Part shown: one piece after another, positions 1 through 64,000 of the stretch
How the letters are laid out: the number at the start of each line of letters is the position of its first letter
Position numbering within the stretch: position 1 is the first letter of the stretch
Source of the DNA: Escherichia phage vB_EcoM-RPN226
Reading direction: 5' to 3' (one strand)
Length of the DNA: 64,000 nucleotides
Sequence record: OL770073.2
Program-made: the position numbers and the translations under genes
The notes under the pieces: model-generated
Databases searched by the model: none
Seen by the model: the letters and a program-made list of their open reading frames with translations, nothing else
Told to the model about the DNA's origin: nothing

Positions 1-99
1 AGATGGCGTTAAGTTGTACAACGCAGTATTTTTAGGAACATACAAAGTCATTCCTGAAAGTTGGATTAAACACTATAGTAAAGCCCGCTATGCATAAAG

Positions 100-155
100 T
101 TTAAAATTTTTTCATAAAACTATATACATCAGTAGTTGATTATGGTACTATATCA
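100..155 (+). promoter_or_regulatory. T4-type early (sigma70) promoter
   Basis: AT-rich upstream tract, -35-like TATACA, 17-bp spacer, -10 TACTAT at 146-151, followed by the conserved leader and a GGAG RBS before the ATG at 195. Confidence 0.5.
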
Positions 156-194
156 ATATCAACTACTGATACAGAAAACAACTTGGAGAATAAA

Positions 195-464
195 ATGGAA
201 AACTTAATTATCATCGAACAATCTTTCAACGATTATGGTATGGCTTATGGTTATCGTGCGATAATGGAAGATTCTCGTGGATGTGTTATCGATATTGCAG
301 AGTGTAAAGATTTACTGCAGCTTTTGAAGATTGTTCGTAAAAATTGGGATTGTGAAAACATTAAAGTTCGTGTTGTAACAGAAGAAGAAACTGTTTTTCA
401 TGATGTAAAATTCGCCAAAGGTGCTGCTACTCTTCTGAAACGCATCGCTCTACTGTTTAATTAA
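195..464 (+). CDS. hypothetical early protein
   Basis: ORF with GGAG RBS 7 nt upstream of ATG 195; the track start at 183 is a TTG. Confidence 0.5.
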   Translation: MENLIIIEQSFNDYGMAYGYRAIMEDSRGCVIDIAECKDLLQLLKIVRKNWDCENIKVRVVTEEETVFHDVKFAKGAATLLKRIALLFN

Positions 465-477
465 TGAGGAAATTGTA

Positions 478-693
478 ATGAAACGTAAAATTGTTCAGAA
501 TTGCACTAATGATGAATTTGAAGATGTATTATTTGATCCAAATTTGGTAGTAGTTCAAAAGGAACATACTAGCAAGTTTACTCACTTGACTTCTGTTTAT
601 GTGTATGAGAAAGCCGGTGATAAACAGCCAATTTACGGTGTATTTCGTGAAATTACTGAAGACGGCACAACTTACTGGAAGGAAATTTATTAA
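478..693 (+). CDS. hypothetical protein
   Basis: ORF with GAGGA RBS; tightly packed with neighbours. Confidence 0.5.
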
Positions 694-1112
694 TGGCTAT
701 TAAATTTGAAGTTAATAAATGGTATCAATTTAAAAATAAACAAGCCCAAGAAAATTTTATTAAAGACCATACTGATAACGGAATCTATGCACGACGTTTA
801 GGTATGGAGCCTTTTAAAATTTTAGATGCTGATTATCTTGGGCGTCCTACTAAAATTATGACATCCATAGGTGTGCTCAAACGTTGTGCCGGCGGTGATA
901 TCCTTGACGAAAACTTTATCTGGCTCTCTACTAACGAAGCTGGGTTCTTTGATGAAGTTGAAAATCCATATCAGGCTGCTGAAGAACAAGAGCAGGAAGA
1001 GCAAGAACAAATAGAAGATTTCACAGAATTCCCGGTAATGAAAGTTACTATTGAAAATAATGAACAAGCATGGTCCTTGTATCAGATGTTGAAAGCTCAC
1101 TTTAAGGAATAA
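693..1112 (+). CDS. hypothetical protein with acidic EQ-rich segment
   Basis: 139-aa ORF; ATG overlaps the upstream stop (TAATG). Confidence 0.5.
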
Positions 1113-1114
1113 TT

Positions 1115-1291
1115 ATGCCTCTTTATGATTATAAATGTCAATCCAAAGACTGTGCAAAAGAATACGAAAAAATCAAGAAAATTTCTGAAAGGGATACTGA
1201 TGTATGTCCTGATTGTCATCGGATTGCTATTCGGTTAGTTTCCGCTCCTAAGCATGTGAATGGTGGATTTTACGACTTACTTAAAGGGTGA
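1115..1291 (+). CDS. small zinc-ribbon protein (CxxC...CxxC)
   Basis: 58-aa ORF MPLYDYKCQSKDC...CPDCH, below the ORF-track size cutoff; RBS-like AAGGAA upstream. Confidence 0.5.
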   Translation: MPLYDYKCQSKDCAKEYEKIKKISERDTDVCPDCHRIAIRLVSAPKHVNGGFYDLLKG

Positions 1292-1293
1292 TT

Positions 1294-1665
1294 ATGTTTA
1301 AAATCGGTAAGAAGTATCGTGTTCGCGAAGGTGAAGAAAAGAAATATCTAATGTCTGCTATTTATAGGAATGGTTCTATTAATGCTGTAATATCTACAAG
1401 CGAATTTATCGTTGAAGATATGAAAGGTCATAATGTTACGATGATTAGTACAGCATCTGGAAATGACGGAAAAATTCTTCACAGTATGCAGAGTAATGTT
1501 CTAATTTATGCTGAAGAATTTGACTTCTTCGAAGAAGTTCCCGAAAATTTTGATTTTGGATGCACTATCACTATGAAATCTGGTGACCCTCTTTCCTTTA
1601 CAGTTAAAGATGAAAGAAGTCGCTTGAGAATTATTAGTCTCCTTCAAGCCATTAAATTTGAGTGA
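1294..1665 (+). CDS. hypothetical protein
   Basis: ORF; ATG at 1294 preferred over the GTG at 1288. Confidence 0.5.
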   Translation: MFKIGKKYRVREGEEKKYLMSAIYRNGSINAVISTSEFIVEDMKGHNVTMISTASGNDGKILHSMQSNVLIYAEEFDFFEEVPENFDFGCTITMKSGDPLSFTVKDERSRLRIISLLQAIKFE

Positions 1666-1669
1666 AATT

Positions 1670-1930
1670 ATGAAATATGTTAATCGTTCTATCGCGGCAT
1701 TAGTATTAGCAGTATCTTTAGTAGGATGTACTGATGCTGATAATGCAACCAAAGTTTTGTCTTCAAGTGGTTTTACTAATATTGAAATCACTGGATATAA
1801 TTGGTTCGGTTGCTCTGAAAATGATTTCCAGCATACTGGATTTCGTGCTATTGGACCTACCGGGCAGAAAGTAGAAGGAACAGTATGTTCTGGTCTATTC
1901 TTCAAGGATTCGACTATCCGTTTTAAATAA
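1670..1930 (+). CDS. predicted lipoprotein
   Basis: N-terminus MKYVNRSIAALVLAVSLVGC has a signal peptide and lipobox (LVGC). Confidence 0.55.
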   Translation: MKYVNRSIAALVLAVSLVGCTDADNATKVLSSSGFTNIEITGYNWFGCSENDFQHTGFRAIGPTGQKVEGTVCSGLFFKDSTIRFK

Positions 1931-1950
1931 AAGGCCTTCGGGCCTTTAGC
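1931..1950 (+). terminator. intrinsic terminator hairpin (UUCG loop)
   Basis: GGCCTTCGGGCC stem-loop followed by a T-rich tract. Confidence 0.6.
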
Positions 1951-1999
1951 TTTATGATTACCGGAGTATAATATTCCCGAAACCAAACGAGGATAAGTG

Positions 2000-3817
2000 A
2001 TGATTAAGAATGAAATTAAAATTCTGAGCGATATTGAACATATCAAAAAGCGTAGCGGCATGTATATTGGCTCTTCTGCTAATGAAATGCATGAGCGCTT
2101 TCTGTTTGGTAAATGGGAAAGTGTTCAGTATGTACCTGGTCTTGTTAAGCTTATTGATGAAATTATCGATAACTCAGTAGATGAAGGTATTCGTACTAAG
2201 TTTAAATTCGCAAATAAAATTAATGTTACTATCAAAAACAATCAAGTAACAGTTGAAGATAACGGTCGTGGTATTCCACAAGCGATGGTTAAAACACCTA
2301 CCGGTGAAGAAATTCCTGGTCCAGTTGCTGCATGGACTATTCCAAAAGCAGGTGGTAACTTTGGTGATGATAAAGAACGCGTCACTGGCGGTATGAACGG
2401 TGTTGGCTCTAGTTTAACTAACATTTTTTCTGTGATGTTTGTCGGTGAAACTGGCGACGGTCAAAATAATATTGTAGTTCGTTGTTCAAACGGCATGGAA
2501 AATAAATCGTGGGAAGATATTCCTGGAAAATGGAAAGGAACTCGCGTTACTTTCATTCCCGATTTTATGTCATTTGAAACTAATGAGCTATCTCAGGTTT
2601 ATCTTGACATTACACTAGATCGTCTCCAGACACTTGCAGTAGTTTATCCTGATATTCAATTTACCTTTAATGGTAAAAAGGTTCAGGGTAATTTTAAGAA
2701 ATACGCACGCCAATATGATGAGCATGCTATCGTTCAAGAACAAGAAAATTGTTCTATTGCGGTTGGTCGTTCACCGGATGGTTTTCGTCAATTAACATAC
2801 GTCAATAACATTCATACTAAGAATGGTGGCCACCACATTGACTGCGTTATGGATGATATTTGTGAAGACCTTATTCCACAAATCAAACGTAAATTTAAAA
2901 TTGACGTAACTAAAGCACGTGTTAAAGAATGTTTGACTATCGTTATGTTTGTTCGTGATATGAAAAACATGCGATTTGATTCTCAGACTAAAGAGCGTTT
3001 GACTTCTCCATTTGGTGAAATTCGTAGTCATATTCAGCTTGATGCTAAAAAGATTTCACGTGCTATTTTAAATAATGAAGCAATTTTAATGCCAATTATT
3101 GAAGCTGCTTTGGCTCGTAAATTGGCGGCAGAAAAAGCAGCAGAAACTAAAGCAGCTAAAAAGGCTTCTAAAGCTAAGGTTCATAAACATATTAAAGCGA
3201 ATCTTTGCGGTAAAGATGCTGATACTACTCTTTTCTTGACTGAGGGTGATTCGGCTATTGGATATCTTATTGATGTTCGTGATAAAGAACTTCATGGTGG
3301 TTATCCATTGCGTGGTAAAGTTCTTAACAGTTGGGGTATGTCATATGCTGATATGCTTAAAAACAAAGAACTGTTTGATATTTGCGCAATCACTGGATTG
3401 GTTCTTGGTGAAAAAGCCGAAAACTTGAATTATCATAATATTGCTATTATGACAGATGCTGACCATGATGGTCTAGGAAGCATTTATCCTTCTCTGCTCG
3501 GATTTTTTAGTAATTGGCCAGAACTGTTTGAACAAGGAAGAATTCGCTTTGTCAAAACTCCTGTAATCATCGCTCAGGTCGGTAAAAAACAAGAATGGTT
3601 TTATACAGTCGCTGAATATGAGAGTGCCAAAGATGCTCTACCTAAACATAGCATCCGTTATATTAAGGGACTTGGCTCTTTGGAAAAATCTGAATATCGT
3701 GAGATGATTCAAAATCCAGTATATGATGTTGTTAAACTTCCTGAGAATTGGAAAGAGCTTTTTGAAATGCTTATGGGAGATAATGCTGACCTTCGTAAAG
3801 AATGGATGAGCCAGTAG
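2000..3817 (+). CDS. 39: DNA topoisomerase II large subunit, single fused polypeptide (T4 gp39+gp60 equivalent)
   Basis: 605 aa, N-terminus MIKNEIKILSDIEHIKKRSGMYIGS (GyrB-like ATPase); continuous ORF with no bypass element. Confidence 0.9.
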   Translation: MIKNEIKILSDIEHIKKRSGMYIGSSANEMHERFLFGKWESVQYVPGLVKLIDEIIDNSVDEGIRTKFKFANKINVTIKNNQVTVEDNGRGIPQAMVKTPTGEEIPGPVAAWTIPKAGGNFGDDKERVTGGMNGVGSSLTNIFSVMFVGETGDGQNNIVVRCSNGMENKSWEDIPGKWKGTRVTFIPDFMSFETNELSQVYLDITLDRLQTLAVVYPDIQFTFNGKKVQGNFKKYARQYDEHAIVQEQENCSIAVGRSPDGFRQLTYVNNIHTKNGGHHIDCVMDDICEDLIPQIKRKFKIDVTKARVKECLTIVMFVRDMKNMRFDSQTKERLTSPFGEIRSHIQLDAKKISRAILNNEAILMPIIEAALARKLAAEKAAETKAAKKASKAKVHKHIKANLCGKDADTTLFLTEGDSAIGYLIDVRDKELHGGYPLRGKVLNSWGMSYADMLKNKELFDICAITGLVLGEKAENLNYHNIAIMTDADHDGLGSIYPSLLGFFSNWPELFEQGRIRFVKTPVIIAQVGKKQEWFYTVAEYESAKDALPKHSIRYIKGLGSLEKSEYREMIQNPVYDVVKLPENWKELFEMLMGDNADLRKEWMSQ

Positions 3818-3871
3818 TTTACTTTACCACAAGGATGTGGTATAATTAATTGGGCAAATGAGGACATTGAA

Positions 3872-4075
3872 ATGAAATCATACAGAGTAAATTTAGAACT
3901 TTTTGATAAAGCAGTTCATCGAGAATATAGAATCATTCAACGCTTTTTCGATATGGGAGAAGCCGAAGAGTTTAAAAACCGCTTTAAGGATATTAGAGAT
4001 AAAATTCAATCCGACACCGCAACTAAAGATGAACTACTAGAAGTTGCTGAAGTTATTAAACGCAATATGAATTAA
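3872..4075 (+). CDS. hypothetical protein (rIIA.1 position)
   Basis: 67-aa ORF between 39 and rIIA. Confidence 0.5.
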
Positions 4076-4085
4076 TGAGGAAATT

Positions 4086-6263
4086 ATGATTATCACCACT
4101 GAAAAAGAAACAATTCTTGGTAATGGTTCTAAATCAAAAGCATTTAGCATCACAGCGTCTCCTAAAGTATTTAAAATTCTGTCATCTGATTTGTATACAA
4201 ACAAGATTCGCGCAGTGGTTCGTGAATTGATTACCAACATGATTGATGCCCATGCTCTTAATGGAAATCCTGAAAAATTTATCATTCAAGTTCCAGGACG
4301 ATTAGATCCGCGATTTGTTTGCCGAGATTTTGGTCCAGGTATGAGCGATTTTGATATTCAGGGTGATGATAATTCTCCTGGGTTATATAATTCATACTTT
4401 AGTTCATCTAAGGCTGAGTCTAACGATTTCATTGGTGGATTTGGTTTAGGTTCTAAATCTCCGTTTAGTTATACTGATACATTTAGTATTACTTCATATC
4501 ATAAAGGTGAAATTCGTGGTTATGTAGCTTACATGGATGGTGATGGTCCACAGATTAAACCTACATTCGTAAAAGAAATGGGTCCAAACGATAAAACTGG
4601 TATTGAAATCGTAGTTCCAGTTGAAGAAAAAGACTTTAGAAACTTTGCTTATGAAGTTTCTTATATCATGCGACCATTCAAAGATTTGGCTATCATTAAT
4701 GGTCTTGACCGCGAAATTGATTATTTTCCGGATTTTGATAACTACTACGGCGTAAATCCAGAAAGATACTGGCCAGATCGTGGTGGATTGTACGCTATCT
4801 ATGGTGGTATTGTTTATCCTATTGACGGTGTTATTAGAGACCGTAACTGGTTAAGCATTCGCAATGAAGTGAATTATATTAAGTTTCCAATGGGTTCACT
4901 TGATATTGCTCCATCACGCGAAGCCCTTTCACTAGATGATCGTACTCGTAAAAATATTATTGAGCGTGTTAAAGAGCTTAGTGAGAAGGCATTCAATGAA
5001 GATGTAAAACGATTTAAAGAATCTACATCTCCTCGTCATACATACCGTGAATTGATGAAGATGGGATATTCTGCTCGAGATTATATGATTAGCAATTCAG
5101 TCAAATTTACGACTAAAAATCTGTCATATAAAAAGATGCAGAGCATGTTTGAACCTGACAGTAAGTTATGCAATGCAGGGGTTGTGTATGAAGTAAATCT
5201 TGACCCTCGACTGAAACGCATTAAACAAAGTCATGAAACTTCAGCCGTTGCGTCAAGCTATCGTCTGTTTGGTATTAATACAACAAAAATTAATATCGTT
5301 ATTGATAATATTAAAAATCGTGTTAATATTGTCCGTGGATTAGCACGTGCATTAGATGATAGTGAATTTAATAACACTCTGAATATTCATCATAACGAAC
5401 GTCTTCTGTTTATTAATCCGGAAGTAGAATCACAGATTGATTTACTTCCTGATATTATGGCAATGTTTGAAAGTGATGAAGTTAACATTCATTATTTGTC
5501 AGAAATCGAAGCTTTAGTTAAAAGTTATATTCCAAAGGTAGTAAAAAGTGCAGCTCCTCGTCCTAAAACTGCTACTGCATTTAAGTTTGAAATTAAAGAC
5601 GGACGCTGGGAAAAAGAGGAACTGTTTACACTCACATCAGAAGCAGATGAAATTACTGGTTATGTAGCATACATGCATCGTTTTGATATTTTCTCTATGG
5701 ATGGTACTACATCGCTTTGTAATCCGTCTACGAGTATTTTGACTCGTATGGCTAATCTTATTGGCATTAATGAATTTTATGTTATTCGTCCACTTTTACA
5801 GAAAAAGGTAAAAGAACTCGGTCAGTGCCAGTGTATTTTTGAAACTCTACGTGATTTATATGTAGATGCTTTTGATGCTGTAGATTATGATAAGTATGTA
5901 GGTTATTCAAGTTCAGCTAAACGATATATTGATAAAATTATTAAGTATCCTGAACTAGATTTTATGATGAAGTACTTTAGTACAGATAATGTTTCTGAAG
6001 AATATACTCGCCTTGGTAATATGGTCAGTTCATTGCAGGGTATATATTTCAACGGTGGAAAAGGTACCATCGGTCATGACATCTGGGCAGTAACTAATCT
6101 TTTTGAAACACTATCATATAATGCTTCAAAAAACAGTGATAAAATGGTTGCTGAGTTTACCAAGAAATTCCGTATTGTTTCCGACTTTATCGGTTATCGC
6201 AACTCTTTAAGTGATGATGAAGTTTCCCAAATCGCTAAAACTATGAAGGCCCTTGCGGCCTAA
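4086..6263 (+). CDS. rIIA: rIIA membrane-associated protein
   Basis: 725 aa (T4 rIIA size from memory); position directly upstream of rIIB. Confidence 0.85.
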
Positions 6264-6274
6264 TAAGGAAAATT

Positions 6275-7213
6275 ATGTACAATATTAAATGCCTGACCAA
6301 AAACGAACAAGCTGAAATTGTCAAACTGTATTCAAGCGGTAATTATACCCAACAGGAATTGGCTGATTGGCAAGGTGTATCGGTTGACACAATCCGTCGT
6401 GTTTTGAAAAATGCTGAAGAAGCTGAGCGTTCCAAAGTTACCATTAGCGGTGACATTACAGTTGAAGTTAAGAGTGATGTAGCTATTGCTCCAGTTGCTA
6501 AATCTGACATTATTTGGAATGCATCTAAAAAATTCATTTCAATTACTGTTGATGGCGTAACTTATAACGCAACTCCTAATACTCATTCAAACTTCCAGGA
6601 AATTCTTAATCTGCTTGTTGAAGATAAATTGGAAGAAGCAGCGCAAAAAATTAATGTTCGTCGCGCTGTTGAAAAATATATTTCCGGTGATGTTCGAATT
6701 GAAGGCGGAAGCTTGTTCTATCAAAATATTGAATTGCGGTCTGGTTTAGTTGATCGTATTCTCGATTCGATGGAAAAAGGTGAAAACTTTGAATTTTATT
6801 TTCCGTTCTTGGAAAATCTGTTGGAAAATCCAAGCCAAAAAGCAGTATCTCGACTCTTTGATTTCTTGGTAGCAAACGATATTGAAATTACAGAAGATGG
6901 TTACTTCTATGCTTGGAAAGTAGTTCGCAGCAATTACTTTGACTGTCATTCAAATACTTTTGATAACAGTCCTGGTAAAGTAGTTAAAATGCCACGTACT
7001 CGCGTGAATGACGATGATACACAAACTTGTTCTCGTGGTCTGCATGTGTGTTCTAAATCTTATATTCGTCACTTTGGCAGTTCAACCAGCCGAGTTGTAA
7101 AAGTTAAAGTACATCCTCGCGATGTAGTATCAATTCCGATCGATTACAACGATGCTAAAATGCGTACCTGCCAATACGAAGTAGTTGAAGACGTTACTGA
7201 ACAATTTAAATAA
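6275..7213 (+). CDS. rIIB: rIIB protein
   Basis: 312 aa (T4 rIIB size from memory); synteny. Confidence 0.85.
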   Translation: MYNIKCLTKNEQAEIVKLYSSGNYTQQELADWQGVSVDTIRRVLKNAEEAERSKVTISGDITVEVKSDVAIAPVAKSDIIWNASKKFISITVDGVTYNATPNTHSNFQEILNLLVEDKLEEAAQKINVRRAVEKYISGDVRIEGGSLFYQNIELRSGLVDRILDSMEKGENFEFYFPFLENLLENPSQKAVSRLFDFLVANDIEITEDGYFYAWKVVRSNYFDCHSNTFDNSPGKVVKMPRTRVNDDDTQTCSRGLHVCSKSYIRHFGSSTSRVVKVKVHPRDVVSIPIDYNDAKMRTCQYEVVEDVTEQFK

Positions 7214-7241
7214 GGGCTTCGGCCCTTAACTAAGGAAAATT

Positions 7242-7436
7242 ATGTTAGGTTATCAAGCACGAGTAAAAGAAGAATACGATCAATTAATGCTCAAAATTAA
7301 TGCACTGAGCAAATTTTTAGAAAGCGCAAAGTTTCTAACAGTTAGTGCAGTTGAGCAAGAACTGTTACTTTCACAGTTCATCTCAATGAAATCTTATGCT
7401 GAATGTCTAGAGAAAAGAATTGCACAATTCAAATAA
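7242..7436 (+). CDS. hypothetical protein
   Basis: 64-aa ORF flanked by UUCG hairpins. Confidence 0.45.
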   Translation: MLGYQARVKEEYDQLMLKINALSKFLESAKFLTVSAVEQELLLSQFISMKSYAECLEKRIAQFK

Positions 7437-7438
7437 AA

Positions 7439-7462
7439 TAAGGGCTTCGGCCCTTTTGTTTT
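7439..7462 (+). terminator. intrinsic terminator
   Basis: AAGGGCTTCGGCCCTT hairpin followed by TTTGTTTT. Confidence 0.6.
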
Positions 7463-7521
7463 AAGAGAAATTATGATTTATTATATGAATATCAGTGATT
7501 CCGGCATAAAGGAAAGTTTAA

Positions 7522-8079
7522 ATGCAGAAAACGAATCCGGGTTTACAGAGACTATTTCAGATTCCGACATTTACCCTATCGAACAGTGACTTGACTAGTG
7601 AAATGAAGGTCAAAATTGCTGATACAGCAAGATACTCTTTAAAACAAAATCCAAATCAGGATAAGGCAGAAGTTATCGAAAGATGCCGTATCGCTGTGTA
7701 CGCAGAATTTTTTGTGGCAGATTGGCTAAGCGGATATGTCAATAAAGGCCAAGAAGATGTCGATGATCCGTACACATATGCATGGGATGTACTGGCGCAT
7801 CCAAAATACTGCGGGCTTCGTGTAGAAGTCAAAACACATCAAACTGACTCACGTTGGATTTCGGTAACAACCGGATGCAGCGGAGAGTATCCATACGGTT
7901 CTGGAATAAATCTAGGGCCCATTCTAAATCATCAAGTCGCTGACTGTATAATTATATTCAACACTAAAGAAATTCATCCAGGTGTCATCCAGTACACTCC
8001 GAAATTCATCGGTGATAGAGAAGACCTTCGTAAGGTTGTAAGAAAAAGCAACTACAATGGATGGTATCTTTCCATTTAA
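7522..8079 (+). CDS. denB: endonuclease IV
   Basis: 185 aa (T4 DenB size from memory); position after rIIB. Confidence 0.7.
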   Translation: MQKTNPGLQRLFQIPTFTLSNSDLTSEMKVKIADTARYSLKQNPNQDKAEVIERCRIAVYAEFFVADWLSGYVNKGQEDVDDPYTYAWDVLAHPKYCGLRVEVKTHQTDSRWISVTTGCSGEYPYGSGINLGPILNHQVADCIIIFNTKEIHPGVIQYTPKFIGDREDLRKVVRKSNYNGWYLSI

Positions 8080-8096
8080 AAATTTTCACAAAACGG

Positions 8097-8125
8097 TTTA
8101 CATACCACAAGGACTGTGGTAATAT
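8097..8125 (+). promoter_or_regulatory. T4-type early promoter
   Basis: TTTACA, 17-bp spacer, TAATAT, then conserved ACAACTATCAACTG leader and GGAG RBS. Confidence 0.65.
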
Positions 8126-8159
8126 ACAACTATCAACTGATACGGATTTGGAGAATAAA

Positions 8160-8366
8160 ATGTTTACTACAGCTGAATTAAAACGAGCAAAAGCTAAGAA
8201 AGGGCAAGGAAAATATAAAGCTGAATTAGTTAAAGAACTTCAGTTTGCTGAGGCTGAATTGAATTCAATGATTATTCAAAATGCTCCAGAAACTGAAATT
8301 GCTCTTAAGCGTATTGCGAATAAGTGTCTTCGTGATGCAATCGTCGATCTTTTAGCGGATTATTGA
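8160..8366 (+). CDS. hypothetical protein
   Basis: 68-aa ORF behind the early promoter and RBS. Confidence 0.5.
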   Translation: MFTTAELKRAKAKKGQGKYKAELVKELQFAEAELNSMIIQNAPETEIALKRIANKCLRDAIVDLLADY

Positions 8367-8584
8367 GTAAAATGAAAATCGTTGAGATTGAACTATGAGT
8401 TCATTATGGTGGTGTTTTGTTTGGTTAATTAGTATTCCAGTAATTTGTTTAACATTTACTTTTGTAATGAGGTTATTATGAAAATTTTGAATTCTGTACT
8501 TATTGCTTGTGCGTGGTGGGTTGCACAAGTTTCAGCGGTAGTAGTTGGTATTCACATTTATTACGAATATTTTTAAAAAAGTTG

Positions 8585-8613
8585 TTTACAAGACTGTTCC
8601 TCTATGGTACTAT
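8585..8613 (+). promoter_or_regulatory. T4-type early promoter
   Basis: TTTACA, 17-bp spacer, TACTAT, conserved ACAACTATCAACT leader. Confidence 0.65.
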
Positions 8614-8641
8614 ACAACTATCAACTACGGAGGAACAGAAA

Positions 8642-8755
8642 ATGAAAAAGATTATTAAAGCTATATGGAATGTAGTTATAATACTAATAGTTTTGAGTAT
8701 ATTCCCAATCGTTTTAATGATTGATGTATTAAACGTTTACTTTGGATTTATGTGA
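8642..8755 (+). CDS. small hydrophobic membrane peptide
   Basis: 37-aa ORF, one predicted transmembrane helix. Confidence 0.4.
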   Translation: MKKIIKAIWNVVIILIVLSIFPIVLMIDVLNVYFGFM

Positions 8756-8762
8756 GGAAAAT

Positions 8763-8960
8763 ATGAAGCGTAAACGCAGTGCTTTTACATTTATTGAATG
8801 GTTTTTCGATAATATTTTTCCGGCTTTATTCATTTTCATGCTGATTTTTGCCTTAGGTTCAGTTGTAGTTGGAATCTATTTGATGGCGGTAGTCGGAATG
8901 GATATTCATCAAAATGGTTTAAAATCCGTAGTTGAAACAATTTGGAATGGTGTAAAATGA
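8763..8960 (+). CDS. small membrane protein
   Basis: 65-aa ORF with hydrophobic core. Confidence 0.45.
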   Translation: MKRKRSAFTFIEWFFDNIFPALFIFMLIFALGSVVVGIYLMAVVGMDIHQNGLKSVVETIWNGVK

Positions 8961-9075
8961 TGAATTTACTAAACATTTGGTTTTATATTCTTATGTTTTA
9001 CATTGGTGCAAATTTCCCATATTGGATGGGATGGTCAACAACTGCGTTTGGATTTTATACTCCTTGAGGTGAATT

Positions 9076-9291
9076 ATGAAAATCTTTAAAGATGTAAAAG
9101 TTGGTGAAATTTTTTGCTTAGATAATGGTGATCAGTTAATTCGTATTTCGCCTCTTAAAAGCACTAGCGAGAAAATGACAGTTAACGCTACTTTAGCAAA
9201 TAACAACAATGAACGTTTCTGTATTGAAAATGATACTGAAACTTATACTGTAGAAGAGTTTTGGGAATTGAGCGTCGACTGCGACGATTAA
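9076..9291 (+). CDS. hypothetical protein
   Basis: 71-aa ORF with RBS. Confidence 0.45.
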   Translation: MKIFKDVKVGEIFCLDNGDQLIRISPLKSTSEKMTVNATLANNNNERFCIENDTETYTVEEFWELSVDCDD

Positions 9292-9351
9292 TTTAATGGC
9301 CGCATGGATACATGCGGTCTTGGAGCAGAAAATAATTTAGAGGAAATTAAT

Positions 9352-9795
9352 ATGAAATACATGACTGTTACTGATCTGAATAATGCAGGCGCTACTGTTA
9401 TTGGTACAATTAAGGGTGGTGAATGGTTTTTAGGAACTCCGCATAAAGATATTTTATCTAAACCTGGATTTTACTTTTTAGTAAGTGAATTCGATGGTTC
9501 ATGCGTATCTGCACGATTTTATGTAGGTAATCAGCGTTCTAAGCAAGGATTCAGCGCAGTTCTAAGTCATATTCGTCAACGCCGGTCTCAGCTTGCGCGT
9601 ACTATTGCAAATAACAATATGGTATACACAGTATTTTATCTGCCTGCTTCTAAGATGAAACCTCTGACGACAGGATTTGGAAAAGGTCAGTTAGCTTTGG
9701 CGTTTACTCGTAACCATCATTCTGAGTATCAAACGCTTGAAGAAATGAATCGTATGTTGGCTGATAACTTTAAATTTGTTTTGCAGGCATACTAA
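9352..9795 (+). CDS. ndd: nucleoid disruption protein
   Basis: 147 aa, [33 protein letters not shown]... matches remembered T4 Ndd; GAGGAAA RBS. Confidence 0.8.
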
Positions 9796-9875
9796 TGAGT
9801 AATTTCCACAACGAACACGTGATGCAGTTCTATCGTAACAATCTTAAAACCAAAGGCGTCTTCGGACGCCAGTGA
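9795..9875 (+). CDS. stp: Stp peptide (activator of host PrrC anticodon nuclease)
   Basis: 26-aa [29 protein letters not shown]; ATG overlaps the ndd stop. Confidence 0.85.
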
Positions 9876-9882
9876 GGAAAAT

Positions 9883-10035
9883 ATGAAATTTGTTTATGGC
9901 ATAGCCTTTTTCTGTTGGTCCTTTTTATGCATCGGAACAGTAATAACTGGAGAAACTTCAGTATTTTTACAAGCAACAGCTCAAGGCGTATTAGCGGTTT
10001 TATCATTGTTTTGGCTATTAGATAAAAATGATTAA
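9883..10035 (+). CDS. small membrane protein (ac position)
   Basis: 50-aa hydrophobic ORF immediately after stp. Confidence 0.45.
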   Translation: MKFVYGIAFFCWSFLCIGTVITGETSVFLQATAQGVLAVLSLFWLLDKND

Positions 10036-10168
10036 GAAAATCTTGGGCTATTCATTAGCCCTTGCTGCTTTATTGGTAGCACTATATTACGGAATAATGT
10101 TCGGATTAATTCAAGTCGTGCTTTTCATTTCTGATGTTATTATGGCACTACATTCACTAGTATGGTAA
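10028..10168 (+). CDS. small membrane protein
   Basis: 46-aa hydrophobic ORF. Confidence 0.4.
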   Translation: MIKKILGYSLALAALLVALYYGIMFGLIQVVLFISDVIMALHSLVW

Positions 10169-10172
10169 ATTT

Positions 10173-11501
10173 ATGCAACTGAATAATCGCGATTTAAAAA
10201 GTATCATTGATAATGAAGCATTGGCTTATGCTATGTACACGGTTGAAAATCGTGCTATCCCAAATATGATTGATGGATTTAAGCCAGTTCAACGATTTGT
10301 TATTGCTCGAGCTCTTGATTTGGCGCGAGGAAATAAAGATAAGTTTCACAAACTTGCTTCTATTGCAGGTGGTGTAGCTGACCTTGGATATCATCATGGT
10401 GAAAACTCTGCGCAAGACGCGGGGGCTTTGATGGCTAACACTTGGAATAATAACTTTCCTTTGTTAGATGGTCAAGGAAACTTTGGTTCTCGTACCGTTC
10501 AAAAAGCAGCAGCAAGTCGTTATATTTTTGCTCGTGTAAGTAAAAATTTCTATAGTGTATATAAAGATACTGAATATGCTCCGGTACATCAAGATAAAGA
10601 ACACATTCCTCCTGCTTTCTATTTGCCTATTATTCCTACCGTTCTTCTTAATGGTGTTTCCGGTATTGCAACTGGTTATGCAACTTACATTCTTCCTCAT
10701 AGTGTTTCTTCTGTCAAGAAAGCTGTACTACAAGCTCTTCAAGGAAAGAAAGTAACTAAACCGAAGGTAGAATTCCCAGAATTTCGTGGTGAAGTCGTTG
10801 AAATTGACGGTCAATATGAAATTCGTGGAACGTACAAGTTTACTTCACGAACTCAAATGAATATCACTGAGATTCCGTATAAGTATGATCGTGAAACTTA
10901 TGTGAGTAAAATCTTAGACCCGCTTGAAGATAAAGGCTTCATTACATGGGATGATGCTTGTGGTGAGCATGGTTTTGGCTTCAAAGTTAAATTCCGTAAA
11001 GAATATTCTTTAAGCGATAACGAAGAAGAACGCCATGCAAAAATTATGAAAGACTTTGGATTGATTGAGCGTCGTTCTCAGAATATTACAGTCATCAATG
11101 AGAAAGGAAAACTGCAAGTTTACGATAACGTAGTTGATTTAATTAAAGACTTCGTTGAAGTTCGTAAAACTTATGTCCAAAAACGAATTGATAACAAAAT
11201 CAAAGAAACTGAATCAGCTTTTCGTTTAGCCTTTGCCAAGGCACATTTCATTAAGAAAGTAATTTCAGGTGAAATCGTTGTACAGGGTAAAACTCGTAAA
11301 GAACTGACCGAAGAACTTTCTAAAATTGAGATGTATTCTTCTTATGTTGATAAACTAGTTGGAATGAATATTTTTCATATGACTTCCGATGAAGCGAAGA
11401 AACTCGCTGAAGAAGCTAAAGCCAAAAAAGAAGAAAACGAATATTGGAAAACTACTGATGTAGTTACCGAATACACCAAAGATTTAGAGGAAATCAAATG
11501 A
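10173..11501 (+). CDS. 52: DNA topoisomerase II medium subunit (GyrA-like)
   Basis: 442 aa; ...AMYTVENRAIPNMIDGFKPVQRFVIARAL... breakage-reunion motif. Confidence 0.9.
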   Translation: MQLNNRDLKSIIDNEALAYAMYTVENRAIPNMIDGFKPVQRFVIARALDLARGNKDKFHKLASIAGGVADLGYHHGENSAQDAGALMANTWNNNFPLLDGQGNFGSRTVQKAAASRYIFARVSKNFYSVYKDTEYAPVHQDKEHIPPAFYLPIIPTVLLNGVSGIATGYATYILPHSVSSVKKAVLQALQGKKVTKPKVEFPEFRGEVVEIDGQYEIRGTYKFTSRTQMNITEIPYKYDRETYVSKILDPLEDKGFITWDDACGEHGFGFKVKFRKEYSLSDNEEERHAKIMKDFGLIERRSQNITVINEKGKLQVYDNVVDLIKDFVEVRKTYVQKRIDNKIKETESAFRLAFAKAHFIKKVISGEIVVQGKTRKELTEELSKIEMYSSYVDKLVGMNIFHMTSDEAKKLAEEAKAKKEENEYWKTTDVVTEYTKDLEEIK

Positions 11502-11647
11502 GTCCATTCATTGGTATTACAAGCGCTGCATTAGTATCTGGCAGCATTTTACTGGCGGGTTTAGGTGTTGTTCCAGCCGTAGCAGGAGGTCTTCTTGCGT
11601 TCGGAATTCAACGTGTTATCATGACAGTTATCACAGTCATGCAGTAA
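11498..11647 (+). CDS. small membrane peptide
   Basis: 49-aa hydrophobic ORF; ATGA overlap with the gene 52 stop. Confidence 0.4.
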   Translation: MSPFIGITSAALVSGSILLAGLGVVPAVAGGLLAFGIQRVIMTVITVMQ

Positions 11648-11652
11648 TTTTA

Positions 11653-11680
11653 GGGAGAGCCTCGGCTCTCCCTTTTTTTA
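11653..11680 (+). terminator. intrinsic terminator
   Basis: GGGAGAGCCTCGGCTCTCCC hairpin plus T7 tract. Confidence 0.75.
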
Positions 11681-11705
11681 TTTCAAAAATTTTTTCACAA
11701 AACGG

Positions 11706-11734
11706 TTTACAACCAAAGCATACTGTGGTACTAT
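11706..11734 (+). promoter_or_regulatory. T4-type early promoter
   Basis: TTTACA, 17-bp spacer, TACTAT, conserved leader. Confidence 0.65.
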
Positions 11735-11775
11735 ACAACTATCAAATACTGATACAGAATTACGGAGATTAGAAA

Positions 11776-12411
11776 ATGTCTAAAGTAACTTACATCATCA
11801 AAGCTTCTAACGATGTTCTGAATGAAAAAACTGCTGCGATTTTAATTACTATTGCTAAGAAAGATTTCATTACAGCTGCAGAAGTTCGTGAGGTGCATCC
11901 AGATTTAGGTAACGCAGTAGTTAATAGTAATATTGGGGTATTGATTAAAAAAGGCCTGGTGGAGAAATCTGGTGATGGATTAATCATTACTGGTGAAGCT
12001 CAGGATATTATTTCAAATGCAGCAACTTTATACGCACAAGAAAATGCTCCGGAACTGCTGAAAAAACGAGCAACTCGTAAAGCTCGTGAGATTACTTCTG
12101 ATATGGAAGAAGATAAAGACTTCATGTTAAAACTTTTAGATGAAAATGGATTTGTTCTTAAAAAGGTTGAAACTTATCGTAGTAACTATCTTGCTATTTT
12201 AGAAAAACGCACTCACGGAATTCGTAATTTTGAAATTAATAACAATGGAAATATGCGAATTTTTGGATACAAAATGATGGAACATCATATTCAGAAATTT
12301 ACTGACATCGGTATGTCATGCAAAATCGCTAAAAATGGTAATGTGTATCTTGACATTAAACGCTCGGCAGAAAACATTGAAGCAGTAATCACCGTAGCAT
12401 CTGAACTGTGA
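11776..12411 (+). CDS. motA: middle-mode transcription activator MotA
   Basis: 211 aa; MSKVTYIIKASNDVLNEKTAAILITIAKKDFITAAEVREVHPDLG... matches remembered T4 MotA. Confidence 0.85.
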   Translation: MSKVTYIIKASNDVLNEKTAAILITIAKKDFITAAEVREVHPDLGNAVVNSNIGVLIKKGLVEKSGDGLIITGEAQDIISNAATLYAQENAPELLKKRATRKAREITSDMEEDKDFMLKLLDENGFVLKKVETYRSNYLAILEKRTHGIRNFEINNNGNMRIFGYKMMEHHIQKFTDIGMSCKIAKNGNVYLDIKRSAENIEAVITVASEL

Positions 12412-12421
12412 GGAATAAATA

Positions 12422-12751
12422 ATGAACAAGTTAGAAATTGTTAATGAACTTCGCCGTTGTGCAGAACCCACTCAAGAGGGGTGGGATATCTGGTACCATG
12501 GGGCTTATCTTGGAACTATTGTAAAGATTAAGACTGGCAAATACATGATTATTCGTGAAAGTAAAGATGCTCCAGTAGGTATTCGCAATAATTTCATGGC
12601 AGCGATAAGTTCCTTTACGGATTCAGCTTACGAAATTTACCTTGCTGATTATAAAGAATTCCAGGAATCTCAACCAGTTATTCGCTCAATTGGTGTTAAC
12701 AAAGCTCAACAGAAAACTTTGTGGCAGCGTATTAAAGGATGGTTTAAATGA
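12422..12751 (+). CDS. hypothetical protein
   Basis: 109-aa ORF. Confidence 0.5.
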
Positions 12752-13209
12752 ATCCATTTATTAATCGCTTAAAAATGCTGAATGTTCCTTTATCTCGTGA
12801 AACTCCAGAAAGTCTTGTTGAAAAATTTAAAGCACATGGTTATAAATGCACAGAAGAAGATATTCTTGCAGAAGTTCCTGAAATCTGTTGGCAGACCGCA
12901 TACTGGGATGAAAACCAAAAGTATCAACGACGAATTGTTTGCGCAGCCAACCGTTTTAAATTAAAAGATGGACGAACTCTTGTTATTCCGGGTGCTCGTC
13001 ATTATTCTAAAGATATGGCAGCAGTTTTAGATGTAGTTAAACCCCAATTAGTTACTCAGCAAGTTTGTGATGATGACCAAGGGTTTATTGACCAATATAG
13101 TAATTATTGGACACGTGAAGAAGCAATGATTATTGCAACTTACGCTGGACAAGTACGTATTGAACGTGGTGGTAGTGAAAAAGAACTTTACTCTGAGGAC
13201 CTTTACTAA
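12748..13209 (+). CDS. hypothetical protein
   Basis: 153-aa ORF, ATGA-coupled to the upstream ORF. Confidence 0.5.
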
Positions 13210-13505
13210 TGAATATTAAAAAGTTTCAAATTGATGGAATTATGAATCAAATCCAGGCATTGGAATATGCCAATAAAATGATGTCAACTAATTGGGGAAT
13301 TTATGCCAATGAACCGGGATTTAAGTTCTGTAATATGGAATTCACTAAAAAGCTCGTAGGAAAAGATTATGTATGTCCATTTAGTTCTCCAGTAAATGGA
13401 ATGTTAAAACCTGCTTTACGCGATCTTTATATTGCGATGAACGAAGAAATGATAAAAGAACTAAAACGTCAACTGAAGGTGATTCAATTTGGCCAGGGAA
13501 ATTAA
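13209..13505 (+). CDS. hypothetical protein
   Basis: 98-aa ORF. Confidence 0.5.
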   Translation: MNIKKFQIDGIMNQIQALEYANKMMSTNWGIYANEPGFKFCNMEFTKKLVGKDYVCPFSSPVNGMLKPALRDLYIAMNEEMIKELKRQLKVIQFGQGN

Positions 13506-13707
13506 TTCAAAATCCGATTATTTTAATTCTCTCAATGATAAAGATAAAAATCTAATACGGCATTTTATCGTTGAGATGGGATATACTGATACACGTGATT
13601 TAAGAGAACATATATTTGAATGCGGTGTAGCTAAAAAGTTTTCATTCACATGCAAATGTTTAAGAGAGGTAATTCAGCACTATGAACAATTTAGTCGCAA
13701 AACATAA
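13489..13707 (+). CDS. hypothetical protein (TTG start, uncertain)
   Basis: ORF-track ORF begins with TTG; true start unclear. Confidence 0.3.
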   Translation: MAREINSKSDYFNSLNDKDKNLIRHFIVEMGYTDTRDLREHIFECGVAKKFSFTCKCLREVIQHYEQFSRKT

Positions 13708-13790
13708 TTTTAATAAAGCTTCTGTCCATAAAGATAAGAAGAAAGCGTTTAAAGAATCTAATCGCAAACAGAAACATAAGGGGAAGGTCT

Positions 13791-14069
13791 ATGATTATTG
13801 ATTCTCAATCTGTGGTTCAATATACAATCAAAATTGATATTCTAGAAAAGCTATATAAGATTCTACCAAATTTATACCACTCAATTGTTAATGAATTAGT
13901 TGAAGAACTACATCTCGAGAATAATGATTTCTTGGTTGGAACTTATAAAGACCTCTCAAAAGCAGGATATTTTTACGTAATTCCAGCTCCAGGAAAAAGT
14001 ATTGATGATGTATTAAAAACTATAATGATTTATGTCCATGATTACGAAATTGAAGATTATTTTGAATGA
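13791..14069 (+). CDS. arn: probable Arn (anti-restriction, McrBC inhibitor)
   Basis: 92-aa acidic protein at the syntenic position upstream of asiA; AAGGGGA RBS. Confidence 0.6.
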   Translation: MIIDSQSVVQYTIKIDILEKLYKILPNLYHSIVNELVEELHLENNDFLVGTYKDLSKAGYFYVIPAPGKSIDDVLKTIMIYVHDYEIEDYFE

Positions 14070-14218
14070 GTCATAATCTTGAAAAGGTAATCGAGCATAA
14101 TGTAGCTCAGGAACGTGAGTCGTTCAAGGAATTCGTAGAAAAAATTTTTGAAGAAAATAACACAGACCAGTTTACAAATCAAACGTCTGATGATATTATA
14201 ATAAAGTCAACTAATTGA
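14066..14218 (+). CDS. hypothetical small acidic protein
   Basis: 50-aa ORF, ATGA overlap with the arn stop. Confidence 0.4.
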   Translation: MSHNLEKVIEHNVAQERESFKEFVEKIFEENNTDQFTNQTSDDIIIKSTN

Positions 14219-14230
14219 GTGGTATAGTTA

Positions 14231-14503
14231 ATGAATAAAAACATTGATACAGTTCGTGAAATTATTACTGTTGCGTCTATTTTGATTAAATTTTCCAGAG
14301 AAGATATTGTTGAGAATCGTGCTAATTTTATTGCATTTCTGAACGAGATTGGAGTAACGCATGAAGGTAGAAAGTTAAATCAGAATTCATTCCGTAAAAT
14401 TGTTTCTGAAATAACCCAAGAAGATAAGAAAACCCTCATCGACGAATTCAACGAGGGTTTTGAGGGTGTATATCGATATCTAGAGATGTATACAAATAAA
14501 TAA
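14231..14503 (+). CDS. asiA: anti-sigma70 factor AsiA
   Basis: 90 aa; MNKNIDTVREIITVASILIKFSREDIVENRANFIAFLNEIGVTHEGRKL... Confidence 0.85.
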   Translation: MNKNIDTVREIITVASILIKFSREDIVENRANFIAFLNEIGVTHEGRKLNQNSFRKIVSEITQEDKKTLIDEFNEGFEGVYRYLEMYTNK

Positions 14504-15160
14504 TTATTTAGCCCTTCCTAATATTCTGGCCGCCTGAGAACATATTGATTCAAGGCGGTCATTACTTATATGATCATTTCTATACCAGTACATGGTTATT
14601 GTTCCAGCATAGATATTATCCAAATTAAAATATGGACAACTGTACATGTAATTTATTTCGGGAGTAGGCTTTTTAGTTGGTAAAAAAGCAAATTTTGAAT
14701 CGGAATAATAATGACGTCCATTTAAATGAACTGTATATTCATCCATAGTTTTATCAACAGGATATCCTCCAAGTGATTTTTCGCTTATTGTTGAAGGTAA
14801 TTTTCCTTCATATGCTATAATATCAACAAAATAGTTTAAGTTTTTAGGGCGGAAAGAATACACCGCACTAAAGTCTGCCTCAGATGATATGTGAACTATC
14901 TGGAGTTGTTCCAGGGCGACAGATTCAAAGCGTGCAGTTCTTTCCTTTTCAATAATTTCACTGTATGTTTCATACTTTGATTGCTTATAGTACTCAAAGA
15001 AACTATCTCCCCTATACCAAACAATCGCCATTATAAACAAAAGAATTACGACAGCTACTCGGGAAGCAAGAACCTTCCCGGTAGCGTTATCTTTGAACAA
15101 GCGATCTAGAACACCCAACAGAATATCAGAGGGCGAAAATGATATTCTAGGTGCTGCCAT
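14504..15160 (-). CDS. t: holin
   Basis: 218 aa with one N-terminal transmembrane segment and large C-terminal domain; stop abuts the asiA stop. Confidence 0.85.
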   Translation of the reverse strand: MAAPRISFSPSDILLGVLDRLFKDNATGKVLASRVAVVILLFIMAIVWYRGDSFFEYYKQSKYETYSEIIEKERTARFESVALEQLQIVHISSEADFSAVYSFRPKNLNYFVDIIAYEGKLPSTISEKSLGGYPVDKTMDEYTVHLNGRHYYSDSKFAFLPTKKPTPEINYMYSCPYFNLDNIYAGTITMYWYRNDHISNDRLESICSQAARILGRAK

Positions 15161-15190
15161 AGACCCTCCTTTTAAGGATATTTATTCAAA

Positions 15191-15970
15191 TTATACTCTT
15201 GGACCATATATTGCTCCAACATTTATCCACGTTGGAGCAGACCCTATAACAGCATAACCAGCAGCACCGCCGTCATATTCTGTACCGTTACCTTGAATAT
15301 TACATCTTCCTCCAGCAGCACCAACGTTACCGCCAGCACCGCCTGTATATACCCAAAGAGACCCCTCACCGACAGATCCGGCACCAGGAGCGGAAATGGT
15401 GCCGGCGGTTGCACCAGCACCCATATGAGAGCCAGACCCGCCAGCACCGAATGGGCGACCACCGCCACCGCCAAATGATAGTCTGCCATATCTACCGCCG
15501 CCACCGCCACCGCCGCCACCAGCAATAGCTCCGCCATTATTAATTCTTAGTCTCCCACCAATATCGTTTTGAATACAATGACCTCCAGCTGATCCAGGAC
15601 TATTGCTACCGCCATTCCCGCCACGGCCATACATCGTTACACCGTGTATATTCAGTTGAACATATTCATTTGGTGTATCTCCGTACATGAAGAATAAAGG
15701 AACATCTTTAGAATATGATACTAAATCTCCGGTGATATTAAACACTATAGGTGCACTACCTGCCTCAAAACATCTATCTCGGAACCATTGACCATTGAAG
15801 TTATGGTCTGCTCCAAGCGTGTGAATTATTTCTCTTGAGCGACCTGCAAATTGACTCATCCAGCAAGGAACACCCAATCTTAATTGACCAGCTGCTTGAC
15901 TCATCCAGCGCTGACCCGTTTCATTTACGGCTGAACTTCCAATCCAGCCAGGAACTCCAACTACTGCCAT
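15191..15970 (-). CDS. 38: T2-type receptor-recognising adhesin gp38 with glycine-rich motifs
   Basis: 259 aa; [22 protein letters not shown]... and poly-Gly runs ([25 protein letters not shown]). Confidence 0.85.
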
Positions 15971-16006
15971 AATTTATACTCCAAAGGGGGCATTTCCCCC
16001 TTGTTG

Positions 16007-19000
16007 TTAGAATTTAAAGTATTTACCAATTTTGCGAGCAATTTTAGTGAAGAAAGGCGTTTTCAATTCTTTAATTTCTTCACTCATTTCCTGAATGGCC
16101 TTAATTAAAAGAGCATTCACAGCAGAGTTAGAAATTGTCAGAACTTCGTCTGGTTTATCAAGATTGCCAATTTTCGAAATATTAATCGCTTCTGGTAATA
16201 TTTCTTGTAAATCCTGTGCGATAATGCCGATCTCATGACCGATAATTTCACGGTCGGATAATGATTTAACTTTATCGTAGGTTTTAACTTTCAGTTTACC
16301 GATTAAATCAGTTGCATTTCCTATATAATCTTCGATGTTTTCTTTGAGGCGACGGTCTGATCGAATATAAACATCGTTAAAGCTTCCGTTACCAGTGGCA
16401 TGAAATTCTCCACTTGCATGGAATTGATAATTAGCATCTTGAACATGGAGAATCGCTGCTGCAGTATTATTACTATCACCTGGCATATGAACATCCAAAG
16501 CAGCGATGTAGTTACGCCCCCAATCAACCGCTTTCCAAATGGCATGAGCACTATCAACGCTTTGTTGACAGTCAAGCAACAAACCAGCAGGGCGATTTCT
16601 CCAATCCACATAAGCACCGCCAGAAACCTCACCACGAATAATTCCTTGATCTGCGGCATAAGGAACACGTCCGTCAAGTTTAAACATCGCGCCCTGGAAG
16701 CGATGTGCAACTGCTCCACCATAGTTATTGCGAATATGTAAAATACCCTCATCTGTAGCCCAGATAACAGCCTTTTCCGATTCGCTGTCATCTCTAAACC
16801 AGATATGGCGTGCACCAGCAGAGTTTTTGATGGTTATTCCGTTAGGTCCATGCACGGTCAAAGCACCAGCAACATCAAACGCCAAATTGTTATCTGTCCT
16901 GCGTTCTGTAAAGAAGTGATAACCTTTGGAATCACCGACTTCCATCACTGCCGCGCGACCAACTTCTGAATTTCCCCAATTATTGATATGGAATCGTTCA
17001 GAGCTATTATTCATCTGATTTAGGTATAATGTACCATCAGTAAATGTTTCGCCAAAGAAACGAGTTTTAATTGCACCTGTCGCTAAAGTACGTTCAGTGG
17101 AAAAATGAGCGCCTTGACTATCTTCTAACTGGATGATGTTATCACGAGCATTATTACTATCACCCCAATGGTTAAATTTAAAATAATCTCGTGATCCTAA
17201 ACGTCCGGCGTCAAAAGTCATCACGCCTTTCATGTTAATATCACCGTCGACCAGAACATTATCCGGGAAGTTAACAGTACCGTCTTGATTAAAACGAGAC
17301 GTATGGCCTTGTGAACCATCTTCTTTCAGATGATGAATAACGAATGTACCCGAATTAATTTCAGTACCTAAAGACCAAACGGCTTTACTGTTTAAAAACT
17401 TCTGTTTAACAATAGGATAATATTTGCTTATAGCATCATCATCAATTTCCTGGAAAATAGGAGCTGCTTGAACATACTGAATATCATAACCACCGGCGCC
17501 CGCACCGTGACCAGTAAATTTAATATAGCCGTTTGCTGCGAACGTATTGTAACTTGATTGTAAATCCGGAATAGTAACTTTACCAGTATCTAAAGCCATA
17601 CTAAACGGGCGAAGTGGACCGATATCGCCATATTTACCTTCACCGTAAGCAGTTGGAATAATATGAAGACTTCCTTCTGAACGTCTAAAAATGGCTCCAT
17701 AATCTGCATTCCAAATGCGAAGCGCATTCACTGCTCCAGATGAAATTTCGCCTGTTGTGTGAACTCCTCTATTTCCAGCAGTAACACCGGATGATTCAAA
17801 TGAACCATTGACGTTCATTTCTACTTCACCGGTAGTAAGTCTTTGAATATAACTCATCCAGCTAGTTGCGTCAGAAATTTCCATGACATTTTTACGATTA
17901 CCTACACTAGGATTAGTAAACGTATTACCCCATACAGAAATTGTCATATTATCAACTGAACTGCTACCAGTTGTGTTACCTCTAAACATCAGCGTAGAAG
18001 CATTATTACGACCATCAATATTAACAGAACCACCAATAACGTCAATATTACCAGGAGTAACTAACAAACCGCCATGAGTATTAATGTTTGTGGTACCCTT
18101 ACCGCGGAAATAGTGGTGATAATTGCCGCCCTGATAATAACCTAAAAGAGTTTGACCGTCGCCATACGCGTTATTATCATGATAAGTAACAACAGTGGCT
18201 AATGCATAGTTTTCTGTCGGTGGCGTTGTCATAAGAATCCCATCCGGAGAATAACCCATAACCATTTTTCTAAGGCTTTGTGTTTCCGCAGGACCGTAAA
18301 TGAAAGTTCTTGTTCCGTTGTTTACTGTATGAAAATATCCGTCCTGATGCCATTTAAATCCGGTATCATTATCACCAAGAGCAATTGAAGCAGTCCCTAA
18401 TTCAGAATATCCTTTAGAGCCGCCCGGAAGACCTATAGAAATAGAATGGCCTGCTTTCAATCCACCGAACCAGGTAAACGACCAAAGATAGGCATCTAAC
18501 CCGTCACCGGCGTACCAGGTTATCCCGTCGTTATCTTTAACTTCATGGAATATACCAGATCCTACGGCATTTCGCATAACACGGAGGTGGTTAATAGCCG
18601 TTTCGCTTTCTGCCAACGGAGTGTTATTTGCTAATGAGTAGATATCATAATCGCCTGTCTTCTTCCCATTTGTAATAACTTTATCGGTCAGAATTTGTGG
18701 AGACGAAATAGATTTCCATGCTGATACTTCAGGTGAAGTAAATAGGCCACTGCCTGAAAATGCATAGGTGCTTTCATCACCAGCGGCGTAGTCTTGAACG
18801 CGGATATTAACTACTTGCGTAGTTAATCCATCATTAGCCGGGGCATAAATGATTCCACGTTCGCGGCTATTGCCATCGAAAAAACGAACATGCGATGTAC
18901 CTGAACTTTTTGTAATAAGTTCTCCACCCTCAGTCATAATCTGCCCGGCGGCAATAATATCGCGAGTTACTCGAGCAATACCAGTTAAATTGAAATCACC

Positions 19001-19249
19001 GGTTTGAGTGAAGGTACCATTTAAAGTATAATCACCAGTTTGATTATAGTTTCCTATATGAATAACATTCCCGTCAATGCTACCACCTTTAGCAAAACCA
19101 AGATCAATGATATTTCCTTGGTCATCTTTAGTAAAAAGTACGCGGTCTTTTAAGTTTATAGCCAATTCACCTTCGGCTAATACTGAAGCGGCAGGACGTG
19201 CTCCTGCAGTTTTGCTTCTTTTAAATTGTATTTGTTTTAAAGTAGCCAT
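16007..19249 (-). CDS. 37: long tail fiber distal subunit gp37
   Basis: 1080 aa; N-terminus MATLKQIQFKRSKTAGARPAASVLAEGELAINLKDR; C-terminal SDRRLKENI chaperone-like motif. Confidence 0.85.
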   Translation of the reverse strand: MATLKQIQFKRSKTAGARPAASVLAEGELAINLKDRVLFTKDDQGNIIDLGFAKGGSIDGNVIHIGNYNQTGDYTLNGTFTQTGDFNLTGIARVTRDIIAAGQIMTEGGELITKSSGTSHVRFFDGNSRERGIIYAPANDGLTTQVVNIRVQDYAAGDESTYAFSGSGLFTSPEVSAWKSISSPQILTDKVITNGKKTGDYDIYSLANNTPLAESETAINHLRVMRNAVGSGIFHEVKDNDGITWYAGDGLDAYLWSFTWFGGLKAGHSISIGLPGGSKGYSELGTASIALGDNDTGFKWHQDGYFHTVNNGTRTFIYGPAETQSLRKMVMGYSPDGILMTTPPTENYALATVVTYHDNNAYGDGQTLLGYYQGGNYHHYFRGKGTTNINTHGGLLVTPGNIDVIGGSVNIDGRNNASTLMFRGNTTGSSSVDNMTISVWGNTFTNPSVGNRKNVMEISDATSWMSYIQRLTTGEVEMNVNGSFESSGVTAGNRGVHTTGEISSGAVNALRIWNADYGAIFRRSEGSLHIIPTAYGEGKYGDIGPLRPFSMALDTGKVTIPDLQSSYNTFAANGYIKFTGHGAGAGGYDIQYVQAAPIFQEIDDDAISKYYPIVKQKFLNSKAVWSLGTEINSGTFVIHHLKEDGSQGHTSRFNQDGTVNFPDNVLVDGDINMKGVMTFDAGRLGSRDYFKFNHWGDSNNARDNIIQLEDSQGAHFSTERTLATGAIKTRFFGETFTDGTLYLNQMNNSSERFHINNWGNSEVGRAAVMEVGDSKGYHFFTERRTDNNLAFDVAGALTVHGPNGITIKNSAGARHIWFRDDSESEKAVIWATDEGILHIRNNYGGAVAHRFQGAMFKLDGRVPYAADQGIIRGEVSGGAYVDWRNRPAGLLLDCQQSVDSAHAIWKAVDWGRNYIAALDVHMPGDSNNTAAAILHVQDANYQFHASGEFHATGNGSFNDVYIRSDRRLKENIEDYIGNATDLIGKLKVKTYDKVKSLSDREIIGHEIGIIAQDLQEILPEAINISKIGNLDKPDEVLTISNSAVNALLIKAIQEMSEEIKELKTPFFTKIARKIGKYFKF

Positions 19250-19257
19250 AAGTCCTC

Positions 19258-19914
19258 TTAATAATAGCCGAAATCTTGAACAGAATCCTTAATAACAATT
19301 TGATCAAATCGTGGAACATGTGAAGGTTGAGATGCAGGATTCTGTGAAAAAAGGTTTGGCGCAGTTAAATTTCCTGTCATAGTGTCTCCAGAGCGTAATA
19401 CTCTAGAGTTTGCGTTTGCTGTAACAATATTTATTGCTCCATCAACATAATCTTTCCGTGTAAGGTCATAATTATTTACTGGTGATAATGAAGTTGCGCG
19501 TATTTGTGATGCTTCAATTACACCCTTTGAGCTAATATCTCCATTTCGTGTGTTAATTACTACAGTTCTACCTGCTGTTCCTTGTGATGATTTAAAACCA
19601 ATACCATACCACGAAACAATATCCATATTTGTAGTATCAAATGTTGCTCCATCATCATTACCAGGATATATACCATTTCCAGAATTACTTGCTAATGGAA
19701 TCGTTATTCCATTATTAAAAATTACTCTATTTAAATAAGTACCACCATTAGCTTTAGAAACGAAATCGTTATCAGCAGCTTGTGGTTTATTGTATTCTGA
19801 ATATATTTTAAATGATTTATAGAGTACATCGTCACCGGCTGGATTCAATGGAAAATTTCCTTGATGCCAAATGACAGAGCCTCCAGTTGTTGAACCTACT
19901 TTTAAATCAGCCAT
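19258..19914 (-). CDS. 36: long tail fiber hinge connector gp36
   Basis: 218 aa; synteny between 35 and 37. Confidence 0.8.
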   Translation of the reverse strand: MADLKVGSTTGGSVIWHQGNFPLNPAGDDVLYKSFKIYSEYNKPQAADNDFVSKANGGTYLNRVIFNNGITIPLASNSGNGIYPGNDDGATFDTTNMDIVSWYGIGFKSSQGTAGRTVVINTRNGDISSKGVIEASQIRATSLSPVNNYDLTRKDYVDGAINIVTANANSRVLRSGDTMTGNLTAPNLFSQNPASQPSHVPRFDQIVIKDSVQDFGYY

Positions 19915-19976
19915 TGTATGCCCCTTTATTTTAATAGTATTTATAAAGAAAAAGGGAACCCGAAGGCTCCCTCAAT

Positions 19977-21092
19977 TTAAACTTCTCTAAATTCTTGCCC
20001 AAACACTTTACCAGTTTTAGACGATGCTTGCGTAGGAAGTACCATTATATCTGGAGGTGAAGCAGATTCACAGACATAATTAACTCGAATACCATTGACG
20101 CCAAATTCAGCAGGTTTTGAAATTCCGCCATTTCTTGATACTTCAGAAAAGCTTAAATTTCTCATGCCGCCTTGACCAGCTTGAGCAGTTCTTTGTGCAT
20201 ATATCGTAAATCCTACTGCATTTTCTGGAATAACTACATAATCTTCCTTTAATTCCCACGACCCAGCCTGTCCAGTAAACTCAGCATGTGTTGAAGAAAT
20301 ATATCCATTCGATTCATCATAAAAACGGATAGATATATTTGTAGTTCCAAGCGCAAGTAAATCGGCATCAGCATATAACTGCGCTTTAAGATAAAGAACA
20401 TCACCAGGAATTAAATTATAATCAGAGAGTTTACTTATCGCGGATGAAGTTGGTAAACGTGCAATTTCGTTATTAGTTCCACCAACTGCTGACATAAATT
20501 GTTCAACGCTTTCATATGTTCTTTTAGGAAATCCTGTAGCTCCAACGTCTTCTAAACTGTCAAATACAACATCTAAAATAGTTTGATAATCGTCTGTACT
20601 TTTTCTATTACTTAGTTTAACATGTTCTAATGCAATAGCTCTTTTAGAAGAAGTATAAAAGGCAGCATATGATACGTCAAATCTTGACAATATAGAATCA
20701 GATGGAAAAGCAGACGTTCCCGCGGATCTTAGCCAAGATACTACCTCAGGAGGAAAATTAACCTTTCCACTGGTTAATATAGCAACAAGTCTGTTGTTTG
20801 AAAAAGAATTCATGAAACTGACAAAAGCAGCTGATGTAGTATCGTTTGAAGTCGAAAAAGCATATGACTTACTATCAACTAATGCTCCTGTAGAAGGGTC
20901 AAAAACTCTTAGATGAAGTCCTGCGCTAAATGTTTGGCTTCCGATAGGATTATCCTGAAATTTAACATATGGTCCTGCTGTAGAAAGCGGGCAAGAACCC
21001 GCTATACTTATTTTATATCTTACTGAATTACTTTCCGATAAAAATGGCGTTTGGACATATCCTTGTCCAAACTCTGCCATAAATTTTTCCAT
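19977..21092 (-). CDS. 35: long tail fiber hinge protein gp35
   Basis: 371 aa; synteny. Confidence 0.8.
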   Translation of the reverse strand: MEKFMAEFGQGYVQTPFLSESNSVRYKISIAGSCPLSTAGPYVKFQDNPIGSQTFSAGLHLRVFDPSTGALVDSKSYAFSTSNDTTSAAFVSFMNSFSNNRLVAILTSGKVNFPPEVVSWLRSAGTSAFPSDSILSRFDVSYAAFYTSSKRAIALEHVKLSNRKSTDDYQTILDVVFDSLEDVGATGFPKRTYESVEQFMSAVGGTNNEIARLPTSSAISKLSDYNLIPGDVLYLKAQLYADADLLALGTTNISIRFYDESNGYISSTHAEFTGQAGSWELKEDYVVIPENAVGFTIYAQRTAQAGQGGMRNLSFSEVSRNGGISKPAEFGVNGIRVNYVCESASPPDIMVLPTQASSKTGKVFGQEFREV

Positions 21093-21100
21093 AATACCTC

Positions 21101-24100
21101 TTATTCAACCCATTCAAATTTAACTGTTTTATTCACTGGGTCAGGAATAATGCGAACATTACCAATTCGTAAGAAATCACGAATAGTAAGATTCCCCATT
21201 ATAGCATTATCAGATGGTAAAGCACCGATATCAGATGGCTGAGGAGGGTTACCTCCATCAAATACCTGAACAAAACTTGACCAAGAGTTTTTGGTTTTCT
21301 GCCATGTACGCGTCCAGCGAGTGGTGCGCGCTTCTGGGGTCGTTGGATAAGTAATCCAATCTTGGTAAAGCGAATCGAGTGTGTTACCAAACTGAGTCAA
21401 TGTACCAGGAGATTTAACCTCTTCGCCACGTTCTAAGTATGGAAGTCCAGTCACTTCATTAGTTTTTTCAACCATCTTAAAATAACCCGGGAACTGGTTA
21501 TAAGTAGCTGAATCATTAATATCGATTGACCAGAATCCTACAGTATCAGATGTTGGCGCACGGGTATATAAATCAGAGGTTTTAGTACCCTGAGAACGAA
21601 TTCTCGAGTTAACAGTTAAACCACCTGAAGTTATAGTAGCACCTTTGGCAATGATTAGGCTTTCACCAATTGTAACCTGACCAGATTGATTATTAATTGA
21701 TAATGGACGTAATCCATTAAACCCACCAGTCTGATCGCCAGATGCAGTAAGCATAAAATAGGTGTTAGCACCATCATTACGAATAAAGAATCCATAATCA
21801 CCATTTATTGCTCTAAAAGCATTCGACGATTTACTGATAAATTCGCCATTAGCAGTAACTGAACTACCGAATGTTGCAACGCCATTCGCATTCAATGTTC
21901 CTGAAGCATTAACATTTATCGGAGTTACTGTACCGTTGATATTAAATGTTATATTACCAGCTTTATTGCGTTGAGAATAAAAGTGACTAGACGTTTCATC
22001 ACTAACTTCAAATACAGTAGAACGCGTTGTGTCTGATTCACCACTAAATTGATTTCCCCACACTTTGACTGTCATCGTTTGAGCAGGGTTCGTTCCAGTT
22101 TGAGGTCCTTTCTCAAAAATCAGACGAGTTGCTGTTCCAGTATTAGAAATAGTTAGTGTACTATTTGCTGAAACTGATCCACCAAACGTAGCAGTACTAG
22201 ATGATACAAGAGGGGCACTCAGATTCGTTTGTTGGGTTAAGGTTAGTGAACCATTAACTGTCTGTGCAATATCCCTACGAATGAACTGAGATGAATCTAG
22301 ACCATCCAGTAAATTACTATCTACGGCTTTTGCTTTTAACGGCAAATAATTTGCTAATACACGGTTTAATTCATATGGCGATACTGCATAGCTATTTTTC
22401 TCATATAATTCTAATGACTGTGTTGAACCAACTGTATCATTACCAACGAATGTAATTGAACCAGATGAAGTTTTAACAAAACCTCTTACCAAAGTAGTAG
22501 CTGCCCAAGTAGATTCACTCTGCACAATCCATTTTAAATTTTTTGGAGATACAGCAGTATTTGCTGACGTTCCAGCTACAGTTTCAGCCTGAGTTGCAAC
22601 TTTAATAACGCCTTCTTGCGATTCGGTAGATTTAGTACCTAAAAGCTTTTTAGGAGTTATTAGAACATTATCCAATGTTCCTGCAGCAGCTTCAACTTGT
22701 GTAGCTACACGAAGTGTACCACGTTGTGTCTCATTTGCTTCAAGAATATTAAGGGTATAATGGTCCCAGAGAGTTCCTGATTCAACTAATCCAGATAGAG
22801 CAACAACAGAAGTACGATCAGTACTATTAAATCTAGTTTTAATTTTTAATGGTGTAGAGATACGAGTATCGTCGACGCCTGCGTCGAATTCAACTTGTGT
22901 AGCAATTTCAGCTATACCACTTAAACTTTCAGTTGCTATACGGTCATTTAAAGTTTTCGGAGTGACTGCACGAGTATAATCAGTTCCTGTATTAACTTCG
23001 CTTTGCGTAGCAATTTCAATTAAACCAATTCTTGCATCAGTCGATGTCTTTTTATGTAACGTTTCTGGTGTTACAACCGCATTTGCCCATCCTTCTTGGC
23101 TTTGTCCAGCAATTACTTCACTTTCAACTGCTAAAATTACTGCACCTTGCTGTGTTGGAGTAGCTTTATACTGATCCAAAGCTTTAGGCGAAACAACTAA
23201 ATTATTAGTGTTTTTATTGTAAACATTTGTACCATTTAATTCACGACTAGAAGCTGGAGTAGCTCCTGCGGTAGATACAAAGGTTACAATACCAGATAAT
23301 GATTCAGAACCTTGTCGAGCTTGAAGCTTTTTAGGAGTGATGATTGTAGTATCATCAGTACCTGCATTAGTTTCTTGCTGTGTAGCAATTTCAGCAACAC
23401 CTCTACGAGTTTCTGTGGCAGTTCTTTCATTCAGCTTTTTAGGAGTGACGATAATATCATCAGCAAAAGAGAATGTAGTATCCTGGTTCACTTGGGCAGT
23501 GGTTGCTATTCTTGCGATACCTCTACGAGTTTCTGTAGCAGTACGGTTAGCTAATGTTTCTGGTGTAATTGCTAATTCTTTCTGTGGAGAATTTTCTAAA
23601 TCAGCATTTGCTTGAGCTTGTGTAGCTAAAGCAATTACGCCTAATCTTGCTCTAGTAGAATCATTTAAAGAATCAACTCTTTCAACTGTTGGAACGTTTT
23701 GTTGTACAACCCAGTATTTTCCGTCAGAATCTTCTATGTAAGCAAGCTGTAAAACTGGAACATAATTAGTTTCGCCGTTAAAAACTAATTCTTGAACAGT
23801 CACCCATTTAGTTTCAGGCGGATACTCTGAACGTTTTGGGAATTGCAACAATTGAATTGAAGAAGCAATTTTATCTTCACCAGCAGCTTTGATTTTAACT
23901 GTTTGGCCTTTTCTCATGTAATTCATGGAAATTTTAACAGTATCACCAATAGAAATATCAGTTGGAAGCTGAAGTTCAATTGTTTGGGTTGTTCCGTTAT
24001 TCGCTCCAAATACCATAACTTCTTCATTTGGAAGAATATTTGAATTAGTTGTTATAATACGTAAACGTGCTTTACTATCCCCGTCAAACAATCTCCACAA

Positions 24101-24970
24101 TTTTTCATTATCATCATACATCAAGAAACCATCAATCGATGTACGACCTTCAATGGAATGAGTTCCATCTTCTTGTATTGAAGTAGTTTCGTCGTATGTA
24201 GTAACAATTGTATGATAAAGCGGATTTAGTTTGTCTAAATCGACGAAATTAATAATATCGCCATGATTAGCAAATCTCGGAAGTTTAATATTAATCGGCG
24301 CAGCGGAAGTAAATCTACGCACGATAAAATCGTTAGATTGCGCCTGATAGAGACTTGCCGGTGTTACAATTGCAGCTTCTCTGCTATAATCAGCAACGTA
24401 CATTTGCCACAGACGATTACTAAAAATTAAAACTATCTGTGATTTTGGATGAGTCATTAGTACTGATCGTACTTGCTGACCTCTAAAATTTACAATGCTT
24501 TGCACTGGAGCTGTAATTAAAACTTGGTTAACTCCGGGTTTTCCTCCAATGTCTTGGAGAACGATAGTATCTCCATCAATTGGGGAAGATGGTAAAGTAA
24601 ATGTAATGTCATTACCGGCTGCAGTATCAACTGAAATTGATTCGCCTGACTTTAATTGATAAGGTCCTGATGAAACAGTTGTCCAATTAGCATCAGTACG
24701 TAATGCTCTCCAGCGTACGCTATTAAAAGCTCCTGCTGGTTTTGGAATATCATTTATAGCAGCCCAAAAGCGGTTATCATAAATGATTACAAAATCTTTT
24801 AAATATCCACGAGTTGGATCGTATTGTTGAACTGTGTTTTCTTGAATTAAGTAATCAACGTTAACACCGTCAGTTCCTACGGTACGATCAGCTAAAGCTA
24901 CGTTGATTATTTTATCGCCACCTGCGTCCAGACCATCTTCTGCTCTGAACTTTCTTTTAATCTCGGCCAT
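21101..24970 (-). CDS. 34: long tail fiber proximal subunit gp34
   Basis: 1289 aa (T4 gp34 size from memory); late promoter TATAAATA on the minus strand at 25005-25012. Confidence 0.9.
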   Translation of the reverse strand: MAEIKRKFRAEDGLDAGGDKIINVALADRTVGTDGVNVDYLIQENTVQQYDPTRGYLKDFVIIYDNRFWAAINDIPKPAGAFNSVRWRALRTDANWTTVSSGPYQLKSGESISVDTAAGNDITFTLPSSPIDGDTIVLQDIGGKPGVNQVLITAPVQSIVNFRGQQVRSVLMTHPKSQIVLIFSNRLWQMYVADYSREAAIVTPASLYQAQSNDFIVRRFTSAAPINIKLPRFANHGDIINFVDLDKLNPLYHTIVTTYDETTSIQEDGTHSIEGRTSIDGFLMYDDNEKLWRLFDGDSKARLRIITTNSNILPNEEVMVFGANNGTTQTIELQLPTDISIGDTVKISMNYMRKGQTVKIKAAGEDKIASSIQLLQFPKRSEYPPETKWVTVQELVFNGETNYVPVLQLAYIEDSDGKYWVVQQNVPTVERVDSLNDSTRARLGVIALATQAQANADLENSPQKELAITPETLANRTATETRRGIARIATTAQVNQDTTFSFADDIIVTPKKLNERTATETRRGVAEIATQQETNAGTDDTTIITPKKLQARQGSESLSGIVTFVSTAGATPASSRELNGTNVYNKNTNNLVVSPKALDQYKATPTQQGAVILAVESEVIAGQSQEGWANAVVTPETLHKKTSTDARIGLIEIATQSEVNTGTDYTRAVTPKTLNDRIATESLSGIAEIATQVEFDAGVDDTRISTPLKIKTRFNSTDRTSVVALSGLVESGTLWDHYTLNILEANETQRGTLRVATQVEAAAGTLDNVLITPKKLLGTKSTESQEGVIKVATQAETVAGTSANTAVSPKNLKWIVQSESTWAATTLVRGFVKTSSGSITFVGNDTVGSTQSLELYEKNSYAVSPYELNRVLANYLPLKAKAVDSNLLDGLDSSQFIRRDIAQTVNGSLTLTQQTNLSAPLVSSSTATFGGSVSANSTLTISNTGTATRLIFEKGPQTGTNPAQTMTVKVWGNQFSGESDTTRSTVFEVSDETSSHFYSQRNKAGNITFNINGTVTPINVNASGTLNANGVATFGSSVTANGEFISKSSNAFRAINGDYGFFIRNDGANTYFMLTASGDQTGGFNGLRPLSINNQSGQVTIGESLIIAKGATITSGGLTVNSRIRSQGTKTSDLYTRAPTSDTVGFWSIDINDSATYNQFPGYFKMVEKTNEVTGLPYLERGEEVKSPGTLTQFGNTLDSLYQDWITYPTTPEARTTRWTRTWQKTKNSWSSFVQVFDGGNPPQPSDIGALPSDNAIMGNLTIRDFLRIGNVRIIPDPVNKTVKFEWVE

Positions 24971-25074
24971 TCTCCCGGGCTCCTATTGTGTTTTCAATAA
25001 TAAGTATTTATACTTGTTTACTTTAAGATTTAGATAGTATATAATAGAAATCTCACTAATTGAACGAGGTTCAT

Positions 25075-25992
25075 ATGGATTTAGAAATGATGCTGGATGA
25101 AGATTACAAAGAAGGAATTTGCTTAATTGACTTTAGTCAGATTGCGCTTTCAACTGCTCTGGTAAACTTCCCAGATAAAGAAAAAATTAATTTATCAATG
25201 GTTCGTCATTTGATATTGAACTCAATTAAGTTCAATGTTAAAAAAGCAAAAACTCTTGGATACACTAAAATTGTATTGTGTATTGATAACGCGAAATCTG
25301 GATACTGGCGTCGTGATTTCGCTTATTATTATAAGAAAAACCGCGGAAAAGCACGAGAAGAATCTACTTGGGACTGGGAAGGTTATTTTGAATCCAGTCA
25401 TAAAGTTATAGATGAATTGAAAGCTTATATGCCATACATCGTTATGGATATTGATAAGTATGAAGCAGATGATCATATCGCTGTTCTTGTTAAAAAGTTC
25501 TCTTTAGAAGGACACAAGATTTTAATCATTTCGTCGGATGGTGACTTTACTCAACTTCACAAATACCCAAATGTTAAGCAATGGTCACCGATGCACAAGA
25601 AATGGGTTAAAATTAAAAGCGGTTCTGCTGAAATTGACTGTATGACTAAAATCCTTAAAGGCGACAAAAAGGATAACGTCGCTTCAGTTAAAGTACGATC
25701 TGACTTTTGGTTTACCAGAGTTGAAGGTGAACGAACTCCTTCAATGAAAACATCTATTGTTGAAGCTATTGCTAATGACCGTGAGCAAGCTAAGGTGCTT
25801 CTCACTGAATCTGAATATAATCGATATAAAGAAAATTTAGTTCTAATTGATTTTGATTATATTCCTGATAATATTGCTTCAAACATTGTGAATTACTATA
25901 ATTCATATAAATTACCACCGCGTGGCAAAATTTATTCATATTTTGTAAAAGCGGGTCTTTCTAAATTAACTAATAGCATTAATGAATTTTGA
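25075..25992 (+). CDS. rnh: RNase H (5'-3' exonuclease / flap endonuclease)
   Basis: 305 aa from ATG 25075; MDLEMMLDEDYKEGICLIDFSQIALSTALVNFPDKEK... Confidence 0.9.
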   Translation: MDLEMMLDEDYKEGICLIDFSQIALSTALVNFPDKEKINLSMVRHLILNSIKFNVKKAKTLGYTKIVLCIDNAKSGYWRRDFAYYYKKNRGKAREESTWDWEGYFESSHKVIDELKAYMPYIVMDIDKYEADDHIAVLVKKFSLEGHKILIISSDGDFTQLHKYPNVKQWSPMHKKWVKIKSGSAEIDCMTKILKGDKKDNVASVKVRSDFWFTRVEGERTPSMKTSIVEAIANDREQAKVLLTESEYNRYKENLVLIDFDYIPDNIASNIVNYYNSYKLPPRGKIYSYFVKAGLSKLTNSINEF

Positions 25993-26000
25993 GGTGAATA

Positions 26001-26270
26001 ATGGCTAAAAAAGAAATGGTTGAATTTGATGAAGCTATCCATGGCGAAGACTTAGCTAAATTTATCAAAGAAGCATCTGATCATAAACTGAAAATTTCTG
26101 GTTATAATGAATTGATTAAAGATATTCGAATTCGCGCCAAAGATGAACTTGGCGTTGATGGTAAGATGTTTAATCGTCTTTTAGCTTTGTATCATAAAGA
26201 TAACCGTGATGTGTTTGAAGCTGAAACCGAAGAGGTAGTTGAACTTTATGACACAGTTTTCTCTAAATGA
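26001..26270 (+). CDS. dsbA: dsDNA-binding protein
   Basis: 89 aa; synteny between rnh and 33. Confidence 0.8.
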   Translation: MAKKEMVEFDEAIHGEDLAKFIKEASDHKLKISGYNELIKDIRIRAKDELGVDGKMFNRLLALYHKDNRDVFEAETEEVVELYDTVFSK

Positions 26271-26586
26271 TATTCGTCCGGTCGATGAGACCGGTCTTTC
26301 AGAAAAAGAACTTTCAATTAAGAAAGAAAAGGATGAAATAGCAAAGCTTCTTGACCGCCAAGAAAATGGATTTATTATTGAAAAAATGGTAGAAGAATTT
26401 GGAATGAGTTATCTTGAAGCTACAACCGCATTCTTGGAAGAAAATTCTATTCCTGAAACTCAATTTGCTAAATTTATTCCTTCGGGTATAATTGAAAAAA
26501 TTCAGTCAGAAGCTATTGACGAAAATCTTTTACGTCCTTCTGTTGTTCGTTGTGAAAAAACTAATACATTAGATTTTCTACTATGA
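26248..26586 (+). CDS. 33: late transcription co-activator gp33
   Basis: 112 aa from MTQFSLNDIRPVDETGLSEKELSIKKEKDEIAKLL... Confidence 0.85.
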   Translation: MTQFSLNDIRPVDETGLSEKELSIKKEKDEIAKLLDRQENGFIIEKMVEEFGMSYLEATTAFLEENSIPETQFAKFIPSGIIEKIQSEAIDENLLRPSVVRCEKTNTLDFLL

Positions 26587-27236
26587 TTAAACTCCGCATG
26601 CCTGCTGGTGGTGAAAGATATATTGATGGTAAATCAGTTTATAAATTATACTTAATGATAAAACAACATATGAATGGAAAGTATGATGTAATTAAGTATA
26701 ATTGGTGCATGCGGGTGTCTGATGCCGCTTATCAAAAGCGAAGGGATAAGTATTTTTTCCAGAAGTTATCAGAAAAATATAAATTAAAGGAACTTGCTTT
26801 AATCTTTATAAGCAATCTTGTTGCTAACCAAGATGCTTGGATTGGTGACATCTCTGACGCTGATGCACTTGTGTTTTATCGTGAATATATCGGACGCTTA
26901 AAGCAAATTAAATTTAAGTTTGAAGAAGATATTCGCAACATTTATTATTTTAGTAAAAAAGTTGAAGTTTCTGCTTTTAAAGAAATCTTTGAGTATAATC
27001 CAAAAGTTCAATCAAGTTATATTTTTAAACTACTTCAATCGAATATAATTTCGTTTGAGACGTTTATCTTGCTTGATTCGTTTTTAAATATAATCGATAA
27101 ACATGATGAACAGACTGATAATTTAGTCTGGAATAATTATTCTATAAAGTTAAAGGCTTATAGAAAAATTTTAAATATTGATTCGCAGAAAGCTAAAAGT
27201 GTTTTCATTGAAACTGTGAAATCCTGCAAGTATTAA
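26583..27236 (+). CDS. 59: helicase loader gp59
   Basis: 217 aa; ATGA coupling to gene 33. Confidence 0.85.
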   Translation: MIKLRMPAGGERYIDGKSVYKLYLMIKQHMNGKYDVIKYNWCMRVSDAAYQKRRDKYFFQKLSEKYKLKELALIFISNLVANQDAWIGDISDADALVFYREYIGRLKQIKFKFEEDIRNIYYFSKKVEVSAFKEIFEYNPKVQSSYIFKLLQSNIISFETFILLDSFLNIIDKHDEQTDNLVWNNYSIKLKAYRKILNIDSQKAKSVFIETVKSCKY

Positions 27237-27335
27237 TTGCTTATTATAAATAGATTATAATTATCTCACTGACCAGCTATGAGGTCATACATCGTCATAG
27301 CACCAACTGTTAATTAAATTAAAAAGGAAATAAAA
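27236..27335 (+). promoter_or_regulatory. gene 32 control region: MotA-box middle promoter, late promoter and translational operator pseudoknot
   Basis: TTGCTTA MotA box then TATAAT; TATAAATA at 27245-27252; pseudoknot at 27271-27301 (GACC/GGTC and GCTATGA/TCATAGC); AU-rich tract before the RBS. Confidence 0.7.
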
Positions 27336-28244
27336 ATGTTTAAACGTAAATCTACTGCTGAACTCGCTGCACAAATGGCTAAACTGGCTGGAAATAAAGG
27401 TGGTTTTTCTTCTGAAGATAAAGGCGAGTGGAAACTGAAACTCGATAATGCGGGTAACGGTCAAGCAGTAATTCGTTTTCTTCCGTCTAAAAATGATGAA
27501 CAAGCACCATTCGCAATTCTTGTAAATCATGGTTTCAAGAAAAATGGCAAATGGTATATTGAAACGTGTTCATCTACCCACGGTGATTACGATTCTTGCC
27601 CAGTATGTCAGTACATCAGTAAAAATGATTTGTACAACACTGACAATAAAGAGTATGGTCTTGTTAAACGTAAAACTTCTTACTGGGCTAACATTCTTGT
27701 TGTAAAAGACCCAGCTGCTCCAGAAAATGAAGGTAAAGTATTTAAATATCGTTTCGGTAAGAAAATCTGGGATAAAATCAACGCAATGATTGCAGTTGAT
27801 GTTGAAATGGGTGAAACCCCAGTTGATGTAACTTGTCCGTGGGAAGGTGCTAACTTTGTACTGAAAGTTAAACAAGTTTCTGGTTTTAGTAACTACGACG
27901 AATCTAAATTCCTGAATCAATCTGCGATTCCAAACATTGATGATGAATCTTTCCAGAAAGAACTGTTCGAACAAATGGTTGACCTTTCTGAAATGACTTC
28001 TAAAGATAAATTCAAATCGTTTGAAGAACTGAGCACTAAGTTCAGTCAAGTTATGGGAACTGCTGCTATGGGTGGTGCCGCTGCAACTGCCGCTAAGAAA
28101 GCTGATAAAGTTGCTGATGATTTGGATGCATTCAATGTTGATGACTTCAAAACAAAAACTGAAGATGATTTTATGAGCTCAAGCTCTGGCAGTCCATCTA
28201 GTGCTGATGACACGGACCTGGATGACCTTTTGAATGACCTTTAA
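27336..28244 (+). CDS. 32: single-stranded DNA-binding protein gp32
   Basis: 302 aa; [59 protein letters not shown]...; acidic C-terminus. Confidence 0.95.
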
Positions 28245-28266
28245 TAGATTATATTACTAATTAATT

Positions 28267-28292
28267 GGGGACCCTAGAGGTCCCCTTTTTTA
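28267..28292 (+). terminator. intrinsic terminator
   Basis: GGGGACCCTAGAGGTCCCC hairpin plus T6 tract. Confidence 0.75.
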
Positions 28293-28317
28293 TTTCAAAA
28301 TTTTTTTCACAAAACTG

Positions 28318-28346
28318 TTTACATCTCTGTTCTTCCATGGTACTAT
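28318..28346 (+). promoter_or_regulatory. T4-type early promoter
   Basis: TTTACA, 17-bp spacer, TACTAT, conserved ACAACTATC leader. Confidence 0.65.
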
Positions 28347-28389
28347 ACAACTATCGGCAATACTGCTGATGATTAAAGAGGAAAATAAC

Positions 28390-28620
28390 ATGGCTAAAAT
28401 TGATATTGATGTTGTTGATTTTGAATATATTGAAGAAATTATTCGTAATCGTTATCCTGAACTCCGTATCACAAGTATTCATGATGATCCAAATTATTGC
28501 AATTTTTCTATTGTTATTGAAGGTCCTTTAGAAGTTCTTGAACGATTTATGGCTAATGAATACTGTGATGGTATGGATTCTGAAGACGCAGAATTTTACA
28601 TGGGACTGATTGAACAATAA
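28390..28620 (+). CDS. hypothetical protein
   Basis: ORF from ATG 28390 with GAGG RBS. Confidence 0.5.
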
Positions 28621-28654
28621 CTATCAAGCCCCTATTAAAATGAGGAAAATCAAA

Positions 28655-29041
28655 ATGGAAATCGGCAAAAAATACGAGTTAAATCCACATCGTATTAAAT
28701 CTTTCATTGATATTAGCTCATCAAATGCTAATATGGTCGGCATCATTCAAGAAAATGGTGGTTGGTTTGAAGTTAAATCAATATCAAATTTAGATGGCTT
28801 TGATTATGTAACCGAAATCATTTGTGCTAATGGCGAAATCTATAATGATGATGGTATGGGTGATGATTATTTTGAACTTAGTGAAGAAGAGTTTTATTGT
28901 TTCCGCGAATATAAAGAACCGACTTCTGAAGAAGATGAAATCGAAGACAAGGTTTCTGGCGTAACAAAAATTCACTGCATTGTTGACGAAAACAATGTAG
29001 ATGAAATTATTGAACTTTTGCGAAAAACTTTCAAAAAGTAG
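28655..29041 (+). CDS. hypothetical acidic protein
   Basis: ORF from ATG 28655 with GAGGAAA RBS. Confidence 0.5.
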   Translation: MEIGKKYELNPHRIKSFIDISSSNANMVGIIQENGGWFEVKSISNLDGFDYVTEIICANGEIYNDDGMGDDYFELSEEEFYCFREYKEPTSEEDEIEDKVSGVTKIHCIVDENNVDEIIELLRKTFKK

Positions 29042-29070
29042 TTTACAGAAGGGTAGTAGTGTGATACTAT
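29042..29070 (+). promoter_or_regulatory. T4-type early promoter
   Basis: TTTACA, 17-bp spacer, TACTAT. Confidence 0.55.
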
Positions 29071-29095
29071 TACCCTATCAATTAAGGAGAATAAA

Positions 29096-30479
<1,384 letters not shown>

Positions 30480-31495
30480 TAATTTAGGCCTAGGTATAAG
30501 GTGACTTATACTTGTAATCTATCTAAACGGGGGACCTCTCTAGTAGACAATCCCGTGCTAAATTGTAGGACTACCCTTTAATAAATACTTCTATATAAAA
30601 AGAGGTGTTTATGAAAAGCGGAATTTATCAGATTAAAAACACTTTAAACGGTAAAGTGTATGTTGGAAGTGCTAAAGATTTTGAGAAAAGATGGAAGAGA
30701 CATTTTAAAGACCTTGAAAACGGTGTTCACTCTTCTATAAAATTTCAAAGGTCTTTTAATAAACATGGTAATGTTTTTGAATGCTCTGTACTGGAAGAAA
30801 TTCCATATGAGAAAGATTTGATTATTGAACGAGAAAATTTTTGGATTAAAGAGCTAAATTCTAAAATTAATGGATATAATATTGCTGATGCGTCTTTTGG
30901 CGATGTGCTTTCAAATCATCCATTAAAAGAAGAAATTGCTAAGAAACGAGCTGAAACTGTTAAAGCTAAGATGCTTAAGCTTGGTCCTGATGGTCGGAAA
31001 GCTCTTTATGGTAAACACGGAAGTAAAAATGGCCGATGGAATCCAGAAAACCACAAGTTTTGTAAATGCGGTGTTCGCATACCATCTTCGGCTGATACTT
31101 GTGGAAAGTGCCGAAAACGTTCAGGTGAAAATAACCCGTTCTTTAATCACAAACATTCAGAAAAAACTAAAACTAAACTATCTGAAAAGATGAAAGGCAA
31201 AAAGCCAGCTAACATCAAAAAGATTTCATGCGATGGGATTATTTTTGAATGTGCAGCCGATGCGGCTAGACATTTTGAAATTTCATCAGGATTAGTTACT
31301 TACCGTGTAAAATCTGATAAGTGGAATTGGTTCTACATAAATGCCTAACGACTATCCCTTTGGGGAGTAGGGTCAAGTGACTCGAAACGATAGACATCTT
31401 GCTTCATCAAGATGGAGATATAGTCTGATCTGTATGGTGACATGCAGCTGGATATAATTCCGGGATAAGATTAACGACCTTATCTGAACATAATG
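30480..31495 (+). mobile_element. group I self-splicing intron in td (1016 nt) carrying I-TevI
   Basis: begins TAATTTAGGCCTAGGTATAAGGTGACTTATAC...; 3' end ...GAACATAATG; exon frames join to give a 286-aa TS. Confidence 0.9.
30611..31348 (+). CDS. intron-encoded GIY-YIG homing endonuclease I-TevI
   Basis: 245 aa; [38 protein letters not shown]... with zinc-finger linker and C-terminal DNA-binding domain. Confidence 0.9.
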   Translation: MKSGIYQIKNTLNGKVYVGSAKDFEKRWKRHFKDLENGVHSSIKFQRSFNKHGNVFECSVLEEIPYEKDLIIERENFWIKELNSKINGYNIADASFGDVLSNHPLKEEIAKKRAETVKAKMLKLGPDGRKALYGKHGSKNGRWNPENHKFCKCGVRIPSSADTCGKCRKRSGENNPFFNHKHSEKTKTKLSEKMKGKKPANIKKISCDGIIFECAADAARHFEISSGLVTYRVKSDKWNWFYINA

Positions 31496-31807
31496 CTTCC
31501 ATTCAACATTGCATCATATGCTGCGTTGGCTCATATTGTAGCTAAGATGTGTAATCTTATTCCAGGAGATTTGATATTTTCTGGCGGTAATACTCATATC
31601 TATATGAATCACGTAGAACAATGTAAAGAAATTTTGCGTCGTGAACCTAAAGAGCTTTGTGAACTGGTAATAGGCGGATTGCCTTATAAATTCCGCTATC
31701 TTTCTACTAAAGAACAATTGGAATACATTCTTAAACTCAGGCCTAAAGATTTCGTTCTTAAAGGTTACGAATCACACCCTCCTATTAAAGGAAAAATGGC
31801 GGTGTAA
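31496..31807 (+). CDS. td: thymidylate synthase, exon 2
   Basis: LPFNIASYAALAHIVAKMCNLIPGDLIFSGGNTHIYMNHVEQ... in frame with exon 1 after intron removal. Confidence 0.9.
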   Translation, partial: LPFNIASYAALAHIVAKMCNLIPGDLIFSGGNTHIYMNHVEQCKEILRREPKELCELVIGGLPYKFRYLSTKEQLEYILKLRPKDFVLKGYESHPPIKGKMAV

Positions 31808-31830
31808 TTAATTATTAATTGTGAGGATAT

Positions 31831-32076
31831 ATGATTTTACGATTTAAGGATACTTCTGGTGTCGTTCTTTTTACACTTCCTAACCCAAGTGAGTTAGAAG
31901 TTCCAGGACCAAATCAGCCTATTATCATTTATGGCAAAAAATATTATACTCATAAAATGACCCGTGAGTATTTTGATAATAAAATTTCCACAGTTAAAAC
32001 TTCTTCTGATTGCTACTATGATATTACTGTTTTAACGGAACAACAATATGACGAATGTAGAACTTTAGCAGTATAA
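31831..32076 (+). CDS. hypothetical protein
   Basis: 81-aa ORF; 3' end overlaps the convergent GIY-YIG gene by 12 nt. Confidence 0.45.
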
Positions 32077-32796
32077 ATATGATTCCCAACAATCTAGAGC
32101 ACATCTTTTAGATATAAGTTTTCTGCTTATTCCGGTTTGACGCACAGCTTCTGCTATTGTTGGATATTCTACCCCATCTATACTTACTCTTAGATGGGGT
32201 TTCTTTTTACCTCTTTGTGAGTCAGAAATTCGTTTTCTAACTTCATTGGTATGTGTCTGTCCATAATATGGATTATTGATGCCTTTCATATTAAGTGCAG
32301 CGTTTCTTTCTTGGAACTTTTTGCTTATTTCTATAGCACGATCTAACCCATAGTGTTCTTCTATAGTTTTACCTTTAATATCTTTAGGTCTACCATGTTT
32401 TTGCTTAAGTTCTTCTGGTGATAATTTTGAATTATTATTTTTAATTGCATTTGAAATTTTATTAAGGATTTCTTGCTTTCTTGGGTGATGAGATAAGGTA
32501 TCCCCAAACGATGCGTCTGCTATATTATACCCATTTTCCTTTGAGTCATATTCATGTATCCAATAATTTTCACGTTCAATAATGATAGATTTTTCGTATG
32601 GAAGTTCTTCTATGATTTTACATACGAAAGCATCTTTCCCATGCTTATTATAAGAACGTTGCAGCTTTATTGAATGATGATTTCCATTATCTAAATCTTT
32701 GAAGTGTCGTTTCCATCGTTCTTCAAAATTAATTGCACTTCCTATATAGTGCTTATTGGTTTTAGTGTTTATAATAGCATATATTCCAGATTTCAT
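32065..32796 (-). CDS. free-standing GIY-YIG homing endonuclease, I-TevI paralog
   Basis: 243 aa; first ~110 residues closely parallel I-TevI ([38 protein letters not shown]...[12 protein letters not shown]); minus-strand TATAAATA plus AGGAG RBS upstream. Confidence 0.85.
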
Positions 32797-32818
32797 TATA
32801 TTCTCCTATATAAAATTA

Positions 32819-32826
32819 TATTTATA
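32819..32826 (-). promoter_or_regulatory. T4 late promoter (TATAAATA) for the antisense GIY-YIG gene
   Basis: minus strand reads CCCATATAAATATAATTTTATATAGGAGAATATA-ATG. Confidence 0.6.
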
Positions 32827-32851
32827 TGGGGTAACTTACTACAGAGGACTT

Positions 32852-34285
32852 ATGCAATTAATTAATGTTATCAAAAGTAGTGGTGTTTCTCAGAGCTTTG
32901 ACCCGCAAAAAATTATTAAAGTTTTATCTTGGGCAGCTGAAGGAACATCTGTAGATCCTTATGAATTATATGAAAATATTAAATCATATCTCCGTGATGG
33001 AATGACAACTGATGACATTCAGACTATTGTCATTAAGGCTGCTGCGAATTCTATTTCAGTTGAAGAGCCTGATTATCAATATGTAGCTGCACGCTGTTTA
33101 ATGTTCGCTCTTCGTAAGCATGTTTACGGGCAATATGAGCCCCGTTCATTTATTGACCATATTTCTTACTGTGTAAATGAAGGTAAATATGACCCTGAAC
33201 TGCTGTCAAAATATTCAGCAGAAGAAATTACATTTTTAGAATCAAAAATTAAGCACGAGCGGGATATGGAATTTACTTATTCCGGGGCGATGCAATTAAA
33301 AGAAAAATATCTCGTTAAAGATAAAACCACTGGTCAAATTTATGAAACTCCGCAGTTTGCATTTATGACTATTGGAATGGCATTGCATCAAGATGAACCT
33401 GTTGACAGATTAAAACATGTTATTCGTTTTTATGAAGCAGTATCTACTCGACAGATTTCACTGCCAACTCCTATTATGGCTGGATGTCGTACTCCAACTC
33501 GACAGTTTAGTTCATGCGTTGTTATTGAAGCAGGTGATTCGCTGAAGTCTATCAATAAGGCTTCTGCTTCAATTGTTGAGTATATTTCTAAACGAGCTGG
33601 AATTGGTATTAACGTTGGTATGATTCGTGCCGAAGGTTCTAAGATTGGCACAGGTGAAGTGCGTCATACTGGTGTTATTCCTTTTTGGAAACATTTTCAG
33701 ACTGCTGTTAAATCATGTTCACAGGGCGGAATTCGTGGCGGCGCTGCTACTGCTTATTATCCTATTTGGCATTTGGAAGTTGAAAATCTTCTCGTTTTGA
33801 AAAATAACAAAGGCGTAGAAGAAAACCGTATCCGTCATATGGATTATGGTGTTCAGCTGAATGACCTAATGATGGAACGATTCGGAAAGAACGATTACAT
33901 TACTTTGTTTAGTCCGCATGAAATGGGTGGCGAACTTTATTATTCTTATTTTAAAGACCAAGACCGCTTCCGTGAATTGTACGAAGCTGCAGAAAAAGAC
34001 CCTAATATTCGTAAAAAGCGTATTAAAGCGCGTGAACTGTTTGAACTACTCATGACTGAACGATCAGGAACAGCGAGGATTTATGTACAGTTCATTGATA
34101 ATACGAATAACTATACTCCATTTATTCGTGAAAAGGCACCTATTCGTCAGAGTAACTTGTGCTGTGAAATTGCTATTCCAACAAATGATGTGAATAGCCA
34201 ACAAACCCGTTTAATCAAAATTAAGAAGTCGGATGTAGCTAAGTTTTATGAAGTTAATCCTGGCGGTATAATTCAAAGCAAATAA
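32852..34285 (+). CDS. nrdA: ribonucleotide reductase alpha subunit, N-terminal fragment (NrdA-a)
   Basis: 477 aa from MQLINVIKSSG...; NrdA similarity through ...IRQSNLCCEIAIPTNDVNS, then 27 unrelated residues and a stop. Confidence 0.8.
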   Translation: MQLINVIKSSGVSQSFDPQKIIKVLSWAAEGTSVDPYELYENIKSYLRDGMTTDDIQTIVIKAAANSISVEEPDYQYVAARCLMFALRKHVYGQYEPRSFIDHISYCVNEGKYDPELLSKYSAEEITFLESKIKHERDMEFTYSGAMQLKEKYLVKDKTTGQIYETPQFAFMTIGMALHQDEPVDRLKHVIRFYEAVSTRQISLPTPIMAGCRTPTRQFSSCVVIEAGDSLKSINKASASIVEYISKRAGIGINVGMIRAEGSKIGTGEVRHTGVIPFWKHFQTAVKSCSQGGIRGGAATAYYPIWHLEVENLLVLKNNKGVEENRIRHMDYGVQLNDLMMERFGKNDYITLFSPHEMGGELYYSYFKDQDRFRELYEAAEKDPNIRKKRIKARELFELLMTERSGTARIYVQFIDNTNNYTPFIREKAPIRQSNLCCEIAIPTNDVNSQQTRLIKIKKSDVAKFYEVNPGGIIQSK

Positions 34286-34330
34286 AGTACACAGACCGTT
34301 AATAAATAATCCATAACAAGAGGAAAAGTT

Positions 34331-35041
34331 ATGGATTATTCTAAAATTTACAATAACCTTATTTCTAAAGCTAAGAACAGAAAATTAGATTGCTATACCG
34401 AATCACACCATATTATACCTCTGTGTATTGGTGGTTCTGATACAAAGGAAAACCTGGCAGATTTGACACCCGAAGAGCATTATATAGCTCATCAATTATT
34501 AGTAAAGATATATCCAGATAATCATAAATTGGTATTTGCCGCTAATATGATGTGTGTGTATTCTGAAGATAATATTGAACGAAAGAACACCAATAAACGC
34601 CATGGGTGGCTTAGAAGAAAATTGGCTATTTCTGTATCTGAAAATAATAAAGGCAAACCAGCTTGGAACAAAGGTATTCCGGTAACTGACGAGCATAGAG
34701 AAAAACTTCAAACAACTTGGGTATTTACTTTCCCGGACGGTCATGAAGAAATCCATAAAGGCCTAAGAGAATTTTGCGAACTACATTCACTCAATGCTTC
34801 GGCAATGTCGGCCGTATGCAAAGGCAAAAGGTCTCAACATAAAGGCTTTAAGTGTCGAAAGTTTGATAATATCTCTGAAAACGATAATCAAGAATACGTC
34901 AGTAAACCTCATCCAAAGGGATTAAAACCCCATAACTTAATTGCTGTAAAAATAAACGGTATAGAATATCAATCAATACATCGAGCATCTAAAGCTCTAG
35001 GAATATCTCGAAAAAAGGTAGAAGAATTAAATGAATATTGA
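34331..35041 (+). CDS. HNH homing endonuclease (Mob-like) inserted within nrdA
   Basis: 236 aa; HNH motif ...YTESHHIIPLCIGGSDTKENLADLTPEEHYIAHQLL; own RBS AAGAGGAAAA; AATAAATA late-promoter-like motif upstream. Confidence 0.8.
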   Translation: MDYSKIYNNLISKAKNRKLDCYTESHHIIPLCIGGSDTKENLADLTPEEHYIAHQLLVKIYPDNHKLVFAANMMCVYSEDNIERKNTNKRHGWLRRKLAISVSENNKGKPAWNKGIPVTDEHREKLQTTWVFTFPDGHEEIHKGLREFCELHSLNASAMSAVCKGKRSQHKGFKCRKFDNISENDNQEYVSKPHPKGLKPHNLIAVKINGIEYQSIHRASKALGISRKKVEELNEY

Positions 35042-36020
35042 TTATGAATTTGTAGATGAATTTTACGAAGATGATGAGTATACAACAATACAAGTTATTG
35101 AAAACAAAGGTGAAGTGGGCCTTTGTACCCTTAGCGCATTTGTGCTGGATAACTTCGATTGGCAAGACCAAGATAAAATCAACGAATTAGCAGAAGTTCA
35201 AGTTCGTGCTCTTGATAATCTTTTGGATTACCAAGGATATCCAGTTCCTGAAGCAGAAAAAGCTAAAAAGCGTCGAAACCTTGGCGTAGGTGTTACTAAC
35301 TATGCAGCTTGGCTGGCAAGTAACTTTGCTTCTTATGAAGATGCTAACGATTTAACACATGAACTATTTGAGAGATTACAGTATGGACTCATTAAAGCAT
35401 CCATTAAGCTCGCCAAAGAAAAAGGACCTTGCGAATATTATTCAGACACTCGTTGGTCTCGAGGCGAATTACCTATCGACTGGTACAATAAAAAGATTGA
35501 CCAAATCGCAGCTCCAAAATACGTTTGTGACTGGTCGTCGCTGCGGGAAGACCTTAAGCTCTTTGGCATCCGTAATAGCACATTATCAGCACTTATGCCA
35601 TGTGAGTCATCTTCCCAAGTTTCTAACAGTACAAACGGTATCGAGCCTCCACGTGGACCAGTCTCTGTTAAAGAATCAAAAGAGGGTTCCTTTAATCAAG
35701 TCGTGCCCAATATTGAGCATAACATAGACCTCTATGATTATACGTGGAAATTAGCTAAGAAAGGTAATAAACCTTATCTTACGCAGGTAGCTATTATGCT
35801 GAAATGGGTATGTCAATCAGCTTCAGCGAATACATATTATGACCCGCAGATTTTTCCAAAAGGAAAGGTTCCAATGTCTGTAATGATTGATGACATGCTA
35901 TACGGATGGTATTATGGCATTAAAAACTTCTATTATCATAATACCCGCGATGGTTCTGGTACTGATGATTATGAAATAGAAACTCCAAAAGCTGAAGATT
36001 GTTCATCCTGTAAATTATGA
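35031..36020 (+). CDS. nrdA: ribonucleotide reductase alpha subunit, C-terminal fragment (NrdA-b)
   Basis: 329 aa; own ATG and AAGG RBS inside the HNH 3' end; 26-aa acidic leader then ...GEVGLCTLSAF... to C-terminal ...CSSCKL. Confidence 0.8.
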   Translation: MNIDYEFVDEFYEDDEYTTIQVIENKGEVGLCTLSAFVLDNFDWQDQDKINELAEVQVRALDNLLDYQGYPVPEAEKAKKRRNLGVGVTNYAAWLASNFASYEDANDLTHELFERLQYGLIKASIKLAKEKGPCEYYSDTRWSRGELPIDWYNKKIDQIAAPKYVCDWSSLREDLKLFGIRNSTLSALMPCESSSQVSNSTNGIEPPRGPVSVKESKEGSFNQVVPNIEHNIDLYDYTWKLAKKGNKPYLTQVAIMLKWVCQSASANTYYDPQIFPKGKVPMSVMIDDMLYGWYYGIKNFYYHNTRDGSGTDDYEIETPKAEDCSSCKL

Positions 36021-36071
36021 TATAATTTGACTCACGGACGAGTCACTATCTATTAACTAAGCGGAAAATTT

Positions 36072-37250
36072 ATGAGCACAGTTTTTAATACAAATCCAGT
36101 TGATGTTTTAAAAGAACCTATGTTCTTCGGTTCAGGTCTTGGTATTGCGCGTTATGATATTCAACGCCATAAAGTTTTTGAAGATTTAACCGAAAAGCAA
36201 TTATCATTTTTCTGGCGTCCTGAAGAAGTAAACTTGATGATGGATGCTGCACAATTTAACAAGCTTCCTCAGTATCAGCAAGATATTTTTACTAATAACC
36301 TGAAATATCAATCACTTCTGGATAGTATCCAGGGTCGTGCACCGTCTGCTGTACTTATGTCATTAATTTCAGACCCAAGTCTTGATACATGGGTTGCTAC
36401 ATGGACTTTTAGTGAAACTATTCACAGTCGTTCATATACTCATATCATGCGAAATCTTTATACTGATCCATCGAAGGTATTTGATGAGATTGTACTAGAT
36501 GAAGCTATCATGAAACGTGCTGAATCTATCGGTCGCTATTATGATGATGTTCTGACTAAAACCCGTGAATGGGAAAATGCTAAAGAATTTACAGAACTAG
36601 CTAAAGAATCTCCTGATGCTGTTTTTCGTTTAAATCGAGCTATTAAACAAGAAGCCGAAGCTAAACGAGCACTAATGAAATCTCTTTACCTCTGCCTGCA
36701 CGTAATCAACGCATTGGAAGCTATTCGTTTTTATGTATCTTTCGCATGCACCTTTAACTTCCATAAGAACATGGAAATCATGGAAGGTAATGCCAAGATT
36801 ATGAAGTTCATTGCACGTGATGAGCAGCTTCACCTTAAAGGCACCCAATATATTATTCGTCAACTTCAACTTGGCACTGATGGTGATGAATGGGTTAAAA
36901 TCGCCCAAGAGTGTGAACAAGAAGCAGTTGATATTTTCATGGAAGTTAATCGCCAAGAAAAAGATTGGGCAGTTCATTTATTTAAAGATGGCGATGTTCC
37001 TGGATTAAATACAAATAGCATGTGGAGCTTTATTGATTACTTAACTGTATCTCGTATGAAACAGTGCGGTCTTCCATGCCCAATTACTGATGCTCCGGTT
37101 AAACATCCGTATCCTTGGATTCGTGAATATCTTAATTCTGATAATGTTCAATCCGCGCCACAAGAAGTAGAACTGTCATCTTACCTTGTAGCACAGATTG
37201 ATAATGATGTTGATGATAAAGTTATGATGAGTTTTAAAAAATATTTTTAA
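36072..37250 (+). CDS. nrdB: ribonucleotide reductase beta subunit, intronless
   Basis: 392-aa continuous ORF with R2 ferritin-like fold. Confidence 0.9.
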   Translation: MSTVFNTNPVDVLKEPMFFGSGLGIARYDIQRHKVFEDLTEKQLSFFWRPEEVNLMMDAAQFNKLPQYQQDIFTNNLKYQSLLDSIQGRAPSAVLMSLISDPSLDTWVATWTFSETIHSRSYTHIMRNLYTDPSKVFDEIVLDEAIMKRAESIGRYYDDVLTKTREWENAKEFTELAKESPDAVFRLNRAIKQEAEAKRALMKSLYLCLHVINALEAIRFYVSFACTFNFHKNMEIMEGNAKIMKFIARDEQLHLKGTQYIIRQLQLGTDGDEWVKIAQECEQEAVDIFMEVNRQEKDWAVHLFKDGDVPGLNTNSMWSFIDYLTVSRMKQCGLPCPITDAPVKHPYPWIREYLNSDNVQSAPQEVELSSYLVAQIDNDVDDKVMMSFKKYF

Positions 37251-37277
37251 GGAGTGGGCCGCAAGGCCCATTTTATT

Positions 37278-38865
<1,588 letters not shown>

Positions 38866-38869
38866 GCTG

Positions 38870-38898
38870 TTTACAAGTCCCTCGTGTTGTGTTATAGT
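38870..38898 (+). promoter_or_regulatory. sigma70-type promoter within repeated cassette, copy 1
   Basis: TTTACA, 17-bp spacer, TATAGT; a 55-bp segment nearly identical to 50967-51021. Confidence 0.55.
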
Positions 38899-38926
38899 AG
38901 ACTTACTGACATAACATGAGGACTTT

Positions 38927-39433
38927 ATGATGGATTTACAGCTTATTACTACTGAAATGGTCGTTGAAGCATACGGTGATACCACGGATGGGATTTCTGT
39001 ATTTAAAGGAAATCGTCGAGTTGGATATATCACCGATCTTAAGAAAGATTTAGCTAAGCAAGTCAAGCGGAAAACGACCATTAAAGAATATCGAAATCGT
39101 CGTCTTGAGCAAGCCCGTGATATGCTTCCTGATGCGGTTGAAGAGATGAAAGTCTTTTTAGAAAATCAACTCGCTAAGTATGATTGTGAAGTATTCATTA
39201 ATCAGACTCAACCCAATGTTCATATCAATAGCTGCAAATGCTATATCATCGTTAATCCTTTAACGGGAAAACATCGTCTTGGAATTAGTAATCCAAATCG
39301 TAGCGCATCAGATATGGCAGAAGATGTTGAGACATGCTTTAAAATTTCTAAATCTCCAGCTGAACATCACATTTTAATTAACGGTCTTTCTCAAGACGAT
39401 ATTATAGAGGTTATTAAAACTTTATGCATGTAA
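38927..39433 (+). CDS. alc: probable Alc (blocks elongation on cytosine-containing DNA)
   Basis: 168 aa at the syntenic position after rnlA. Confidence 0.65.
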   Translation: MMDLQLITTEMVVEAYGDTTDGISVFKGNRRVGYITDLKKDLAKQVKRKTTIKEYRNRRLEQARDMLPDAVEEMKVFLENQLAKYDCEVFINQTQPNVHINSCKCYIIVNPLTGKHRLGISNPNRSASDMAEDVETCFKISKSPAEHHILINGLSQDDIIEVIKTLCM

Positions 39434-39777
39434 GTAATTTTACAGCTGGATTGCTATTACTTGTAATAGCATTCGGCGGAACATCTATTATTTTAAAAAA
39501 TAAGGTAGAAAGATTAGAAACATCGGTTACTGAAATTACAAAAACGGCCAATGAAAACGCTTTAGCATTAAATAATTTGCGAATTCAGTATAATTATATT
39601 GATGCGATGAATAATAAAAATCGTGAGGCAATTGCTGCTATTGAGCGTGAAAATGAAAAACTGCGCAAAGATGCAAAGAAGGCGGATGTGGTGGCTCATA
39701 AGCCAGGATTGGTTGAAAAACAAATCAACAACTCCTTCAACAAGTTCGCAGAAGACATCCAGGACCTTTCTAAATGA
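39424..39777 (+). CDS. inner-membrane spanin (pseT.3 position)
   Basis: 117 aa; N-terminal transmembrane helix then coiled-coil periplasmic domain. Confidence 0.6.
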   Translation: MHVSNFTAGLLLLVIAFGGTSIILKNKVERLETSVTEITKTANENALALNNLRIQYNYIDAMNNKNREAIAAIERENEKLRKDAKKADVVAHKPGLVEKQINNSFNKFAEDIQDLSK

Positions 39778-40073
39778 TTAAACTATCAGCAGTAATATTA
39801 TCTATTGGTCTTCTAGTTGGTTGTTCGACAAAGCCTCTAGAAGTAAAGAAAGAAACAGTTCATCCTAATTGGCCAGTACAAATAAAGTCATACGATGAAG
39901 CTAAACTATCTTGGCAGGTTAAAGTTATTGATGGTAAAGCTTGGGTCGGTATGCCATTCGAAGATTCCCAGGAATTTCGTATTTGGCTTAATGATGTAAA
40001 ACGATATGTACATGATCAAAAAACTATGATATGTTATTATCGTCAAGAGCTAAAAGAGGATAAATGTAAATGA
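39774..40073 (+). CDS. outer-membrane lipoprotein spanin (pseT.2 position)
   Basis: 99 aa; signal peptide with lipobox LLVGC; ATGA overlap with the upstream partner. Confidence 0.6.
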   Translation: MIKLSAVILSIGLLVGCSTKPLEVKKETVHPNWPVQIKSYDEAKLSWQVKVIDGKAWVGMPFEDSQEFRIWLNDVKRYVHDQKTMICYYRQELKEDKCK

Positions 40074-40296
40074 TTTCATGGCATCAATTTGAACATCTCA
40101 AAGGATTGATTTATGAATCCGAGATGGCTGCAATGATTTATGGACGCCAGATTCAACGATTAGAATCTTTACCTCCAACTAATGATGTTTTATTAGCTCA
40201 ATCACGTGCTAATCTTAAAAATGAATACCAAAATAAGTGGGGTAAAGCATCTAAAGACCTGCATGATTATATTCAATCATTGGTTGAGAAAAATAA

Positions 40297-40300
<4 letters not shown>
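40070..40300 (+). CDS. hypothetical protein
   Basis: 76-aa ORF. Confidence 0.45.
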
Positions 40301-41518
<1,218 letters not shown>

Positions 41519-41519
<1 letters not shown>

Positions 41520-41716
41520 TGGCTTGGCATCATGAAACTTGGTCTATTGTTATTGTAAATAGTGGTTTAGTTGGTACTAGTAATGGGCAATTTTGTGTAT
41601 TCACTAGTGAAATCAGAGCTTGGGAGGAATGCCTTAAATTAAGAGAAAAGAATCCTGATGTTGAACTAACAGTAAAGAAAACTAAACTGCCTTTACCATG
41701 GAAAACTTATGAATAA
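41519..41716 (+). CDS. hypothetical protein
   Basis: 65-aa ORF. Confidence 0.4.
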
Positions 41717-41909
41717 CATAGAAAAGATTTATCAACTTTGCGATAAAATTGAAAAAGAAAAGAAATATCTATTTTGTTTATGGCCTATTGTTGATGGAAG
41801 AATAGACTTAGATATTCTTGATTATGAAACAGAAGACATAGTAGATGGTTCAACTTTTGATAATGCGTTGGATGTTATTAATTGGCTTGAAGAAAATTAT
41901 GTGGGGTGA
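41709..41909 (+). CDS. hypothetical protein
   Basis: 66-aa ORF. Confidence 0.4.
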   Translation: MNNIEKIYQLCDKIEKEKKYLFCLWPIVDGRIDLDILDYETEDIVDGSTFDNALDVINWLEENYVG

Positions 41910-42187
41910 ATATGTTTCCGACTTATTCTAAAATCGTAGAAGTAGTGTTTAGTCAAATTATCGCTAATAATATGTTTGAAAAGCTTGATAACGCAGCCGA
42001 GCTTCGAATTCATGCTCAAGTGACTCATGTATTGAACACTTTGCTTCCAGACCAGGTGGATTCTATTGCAATTACGCTGTATCCGGGTTCCGCGCATATC
42101 ATTGTCGTATTTGGTCTTGATGCTGAGCTAGTCATCAAAGGCGATATTCGCTTTAAATCACAGACATCAGAATTCAAAGCAATTTAA
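41906..42187 (+). CDS. hypothetical protein
   Basis: 93-aa ORF. Confidence 0.45.
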   Translation: MNMFPTYSKIVEVVFSQIIANNMFEKLDNAAELRIHAQVTHVLNTLLPDQVDSIAITLYPGSAHIIVVFGLDAELVIKGDIRFKSQTSEFKAI

Positions 42188-42249
42188 TGGTTTACTTTAT
42201 GGTAGAGTTGTGATATTATAGCTCTACCAAAACAAATGAGGAAAACAAA

Positions 42250-42486
42250 ATGCTAAGTGAAAAACCAATTACTGTTAAAGAATTCCAAGAAAAAGTTAAA
42301 CTATTTGCTCAGGAATTGGTAAATAAGGTTTCTGAACGATTTCCAGAAACATCGGTTCGTGTTATTACCGAAACTCCTCGTTCAGTATTAGTAATTGTGA
42401 ATCCAGGTGATGGTGACCAAATAACACATCTCAAATTGGATTTTGATGGATTAGTTGAAGCACAAAGGGTGTATGGCGTACTATGA
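42250..42486 (+). CDS. hypothetical protein
   Basis: 78-aa ORF with GAGGAAA RBS. Confidence 0.45.
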   Translation: MLSEKPITVKEFQEKVKLFAQELVNKVSERFPETSVRVITETPRSVLVIVNPGDGDQITHLKLDFDGLVEAQRVYGVL

Positions 42487-42821
42487 TGAATTTAACTGAT
42501 ATAATTGATAATTGTCTTGAAAATGATACTGGCGATCATAGAGCGCTTGATTCTGAAACAGCACAGTTCATTAGAATAACTTTAATGAATGATACTCTAG
42601 TGAATAGTATTCATCCTTCTGTGTATGATGCTATTATTGTGACGAAGTACCCAGTTGAGCTTCACAAAAAGATGGTTGGCGCAATTTTTATTGATAAGAA
42701 AAACCGCTTTAAAGATGGGCAGAATATAATTAGTTCTGTTATTAAAAGTATAACTAAACTTCGTCACGAAATTTATCGTGTTGAAACTGCTAAATCTGCT
42801 TATTTGGTGATTATGAAATGA
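42483..42821 (+). CDS. hypothetical protein
   Basis: 112-aa ORF. Confidence 0.45.
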   Translation: MMNLTDIIDNCLENDTGDHRALDSETAQFIRITLMNDTLVNSIHPSVYDAIIVTKYPVELHKKMVGAIFIDKKNRFKDGQNIISSVIKSITKLRHEIYRVETAKSAYLVIMK

Positions 42822-43399
42822 AAGCGAGTACAGTACTTCAAATTGCATATTTAGTATCACAAGAATCAAAATGTTGCTCCTGGAAGGTAGGAGCAGTAAT
42901 TGAAAAGAATGGACGTATTATTTCTACTGGATATAATGGTTCACCTGCAGGTGGTGTGAACTGCTGTGATTATGCTGCTGAGCAAGGTTGGTTGCTGAAT
43001 AAGCCTAAACATACTATCATTCAAGGTCATAAGCCTGAATGTGTATCGTTTGGTTCAACTGATCGTTTTGTCTTGGCGAAAGAACACCGTAGCGCTCACT
43101 CTGAATGGTCGTCTAAAAATGAAATTCATGCTGAACTAAATGCGATTTTGTTTGCTGCACGAAACGGTTCTTCAATTGAAGGTGCTACTATGTATGTAAC
43201 ACTTTCTCCTTGCCCAGATTGTGCAAAAGCGATAGCTCAATCTGGTATTAAAAAGCTGGTTTATTGCGAAACATACGATAAAAATAAACCTGGCTGGGAT
43301 GATATTCTGCGAAATGCAGGTATTGAAGTGTTTAATGTTCCTAAGAAAAACTTGAATAAGTTAAATTGGGAAAATATCAACGAATTCTGTGGTGAATAA
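42818..43399 (+). CDS. cd: dCMP deaminase
   Basis: 193 aa; zinc-binding motifs HAELNAI and PCPDCA. Confidence 0.9.
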   Translation: MKASTVLQIAYLVSQESKCCSWKVGAVIEKNGRIISTGYNGSPAGGVNCCDYAAEQGWLLNKPKHTIIQGHKPECVSFGSTDRFVLAKEHRSAHSEWSSKNEIHAELNAILFAARNGSSIEGATMYVTLSPCPDCAKAIAQSGIKKLVYCETYDKNKPGWDDILRNAGIEVFNVPKKNLNKLNWENINEFCGE

Positions 43400-43635
43400 T
43401 GAAATTTCGTTTGGTACAGCTCACAGCAATTAGTTCTTATTCTAACGAGAACATTTCATTTGCTGTAGAGTATAAGAAGTATTTTTTCTCTAAATGGAAG
43501 CAGTATTATAAGTCAAACTGGGTTTGTATTGATAGACCGTATAGTTGGAAATCTGATTTAGAAAAATGCCAAAAATTGCTTTCCACTCTTAAAGAACGTG
43601 GAACAACTCATATTAAAACTGTGATAGGTAAATAA
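43399..43635 (+). CDS. hypothetical protein
   Basis: 78-aa ORF. Confidence 0.45.
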   Translation: MKFRLVQLTAISSYSNENISFAVEYKKYFFSKWKQYYKSNWVCIDRPYSWKSDLEKCQKLLSTLKERGTTHIKTVIGK

Positions 43636-43944
43636 ATGAAACTGACGACTGAACAAAAAGTAGCAATTCGTGAAATTTTGAAAACTAAATTGTCCATGGG
43701 TATTTCAAATGTAGTTTTTGAAAAGTCTGATGGTACTATTCGTACTATGAAAGGCACTCGTGATGCAGACTTTATGCCAACCATGCAAACTGGTAAATTG
43801 ACTGAATCTGCTCGGAAAGAATCTACTGATATGGTTCCAGTATTTGATGTTGAGCTTGGCATGTGGCGAGGTTTTTCTATTGACAAATTGATTTCCGTTA
43901 ATGGTATGAAAGTTGAGCATTTGCTTCAATTTATTGGTAAATAA
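43636..43944 (+). CDS. hypothetical protein
   Basis: 102-aa ORF. Confidence 0.45.
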   Translation: MKLTTEQKVAIREILKTKLSMGISNVVFEKSDGTIRTMKGTRDADFMPTMQTGKLTESARKESTDMVPVFDVELGMWRGFSIDKLISVNGMKVEHLLQFIGK

Positions 43945-44000
43945 ATGCTTTAAGAATTATTTGTTATTATTAATTCATCTGTTAACAAAAAGGAAAAATG

Positions 44001-44336
44001 ATGTCTGAAGTACAACAGCTACCAATTCGTGCTGTCGGTGAATATGTTATTTTAGTTTCTGAACCTGCACAAGCCGGTGATGAAGAAGTTACAGAATCAG
44101 GACTTATTATCGGTAAACGTGTTCAAGGTGAAGTTCCTGAACTGTGTGTAGTTCACTCTGTTGGTCCTGATGTTCCTGAAGGTTTCTGCGAAGTTGGTGA
44201 TTTGACTTCTCTTCCAGTTGGTCAAATTCGAAACGTTCCGCATCCTTTTGTAGCTCTGGGTCTTAAGCAGCCAAAAGAAATTAAACAAAAATTCGTTACC
44301 TGTCACTATAAAGCTATTCCGTGTCTTTATAAGTGA
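44001..44336 (+). CDS. 31: co-chaperonin gp31 (GroES analogue)
   Basis: 111 aa from [40 protein letters not shown]... Confidence 0.9.
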
Positions 44337-44344
44337 TATAAATA
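44337..44344 (+). promoter_or_regulatory. T4 late promoter TATAAATA
   Basis: exact TATAAATA immediately after the gene 31 stop, upstream of rIII. Confidence 0.5.
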
Positions 44345-44483
44345 ATAATATGAATTGGGTGTCGGAATAATAAGTTAACCGAACAATTCTATGTGGTAGT
44401 CTACAACTGAGAGATCTGTCGAAAGAAGATGAAATTCAGAAGAACGTGACTACCGAGTTTTAATCTCTAACGAGAATTTTTAA

Positions 44484-44732
44484 ATGATTAAACAATTACA
44501 ACACGCTCTTGAACTGCAACGAAACGCATGGAATAATGGTCACGAAAACTATGGCGCATCTATTGATGTTGAAGCCGAAGCTCTTGAAATCCTGCGTTAT
44601 TTCAAACATCTGAATCCTGCTCAAACTGCACTAGCTGCTGAGCTTCAGGAAAAAGATGAACTTAAATATGCTAAGCCTCTGGCTTCTGCTGCACGAAAAG
44701 CAGTTCGTCACTTTGTGGTAACACTGAAGTAA
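44484..44732 (+). CDS. rIII: rIII lysis-inhibition accessory protein
   Basis: 82 aa; MIKQLQHALELQRNAWNNGHENYGASIDVEAEALEILRYFKHLNPAQTALAAELQEK... Confidence 0.85.
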   Translation: MIKQLQHALELQRNAWNNGHENYGASIDVEAEALEILRYFKHLNPAQTALAAELQEKDELKYAKPLASAARKAVRHFVVTLK

Positions 44733-45130
44733 TTTATTGGAGATTCACTGCCTTAGTGTGAGCTAAAATCGAGGAGCCGTCGAACTGTCTGATTAATGAT
44801 TTGCGAATCATTATAGTTTTAAGACCCCGGCAGTTTTACGGTGTACCTCTTGAATGTTATTCTTATAGCGGCAAGTGCATGCTACCCCGAGGTGATGGCC
44901 AATCGGGAGTACGCCTCAAGTCCTATATATCCATCAGTATATATCTTATCCTCGAGAAATCGAACCCGGAACCTTTAAGCTAACGGTGTGCAACAGATAA
45001 GAGCTATAAGGTATGATGACGGGTTTATGGTTATCCTGGTCGTTAAATATTCAAAAACCTATGTTCCCCTTGAGGGCTTGCGCAGGCAATGCCAATAAGT
45101 CCTGCATTTTCATTTAAAAGAGAATTTATA

Positions 45131-45307
45131 ATGGCAAAACAAGCTAAAGCAAAGAAAGCAGTTGAAAAGAAAGTTGGTGATTCTAAACGCGCTGGTTACA
45201 AGCGTGGGTCGAACTCTCGTATCAATCAAACTGTTGAGAAGATCATGCGCCGAGCACGTGCGGTTCTTCGAGATGATGCTTCTCGTTTTGGTAAGCAGAA
45301 AGCATAA
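45131..45307 (+). CDS. small basic protein
   Basis: 58-aa Lys/Arg-rich ORF followed by a strong terminator. Confidence 0.45.
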   Translation: MAKQAKAKKAVEKKVGDSKRAGYKRGSNSRINQTVEKIMRRARAVLRDDASRFGKQKA

Positions 45308-45310
45308 GTT

Positions 45311-45340
45311 AAGGACTCCTTCGGGAGTCCTTTTTTATTT
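45311..45340 (+). terminator. intrinsic terminator
   Basis: AAGGACTCCTTCGGGAGTCCTT hairpin plus T6 tract. Confidence 0.75.
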
Positions 45341-45362
45341 TCCAAAGATTTGCATAAAGTTG

Positions 45363-45391
45363 TTTACAGTATAGTTCCTTTGTGATAGTAT
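45363..45391 (+). promoter_or_regulatory. T4-type early promoter
   Basis: TTTACA, 17-bp spacer, TAGTAT; GGAG RBS before the ATG at 45419. Confidence 0.55.
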
Positions 45392-45418
45392 TATCTTACA
45401 CAAACAAAGGAGAATAAA

Positions 45419-45679
45419 ATGAAAACGATTAATCTGAACGCCACAGTTAAAACTAAATGCTTCAATGGTAAATATGATGAAACTATGTGGTTCTTAATGG
45501 CAGTTGAAGGTGATATTATTGAAGTAGCGATCCAAAACAGGGGCTTTCGTGATGCATTACAAGCCTCGAAAGGAAAAGTTTTGAAGCACAGCATGGCTAG
45601 TTGTCTAACAAAAGATGATACAATACTAACCGAAGCTGAATTTATTGATGTGTTAAACCTATTAAGAGACTCTCTATGA
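45419..45679 (+). CDS. hypothetical protein
   Basis: 86-aa ORF. Confidence 0.5.
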   Translation: MKTINLNATVKTKCFNGKYDETMWFLMAVEGDIIEVAIQNRGFRDALQASKGKVLKHSMASCLTKDDTILTEAEFIDVLNLLRDSL

Positions 45680-46548
45680 AGCCAACTATTTTAACTGATA
45701 TTGATGGAGTATGTTTAAGCTGGCAATCAGGCCTTCCTTATTTTGCTCAGAAATATAATCTTCCGTTAGAACATATTTTAAAAATGATCCAAGATGAGAA
45801 ATTTATTTCTCCAGGTAAACTCTTTAATTGTGATGAAGAACTTGGCGTCAAGTTAATTGAAAAATATAATCGATCAGATTTTATTCGTTACTTGTCTCCA
45901 TATAAAGATGCTCTGTGTGTAATTAACAAATTAAAAGAAGATTATAATTTTGTAGCTGTTACAGCACTGGGTGATTCTATTGACGCTCTGTTGAATCGTC
46001 AATTTAATTTGAATGCTCTTTTTCCTGGTGCCTTTTCAGAAGTACTGATGTGTGGTCATGATTCTTCAAAAGAAGAGTTGTTCAAAAAGGCAAAAGAGAA
46101 ATATAACGTAATTTGTTATATTGACGATCTCGCTCACCACTGCGATCACGCGAGTGAAATATTAAATGTTCCAGTTTATTGGATGGCTCGAGGAGAGCGT
46201 GACAGTATTCCAAAAACTGCACAGCGAGTTTATACATGGAATGATGTAGAAAATAAGCTTTTTTCGCCGAAGGAAAATAAAGAAAGTTTTGATAGTGAAA
46301 AAGCTATAAAAGATGTAATTGAGAAGATGGTTAAAAACGATTCTTTTCCTTGGAACACTACCTGGAGAACACCTGGATTTAATCCGTATAATCCATATTA
46401 TACACATCCATATAATCCATATAATCCATATTATACACACCCGTATCATATGAATCCATTCCATACGTGGAGTTATACTAAGCCTGGTGATGCAGGGTAT
46501 TTTAATAGATTTACTAGTGGTGATAATATTTTCCAAGGAGCATTCTAA
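45676..46548 (+). CDS. HAD-like hydrolase with C-terminal Tyr/Pro-rich repeat tail
   Basis: 290 aa; N-terminal DIDGV motif; C-terminal NPYNPYYTHPY repeats. Confidence 0.55.
   Translation: MKPTILTDIDGVCLSWQSGLPYFAQKYNLPLEHILKMIQDEKFISPGKLFNCDEELGVKLIEKYNRSDFIRYLSPYKDALCVINKLKEDYNFVAVTALGDSIDALLNRQFNLNALFPGAFSEVLMCGHDSSKEELFKKAKEKYNVICYIDDLAHHCDHASEILNVPVYWMARGERDSIPKTAQRVYTWNDVENKLFSPKENKESFDSEKAIKDVIEKMVKNDSFPWNTTWRTPGFNPYNPYYTHPYNPYNPYYTHPYHMNPFHTWSYTKPGDAGYFNRFTSGDNIFQGAF
46381..46446 (+). repeat. tandem 2 x 33-bp coding repeat built from AATCCATAT 9-mers
   Basis: AATCCGTATAATCCATATTATACACATCCATAT followed by AATCCATATAATCCATATTATACACACCCGTAT. Confidence 0.8.
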
Positions 46549-46724
46549 TGTTTGTCGTTCACACTATTTATGAAAATGAAGGTAATACTACACGTGATTA
46601 CGGTCACGTAAATCAATTTTTTAGATGCAATCCAGAATTCCGAGCTCAAAAAGACGAACGAATTTTTAAAAAAATGTGTAGAGCAAGGTTTCATTTACGT
46701 CAAGCACTGGATGCAAGGAAATAA
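46548..46724 (+). CDS. hypothetical small protein
   Basis: 58-aa ORF. Confidence 0.4.
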   Translation: MFVVHTIYENEGNTTRDYGHVNQFFRCNPEFRAQKDERIFKKMCRARFHLRQALDARK

Positions 46725-46814
46725 AGTTAGAACTACATATCATAAGTCTTTGCCTGAGCTTAATGATGAATTGATTTATAATAGAGCTGTAAACCAAACC
46801 TTGAAGGATGAGTA

Positions 46815-48275
46815 ATGATTCTTAAAATTCTGAATGAAATAGCATCTATTGGTTCAACTAAGCAGAAGCAAGCAATTCTTGAAAAGAATAAAGATAATGA
46901 ATTGCTTAAACGAGTATATCGTCTGACTTATTCTCGTGGGTTACAGTATTATATCAAGAAATGGCCTAAACCTGGTATTGCTACCCAGAGTTTTGGAATG
47001 TTGACTATTACCGATATGCTTGACTTCATTGAATTCACGTTAGCTACTCGGAAATTAACTGGCAATGCAGCAATTGAGGAATTAACTGGATATATCACCG
47101 ATGGTAAAAAGGATGATGTTGAAGTTTTGCGTCGAGTTATGATGCGAGACCTTGAATGCGGTGCTTCAGTATCTATTGCAAACAAAGTTTGGCCAGGTTT
47201 AATTCCTGAACAACCTCAAATGCTGGCAAGTTCTTATGATGAAAAAGGCATTAGTAAGAATATCAAGTTTCCAGCTTTTGCGCAGTTAAAAGCAGATGGA
47301 GCTCGGTGTTTTGCTGAAGTACGAGGCGATGAATTAGATGATGTTCGTCTTTTATCGCGAGCTGGTAATGAATATCTAGGATTAGATCTTCTTAAGGAAG
47401 AGTTAATCAAAATGACTGCTGAAGCCCGCCAGATTCATCCAGAAGGTGTGTTAATTGATGGTGAATTGGTATACCATGAGCAAGTTAAAAAGGAACCAGA
47501 AGGCCTAGATTTTCTTTTTGACACTCCTGAAATTAGCAAAGCTAAAGAATTCGCCGAAGTAGCGGAATCTCGTACTGCTTCTAATGGAATCGCCAATAAA
47601 TCCTTAAAAGGAACCATTTCCGAAAAAGAAGCCAAATGCATGAAGTTTCAGGTCTGGGATTATGTCCCGTTGGTAGAAATATACGGTCTTCCGGCGTTTC
47701 GTTTAAAATATGATGTACGTTTTTCTAAACTAGAACAAATGACATCAGGATATGATAAAGTAATTTTAATTGAAAACCAGGTAGTAAATAACCTAGATGA
47801 AGCTAAGGTAATTTATAAAAAGTATATTGACCAAGGTCTTGAAGGTATTATTCTCAAAAATACCGATGGATTGTGGGAAAATGCTCGTTCAAAAAATCTC
47901 TATAAATTTAAAGAAGTAATTGATGTTGATTTAAAAATTGTAGGAATTTATCCTCACCGTAAAGACCCTACTAAAGCAGGTGGATTTATTCTTGAATCAG
48001 AGTGCGGAAAAATTAAAGTAAATGCAGGTTCAGGCTTAAAAGATAAAGCCGGTGTAAAATCACATGAACTTGACCGTACTCGCATTATGGAAAACCAAAA
48101 TTATTATATTGGAAAAATTCTAGAGTGCGAATGCAATGGTTGGTTAAAATCTGATGGCCGCACTGATTACGTTAAATTATTTCTTCCAATTGCGATTCGT
48201 TTACGTGAAGATAAAACTAAAGCCAATACATTCGAGGATGTATTTGGTGATTTTCATGAGGTAACTGGTCTATGA
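46815..48275 (+). CDS. 30: ATP-dependent DNA ligase
   Basis: 486 aa; adenylation-site lysine motif FAQLKADGARC. Confidence 0.9.
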   Translation: MILKILNEIASIGSTKQKQAILEKNKDNELLKRVYRLTYSRGLQYYIKKWPKPGIATQSFGMLTITDMLDFIEFTLATRKLTGNAAIEELTGYITDGKKDDVEVLRRVMMRDLECGASVSIANKVWPGLIPEQPQMLASSYDEKGISKNIKFPAFAQLKADGARCFAEVRGDELDDVRLLSRAGNEYLGLDLLKEELIKMTAEARQIHPEGVLIDGELVYHEQVKKEPEGLDFLFDTPEISKAKEFAEVAESRTASNGIANKSLKGTISEKEAKCMKFQVWDYVPLVEIYGLPAFRLKYDVRFSKLEQMTSGYDKVILIENQVVNNLDEAKVIYKKYIDQGLEGIILKNTDGLWENARSKNLYKFKEVIDVDLKIVGIYPHRKDPTKAGGFILESECGKIKVNAGSGLKDKAGVKSHELDRTRIMENQNYYIGKILECECNGWLKSDGRTDYVKLFLPIAIRLREDKTKANTFEDVFGDFHEVTGL

Positions 48276-48460
48276 AAGCTTACTTAGAAACAATTGTCGT
48301 GGCTCAAAAAGAAGGTGGAGATGTTTCTACTTCTGTATCACAAATCGTTCTCGAATTTGTAGATGCATATGCTTATAATAAATTTACAGAAACATTTGAT
48401 GCCTATGAAAAAGGGCCAAAGTTTGAAATATACCGTACTCTCTTACCATTAGATTATTAA
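48272..48460 (+). CDS. hypothetical protein
   Basis: 62-aa ORF, ATGA-coupled to ligase. Confidence 0.45.
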   Translation: MKAYLETIVVAQKEGGDVSTSVSQIVLEFVDAYAYNKFTETFDAYEKGPKFEIYRTLLPLDY

Positions 48461-48480
48461 AGGCCTTCGGGCCTTTAATT
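48460..48480 (+). terminator. intrinsic terminator hairpin (UUCG loop)
   Basis: AGGCCTTCGGGCCT followed by TTAATTTT. Confidence 0.6.
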
Positions 48481-48512
48481 TTATAAATAGAATAAACACT
48501 AGAGAGGATATG

Positions 48513-50606
48513 ATGGAACTTATTACAGAATTATTTGACGAAGATACTACTCTTCCGATTACAAACTTAAATCCAAAGAAGAAAATACCGCAAATTTTTT
48601 CAGTTCATGTTGATGACGCAATTGAACAACCAGGCTTTCGTTTATGTACCTATACATCTGGAGGTGATACTAATCGCGATTTAAAAATGGGCGATAAAAT
48701 GATGCATATTGTTCCTTTTACATTAACTGCTAAAGGTTCAATTGCTAAATTAAAAGGTCTCGGTCCAAGCCCAATTAATTATATCAATTCAGTTTTTACT
48801 GTTGCAATGCAGACGATGCGTCAGTATAAAATTGATGCCTGTATGCTCCGTATTCTTAAGTCTAAAACTGCTGGTCAAGCTCGACAAATTCAAGTTATTG
48901 CTGATAGACTTATCCGTAGTCGTTCAGGTGGCAGATACGTCCTTCTTAAGGAACTCTGGGATTATGATAAAAAGTATGCATATATTCTTATACATCGCAA
49001 AAATGTATCACTAGAAGACATTCCAGGAGTTCCGGAAATTAGTACCGAGCTCTTTACTAAAGTTGAATCGAAAGTCGGCGATGTTTATATCAATAAAGAT
49101 ACTGGAGCTCAAGTAACTAAAAATGAGGCAATTGCTGCATCTATTGCGCAAGAAAATGATAAACGTTCTGACCAAGCTGTAATCGTTAAAGTTAAAATTT
49201 CCCGTAGAGCAATTGCGCAAAGTCAGTCATTGGAATCTTCTAGATTTGAAAGCGAATTATTCCAGAAGTATGAATCTACCGCAGCTAATTTCAATAAACC
49301 TGCTACCGCTCCTTTAATTCCCGAAGCAGAAGAAATGAAGCTTGGAATTAATTCATTAGCTTCTAAAACTAAAGCAGCAAAAATTATTGCCGAAGGAACT
49401 GCAGATGAACTTCACTATGATTATAAATTCTTTTCAAAAAGTGAGGTTAATGAAGTTTCTGAAAAAATTAAAGATGTAATTCTTAATGCGATTAAAAATG
49501 AACCGACTACTTCAATAAAATGTTTAGAGAAATACGCAGCAGCTGTTAATCAATTATTTGAAGAATATAAAGATAATTGGCTTGATAAACATAATAAAAC
49601 CCGTAAAGGACAGCCAGATGAAGTCTGGGAAGAAATGACTAAAAATTCCTGGAACGCAGCAAAAACTAAATTCCTCAAAAGAATGATTTACAGCTTTTCT
49701 GGAATTGGTGCAGGTCCAATGATTGATATTACTATTGCCCGTGATGGTTCTAAATATACTCCATCACAAAAGCGTGGCATTAGAGAGTATTGTGGTTCAG
49801 GATATACTGACATCAATAATCTTCTTTTGGGTCGTTACAATCCAGAACGATATGATGTAATGAGTGAAAAAGAAATTGAATCTGCGATAAATAATTTAGA
49901 TTCAGCCTTTGAAAATGGTGACCGTATACCAGAAGGCATTACAGTTTATCGCGCTCAAAGCATGACTGCTCCTATATACGAAGCACTAGTTAAAAATAAA
50001 GTGTTCTATTTCAGAAATTTTGTATCTACTTCTTTAACTCCTATCATTTTTGGACGTTTTGGAATTACGCATGCTGGTATTGGTCTTTTAGAACCAGAAG
50101 CTCGTAATGAATTGACAGTTGATAAAAATGAAGAAGGAATAACTATTAATCCAAGCGAAATAAGAGCGTATAAAGAAAATCCTGAATACGTTAAAGTTCA
50201 AATAGGATGGGCAATTGATGGAGCTCATAAAGTTAATGTTGTATATCCAGGAAATCTCGGAATAGCAACAGAAGCTGAAGTTATTCTACCACGCGGATTG
50301 ATGGTCAAAGTTAATAAAATAACTGATGCTTCTAATAATGACGGAACAACATCTAATAATACAAAACTCATTCAAGCTGAAGTTATGACCACGGAAGAAC
50401 TCACCGAATCAGTCATTTATGACGGTGACCGTCTAATGGAAACCGGTGAAGTAGTTGCAATGACAGATGATATTGAAATAGAAGACAGAGTTGACTTTGC
50501 ATCATTTGTTTCATCAAATGCTAAACAAAAAGTAGAATCATCTCTTGGAATTATTGCGTCTTGCATAGATATTGCAAATATGCCTTACAAGTTCGTTCAA
50601 GGATAA
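48513..50606 (+). CDS. alt: ADP-ribosyltransferase Alt (packaged, modifies host RNA polymerase)
   Basis: 697 aa from MELITELFDEDTTLPITNLNPKKKIPQIFSVHVDD... Confidence 0.85.
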   Translation: MELITELFDEDTTLPITNLNPKKKIPQIFSVHVDDAIEQPGFRLCTYTSGGDTNRDLKMGDKMMHIVPFTLTAKGSIAKLKGLGPSPINYINSVFTVAMQTMRQYKIDACMLRILKSKTAGQARQIQVIADRLIRSRSGGRYVLLKELWDYDKKYAYILIHRKNVSLEDIPGVPEISTELFTKVESKVGDVYINKDTGAQVTKNEAIAASIAQENDKRSDQAVIVKVKISRRAIAQSQSLESSRFESELFQKYESTAANFNKPATAPLIPEAEEMKLGINSLASKTKAAKIIAEGTADELHYDYKFFSKSEVNEVSEKIKDVILNAIKNEPTTSIKCLEKYAAAVNQLFEEYKDNWLDKHNKTRKGQPDEVWEEMTKNSWNAAKTKFLKRMIYSFSGIGAGPMIDITIARDGSKYTPSQKRGIREYCGSGYTDINNLLLGRYNPERYDVMSEKEIESAINNLDSAFENGDRIPEGITVYRAQSMTAPIYEALVKNKVFYFRNFVSTSLTPIIFGRFGITHAGIGLLEPEARNELTVDKNEEGITINPSEIRAYKENPEYVKVQIGWAIDGAHKVNVVYPGNLGIATEAEVILPRGLMVKVNKITDASNNDGTTSNNTKLIQAEVMTTEELTESVIYDGDRLMETGEVVAMTDDIEIEDRVDFASFVSSNAKQKVESSLGIIASCIDIANMPYKFVQG

Positions 50607-50609
50607 ATC

Positions 50610-50795
50610 ATGGAACTTATTACAGAATTATTTGACGGCGCTTCGGCGCCGGTTGTTAACTTAAATCCTAAGCATAAAATACCACAAATTTTTGCTATTC
50701 AAGCCGGCGAAGAAAGCGTGCTTCCTAGATTTAGATTTTGTACATACACCTCTGGCGGTGATACGAATAAAACGTTAAGCCGGGCGATAAAATGA
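50610..50795 (+). pseudogene. alt N-terminal paralog fragment, part 1
   Basis: MELITELFDGASAPVVNLNPKHKIPQIFAIQAGEE... parallels Alt residues 1-60; ends at a TGA created by a 1-nt length difference relative to alt. Confidence 0.6.
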
Positions 50796-50995
50796 TGCAT
50801 ATCGTAATGATAGGTGTTAATGAGAAACTATCATTAGTTAAGCTTAAAAACTTGGGTGGAAATCCAATTGGTGTCATTAATGCTGTTTTTGATGCTGCTC
50901 TTCAAACAATGAAACAGTATAAAATCGACGCATGCCTATTACGCGTACTAAAAAGTTCAAAATGTAGTTTACAAGTCCCTCGTGTTGTGTTATAG
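50792..50995 (+). pseudogene. alt N-terminal paralog fragment, part 2
   Basis: MMHIVMIGVNEKLSLVKLKNLGGNPIGVINAVFDAALQTMKQYKIDACLLRVLKS parallels Alt residues ~64-120; ATGA overlap with part 1. Confidence 0.6.
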
Positions 50996-50996
50996 T
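50968..50996 (+). promoter_or_regulatory. sigma70-type promoter within repeated cassette, copy 2
   Basis: TTTACA, 17-bp spacer, TATAGT; near-identical to 38869-38923. Confidence 0.55.
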
Positions 50997-51027
50997 AGTC
51001 TTACTGACATAACACGAGGAACACAAA

Positions 51028-51318
51028 ATGAAATCTTCTTTACGCTTTTTAGGTCAAGAACTTGTAGTTGAAGGCGTTATTCCTGCTGATAATGCTTTTA
51101 ATGAAGCAGTTTATGATGAATTTATCAAAATTTTCGGAACAGATAAAAAGTTTGGAATTTTTCCTTCTGAAAATTTTTCAAAGCCAGAACAGACTGAAAG
51201 TATTTTTCAGGGTGTAGTAACAGGTAAATTTGAGTCAGAAGCTCCGGTAAAAATTGAAGTTTATATTGAAGACAGTTTAGTTGCTTCAGTTGCTGCTTTC
51301 ATTTCATTCCGTAAATAA
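51028..51318 (+). CDS. hypothetical protein
   Basis: 96-aa ORF with GAGGA RBS downstream of cassette copy 2. Confidence 0.5.
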   Translation: MKSSLRFLGQELVVEGVIPADNAFNEAVYDEFIKIFGTDKKFGIFPSENFSKPEQTESIFQGVVTGKFESEAPVKIEVYIEDSLVASVAAFISFRK

Positions 51319-51324
51319 AAATAT

Positions 51325-51346
51325 GGGGACCTTTCGGTCCCCATTG
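51325..51346. terminator. bidirectional terminator hairpin between convergent genes
   Basis: GGGGACCTTTCGGTCCCC between the + ORF ending at 51318 and minus-strand gene 54. Confidence 0.6.
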
Positions 51347-51390
51347 TTATATTACTCCTAATATTTTACTTTGCGAATTGACAATTCCTG

Positions 51391-52311
51391 TCATAGTATA
51401 ATGTTGGAAATGCTTCCAGCAGTTCCCCCTAATCTACTGAGTCGTGAAAGCGAATTAGATAGTCCAGTAACACCTCCACTATTTCCGAGAACGCTTTGAA
51501 TACCATTTATAGCAGCAGATTCAAGCCATTCAAGCGCAGCTTGCCTATCAACTGCTCCAGCCTGCATGACTCTATACGCAAAAGTAACATCAAATGTAGT
51601 TATTTGGTTATCTCCATCATATGATAACTCAGGAGCGCTCACTGATATTGGAATGCATCCGGTGAACATCACCGCAGTATGAGGCAATCCATTACGAGAA
51701 TGAAGATTAACCTGAATATCTGCCTCGACATCTTGTGGCAAAGCACGTAATCCAGTTACTGGGTCTTGAACGGAGTTAACCCAGTCTTGCATCGCACGAT
51801 AGTTACAAGCTTCTGAATCCATCCTAAATGAAATAACCAAAGGGTCTAATTCTCTCCCAGTTATACGAATATTAGGAGAATTATAGTTCCAGTCAGTTTC
51901 ATAGGATAATCTATTCTCTGGCATTTTTACAGAATATATCATCAATCCAGATGAGTTATATGCCATGTTAAAGAAGTCAATTAAATATGTACCAACTGTA
52001 AATGAGCCCAATAAACTTTGAACTGTGCGTTGACTCATGGCACCAATAAGATATTTACTAACCCCTGATTTTCTTATCAGTTTTTGTGTGCCAGCAGTAA
52101 TTAGCGTGGTAATTCCCTGATTAATATCGCCTTGAGTCAATCCTAACCAATCTGAATTTAGACCCAAGTTATTATAAGAAAAGTTGCTAATTGAACTTAT
52201 CAACGAAGAGCTTTTAGTTGATGGAGTTGTCGCAAAAACGCAGCTAAACATATTATTACGTTGGAAATCTGCGTTTATTGCTTGATTATTAAATTCCTCT
52301 AAAGAATACAT
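51391..52311 (-). CDS. 54: baseplate tail-tube initiator gp54
   Basis: 306 aa; synteny downstream of gene 48. Confidence 0.8.
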   Translation of the reverse strand: MYSLEEFNNQAINADFQRNNMFSCVFATTPSTKSSSLISSISNFSYNNLGLNSDWLGLTQGDINQGITTLITAGTQKLIRKSGVSKYLIGAMSQRTVQSLLGSFTVGTYLIDFFNMAYNSSGLMIYSVKMPENRLSYETDWNYNSPNIRITGRELDPLVISFRMDSEACNYRAMQDWVNSVQDPVTGLRALPQDVEADIQVNLHSRNGLPHTAVMFTGCIPISVSAPELSYDGDNQITTFDVTFAYRVMQAGAVDRQAALEWLESAAINGIQSVLGNSGGVTGLSNSLSRLSRLGGTAGSISNIIL

Positions 52312-53405
52312 TAAAAAGTCCCCGCATATAAAGAAGCACGGTTTAACGTGATAATTTCTCTCATAGTAATCTCAAGAGTAAATGTACTAGGGAGGTTTGG
52401 AGCAATAGCTAATCCGTTAAAGTTACCATTAGGTGTTTTATCAAATCTGATGCTCTGTATTTGGCATGGGCCAAATATTTCCGTTTTTCCATCAAACTTA
52501 GATGTTGCGCCAAAGTTTTTCACCATCCAAATTGTCGGGTTTGAAACTACTAGAACGTTAGTTAAACTCGATGTCATTTTCTCAAATAGTGTTTTATTTT
52601 TAGCTGCGTCTTCCGGAGATAAAGGTTCAATTAAAGTAGAACGATACCAATCATCTAAATACCCCTTTATTTCAGCAGCATATTGAGATTTACCCGTTTC
52701 ACCATAAGAAAAATAGTTAAAATATTGATAGATATTAATAATAGCCATTAAATCTTCTGTTGAACGTGGCGTCAAATCCCATGTAAACACTTTAGTTCTA
52801 TTCTCAGCACCGCCATACATACTTCTGGCTGTCGTATAAATCTGTTCATTATTATCAGCCATTATACCTTGCGTTATACTTTCCAGTGCCCCAAATACTG
52901 CAGTTGAAGCAATATTACTTAACACGCCAGTAGCAGTACCTCCGCCTCTGCTGATAAGGCTTTCTTGGACATCGTTAAATCTATGTGATGATGTATCAAC
53001 GTCAGATTTAGATCTCGGTAAAAGAATATTTGCCACAGGAGCTTTACTTATTGTTCCTGAATTATTGTTTGATATTAATCCATTTGATAGTTTTGATACT
53101 GTACTACTAATAGTGTTTCTAGCTGTACTTAAAATACTCGAAGATGAAGAAGAGTAGTTAGATCTCATCGATCTAAGACTTCCAGAATCCCTAGATGACA
53201 TATTGTATGCAGTAAATAATAATCCATTCTTATATAGATCTGTTACCTGGAAGTCCCCTGTAGTGTCATTACCACTAGCACGCCCAGTTGGAAACTGGGC
53301 AGTGTATGTTTTAGTTACTACTTCTGATTTAGTACTCTGTCCGGCTGAAATTTTCTCACCGGACTTTTTAATTAAATCAGCAGTTATTTCTTTAACAATT
53401 GCCAT
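52311..53405 (-). CDS. 48: baseplate tail-tube junction protein gp48
   Basis: 364 aa; synteny. Confidence 0.85.
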   Translation of the reverse strand: MAIVKEITADLIKKSGEKISAGQSTKSEVVTKTYTAQFPTGRASGNDTTGDFQVTDLYKNGLLFTAYNMSSRDSGSLRSMRSNYSSSSSSILSTARNTISSTVSKLSNGLISNNNSGTISKAPVANILLPRSKSDVDTSSHRFNDVQESLISRGGGTATGVLSNIASTAVFGALESITQGIMADNNEQIYTTARSMYGGAENRTKVFTWDLTPRSTEDLMAIINIYQYFNYFSYGETGKSQYAAEIKGYLDDWYRSTLIEPLSPEDAAKNKTLFEKMTSSLTNVLVVSNPTIWMVKNFGATSKFDGKTEIFGPCQIQSIRFDKTPNGNFNGLAIAPNLPSTFTLEITMREIITLNRASLYAGTF

Positions 53406-53413
53406 ATTATTCC

Positions 53414-55186
53414 TTAATTAACTCCGGTCGCATCAAATACACCAGGAGCAGTCGTGCTCGTTACGGGTGTCATATTATGAACGACAGTATTTTTCTTAAC
53501 AACATTATTAGTATTATTGATCGAAGGAGATGCTTGTTGAACAGGAGCTTGCTGTGCTTTGTTCTTTTCTATTACCTGGACTTGTTTTGCTTCTGGCGAT
53601 TTAGCAGAAGTTTCAGGTTTGGCATTAGGCTGATTTTTCTTGAGCTCTTGATAAGTAGCATCAATTTTAGAAAATCTAGCAGCAAGTTCTTTTTTAACTG
53701 CCGGTGAATTATTTAAATCTGGGTCATCCATCCGTTTTTTAAGGTCTTCATAGGCAGCTTCAACTGATTTAACTGTTGAGTCTTTACTCATATCAGCCGA
53801 ATCAGCATATTTTTCAAAGCGAATCATCGCGGCGCGCGCTTCATTAGCCTTCATTAAAGCATTTTTTCTTTCTTCAGGTGAAAGTTGCTTTAATTTTTCT
53901 TCTTCTGCTGCACGTTCTTCGTCGGTAGTTAGTGCTTCTTTATTATCAACGCCACGAATCCAGTTAGATGCACGAGTTTTCCAGTTCGCAATTTTGTCTA
54001 GTCCTTCTGCTATTGGACCAAGGTCTCCATTCATTCGTTTATCTTGATAATTTGCAACTTTTTCCTGGTCTTCTTTATTGAGAGATGCTCCAGTAGAGTT
54101 TTGGAAATTTTCTAGCGCTCTTCCTTCTACTTCATCAGCGGTATCCTTCATACCAGGAATAACTCGAAGAATTGCCGCAGATAATTTAGCCATTCCAAGC
54201 TGAATAAGTTCTCCTAAATTATAAAGAACCTTTCCAAGCCCTTCTACAATAGCTACTGTCAATCCGCCCCAATCTCCAGCTTCCCAGAATTTTTTAATTT
54301 CATCAATAGAACTAAAGATGCTCTGTAATAAAGGACCCCATGTTCCGGTTTCGCTAGAGAATTTAGTAAAATCTGTACTAAACAAATCCCAAGCCTGTGA
54401 AAATTTATCTGACCAATATTTGAAATGAACCATCAGCAGGTCTATTCCGACAACAACAGCCAATATCATTGCTGTCATTTTAGCAGCTTCAATAGCAGCA
54501 CTGACGGTATACTTAAATAGCATGCTTGATATTTTATCAGTAATTGAAATAGATTTCTTAAATCCGAAATCAACAGTCTTTGTTAATTTATCTAAAGCTT
54601 GAGATAATTTTAAGTTAAATGCGTCTTTTTTCTGTTTTTCTTCTGGTGATTCTTGTTTGGGTTCAACTGGCTGAGGGGTAGGGAAAAAATCAGCATCAGG
54701 ATCATTATTAACTGCTTCAGGAGCTGGTAATAAAGGACCCACAGATTCAGCTGTATCGTCCTCAACAACTTTAACAGGAATAGCGCTTTCAACCGTGGCT
54801 AAACTAGTTCCTGTTTGTTGAATTCCGGCTGTCTGGATTTTTTGCTCGAGTAAACTTGTTAATTTATCTAATTTGCTCCCGAGCGATTCACCGATTTCTT
54901 TATTAATATTATTGCCAATTTCGACAGTTTCAGCAATTAACTCAGAACCGGCAGTAGTATCACTCACTGCGCTTTCTACGTTGTCAATTGCTCCAATTAT
55001 TTCATTCGATTTTTCTTCGACAGTTTGAGCAATTAATTCAGAAGCAGCTTGAGCATCATCCAATTTCGTAGATATATCGTTAAGTCCAGATAAAGTGTTA
55101 GAAGCGGATTTAGCCGCTTCCTGTGTTGGTTTATTATCTGAAATAACTTTTCTACGCATCGTTTGCATTTCTTGTGGCTTTTTCAT
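53414..55186 (-). CDS. 29: tail tape measure / baseplate hub protein gp29
   Basis: 590 aa, largely coiled-coil, Ala/Glu/Lys-rich. Confidence 0.85.
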   Translation of the reverse strand: MKKPQEMQTMRRKVISDNKPTQEAAKSASNTLSGLNDISTKLDDAQAASELIAQTVEEKSNEIIGAIDNVESAVSDTTAGSELIAETVEIGNNINKEIGESLGSKLDKLTSLLEQKIQTAGIQQTGTSLATVESAIPVKVVEDDTAESVGPLLPAPEAVNNDPDADFFPTPQPVEPKQESPEEKQKKDAFNLKLSQALDKLTKTVDFGFKKSISITDKISSMLFKYTVSAAIEAAKMTAMILAVVVGIDLLMVHFKYWSDKFSQAWDLFSTDFTKFSSETGTWGPLLQSIFSSIDEIKKFWEAGDWGGLTVAIVEGLGKVLYNLGELIQLGMAKLSAAILRVIPGMKDTADEVEGRALENFQNSTGASLNKEDQEKVANYQDKRMNGDLGPIAEGLDKIANWKTRASNWIRGVDNKEALTTDEERAAEEEKLKQLSPEERKNALMKANEARAAMIRFEKYADSADMSKDSTVKSVEAAYEDLKKRMDDPDLNNSPAVKKELAARFSKIDATYQELKKNQPNAKPETSAKSPEAKQVQVIEKNKAQQAPVQQASPSINNTNNVVKKNTVVHNMTPVTSTTAPGVFDATGVN

Positions 55187-55716
55187 TCAAATAATCCAAT
55201 AATATTGCCAATTCCGGTTATTGGACCATTAGGGCCAGGAATTGCTAAAGTTGTAAAAATATCATTTGCCCATTTTAAAACGAATGCTGGCATCTCAAGA
55301 AAATTAATTTCTTTAACTTCATCATTGACCTTAAGCAAGCATTTGGATAACATATCGCTCACCGTTAAAAATTGTTCAAATTTTCCAGGAGGTCTAAAAT
55401 AAAATGTATTTCCTTGGTATTGAAATTCCAATCTTTGGCATACATAAACATCATTAATGTCATAAGTATAACCATCTATTTCTTTACGAGATTTAATCTT
55501 TCCATTAAATTCCAATAGATGAATAGAAACGAAATCAACTTCTGCCGGTGATAAATTCGGACAAATAGAATCAATAAGAAGTTTTAAATTTTCATCAGGA
55601 CCTTTAACATCTTTTAAAATGTTATAATGTTTAAGACCCATTTTAGGAATAGAAACTTCTTTATTGCTTATTGGAAGAACTACTTTCTTCAGTGGTAGTA
55701 TCAGATTTAAATTCAT
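55183..55716 (-). CDS. 28: baseplate hub distal subunit gp28
   Basis: 177 aa; synteny. Confidence 0.8.
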
Positions 55717-56836
55717 TTTTAACCTTAACTGGGTCTATTGTTTCCAGTTTCGTTGCATTAGTGAACATATATAGATGAGTTACTGAATTATTATTTGATA
55801 ATTCATGGATGACTTCATCAACGTAAAATTCTGTTTTAAATTGGTTTTTACTATCATTAAAAATAATTTTAACGCCAGGTGTCAAGTTAAAATTACCGAC
55901 AGTAGAACATTTAGCATAACCATCGTATTGTGCCATAGTTTGAAGACGAATAGCTTCTTCATATCCATTCCTATAAGTCATTTCAGAATAAGCACCTGAC
56001 CTTGATACTACAATAGAGTTTTCGCCCTTTCCTGTAGTAATCATTGGCAATGAAGAATCTAAAAATGAATGAGCATAGATAGTAGCGTTTTTCATTGGGT
56101 CACGTTTGTGAGGATTTGATTTAGTCAACCAAACGAAATCATATGCTAATGGATATTTTAATTCTTGGATGAATTGACCTATTAAAGATGGCTCACCGAC
56201 AATCATTGGATACGGTTCTTGATTTATCATCATATCATAGTCCATCATGTTAACTCCCATGATGTCTTGCCACACAAATACAAATTTGTCACTTCCTACA
56301 GCTAGAGCAACTTCTCTGACATATGACAAATAGTTTTCAAATGTGCTAGTCCATGGAATATCAGGAACATAAGCATTTATAGCATTTATTGCTGGAGTTA
56401 ATAACGTGCGATCCTGATAAATGACACCAAGCATTTCCTTTATAGATTCACCTGCATCAGAGAAAAACGGTCTGCCAAATTTAAGATTTTCTATAGAATG
56501 AATAGTTCCCAATTCAATAGCAATGATGTTATCACCCTTTGAATCTACTGACACGGAAAAATGCTTACATCCATAAATTCGTGTTTTAACATTATTAATA
56601 TCGTTTGCATTAGCTACAGAAATCTGAATTATTTCATTTCCATCCATTTTTGTATGGATATTTTTAGAATCATAAAACTGCAGCATTCCTTCATTTCGGC
56701 CATAAAGAGAATCCCGCATAGTTAATGTGGTAATAGTAGCAGCTAATTCAACAAATCTATTATTACTCCAAGCGTCGTAGCTATCAAATAATTTAACGCT
56801 GAGATTTGGATATCCAGGGCGTTGCAGCATACTCAT
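55661..56836 (-). CDS. 27: baseplate hub subunit gp27
   Basis: 391 aa; synteny. Confidence 0.85.
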
Positions 56837-57585
56837 TATTGTTTATCCTTCTCAATCAGTTTTAATACGAATCCGCGCTCGGCAGGAATCATTTTCATTA
56901 TTGAATTTAAGCTATAATTACTTTTTACGAGCGTGTGATTGATTTGATAAAAAGTAAATATTTCATCTGGGTTAACTAATAGCTTAAACACATCTACTAT
57001 ATCAGTGTATTTTTTTACATACTTATTACAACATGACATATGCAATGTTAAATTAATAGGATTCATTGCATCGAGAATTTTTTCTAATGTTTCTATCTCG
57101 ATGGCATCAACAAGTTCTATTTGACTTGATTCGCTAATTTCATTCCAATCATACCACATTTCATCTACTTGAACGGAATGAATATTTTCAGTAATCATCT
57201 TTGCTTTATTTTCATAAAACTCAGAAGGAAACTTTAATTTAATTTTAACATTAGCTACATCAAAAACAGGTTCCTTTAATTCTTTTTGATATATTTCAAA
57301 TGGAACTGTCTTTTCTTTTTTACATTTTGGACATACAAATGTGACCGGTACTTTAGTTTTACCTATTGACCCTACAAATACCTGCAAAAATATAAATGGT
57401 TGCCAAGTCTTCGGATAGTCTCCAAAATAATCAGCAATTAAATCAGCAATTATTTCTTTTTGTTCTTGTGGTGACCGATGTTCTATATCGTTTCGAACTA
57501 ACAAAAAATCTCGATAATCTTCTACCGTAAATGGTTTAAAACGATGAACACCATCTGGTAATTTACAACGAATAATGTTTGCCAT
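56836..57585 (-). CDS. 51: baseplate hub assembly catalyst gp51
   Basis: 249 aa; synteny. Confidence 0.8.
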
Positions 57586-57635
57586 AGATGCTCCTTTTAT
57601 TCTATTTATAAATATGATAAATAAAGGAGCTAAAT
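57586..57635. promoter_or_regulatory. divergent late promoter region between genes 51 and 26
   Basis: near-palindromic TATTTATAAATA gives TATAAATA on both strands, flanked by RBSs for both genes. Confidence 0.5.
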
Positions 57636-58262
57636 ATGTATGAATACAAATTTGATGTGAGAGTTGGTTCTAAAATAATCAACTGTCGCGCATTTACTCT
57701 TAAAGAATATCTAGAACTTATTACTGCTAAAAAGAACGGTTCAGTAGAAGAGATCGTTAAAAAGCTAATTAAAGACTGTACAAATGCAAAAGATTTAAAC
57801 CGCCAAGAATCAGAACTACTATTGATTCATTTATGGGCGCATTCTCTTGGAGAAGTTAATCACGAAAACTCCTGGAAGTGCACCTGTGGAACTGAAATAC
57901 CAACCCATATAAATCTATTACATACGCAAATAGATGCACCAGAAGACCTCTGGTATACACTAGGTGACATTAAAATTAAGTTCCATTACCCTAAAATTTT
58001 TGATGATAAAAATATAGCCCACATGATAGTATCATGTATAGAAACAATTCATGCTAACGGTGAAAGCATTCCAATTGAAGACTTGAATGAAAAAGAGTTG
58101 GAAGATTTATATTCTATCATCACAGAGTCAGATATTGTAGCTATAAAAGATATGCTTTTAAAGCCTACTGTTTATTTGGCTGTTCCAATTAAGTGTCCAG
58201 AGTGTGGAAAAACTCACGCTCATGTAATAAGAGGACTCAAAGAATTCTTTGAGCTATTGTAA
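57636..58262 (+). CDS. 26: baseplate hub subunit gp26
   Basis: 208 aa; synteny. Confidence 0.8.
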
Positions 58263-58660
58263 TGGCAAATATTAATAAGCTTTATTCTGACATTGACCCA
58301 GAAATGAAAATGGATTGGGACAAAGATGTTTCTAGATCTCTTGGATTAAGGTCAATCAAAAATAGCCTTTTGGGAATTATTACAACCAGAAAAGGGTCAA
58401 GACCATTTGACCCAGAATTTGGATGCGATTTATCTGATCAGCTTTTTGAGAATATGACTCCTCTTACTGCTGATACTGTTGAGCGTAACATTGAAAGCGC
58501 AGTAAGAAACTACGAGCCACGTATTGATAAATTAGCAGTTAATGTAATACCAGTTTATGATGATTATACTCTGATAGTAGAAATACGCTTTTCGGTCATC
58601 GATAACCCTGATGATATTGAGCAGATAAAACTACAACTGGCTTCCAGTAACAGAGTATAA
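58262..58660 (+). CDS. 25: baseplate wedge protein gp25
   Basis: 132 aa; ATGG overlap with gene 26. Confidence 0.85.
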   Translation: MANINKLYSDIDPEMKMDWDKDVSRSLGLRSIKNSLLGIITTRKGSRPFDPEFGCDLSDQLFENMTPLTADTVERNIESAVRNYEPRIDKLAVNVIPVYDDYTLIVEIRFSVIDNPDDIEQIKLQLASSNRV

Positions 58661-58726
58661 TGCTTCACGTATAAACGTGGTATAATGAATCTAAGTCCAT
58701 CCAATAACAATTGAATAGAGAACAAT

Positions 58727-59140
58727 ATGAGATTAGAAGATCTTCAAGAAGAATTGAAGAAAGATGTGTTTATAGATTCGACTAAATTACAGTATGAAGC
58801 AGCTAATAATGTGATGTTATATAGTAAATGGCTCAATAAGCATTCAAGTATTAAAAAGGAAATGCTTAGAATTGAAGCGCAGAAAAAAGTTGCTCTTAAA
58901 GCTAAATTAGACTACTACTCGGGACGAGGAGATGGTGATGAATTTAGTATGGACCGTTATGAGAAATCAGAAATGAAGACAGTTCTATCAGCTGATAAGG
59001 ATGTTTTAAAAGTTGATACTTCATTACAATATTGGGGAATTTTATTAGATTTCTGTAGCGGAGCTCTTGATGCTATTAAATCACGTGGATTTGCTATTAA
59101 GCATATTCAAGACATGCGAGCATTTGAGGCTGGAAAATAA
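58727..59140 (+). CDS. uvsY: recombination mediator UvsY
   Basis: 137 aa; synteny. Confidence 0.85.
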   Translation: MRLEDLQEELKKDVFIDSTKLQYEAANNVMLYSKWLNKHSSIKKEMLRIEAQKKVALKAKLDYYSGRGDGDEFSMDRYEKSEMKTVLSADKDVLKVDTSLQYWGILLDFCSGALDAIKSRGFAIKHIQDMRAFEAGK

Positions 59141-59364
59141 TGAAATATAGCATTGATGATGCTTTTAATTATGAAGAAGAATTCGAAACGGAAATTCAAT
59201 TCTTAATGAAAAAGTATAATCTCAAGCGCCAGGATATTCGTATCCTGGCCGACCACCCGTGCGGTGAAGATGTACTTTATATTAAAGGAAAATTTGCCGG
59301 ATATCTTGATGAATATTTTTATTCTAAAGATATGGGCATTGATATGCATATGAGAGTTATATAA
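59140..59364 (+). CDS. hypothetical protein (uvsY.-1 position)
   Basis: 74-aa ORF. Confidence 0.5.
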   Translation: MKYSIDDAFNYEEEFETEIQFLMKKYNLKRQDIRILADHPCGEDVLYIKGKFAGYLDEYFYSKDMGIDMHMRVI

Positions 59365-59392
59365 ATAGATATATAATTTAGAGGAGACAATC

Positions 59393-59560
59393 ATGTCAGA
59401 TAAGATTTGTGTTGTCTGTAAAACTCCAATCGATTCTGCATTGGTTGTTGAAACAGACAAAGGTCCTGTACATCCTGGGCCTTGCTATAATTACATTAAA
59501 GAACTACCAGTTTCAGAAAGTTCGGAAGAACAATTAAATGAAACACAACTTTTGCTATAG
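59393..59560 (+). CDS. small CxxC protein (uvsY.-2 position)
   Basis: 55-aa ORF MSDKICVVCKTPIDS..., below the track cutoff; TATAAATA at 59360-59367 and GAGGAG RBS. Confidence 0.5.
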   Translation: MSDKICVVCKTPIDSALVVETDKGPVHPGPCYNYIKELPVSESSEEQLNETQLLL

Positions 59561-59616
59561 TGTGACCTTTAGTCTATAGTTTTGGCCCTTCCTTTTTGGT
59601 TGGGCCTTTTTTTAAT

Positions 59617-59859
59617 TTAAAAGCTTTCTTCTACTTCATCGTCTGAATCTTCTAATTCAGCTCTTTTTCCTGCCAAAGCATCTCTCACAGAGATGTCATC
59701 AGTATCTTTTAATTCAGTTTCTTTAACTCTTTTCTTGTAATAAGCTTCAAGTTCTTCTAGACCTTCTAATGTTTGACAAGAGGCAATTTTACCCATAAAT
59801 TCATCAATAGAAGCTTCATAAAGAAATTGTTTAAATTTTAGTAACATCTTTTTCTCCAA
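59617..59859 (-). CDS. hypothetical acidic protein (uvsW.1 position)
   Basis: 80-aa ORF. Confidence 0.5.
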   Translation of the reverse strand: MEKKMLLKFKQFLYEASIDEFMGKIASCQTLEGLEELEAYYKKRVKETELKDTDDISVRDALAGKRAELEDSDDEVEESF

Positions 59860-59872
59860 AGGGCCGGAGCCC

Positions 59873-60565
59873 TTATAAATTAACTGTTTTTCTAAGTATT
59901 CTTAGTTTGTACATTGATAATCCAGTAGCTTTAGAAGCATCTTTCATGCATTTATACTTAACACCATTTACTTCTATAGGTTTAGCAGCTGGGTTATTAG
60001 CTCCTGAATTATCTGGCATGTTATCTTTAATTTTCTGAATAGATTTAGCGGAATGTTTCCTTCCGTACATGCCGTTATTTTTACCCGATTGATTGATCGA
60101 ATGTAATCTTTTAGCTTCTTCAGTCCATTTCGTTGGGTTCATTCTTTTAGTTTTACTAATTTTATTTCCCCATGTAATTGGACGACTTTTCATGAGTTTT
60201 GACATATATTGTTTATGTTCTTCCGTATGGTGTTTTCCGTAAAATGGATTACCTTCGCCGGATTGAAGTTCTGCCATTTTACGACGTTCCCATGCGTAAG
60301 ATTTATTGACGTGTCTTTCATGAGTATTTGAATTCATTCCCATACATATAACGGCTTTAATTATACCGTAATGGTTTGGATGAATTTTAGCTAAAAGTTT
60401 ATGGGCTATAAAATGTTCTTCAGCCGTTAGTTCTACTAAATTACACTTATCATTTGTACCACCCATGCATCTAGGAATTATATGATGAGTTTCAGTGTAT
60501 CCATTAAGGCGAGCCCGATTCTGGGCTCTATTAATTAAATTATCATATATTAATTTATAATTCAA
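59873..60565 (-). CDS. HNH homing endonuclease (Mob-like), free-standing
   Basis: 230 aa; HNH motif ...YTETHHIIPRCMGGTNDKCNLVELTAEEHFIAHKLL; paralog of the nrdA-inserted HNH; start codon abuts the uvsW stop. Confidence 0.8.
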   Translation of the reverse strand: MNYKLIYDNLINRAQNRARLNGYTETHHIIPRCMGGTNDKCNLVELTAEEHFIAHKLLAKIHPNHYGIIKAVICMGMNSNTHERHVNKSYAWERRKMAELQSGEGNPFYGKHHTEEHKQYMSKLMKSRPITWGNKISKTKRMNPTKWTEEAKRLHSINQSGKNNGMYGRKHSAKSIQKIKDNMPDNSGANNPAAKPIEVNGVKYKCMKDASKATGLSMYKLRILRKTVNL

Positions 60566-62073
60566 AGTTTAACCTCTTTCATCACATAATTGAACTTCTC
60601 ATCAGCATAACGCTGAATACGATCAAGTCCATGTTTTAAAAGATAGTTTAAATGCGAGTATTTTTTAGAAGATGTTTTTGATTTAGAAACTACGCCCGCG
60701 TCATCTATGAGGTCCCAGACCGTTGCTATTGTCTTAGAACCATGCTTACGTAATACGCGACCTATTGTTTGCAATACAATAATTTTAGATTTAACGCCGT
60801 GCGCTAAAACAACATGATGCAGATTTTTAACTGAAATACCAGTAGAAAATACACCATAACTAGCTACTATAATTATTCCTTTACCGTTTTCAGCTAGGGT
60901 TTTCATTACGTTGCGTGTTTCGGTATCAACTTCCCCTGATACGTAATAAACTTTATCGTATTCATTTTTAATTAAATCGAAAATAGCTTTACCGTGCGAT
61001 ACGTGTTTAAACATGACAAAAGCGTTTTCATCTTTTTGTGCAAGTTTAATAGCTAATTTAGCGATCCATTTATTTCTTTTACTGAGCCCAGTAATAATTT
61101 TTATTTCTTCTTGGTAAGTTTTTCCCTTTAATTTAGTAGTGAACTCATCGGGATAGCGAAGAAAAATACTATTAATTTTTAACTCAGTTACTTGTCCATC
61201 TTCCATTAATTTAGAAGTCGTTACTGGCTTAAATATTTCACCAAACATTCCAACATACTGCATGATATTGGCTTTGCCATCGCGTAATGAACCCGATAGA
61301 CCAAATTTGAACATGCAGTTATTTAAACCTGATATGATAGATGAAATACTTTTTCCTGTAGCAAGATGGCATTCATCATTCATCATCATTCCAAACTGTG
61401 AGAACCATTCTTTCGGTTGTTTTACTACAGTTTGCCATGTACCAACAACGACTGGTGCATCATTTTTATATTTATCATCTTTTGATGCTCCACCGCCAAT
61501 TTTCTTTATCATTGTATGACTGAATAAACGATAGTCAACGAAGTCATCAGCCATCTGAGTTGTCAGAGCCGTTGTTGGAACAATGATAAGAATTTTACCT
61601 TCATAATTTTCCAAATAATAACGTGCAAGCAAAGCTTGAATTAAAGATTTACCTGCAGATGTTGGAAGATTAAGAATTCTACGACGATTAACTAATCCTT
61701 CGAACACTGCATCTTTTTGATACCAGTGTGGTTCAATTCTTTTATTTCCTGAATAGATTTCTAATTTAGAAAGCCATTCATCAAAATCTTTTCTTGATAA
61801 TTCTTCTTTTTCGTTAATTTGCGGGTCAATCCAAGCTTTATAGCCAAAGTTATCGCAGAACTTTTTAATTTGCCCGACTAAGCCGAATGGAAGAAGACGA
61901 TTATAATCTAAAAGACGGATTCGTCCATCCCAGTTGCCATATCTGAAGCGAGGATTAAAACGATACCCATCAGCTTCAAAGCTAAAGAAATCACGGAGTT
62001 CATGAAATGTACTTTCTTCACAATCAATTCTCACGTGACTAAAATCATAAAAATGTACTTTAATGTCAGTCAT
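60562..62073 (-). CDS. uvsW: UvsW RNA-DNA and DNA helicase
   Basis: 503 aa; SF2 helicase motifs (PTSAGKS Walker A, DECH box). Confidence 0.9.
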   Translation of the reverse strand: MTDIKVHFYDFSHVRIDCEESTFHELRDFFSFEADGYRFNPRFRYGNWDGRIRLLDYNRLLPFGLVGQIKKFCDNFGYKAWIDPQINEKEELSRKDFDEWLSKLEIYSGNKRIEPHWYQKDAVFEGLVNRRRILNLPTSAGKSLIQALLARYYLENYEGKILIIVPTTALTTQMADDFVDYRLFSHTMIKKIGGGASKDDKYKNDAPVVVGTWQTVVKQPKEWFSQFGMMMNDECHLATGKSISSIISGLNNCMFKFGLSGSLRDGKANIMQYVGMFGEIFKPVTTSKLMEDGQVTELKINSIFLRYPDEFTTKLKGKTYQEEIKIITGLSKRNKWIAKLAIKLAQKDENAFVMFKHVSHGKAIFDLIKNEYDKVYYVSGEVDTETRNVMKTLAENGKGIIIVASYGVFSTGISVKNLHHVVLAHGVKSKIIVLQTIGRVLRKHGSKTIATVWDLIDDAGVVSKSKTSSKKYSHLNYLLKHGLDRIQRYADEKFNYVMKEVKL

Positions 62074-62123
62074 GTCTAAATACCATGTAATAAATATATC
62101 TATATTTATACTGAGGAAATATT
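62074..62123. promoter_or_regulatory. divergent late promoter region between uvsW and inh
   Basis: minus-strand GTATAAATATAG before the uvsW ATG; plus-strand TAATAAATAT before the ORF at 62124. Confidence 0.5.
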
Positions 62124-62804
62124 ATGATAGATAAAGATTATATTGCAGAGCTGAAGGCTCTTGATGATAATAAAGAAGCTAAGGCTAAATTAGCTGAATA
62201 TGCTGAACAGTTTGGTATAAAGGTCAAAAAGAATAAATCTTTTGATAATATCGTTATTGATATTGAAGAAGCCCTCCAGAAGCTCGCTAGTGAACCTATG
62301 CCAGAGACTGATGGGTTATCTATTAAAGACTTAATTAATGCTGCTGATGCCGCAGACGGATTAAAATATGACGATGAAGAAGTCAATCCAGAGGCAGCAC
62401 TTCTGATTGATTCTCCAGTTAAATCTGACATTAAAATTGAAGTAGTCGAAACGGATAAAATTCCCGAAAATACCGATGTTTTGATTGAAGATACTCCTTT
62501 TGTTGAAGAAAAATTCGAGAAGGCTGTAGCTGAGATTATTGAATCTGAAAAGCCGTCTGTATTTACTCTTCCGGAAAACTTTAGTCCGAATCTTCAGCTG
62601 ATTGGAAAAAATCCAGGATTCTGTACTGTTCCTTGGTGGATTTATCAGTGGATTGCTGAAACTCCGGATTGGAAATCTCACCCAACTAGTTTTGAACATG
62701 CGTCGGCACACCAAACTTTATTTAGCTTAATTTATTACATTAATCGCGACGGATCAGTTCTAATTCGTGAAACACGCAATTCTTCTTTCGTAACATTAAA
62801 ATAA
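62124..62804 (+). CDS. inh: probable Inh (inhibitor of prohead protease)
   Basis: 226 aa at the syntenic position directly upstream of hoc. Confidence 0.6.
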   Translation: MIDKDYIAELKALDDNKEAKAKLAEYAEQFGIKVKKNKSFDNIVIDIEEALQKLASEPMPETDGLSIKDLINAADAADGLKYDDEEVNPEAALLIDSPVKSDIKIEVVETDKIPENTDVLIEDTPFVEEKFEKAVAEIIESEKPSVFTLPENFSPNLQLIGKNPGFCTVPWWIYQWIAETPDWKSHPTSFEHASAHQTLFSLIYYINRDGSVLIRETRNSSFVTLK

Positions 62805-62813
62805 GGATAACTT

Positions 62814-63944
62814 ATGGCTTTTACAGTTGATATAACTCCTAAAACACCTACTGGAGTTATTGATGAAACTAAGCAGTTTACTGCTACACCCAGTGGTCAA
62901 ACTGGAGATGGAACTATTACCTATGCTTGGACTGTAGACAATGTTCCACAGGATGGAGCTGAAGCAACTTTTAGTTATGTACTAAAAGGACCTGCCGGTC
63001 AAAAGACTATTAAAGTAGTTGCAACAAACACAGTTCCAGATACTGATGCTGAAACAGCAGAAGCTACTACAACTATCACAGTTCAAAATAAGACACAGAC
63101 AACTACCTTGGCAGTAACTCCCGATAGTCCTTCAGCTGGAGTAATTGGAACCCCAGTTCAATTTACTGCTGCCTTAGCTTCTCAACCATCAGGTGCATCT
63201 GCTACGTATCAGTGGCATGTAGATGGTTCTCCTGTGAGCGAAGCAACTAGTGCTACATTCAATTACACTCCTACTACAAGCGGAGTTAAAAAAATCAAGT
63301 GTGTCGCTCAAGTAACAGCGGCAGATTATGATACAAAAGAAGTTACTTCTAATGAAGTATCATTGACAGTTAATAAGAAGACAATGAATCCACAGATTGC
63401 ATTGACTCCTCCTTCTATTAATGTTCAGCAGGATGCTTCGGCTACATTTACTGCTAATGTTACTGGCGCACCTGACGCAGCACAAATTACTTACTCGTGG
63501 AAGAAAGATTCTTCTCCGGTAGAAGGGTCAACTAACGTATATACTATCGATACCTCATCTGTTGGAAGTCAAACTATTGAAGTTACTGCTGTCGTTACAG
63601 CAACTGACTATGATAGCAAAACAGTTAAAACAACAGGTCAAGTTCAGGTAACTGATAAAGTTGCTCCGGAACCAGAAGGTGAATTGCCTTATGTTCATCC
63701 TCTTCCACATCGTACTTCAGCTTATATCTGGTGCGGTTGGTGGGTTATGGATGAAATCCAAAAAATGACTGAAGAAGGTAAAGATTGGAAAACTGACGAC
63801 CCAGATAGTAAGTACTACTTGCATCGTTACACCCTTCAGAAGATGATGAAAGATTATCCGGAAGTTGATGTTCAAGAATCGCGTAATGGATACATCATTC
63901 ATAAAACTGCTTTAGAAACTGGCATCATCTATACCTATCCATAA
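62814..63944 (+). CDS. hoc: highly immunogenic outer capsid protein Hoc
   Basis: 376 aa; MAFTVDITPKTPTGVIDETKQFTATPSGQTGDGTITYAWTVDNVPQDGAEATFSYVLKGPAGQ...; Ig-like repeats. Confidence 0.9.
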   Translation: MAFTVDITPKTPTGVIDETKQFTATPSGQTGDGTITYAWTVDNVPQDGAEATFSYVLKGPAGQKTIKVVATNTVPDTDAETAEATTTITVQNKTQTTTLAVTPDSPSAGVIGTPVQFTAALASQPSGASATYQWHVDGSPVSEATSATFNYTPTTSGVKKIKCVAQVTAADYDTKEVTSNEVSLTVNKKTMNPQIALTPPSINVQQDASATFTANVTGAPDAAQITYSWKKDSSPVEGSTNVYTIDTSSVGSQTIEVTAVVTATDYDSKTVKTTGQVQVTDKVAPEPEGELPYVHPLPHRTSAYIWCGWWVMDEIQKMTEEGKDWKTDDPDSKYYLHRYTLQKMMKDYPEVDVQESRNGYIIHKTALETGIIYTYP

Positions 63945-63950
63945 TCATAA

Positions 63951-63972
63951 GGGGCTTCGGCCCCTTTCTTCA
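63951..63972 (+). terminator. intrinsic terminator
   Basis: GGGGCTTCGGCCCC hairpin followed by a T-rich tract. Confidence 0.65.
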
Positions 63973-64000
63973 TTTTGAAAGCACACAAAACACAATCAGA

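Follow-up and report, generated by a model that had tools for sequence, protein, structure and literature searches.

Are the two small overlapping reading frames that follow the ADP-ribosyltransferase gene alt in Escherichia phage vB_EcoM-RPN226 (sequence record OL770073.2) genes in their own right, or are they what is left of one? The window, by which we mean the whole 64,000-nt stretch of DNA that was analysed, is from a T4-like (Tequatrovirus) phage genome, in the orientation opposite to that of the T4 reference. From comparisons of sequences, we consider it very probable that positions 50610-50967 have no function of their own and are the remnant of a gene that was truncated recently and is decaying neutrally as a pseudogene. 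The truncated gene is the one that we name alt2, a second full-length alt-type gene of 685 aa, which is intact in relatives of this phage.

The window has the DNA ligase gene (46815-48275), alt.1, alt (48513-50606), the two small ORFs, alt.-3, and then gp54 and gp48 on the other strand. This matches the order 30, alt.1, alt, alt.-1, alt.-2, alt.-3, 54, 48 of the T4 annotation, in which alt.-1 and alt.-2 also lie between alt and alt.-3 on the same strand. We use the T4 names for the window ORFs. Upstream of the ligase gene, the window also includes a 33-nt tandem direct repeat, 85% identical (ACACCTGGATTTAATCCGTATAATCCATATTAT, 46369-46434). The features at the locus are:

48513..50606, plus strand: alt, the ADP-ribosyltransferase gene, 697 aa from MELIT (ORF list; Pfam PF03496, E 2.6e-37), with an additional in-frame ATG at 48510
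50607..50637, plus strand: a 31-nt block with the start codon and MELITELFD, 97% identical to 48510-48540
50610..50795, plus strand: the alt.-1 ORF, 61 aa; alt2 codons 1-54, then 7 out-of-frame codons and TGA
50792..50795, plus strand: the ATGA overlap of alt.-2 start (ATG 50792-94) and alt.-1 stop (TGA 50793-95)
50792..50995, plus strand: the alt.-2 ORF, 67 aa; alt2 codons 62-117, then 12 out-of-frame codons that cross the old alt2 3' end and enter a promoter
51028..51318, plus strand: alt.-3, 96 aa, DUF5498 (Pfam E 1.4e-64), the intact downstream gene

Similarity of the remnant to alt

The 5' region of alt (from 48513) and the copy (from 50610) give a good nucleotide alignment to about column 355, with gaps of 3 nt, in frame after codon 9, and of 1 nt, near GATACGAAT-AAAACG. 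By blastn, the similarity is significant: 72% over 200 nt, with E 6.6e-27 in the pairwise comparison and 1.1e-24 against the whole window, and a further 59 nt at 71%. The first-pass annotation had described a repeat of the first ~120 codons of alt, one nucleotide shorter than alt and split by a TGA into two ORFs, of 61 and 67 aa, with an ATGA overlap. We locate both ORFs, and the alignment places the missing base, which is one A of an A5 run. The repeat is as described but its length is less, since 50610-50956 repeats alt codons 1 to ~116 and the homology, of 116-117 codons, ends at 50956. The copy had also been said to end in a promoter cassette. The alt.-2 stop does lie inside that cassette (TAG 50993-95), within the -10 hexamer TATAGT (50991-96), but 50957-50967, taken for cassette, belong to the lost paralog, as its final 11 nt.

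The remnant spans only residues 1-117 of the 685-aa paralog. In a Pfam scan, alt.-1, alt.-2 and their fusion have no match, and the ART catalytic domain is absent from all three; PF26846, a precomputed family given for database proteins, has no match in the local Pfam scan. The remnant is homologous to the N-terminal region of Alt, and it does keep MELITELFD, which includes the ITE-6 prohead-protease cleavage motif. T4 Alt is processed at ITE-6, and its C-terminal LTE site is also cleaved by the prohead protease (PMC5694885). The first 27 coding nucleotides, those of MELITELFD, are identical in alt and in the alt2 remnant, while the paralogs are only about 72% identical elsewhere. This identity suggests either gene conversion or constraint on the translation-initiation region and the propeptide.

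Structure prediction says little about where the N-terminal domain ends: the AlphaFold2 model of Alt residues 1-238, made from a 6-sequence alignment, has a mean pLDDT of 50 and a pTM of 0.35, too poor to place a domain boundary at residue 117. For the N-terminal region of Alt we found no solved structure; the matches to binary-toxin components are confined to the ART domain and are weak. Matches in the protein database are few, three for the repaired 128-aa fusion of alt.-1 and alt.-2 and five for Alt residues 1-238, and they include P0001, the 92-aa ORF of phage SG1. Relatives were found mainly by tblastn and megablast against phage genomes. A tblastn search for a second alt2 copy elsewhere in the window found none.

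The intact paralog and the deletion junction

With the repaired fusion protein as the tblastn query, uninterrupted matches led us to intact loci. In Yersinia phage ZN18 (L004), alt (698 aa) is followed 3 bases later by a 685-aa ORF and then by alt.-3. The first 116 aa of this alt2 and the repaired window copy share 97% identity, TNKNVKPGDKMMH included, and in tblastn the match of the window remnant to residues 1-116 of an intact paralog in a relative is at 95-97%. The alt2 coordinates are 3501-5558 in L004 and 402-2459 in L020-L026. The alt gene of the window is not the parent of the remnant but a diverged paralog of that parent, with 41% amino-acid identity over the full length to the ZN18 alt2 and the best conservation in the N-terminal ~240 residues. 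The alt2 protein has the ART domain PF03496 (E 2e-20), and its motifs YRGQ, FVSTSL and EAEVILPRG correspond to YRAQ, FVSTSL and EAEVILPRG in Alt. Its N-terminus also reads MELITE, and in the alignment an L-x-E site stands opposite the C-terminal LTE site of T4 Alt.

By megablast, the alt2-specific middle part of the gene has matches at 90-100% identity in 407 phage records, and in 402 of these the match covers 80% or more of the query. Intact alt2 is carried by T2, T6, RB27, RB51, Shigella phage pSs-1, UFV-AREG1 and ZN18; the gene is labelled alt.-2 in RB27, RB51, T2 and T6, and its product is annotated 'Alt-like RNA polymerase ADP-ribosyltransferase'. The contiguous truncated layout (alt 3' end, remnant, alt.-3) appears in 90 records, T4 among them. 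With ~400 intact against 90 truncated records, intact alt2 is the majority state in the genus, and T4 and the window are in the minority. In the literature that we searched, we found no study of intact alt2.

The number of alt-like genes also differs in other phages. Yersinia phage PST (NC_027404) has a single alt-like place (63% identity in tblastn with the repaired fusion), and from its sequence seems to have neither alt2 nor a remnant. The more distant T4-like Escherichia phages 04086, UGJNEcP4 and AnYang each have three alt-like places per genome, and therefore multi-copy alt arrays seem common in the subfamily. In a close relative, Escherichia phage vB_EcoM_G2540-3, alt is annotated as two CDSs (1095-2825 and 2875-3201 in the fetched locus, L002), which suggests that its primary alt gene is disrupted.

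Comparing truncated with intact loci gives three further features of the window:

50769..50772, plus strand: an A4 run, the frameshift site; intact alt2 and 6/18 truncated copies have A5 (AATAAAAACG)
50948..50956, plus strand: the deletion junction, a single 9-bp repeat CTAAAAAGT
50957..50967, plus strand: TCAAAATGTAG, the 11 nt that end alt2 (…F K M stop), out of frame, with the old stop TAG at 50965-67

Intact alt2 carries CTAAAAAGT at two sites 1,699 bp apart, one at nt 340-348 (codons L-K-S 114-116), the other at nt 2039-2047. Both copies are exact in 7 of the 9 intact genes, and the other two have CTAAAGAGT at the left site. The window lacks alt2 codons 118-681. All 12 truncated copies of our first sample have one CTAAAAAGT followed directly by TCAAAATGTAG; the six copies added later show no gap at the junction, except for F25, in which one A is lost inside the repeat. 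The truncated copies have this one junction in common and therefore go back to one deletion event. Because 1,699 is 3n+1, the old stop at 50965-67 is out of frame, and reading continues to the TAG at 50993-95. At the nucleotide level, the remnant is 95.0-98.2% identical to the 5' ends of intact alt2 genes, no more distant than these are from one another (mean identity 96.6%). A copy that is 95-98% identical to alt2 but 72% identical to alt therefore points to an old duplication and a recent truncation.

The history that we propose is as follows. The ancestor would have carried in tandem a full-length alt and a diverged alt2, both with the ITE-6 motif and the ART domain. In one lineage, alt2 would have lost 1,699 bp by deletion between its 9-bp CTAAAAAGT repeats, which would have fused codons 1-117, in the wrong frame, to the final 11 nt of the gene. 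The resulting 128-codon ORF, ended beyond the old stop by the TAG inside the -10 box of the alt.-3 promoter, would be the form still kept in a few phages. On the branch with T4 and the window, an A would have been lost from the A5 run afterwards, creating the TGA, and the 61-aa and 67-aa ORFs would be by-products.

Lesions, constraint and expression of the remnant

At the frameshift site, intact genes read AAT AAA AAC GTT and the window reads AATAAAACGTT, one A short of A5. The lost A brings a TGA in frame within the inherited ...GAT AAA ATG ATG CAT.... The alt.-2 ATG belongs to the inherited Met-Met codon pair of ...GDKMMHIV..., and because these codons supply it, the ATGA overlap is an accident of the parent sequence. 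The overlap had been proposed as a termination-reinitiation signal; it is present, but we do not take it as a signal, given that the Met-Met pair is inherited and the arrangement is not conserved in relatives.

We surveyed the lesions in 18 fetched truncated copies. The A4 run is the only lesion in 8 of them (the window, T4, G2540-3, G8, Lv5cm, Pu-Krd-SF3, SP1 and one IMG/VR contig). Three (SG1, fPS-2 and FL12) have only a GAA to TAA stop at codon 6, and another three (F26, GRNsp7 and T-01) have both the A4 run and the codon-6 stop. F25 (1/18) combines A4 with a second 1-nt deletion, at the junction. The remaining 3/18 (N2, AV121 and FL23) have no further lesion and keep the 128-codon ORF open. 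All four combinations of A4 and the codon-6 stop are thus seen, therefore recombination or recurrent mutation has been at work. Among the best 60 tblastn matches, 17 are unshifted, 42 shifted and one doubly shifted.

To measure constraint, we took the alt2 reading frame and counted the substitutions found in one group only, as non-synonymous (N) to synonymous (S). In the first sample (12 truncated and 9 intact copies; codons 1-116), remnants have N12:S5 and intact genes N2:S21 (Fisher p 1.05e-4). In the larger sample (18 truncated and 9 intact; codons 1-113), the counts are N14:S9 and N1:S10 (Fisher p 0.008); both samples are small, and the sequences are related and recombining, so that the substitutions are not fully independent. 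Both parts of the remnant in the larger sample have the non-synonymous excess, N9:S6 in the alt.-1 part and N5:S3 in the alt.-2 part, against N1:S10 for intact genes. Under a naive neutral expectation (265 non-synonymous to 74 synonymous sites), remnants do not depart significantly (binomial p 0.07, with N:S somewhat below expectation), and intact genes do (p 2e-6). The remnant may have weak residual constraint, and the 5' part of intact alt2 is, judging by these counts, under strong purifying selection. We chose alt.-3 as the control; the last 100 codons of alt were unsuitable owing to allele indels and misalignment. alt.-3 is intact in 21/21 phages with S24:N7, which differs from the remnant (Fisher p 0.002). 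The private amino-acid changes of the window copy are G40R and T96A.

We found no terminator-like site on the plus strand between alt and the cassette, so transcripts from alt probably read through into the remnant, and the inherited ribosome-binding site may serve for translation of alt.-1. The entries for these genes in the T4 time course of Wolfram-Schauerte et al. (2022) class the RNA of alt.-1 and alt.-2 as 'middle', and that of alt.-3, like its protein, as early. In the protein data given there for Alt.-1 (P39495), the LFQ intensity is 0 in 24/24 samples, while the same study clearly detects its neighbours Alt.-3 and Alt.1. Shotgun proteomics easily misses small proteins, so that the zero values count only weakly against a product.

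We read 50610-50967 as an alt2 pseudogene because an intact homolog stands at the orthologous position, the lesions differ by lineage, and constraint is relaxed relative to the intact gene. The evidence supports the option of the first-pass annotation that this is a decaying pseudogene from a tandem duplication of the ADP-ribosyltransferase gene. We infer that the products of the remnant are not maintained by selection. Two facts sit less easily with a pseudogene: the uninterrupted 128-codon ORF with its ribosome-binding site in N2, AV121 and FL23, and the survival of the remnant, not deleted outright, in about 90 phage records.

The first-pass annotation had offered a second option, small N-terminal-domain proteins that are retained. 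Here Alt.-1 and Alt.-2 would be functional N-terminal pieces of an Alt-type protein with the ITE-6 propeptide, packaged in heads or modulating the packaging of Alt, with Alt.-2 made by termination-reinitiation at ATGA. We consider this unlikely. alt.-1 does keep the alt2 start codon, the AAGGA ribosome-binding site and the 27 nt of MELITELFD as in alt; the ATGA overlap is compatible with translational coupling; three sampled phages have the open 128-codon ORF; and the RNA is present in T4. But the ORF structure is not conserved, being interrupted by the codon-6 stop, the frameshift, both, or an extra deletion, and non-synonymous changes are in excess in both parts. Alt.-1 is undetected in the T4 proteomics data cited above, and the ATG ATG is just the inherited Met-Met. 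We give an equally small chance to a more specific proposal, in which the 128-aa form or the 61-aa Alt.-1 competes or is co-packaged with Alt. A remnant product with the MELITE propeptide and an N-terminal piece of a head-packaged enzyme, abundant from the inherited ribosome-binding site, would then tune the amount of injected ADP-ribosyltransferase.

It is very unlikely that only the first part of alt was ever duplicated. The T4 RefSeq note, taken literally, says so: it traces alt.-1 and alt.-2 together to an old duplication of the beginning of alt that acquired a stop codon and a new start. Seen in T4 or the window alone, only about 350 nt are alt-like, and the first-pass annotation also had a partial duplicate of the alt 5' region. 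The 11 nt after the junction are, however, the 3' end and stop of alt2, the 9-bp repeat flanks exactly the missing segment, and intact alt2 stands between the same neighbours in about 400 records, with the remnant far closer to alt2 than to alt. What the window holds is rather left over from a paralog that was complete (685 aa) before an internal deletion took out 1,699 bp. Programmed recoding, in which a single 128-aa product would arise through a -1 ribosomal frameshift or through transcriptional slippage on the A run, can practically be set aside: the frames do overlap by about 25 nt and the lesion is in a short A run, but an X XXY YYZ slippery heptamer is absent, A4 is far shorter than the runs known for polymerase slippage, and relatives encode the same protein without a shift or, in 6/18 sampled truncated copies, have the codon-6 stop, so that the arrangement is not conserved.

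On the pseudogene reading, the "hypothetical proteins" alt.-1 and alt.-2, sometimes annotated "ADP-ribosyltransferase" in T4-like genomes, would best be treated as one pseudogene, and their origin corrected from a partial duplication to an internal deletion of a complete paralog. T4 is atypical in its genus, without the second, strongly conserved Alt-type enzyme that about 80% of its sequenced relatives carry, including T2 and T6, which calls for caution in extending T4's "three ADP-ribosyltransferases" to the T-even phages. As a discovery, the pseudogene has little weight, since the T4 annotation, a comparative paper of 2006 and one phage record precede it.

The downstream cassette and comparison with known systems

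The remnant runs into a promoter-hairpin cassette that occurs at two places in the window:

38869..38922, plus strand: cassette copy 1, upstream of a 168-aa ORF at 38927 that we take to be alc
50967..51020, plus strand: cassette copy 2, which contains the alt.-3 promoter
50968..50996, plus strand: the early-type promoter of alt.-3, TTTACA-17-nt-TATAGT with TG, the best promoter-like site in the region
50975..51022, plus strand: the cassette hairpin, with a fold of -24.8 kcal/mol (z -4.1)

By direct reading, the two copies match at 52/54 positions; a 30-nt core of the cassette is found exactly at 38869-38898, where the number expected by chance is 0. The 3' arm of the hairpin holds the Shine-Dalgarno GAGG of the downstream gene (51016-19 for alt.-3, and likewise for the presumed alc). 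At one pair of the stem, phages differ between G-C, G.U and A-U. The transcription start of the cassette, at about 51003, would fall in the hairpin loop; read-through RNA would therefore hide the Shine-Dalgarno sequence, and promoter-proximal RNA would expose it. The T4 genes e, soc and 49 follow the same logic of hiding the Shine-Dalgarno sequence.

The cassette resembles the PeSL (promoter-early stem-loop) of T4-type phages (Arbiol 2010; Comeau 2014), which likewise joins an early promoter, a stem-loop, and a Shine-Dalgarno sequence with start codon; here it is a unit of ~55 nt, at two places of the window, before small early genes. The stem-loop of published PeSLs is placed immediately upstream of the promoter (PMC4122927), whereas the hairpin here overlaps and follows the promoter and sequesters the Shine-Dalgarno sequence. 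No T run follows the window hairpin (50975-51022), and it does not have the terminator-promoter order of a PeSL. We also considered a PeSL-mediated truncation of alt2 and rejected it, as the junction at 50948-56 is inside alt2, 11 nt before the old stop. The cassette also lies 3' of the intact alt2 genes of T2, T6 and other phages; with that, and with the junction inside the coding sequence, it has no role in the truncation and is simply the promoter of alt.-3. The deletion itself is of a known kind, with short direct repeats at its ends (Albertini et al. 1982, cited in PMC4122927); it has an exact 9-bp repeat of which one copy is left, and we find no difference from this textbook pattern.

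The alt2 of T2, T6, RB27, RB51 and ZN18 shares with the window the locus, the neighbours, the downstream cassette and the first 116 codons (95-98% identical in nucleotides). It differs in being intact and having the ART domain, which the window remnant lacks. The closest system is T4 alt.-1 (T4p199, 61 aa, P39495) and alt.-2 (T4p198, 67 aa, P39494), with the same position, lengths, ATGA, junction and A4 as in the window. The first-pass annotation had pointed to these two genes for comparison, and they are orthologs with the same ORF lengths, the window and T4 remnants being 97.1% identical over 339 nt. Their relation to alt is already known in outline. Nolan et al. (2006) list T4 alt.-1 and alt.-2 among the paralogous duplications of adjacent genes, as derived from alt, and report a full-length alt duplicate in phage 44RR (PMC1524935). 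The record of Yersinia phage fPS-2 labels its copy 'similar to N-terminal of ... Alt; putative pseudogene'. The published T4 notes have a partial duplication and we have the deletion remnant of a full-length paralog; the origin from an intact paralog, and the deletion, are among the points added here.

Follow-up and report, generated by a model that had tools for sequence, protein, structure and literature searches.

How does a homing endonuclease gene come to stand at the 3' end of uvsW, a recombination-helicase gene, in a T4-like phage, how is it expressed from that position, and does it behave as a mobile element there? We addressed these questions in a 64,000-nt stretch of DNA from Escherichia phage vB_EcoM-RPN226 (OL770073.2), referred to here as the window. 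The initial annotation had described a 230-aa HNH ORF on the minus strand whose start codon abuts the uvsW stop codon at 60562-60565, and on both points it was right: the ORF is real, opens with TTG, and shares a TTGA overlap with uvsW.

Identity of the endonuclease gene

The ORF listing of the window, together with the domain searches described below, gives the following arrangement.

59873..60565, minus strand: endonuclease ORF, a Mob-type HNH homing endonuclease of 230 aa with a TTG start
60562..62073, minus strand: uvsW helicase gene, 503 aa, intact and of the same length as in endonuclease-free relatives
60562..60565, minus strand: TTGA overlap, made up of the endonuclease TTG (60565-60563) and the uvsW TGA (60564-60562)
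59848..59872, minus strand: unchanged 25-nt spacer between uvsW and uvsW.1, with hairpin GGGCTCCGGCCC (59872-59861) and a GGAG ribosome site (59857-59854)
59617..59847, minus strand: uvsW.1, 76 aa, its identity to endonuclease-free relatives staying at 97-100% as far as the edge of the insertion
60401..60487, minus strand: HNH catalytic core (residues 27-55), HHIIPRCMGGTNDKCNLVELTAEEHFIAH, which T4 MobE matches almost exactly
60200..60286, minus strand: best NUMOD3 motif, residues 94-122
59918..60097, minus strand: residues 157-216, the C-terminal region for DNA binding, which resembles the I-TevI DNA-binding domain

At the junction the minus strand reads ...AAA CTT TGA ATT..., with the 4 nt TTGA common to both ORFs. 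The TTG is the true start of the endonuclease gene, because the next in-frame Met is residue 34, within the HNH motif, and because the N-terminus MNYxxIY aligns with residue 1 of T4 MobB-E. Upstream, uvsW encodes the UvsW_N, ResIII/DEAD and Helicase_C domains, and the small ORF downstream is uvsW.1 (Pfam PF11637, 1.7e-30), the real start of which is the ATG at 59847 with GGAG ahead. The endonuclease gene is free-standing: both of its neighbours are intact and there was no Rfam match.

That the ORF did not arise by chance is clear from its matches to phrog_655 'homing endonuclease' (3.9e-60, PHROGs), to NUMOD3 (two motifs, Pfam 7.6e-14) and to T4 MobE. BLASTP against the T4 protein set translated from NC_000866 matched four Mob proteins, namely MobE (51% identity over 106 aa, E 1.7e-31), MobD (57% over 75, E 5.5e-25), MobB (44% over 126, E 1.3e-25) and MobC (43% over 107, E 5.6e-19), and the identity to MobE settles membership of the Mob family. 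The proposed paralogy with the HNH gene inserted in nrdA was also borne out, as the endonuclease and the nrdA-associated HNH ORF at 34331-35041 share 35% identity over 242 aligned positions (E 1e-37); phrog_655 takes in this second ORF as well.

The core HHIIPRCMGGTNDKCNLVELTAEEHFIAH holds H27/H28, N42 and H51/H55 and aligns almost residue for residue with T4 MobE, MobB and MobD. The HNH motif is thus intact on alignment; its Pfam PF01844 score lies below threshold (16.2 vs 21.4 bits). The second NUMOD3 motif falls at about residues 155-180. Residues 157-216 align with the NUMOD3 helix and the helix-turn-helix of the I-TevI DNA-binding domain (PDB 1I3J, E 0.006), the corresponding Pfam match being below threshold. 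Unlike I-TevI, the window enzyme has an HNH and not a GIY-YIG catalytic domain, and its gene stands outside an intron; the I-TevI-like region is an instance of DNA-binding modules exchanged between GIY-YIG and HNH endonucleases, a kind of shuffling already known. An AlphaFold2 model from a 2-sequence alignment had a mean pLDDT of 41, with only residues 190-230 reaching 60-77, a quality too low to bear on the beta-beta-alpha-metal fold of the HNH superfamily. The protein is predicted to consist of an HNH nuclease at the N-terminus, two NUMOD3 linkers and, at the C-terminus, a helix-turn-helix of I-TevI type, and the ORF encodes an intact MobE-like, Mob-type free-standing HNH homing endonuclease.

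Public records name the gene 'mobD' (PST), 'GIY-YIG homing endonuclease', 'group I intron endonuclease' or 'hypothetical', labels that are wrong or empty, and inconsistent annotation also touches the T6 MH550421, Nispero and Metamorpho records. The third of these labels, found in several GenBank records, would make the protein a group I intron-encoded or intein-type endonuclease, a reading to which we give next to no credence. The label traces to a TIGR01453 match that is below threshold (30 vs 56 bits) and limited to residues 97-216, the shared NUMOD3/HTH region. The endonuclease has no GIY-YIG domain, no Rfam family, group I introns included, was matched in 58500-62500 at E up to 1, and every endonuclease-free phage has uvsW and uvsW.1 as separate ORFs. 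A true start at TTG (GTG in some genera) over the uvsW stop escapes annotation pipelines; the SP18 RefSeq CDS (697-1296 in extracted locus L041) starts 32 codons, or 96 nt, late, inside the HNH motif.

Two neighbouring annotations also deserve comment. The T4 reference NC_000866 contains an old sequencing error, already known in the literature, at the GGGCTTCGGCCC hairpin (~2660-2700 of the extracted locus): it reads …TTTAATAAGCTTCGG… where …TTTATAAGGGCTTCGG… is correct, and uvsW and uvsW.1 are thereby fused into a 587-aa ORF. In Bp7, uvsW (556-2059 of extracted locus L040) is annotated as two CDS, 556-768 and 1079-2059, and the 310-nt gap between them could reflect a sequencing error, a frameshift or one more insertion towards the 5' end. 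We rejected as very improbable the idea that the uvsW/uvsW.1 split is itself the relic of an ancient endonuclease insertion: UvsW.1 compared with 1.84 billion representatives gave 26 matches, all of them small proteins or ~290-aa proteins that carry the UvsW.1 domain N-terminally, and none fused to a helicase C-terminus. A role in a defence system was rejected too, PADLOC returning only a generic 'homing endonuclease' model.

Insertion point, linked uvsW tail and distribution

The initial annotation had the gene inserted exactly between uvsW and the downstream ORF, and this did not stand. In endonuclease-free Tequatroviruses uvsW ends ...GTA ATG AAA ACA GTT AAT TTA TAA, followed by a 25-nt spacer and the uvsW.1 ATG. 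In the window uvsW ends ...GTG ATG AAA GAG GTT AAA CTT TGA, and it is the endonuclease ORF that ends ...AGA AAA ACA GTT AAT TTA TAA before the unchanged spacer. The end of the endonuclease gene is therefore the native uvsW terminus, which places the insertion point five codons inside uvsW, and uvsW itself now finishes in a foreign tail. Three further features define the junction.

60562..60702, minus strand: foreign uvsW tail, the last 47 codons (141 nt), linked to the endonuclease gene
60573..60576, minus strand: GAGG, which resembles a Shine-Dalgarno sequence and lies 7 nt ahead of the TTG start
59873..59890, minus strand: AAAACAGTTAATTTATAA (K-T-V-N-L-stop), the original uvsW terminus in its displaced position, which bounds the insertion on the right

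The displaced terminus is identical to the uvsW end of endonuclease-free Tequatroviruses and now encodes the C-terminus and stop of the endonuclease, and the window uvsW is completed by a surrogate terminus, KEVKL-stop. The uvsW.1 hairpin and ribosome site are untouched by the insertion.

The foreign tail is 68% identical to the T4-type sequence, with 45 nucleotide substitutions, mostly synonymous, and 11 amino acid differences. Elsewhere in the locus a sliding comparison gave 95-100% identity to T4-type phages: the 144 nt of uvsW ahead of the tail hold 5 differences, all silent, and identity directly downstream of the insertion is 97-100%. The GAGG arises within the tail from a Thr-to-Glu codon change in UvsW (ACA to GAG) and occurs in Bp7 and PM2 as well. 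The tail supplies the putative GAGG ribosome site, the TTG start and the new uvsW stop. As read from these alignments, the element is a promoterless cassette lodged in the last codons of uvsW, made up of a foreign 141-nt uvsW 3' end and then the endonuclease ORF.

The left breakpoint of the tail, at ~60692-60702, is common to all Tequatrovirus carriers. A query spanning it was covered in full in 53 records, and endonuclease-free phages align only to ~60692-60701. At 95% identity or above the tail was found in exactly 48 records, all of them carriers, the next best being partial matches at ~87%; the linkage of tail and endonuclease gene is therefore complete. Among 50,697 phage records, no donor of the tail was found between the carriers (at least 95%) and the partial matches at ~87%, and none in the sampled genera was closer than 71% overall. 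The donor is unsampled.

The expectation that T4 lacks an endonuclease at this junction was confirmed, and the suggested strain-specific mobile insertion agrees with the distribution of the gene. Megablast with the locus matched 698 phage records, 48 of which have the ORF, and tblastn returned the identical 48 at 95% amino acid identity or above. Carriers include T6, Yersinia phage PST, G8, HY03 and UFV-AREG1. An uninterrupted T4-type junction was present in 601 records (498 at 95% identity or above), all of these record counts containing GenBank/RefSeq duplicates. With 48 carriers against 601 uninterrupted junctions, the gene is sporadic and not universal, occurring in ~9% of close Tequatroviruses.

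The same site is used well beyond this genus. Among the matches listed, all 74 full-length homologues adjoin a helicase annotation, and we verified the junction itself in T6, G8, ZN18, BF15, Roth16, NM4.3, SP18, PM2, Rgz1 and Bp7. At least six more genera of Straboviridae have diverged homologues at this junction, with identities of 69% in Klebsiella phage Roth16 (13 records are of this type), 66% in Moonvirus NM4.3, 56% in Gaprivervirus SP18, 55% in Gualtarvirus Rgz1 and 53% in Bragavirus PM2. In Dhakavirus Bp7 this place is taken by a Mob-type gene of 260 aa, which has the N-terminal nuclease alone in common with the window endonuclease.

Altered uvsW ends, again on one side of the gene only, accompany it in other genera too. 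In Klebsiella phages the last 100 nt of uvsW are 74% identical, vs 87-100% upstream and 97-100% downstream, and in Dhakavirus the last 200 nt are 63-80% identical, with 95-100% further upstream and 94-100% downstream. The Roth16 tail is 82-87% identical to that of Moonvirus NM4.3 vs 79-80% to the empty allele of its own genus, whereas upstream of the tail the order is reversed (74% to NM4.3 vs 90% to its own genus); this indicates that the tail travels with the gene between genera. In SP18 the C-terminus of the endonuclease repeats that of UvsW exactly (IKQVEI) and 19-nt direct repeats flank the element; in PM2 the repeated C-terminus is KEVKL and the direct repeats are of 14 nt. The left copy of the terminus in the window element is KEVKL-stop and the right copy KTVNL-stop. 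Such flanking direct repeats would also permit precise excision of the element. The seven carrier lineages have TAT followed by GTG, GTT, GTA, ATT, ATC or ACT at a position where most endonuclease-free alleles read TAC GTA ATG AAA. This difference between TAT and TAC GTA hints at a recognition site, which, with few independent events, is only suggestive.

Nei-Gojobori dN/dS is 0.03-0.07 among Tequatrovirus copies, so the endonuclease gene is maintained, and is at most 0.17 between genera. One copy, that of BF15, lacks 4 bp (ATCG, ~2476-2480 of extracted locus L036); the resulting frameshift shortens the product to 195 aa without the C-terminal DNA-binding region, owing either to decay of this copy or to an error in sequencing. 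This frameshifted copy, the single left breakpoint and single tail haplotype of all carriers, and a within-genus divergence of the gene of up to 3.6% nt, similar to that of its flanks, would all suit a stranded or domesticated gene. Such a gene would have entered Tequatrovirus a single time, along with part of a donor uvsW, and then been passed on by vertical descent and ordinary recombination, its product no longer cutting or kept for another role, e.g. excluding co-infecting phages. We consider this unlikely. The strong purifying selection speaks against a dead gene, the same family stands at the same site in seven genus-level lineages with differing junction details, and the tails of Roth16 and NM4.3 group by endonuclease presence and not by genus. 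This site fidelity and this grouping of tails imply repeated site-specific movement. Exclusion of competitors is not truly a separate mechanism either, since the same cleavage would achieve it.

Signals for expression

The initial annotation had proposed that the gene is co-transcribed with uvsW from a late promoter near 62103 and translationally coupled to it, and the signals found along the locus are consistent with both proposals.

62103..62110, minus strand: T4-type late promoter TATAAATA, an exact octamer ~30 nt before the uvsW ATG
60511..60528, minus strand: GC-rich hairpin GAGCCC/GGGCTC, starting 38 nt into the endonuclease ORF (-13.2 kcal/mol, z -3.2)

Between 62103 and uvsW.1 there is no exact late or MotA-type middle promoter, and the endonuclease gene is therefore a promoterless cassette. 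As the sole exact late-promoter octamer from its own position down to uvsW.1, TATAAATA is the presumed source of the endonuclease transcript. Candidates for an own endonuclease promoter or an embedded uvsW.1 promoter were rejected: they are one-mismatch octamers only, TATAAATT at 60552-60559 and TATAAATG at 59949-59956, and are not claimed as promoters because they are not conserved in Roth16.

An xTGA overlap between the endonuclease start and the uvsW stop is present in all seven genus-level lineages. The first base of the start codon is the wobble base of the last UvsW codon, and it gives a legal start in every lineage: TTG in the window, Bp7 and SP18, ATG in Roth16 and Rgz1, and GTG in NM4.3 and PM2, followed in all seven by a conserved MNY N-terminus. 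The conserved overlap is good comparative support for the predicted translational coupling. Since the two ORFs share 4 nt and a -1 shift leads from the uvsW frame into that of the endonuclease, frameshifting at the overlap might be thought to yield a UvsW-endonuclease fusion protein. This is exceedingly improbable, as GAG GTT AAA CTT TGA contains no X XXY YYZ slippery heptamer, the overlap always offers a legitimate start (ATG, GTG or TTG) with MNY across the seven lineages, and T4 mobE has the same type of overlap (PMC2988022).

The hairpin in the window stands at the position of the internal terminator of T4 mobE, which lies 27 nt past the AUG and has been proven to be a weak one (PMC2790892). 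In contrast to mobE, the window hairpin has no U-tract, so termination is doubtful and attenuation putative. Hairpins of different sequence occur at the same place in Roth16, NM4.3, Bp7, SP18, PM2 and Rgz1 (-12 to -19 kcal/mol; -17.9 kcal/mol for T4 mobE). In 7/7 lineages the hairpin lies 32-44 nt into the endonuclease ORF, with stems and encoded amino acids that differ and no strict alignment register among the stems. Its positions in the extracted loci are 2534-2552 in L034, 2033-2053 in L035, 2099-2115 in L040 (Bp7) and ~630-660 in L041 (SP18), L042 and L043. Such a hairpin is absent from the nrdA HNH gene of the window and from T4 mobB, mobC and mobD.

Probable homing at the uvsW 3' end and related systems

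Overall, MobE-like intronless homing at the 3' end of uvsW is the probable explanation of this locus. The endonuclease gene would be transcribed late from the uvsW promoter, and ribosomes that terminate at the TTGA overlap would reinitiate there and yield little of its product. As with T4 mobE, the hairpin beginning 38 nt into the ORF probably lowers expression still more. In a mixed infection, the enzyme would nick or cut the T4-type uvsW 3' end of a relative, probably within the last ~140 bp, and recombinational repair would transfer the endonuclease gene together with the variant tail to the recipient. The carrier, whose own tail holds the 45 substitutions, would be protected from cutting. 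The sequence comparisons show the architecture, the linkage, the selection and the faithfulness to one site, and it is cleavage, its position and immunity that we infer. The single left breakpoint in all Tequatrovirus carriers means that ongoing homing within the genus is not directly visible, and the TTG, a weak start, counts against this explanation. The foreign tail could alternatively be donor DNA that hitch-hiked once and not an immunity determinant.

We suggest tentatively, and with more doubt than confidence, that the mobile unit may be a 'gene-terminus replacement cassette', in which a recoded uvsW end, bringing the ribosome site, the start and immunity, is joined to a stopless endonuclease ORF. 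Judged by the junctions compared here, the terminus-replacement design recurs across seven genus-level lineages. In the literature searched we found no paper characterising the uvsW-junction endonuclease and no activity or inheritance data for it; the gene itself is already annotated, and the architecture of the junction is apparently undescribed.

T4 MobE, encoded at nrdA/nrdB, belongs to the same family as the window enzyme and has a near-identical HNH core. Both genes are promoterless and sporadic, both overlap the upstream stop with their start, and both have a GC hairpin ~30-40 nt into the ORF. MobE has been published as promoterless and equipped with an internal terminator, its nicking activity driving homing and being lost on deletion of the HNH motif (PMC2790892), and six other free-standing T4 endonucleases are likewise promoterless (PMC2988022). 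The window gene differs from mobE in its place at the uvsW 3' end, in its C-terminal DNA-binding part, in its TTG in place of AUG, and in lying inside the last codons of the upstream gene with a replacement tail.

Aeh1 mobE and the window HNH ORF at 34331-35041 resemble the uvsW endonuclease gene in that all are Mob-type HNH genes inside coding sequence. The nrdA insertions of Aeh1 and the window split the host gene into two ORFs, whereas the uvsW insertion leaves one intact host ORF. Window nrdA (32756-36020, plus strand) consists of ORF 32756-34285, with the ATP-cone, the all-alpha domain and barrel profile positions 1-221, and ORF 35031-36020, with barrel positions 219-523, the HNH ORF lying between these halves. 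It is a genes-in-pieces ribonucleotide reductase like that of Aeh1, while in T4 mobE stands after nrdA. Just upstream of nrdA, a GIY-YIG/NUMOD3 seg-like ORF occupies 32065-32796 (minus strand), and an I-TevI homologue with GIY-YIG, zinc finger and DNA-binding domain lies at 30605-31348 (plus strand).

In concept, the closest parallel is the mobA/gene 60 cassette. Bonocora et al. reportedly described in 2011 that T4 MobA and the gene 60 bypass element form a mobile cassette in the topoisomerase gene. There a Mob-type endonuclease is said to travel with an altered piece of its host gene, a piece that would protect the carrier from self-cleavage. In the window, by contrast, uvsW is unsplit and requires no translational bypass, and only its last 47 codons are replaced, the variant still encoding full-length UvsW.

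A second homing endonuclease is tied to the same host gene. T4 SegE, a GIY-YIG enzyme whose gene is inserted between inh and uvsW, targets uvsW at its 5' end (PMC2988022). Like the window gene, segE encodes a free-standing homing endonuclease associated with uvsW, and T6 has both, but SegE belongs to another nuclease family and its gene lies at the opposite (5') end. segE is absent from the window, where the gap between inh and uvsW (62074-62123) is only 50 nt. uvsW hosts homing endonucleases at both ends, and segE is carried by T4 and T6. The mob-like genes of T6 were counted by Petrov et al. 2010 (PMC2993671).

The endonuclease described here belongs to the known Mob family and is an ordinary representative of it; annotations of the gene already exist in T6 and ~50 other T4-like phages, and the finding leaves knowledge of homing endonucleases in general unchanged. 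It yields a concrete prediction, namely that the homing site lies in the final ~140 bp of uvsW, and it offers a clean natural case of a selfish endonuclease gene placed in a recombination-helicase gene with the host gene and the downstream translation signals undamaged.
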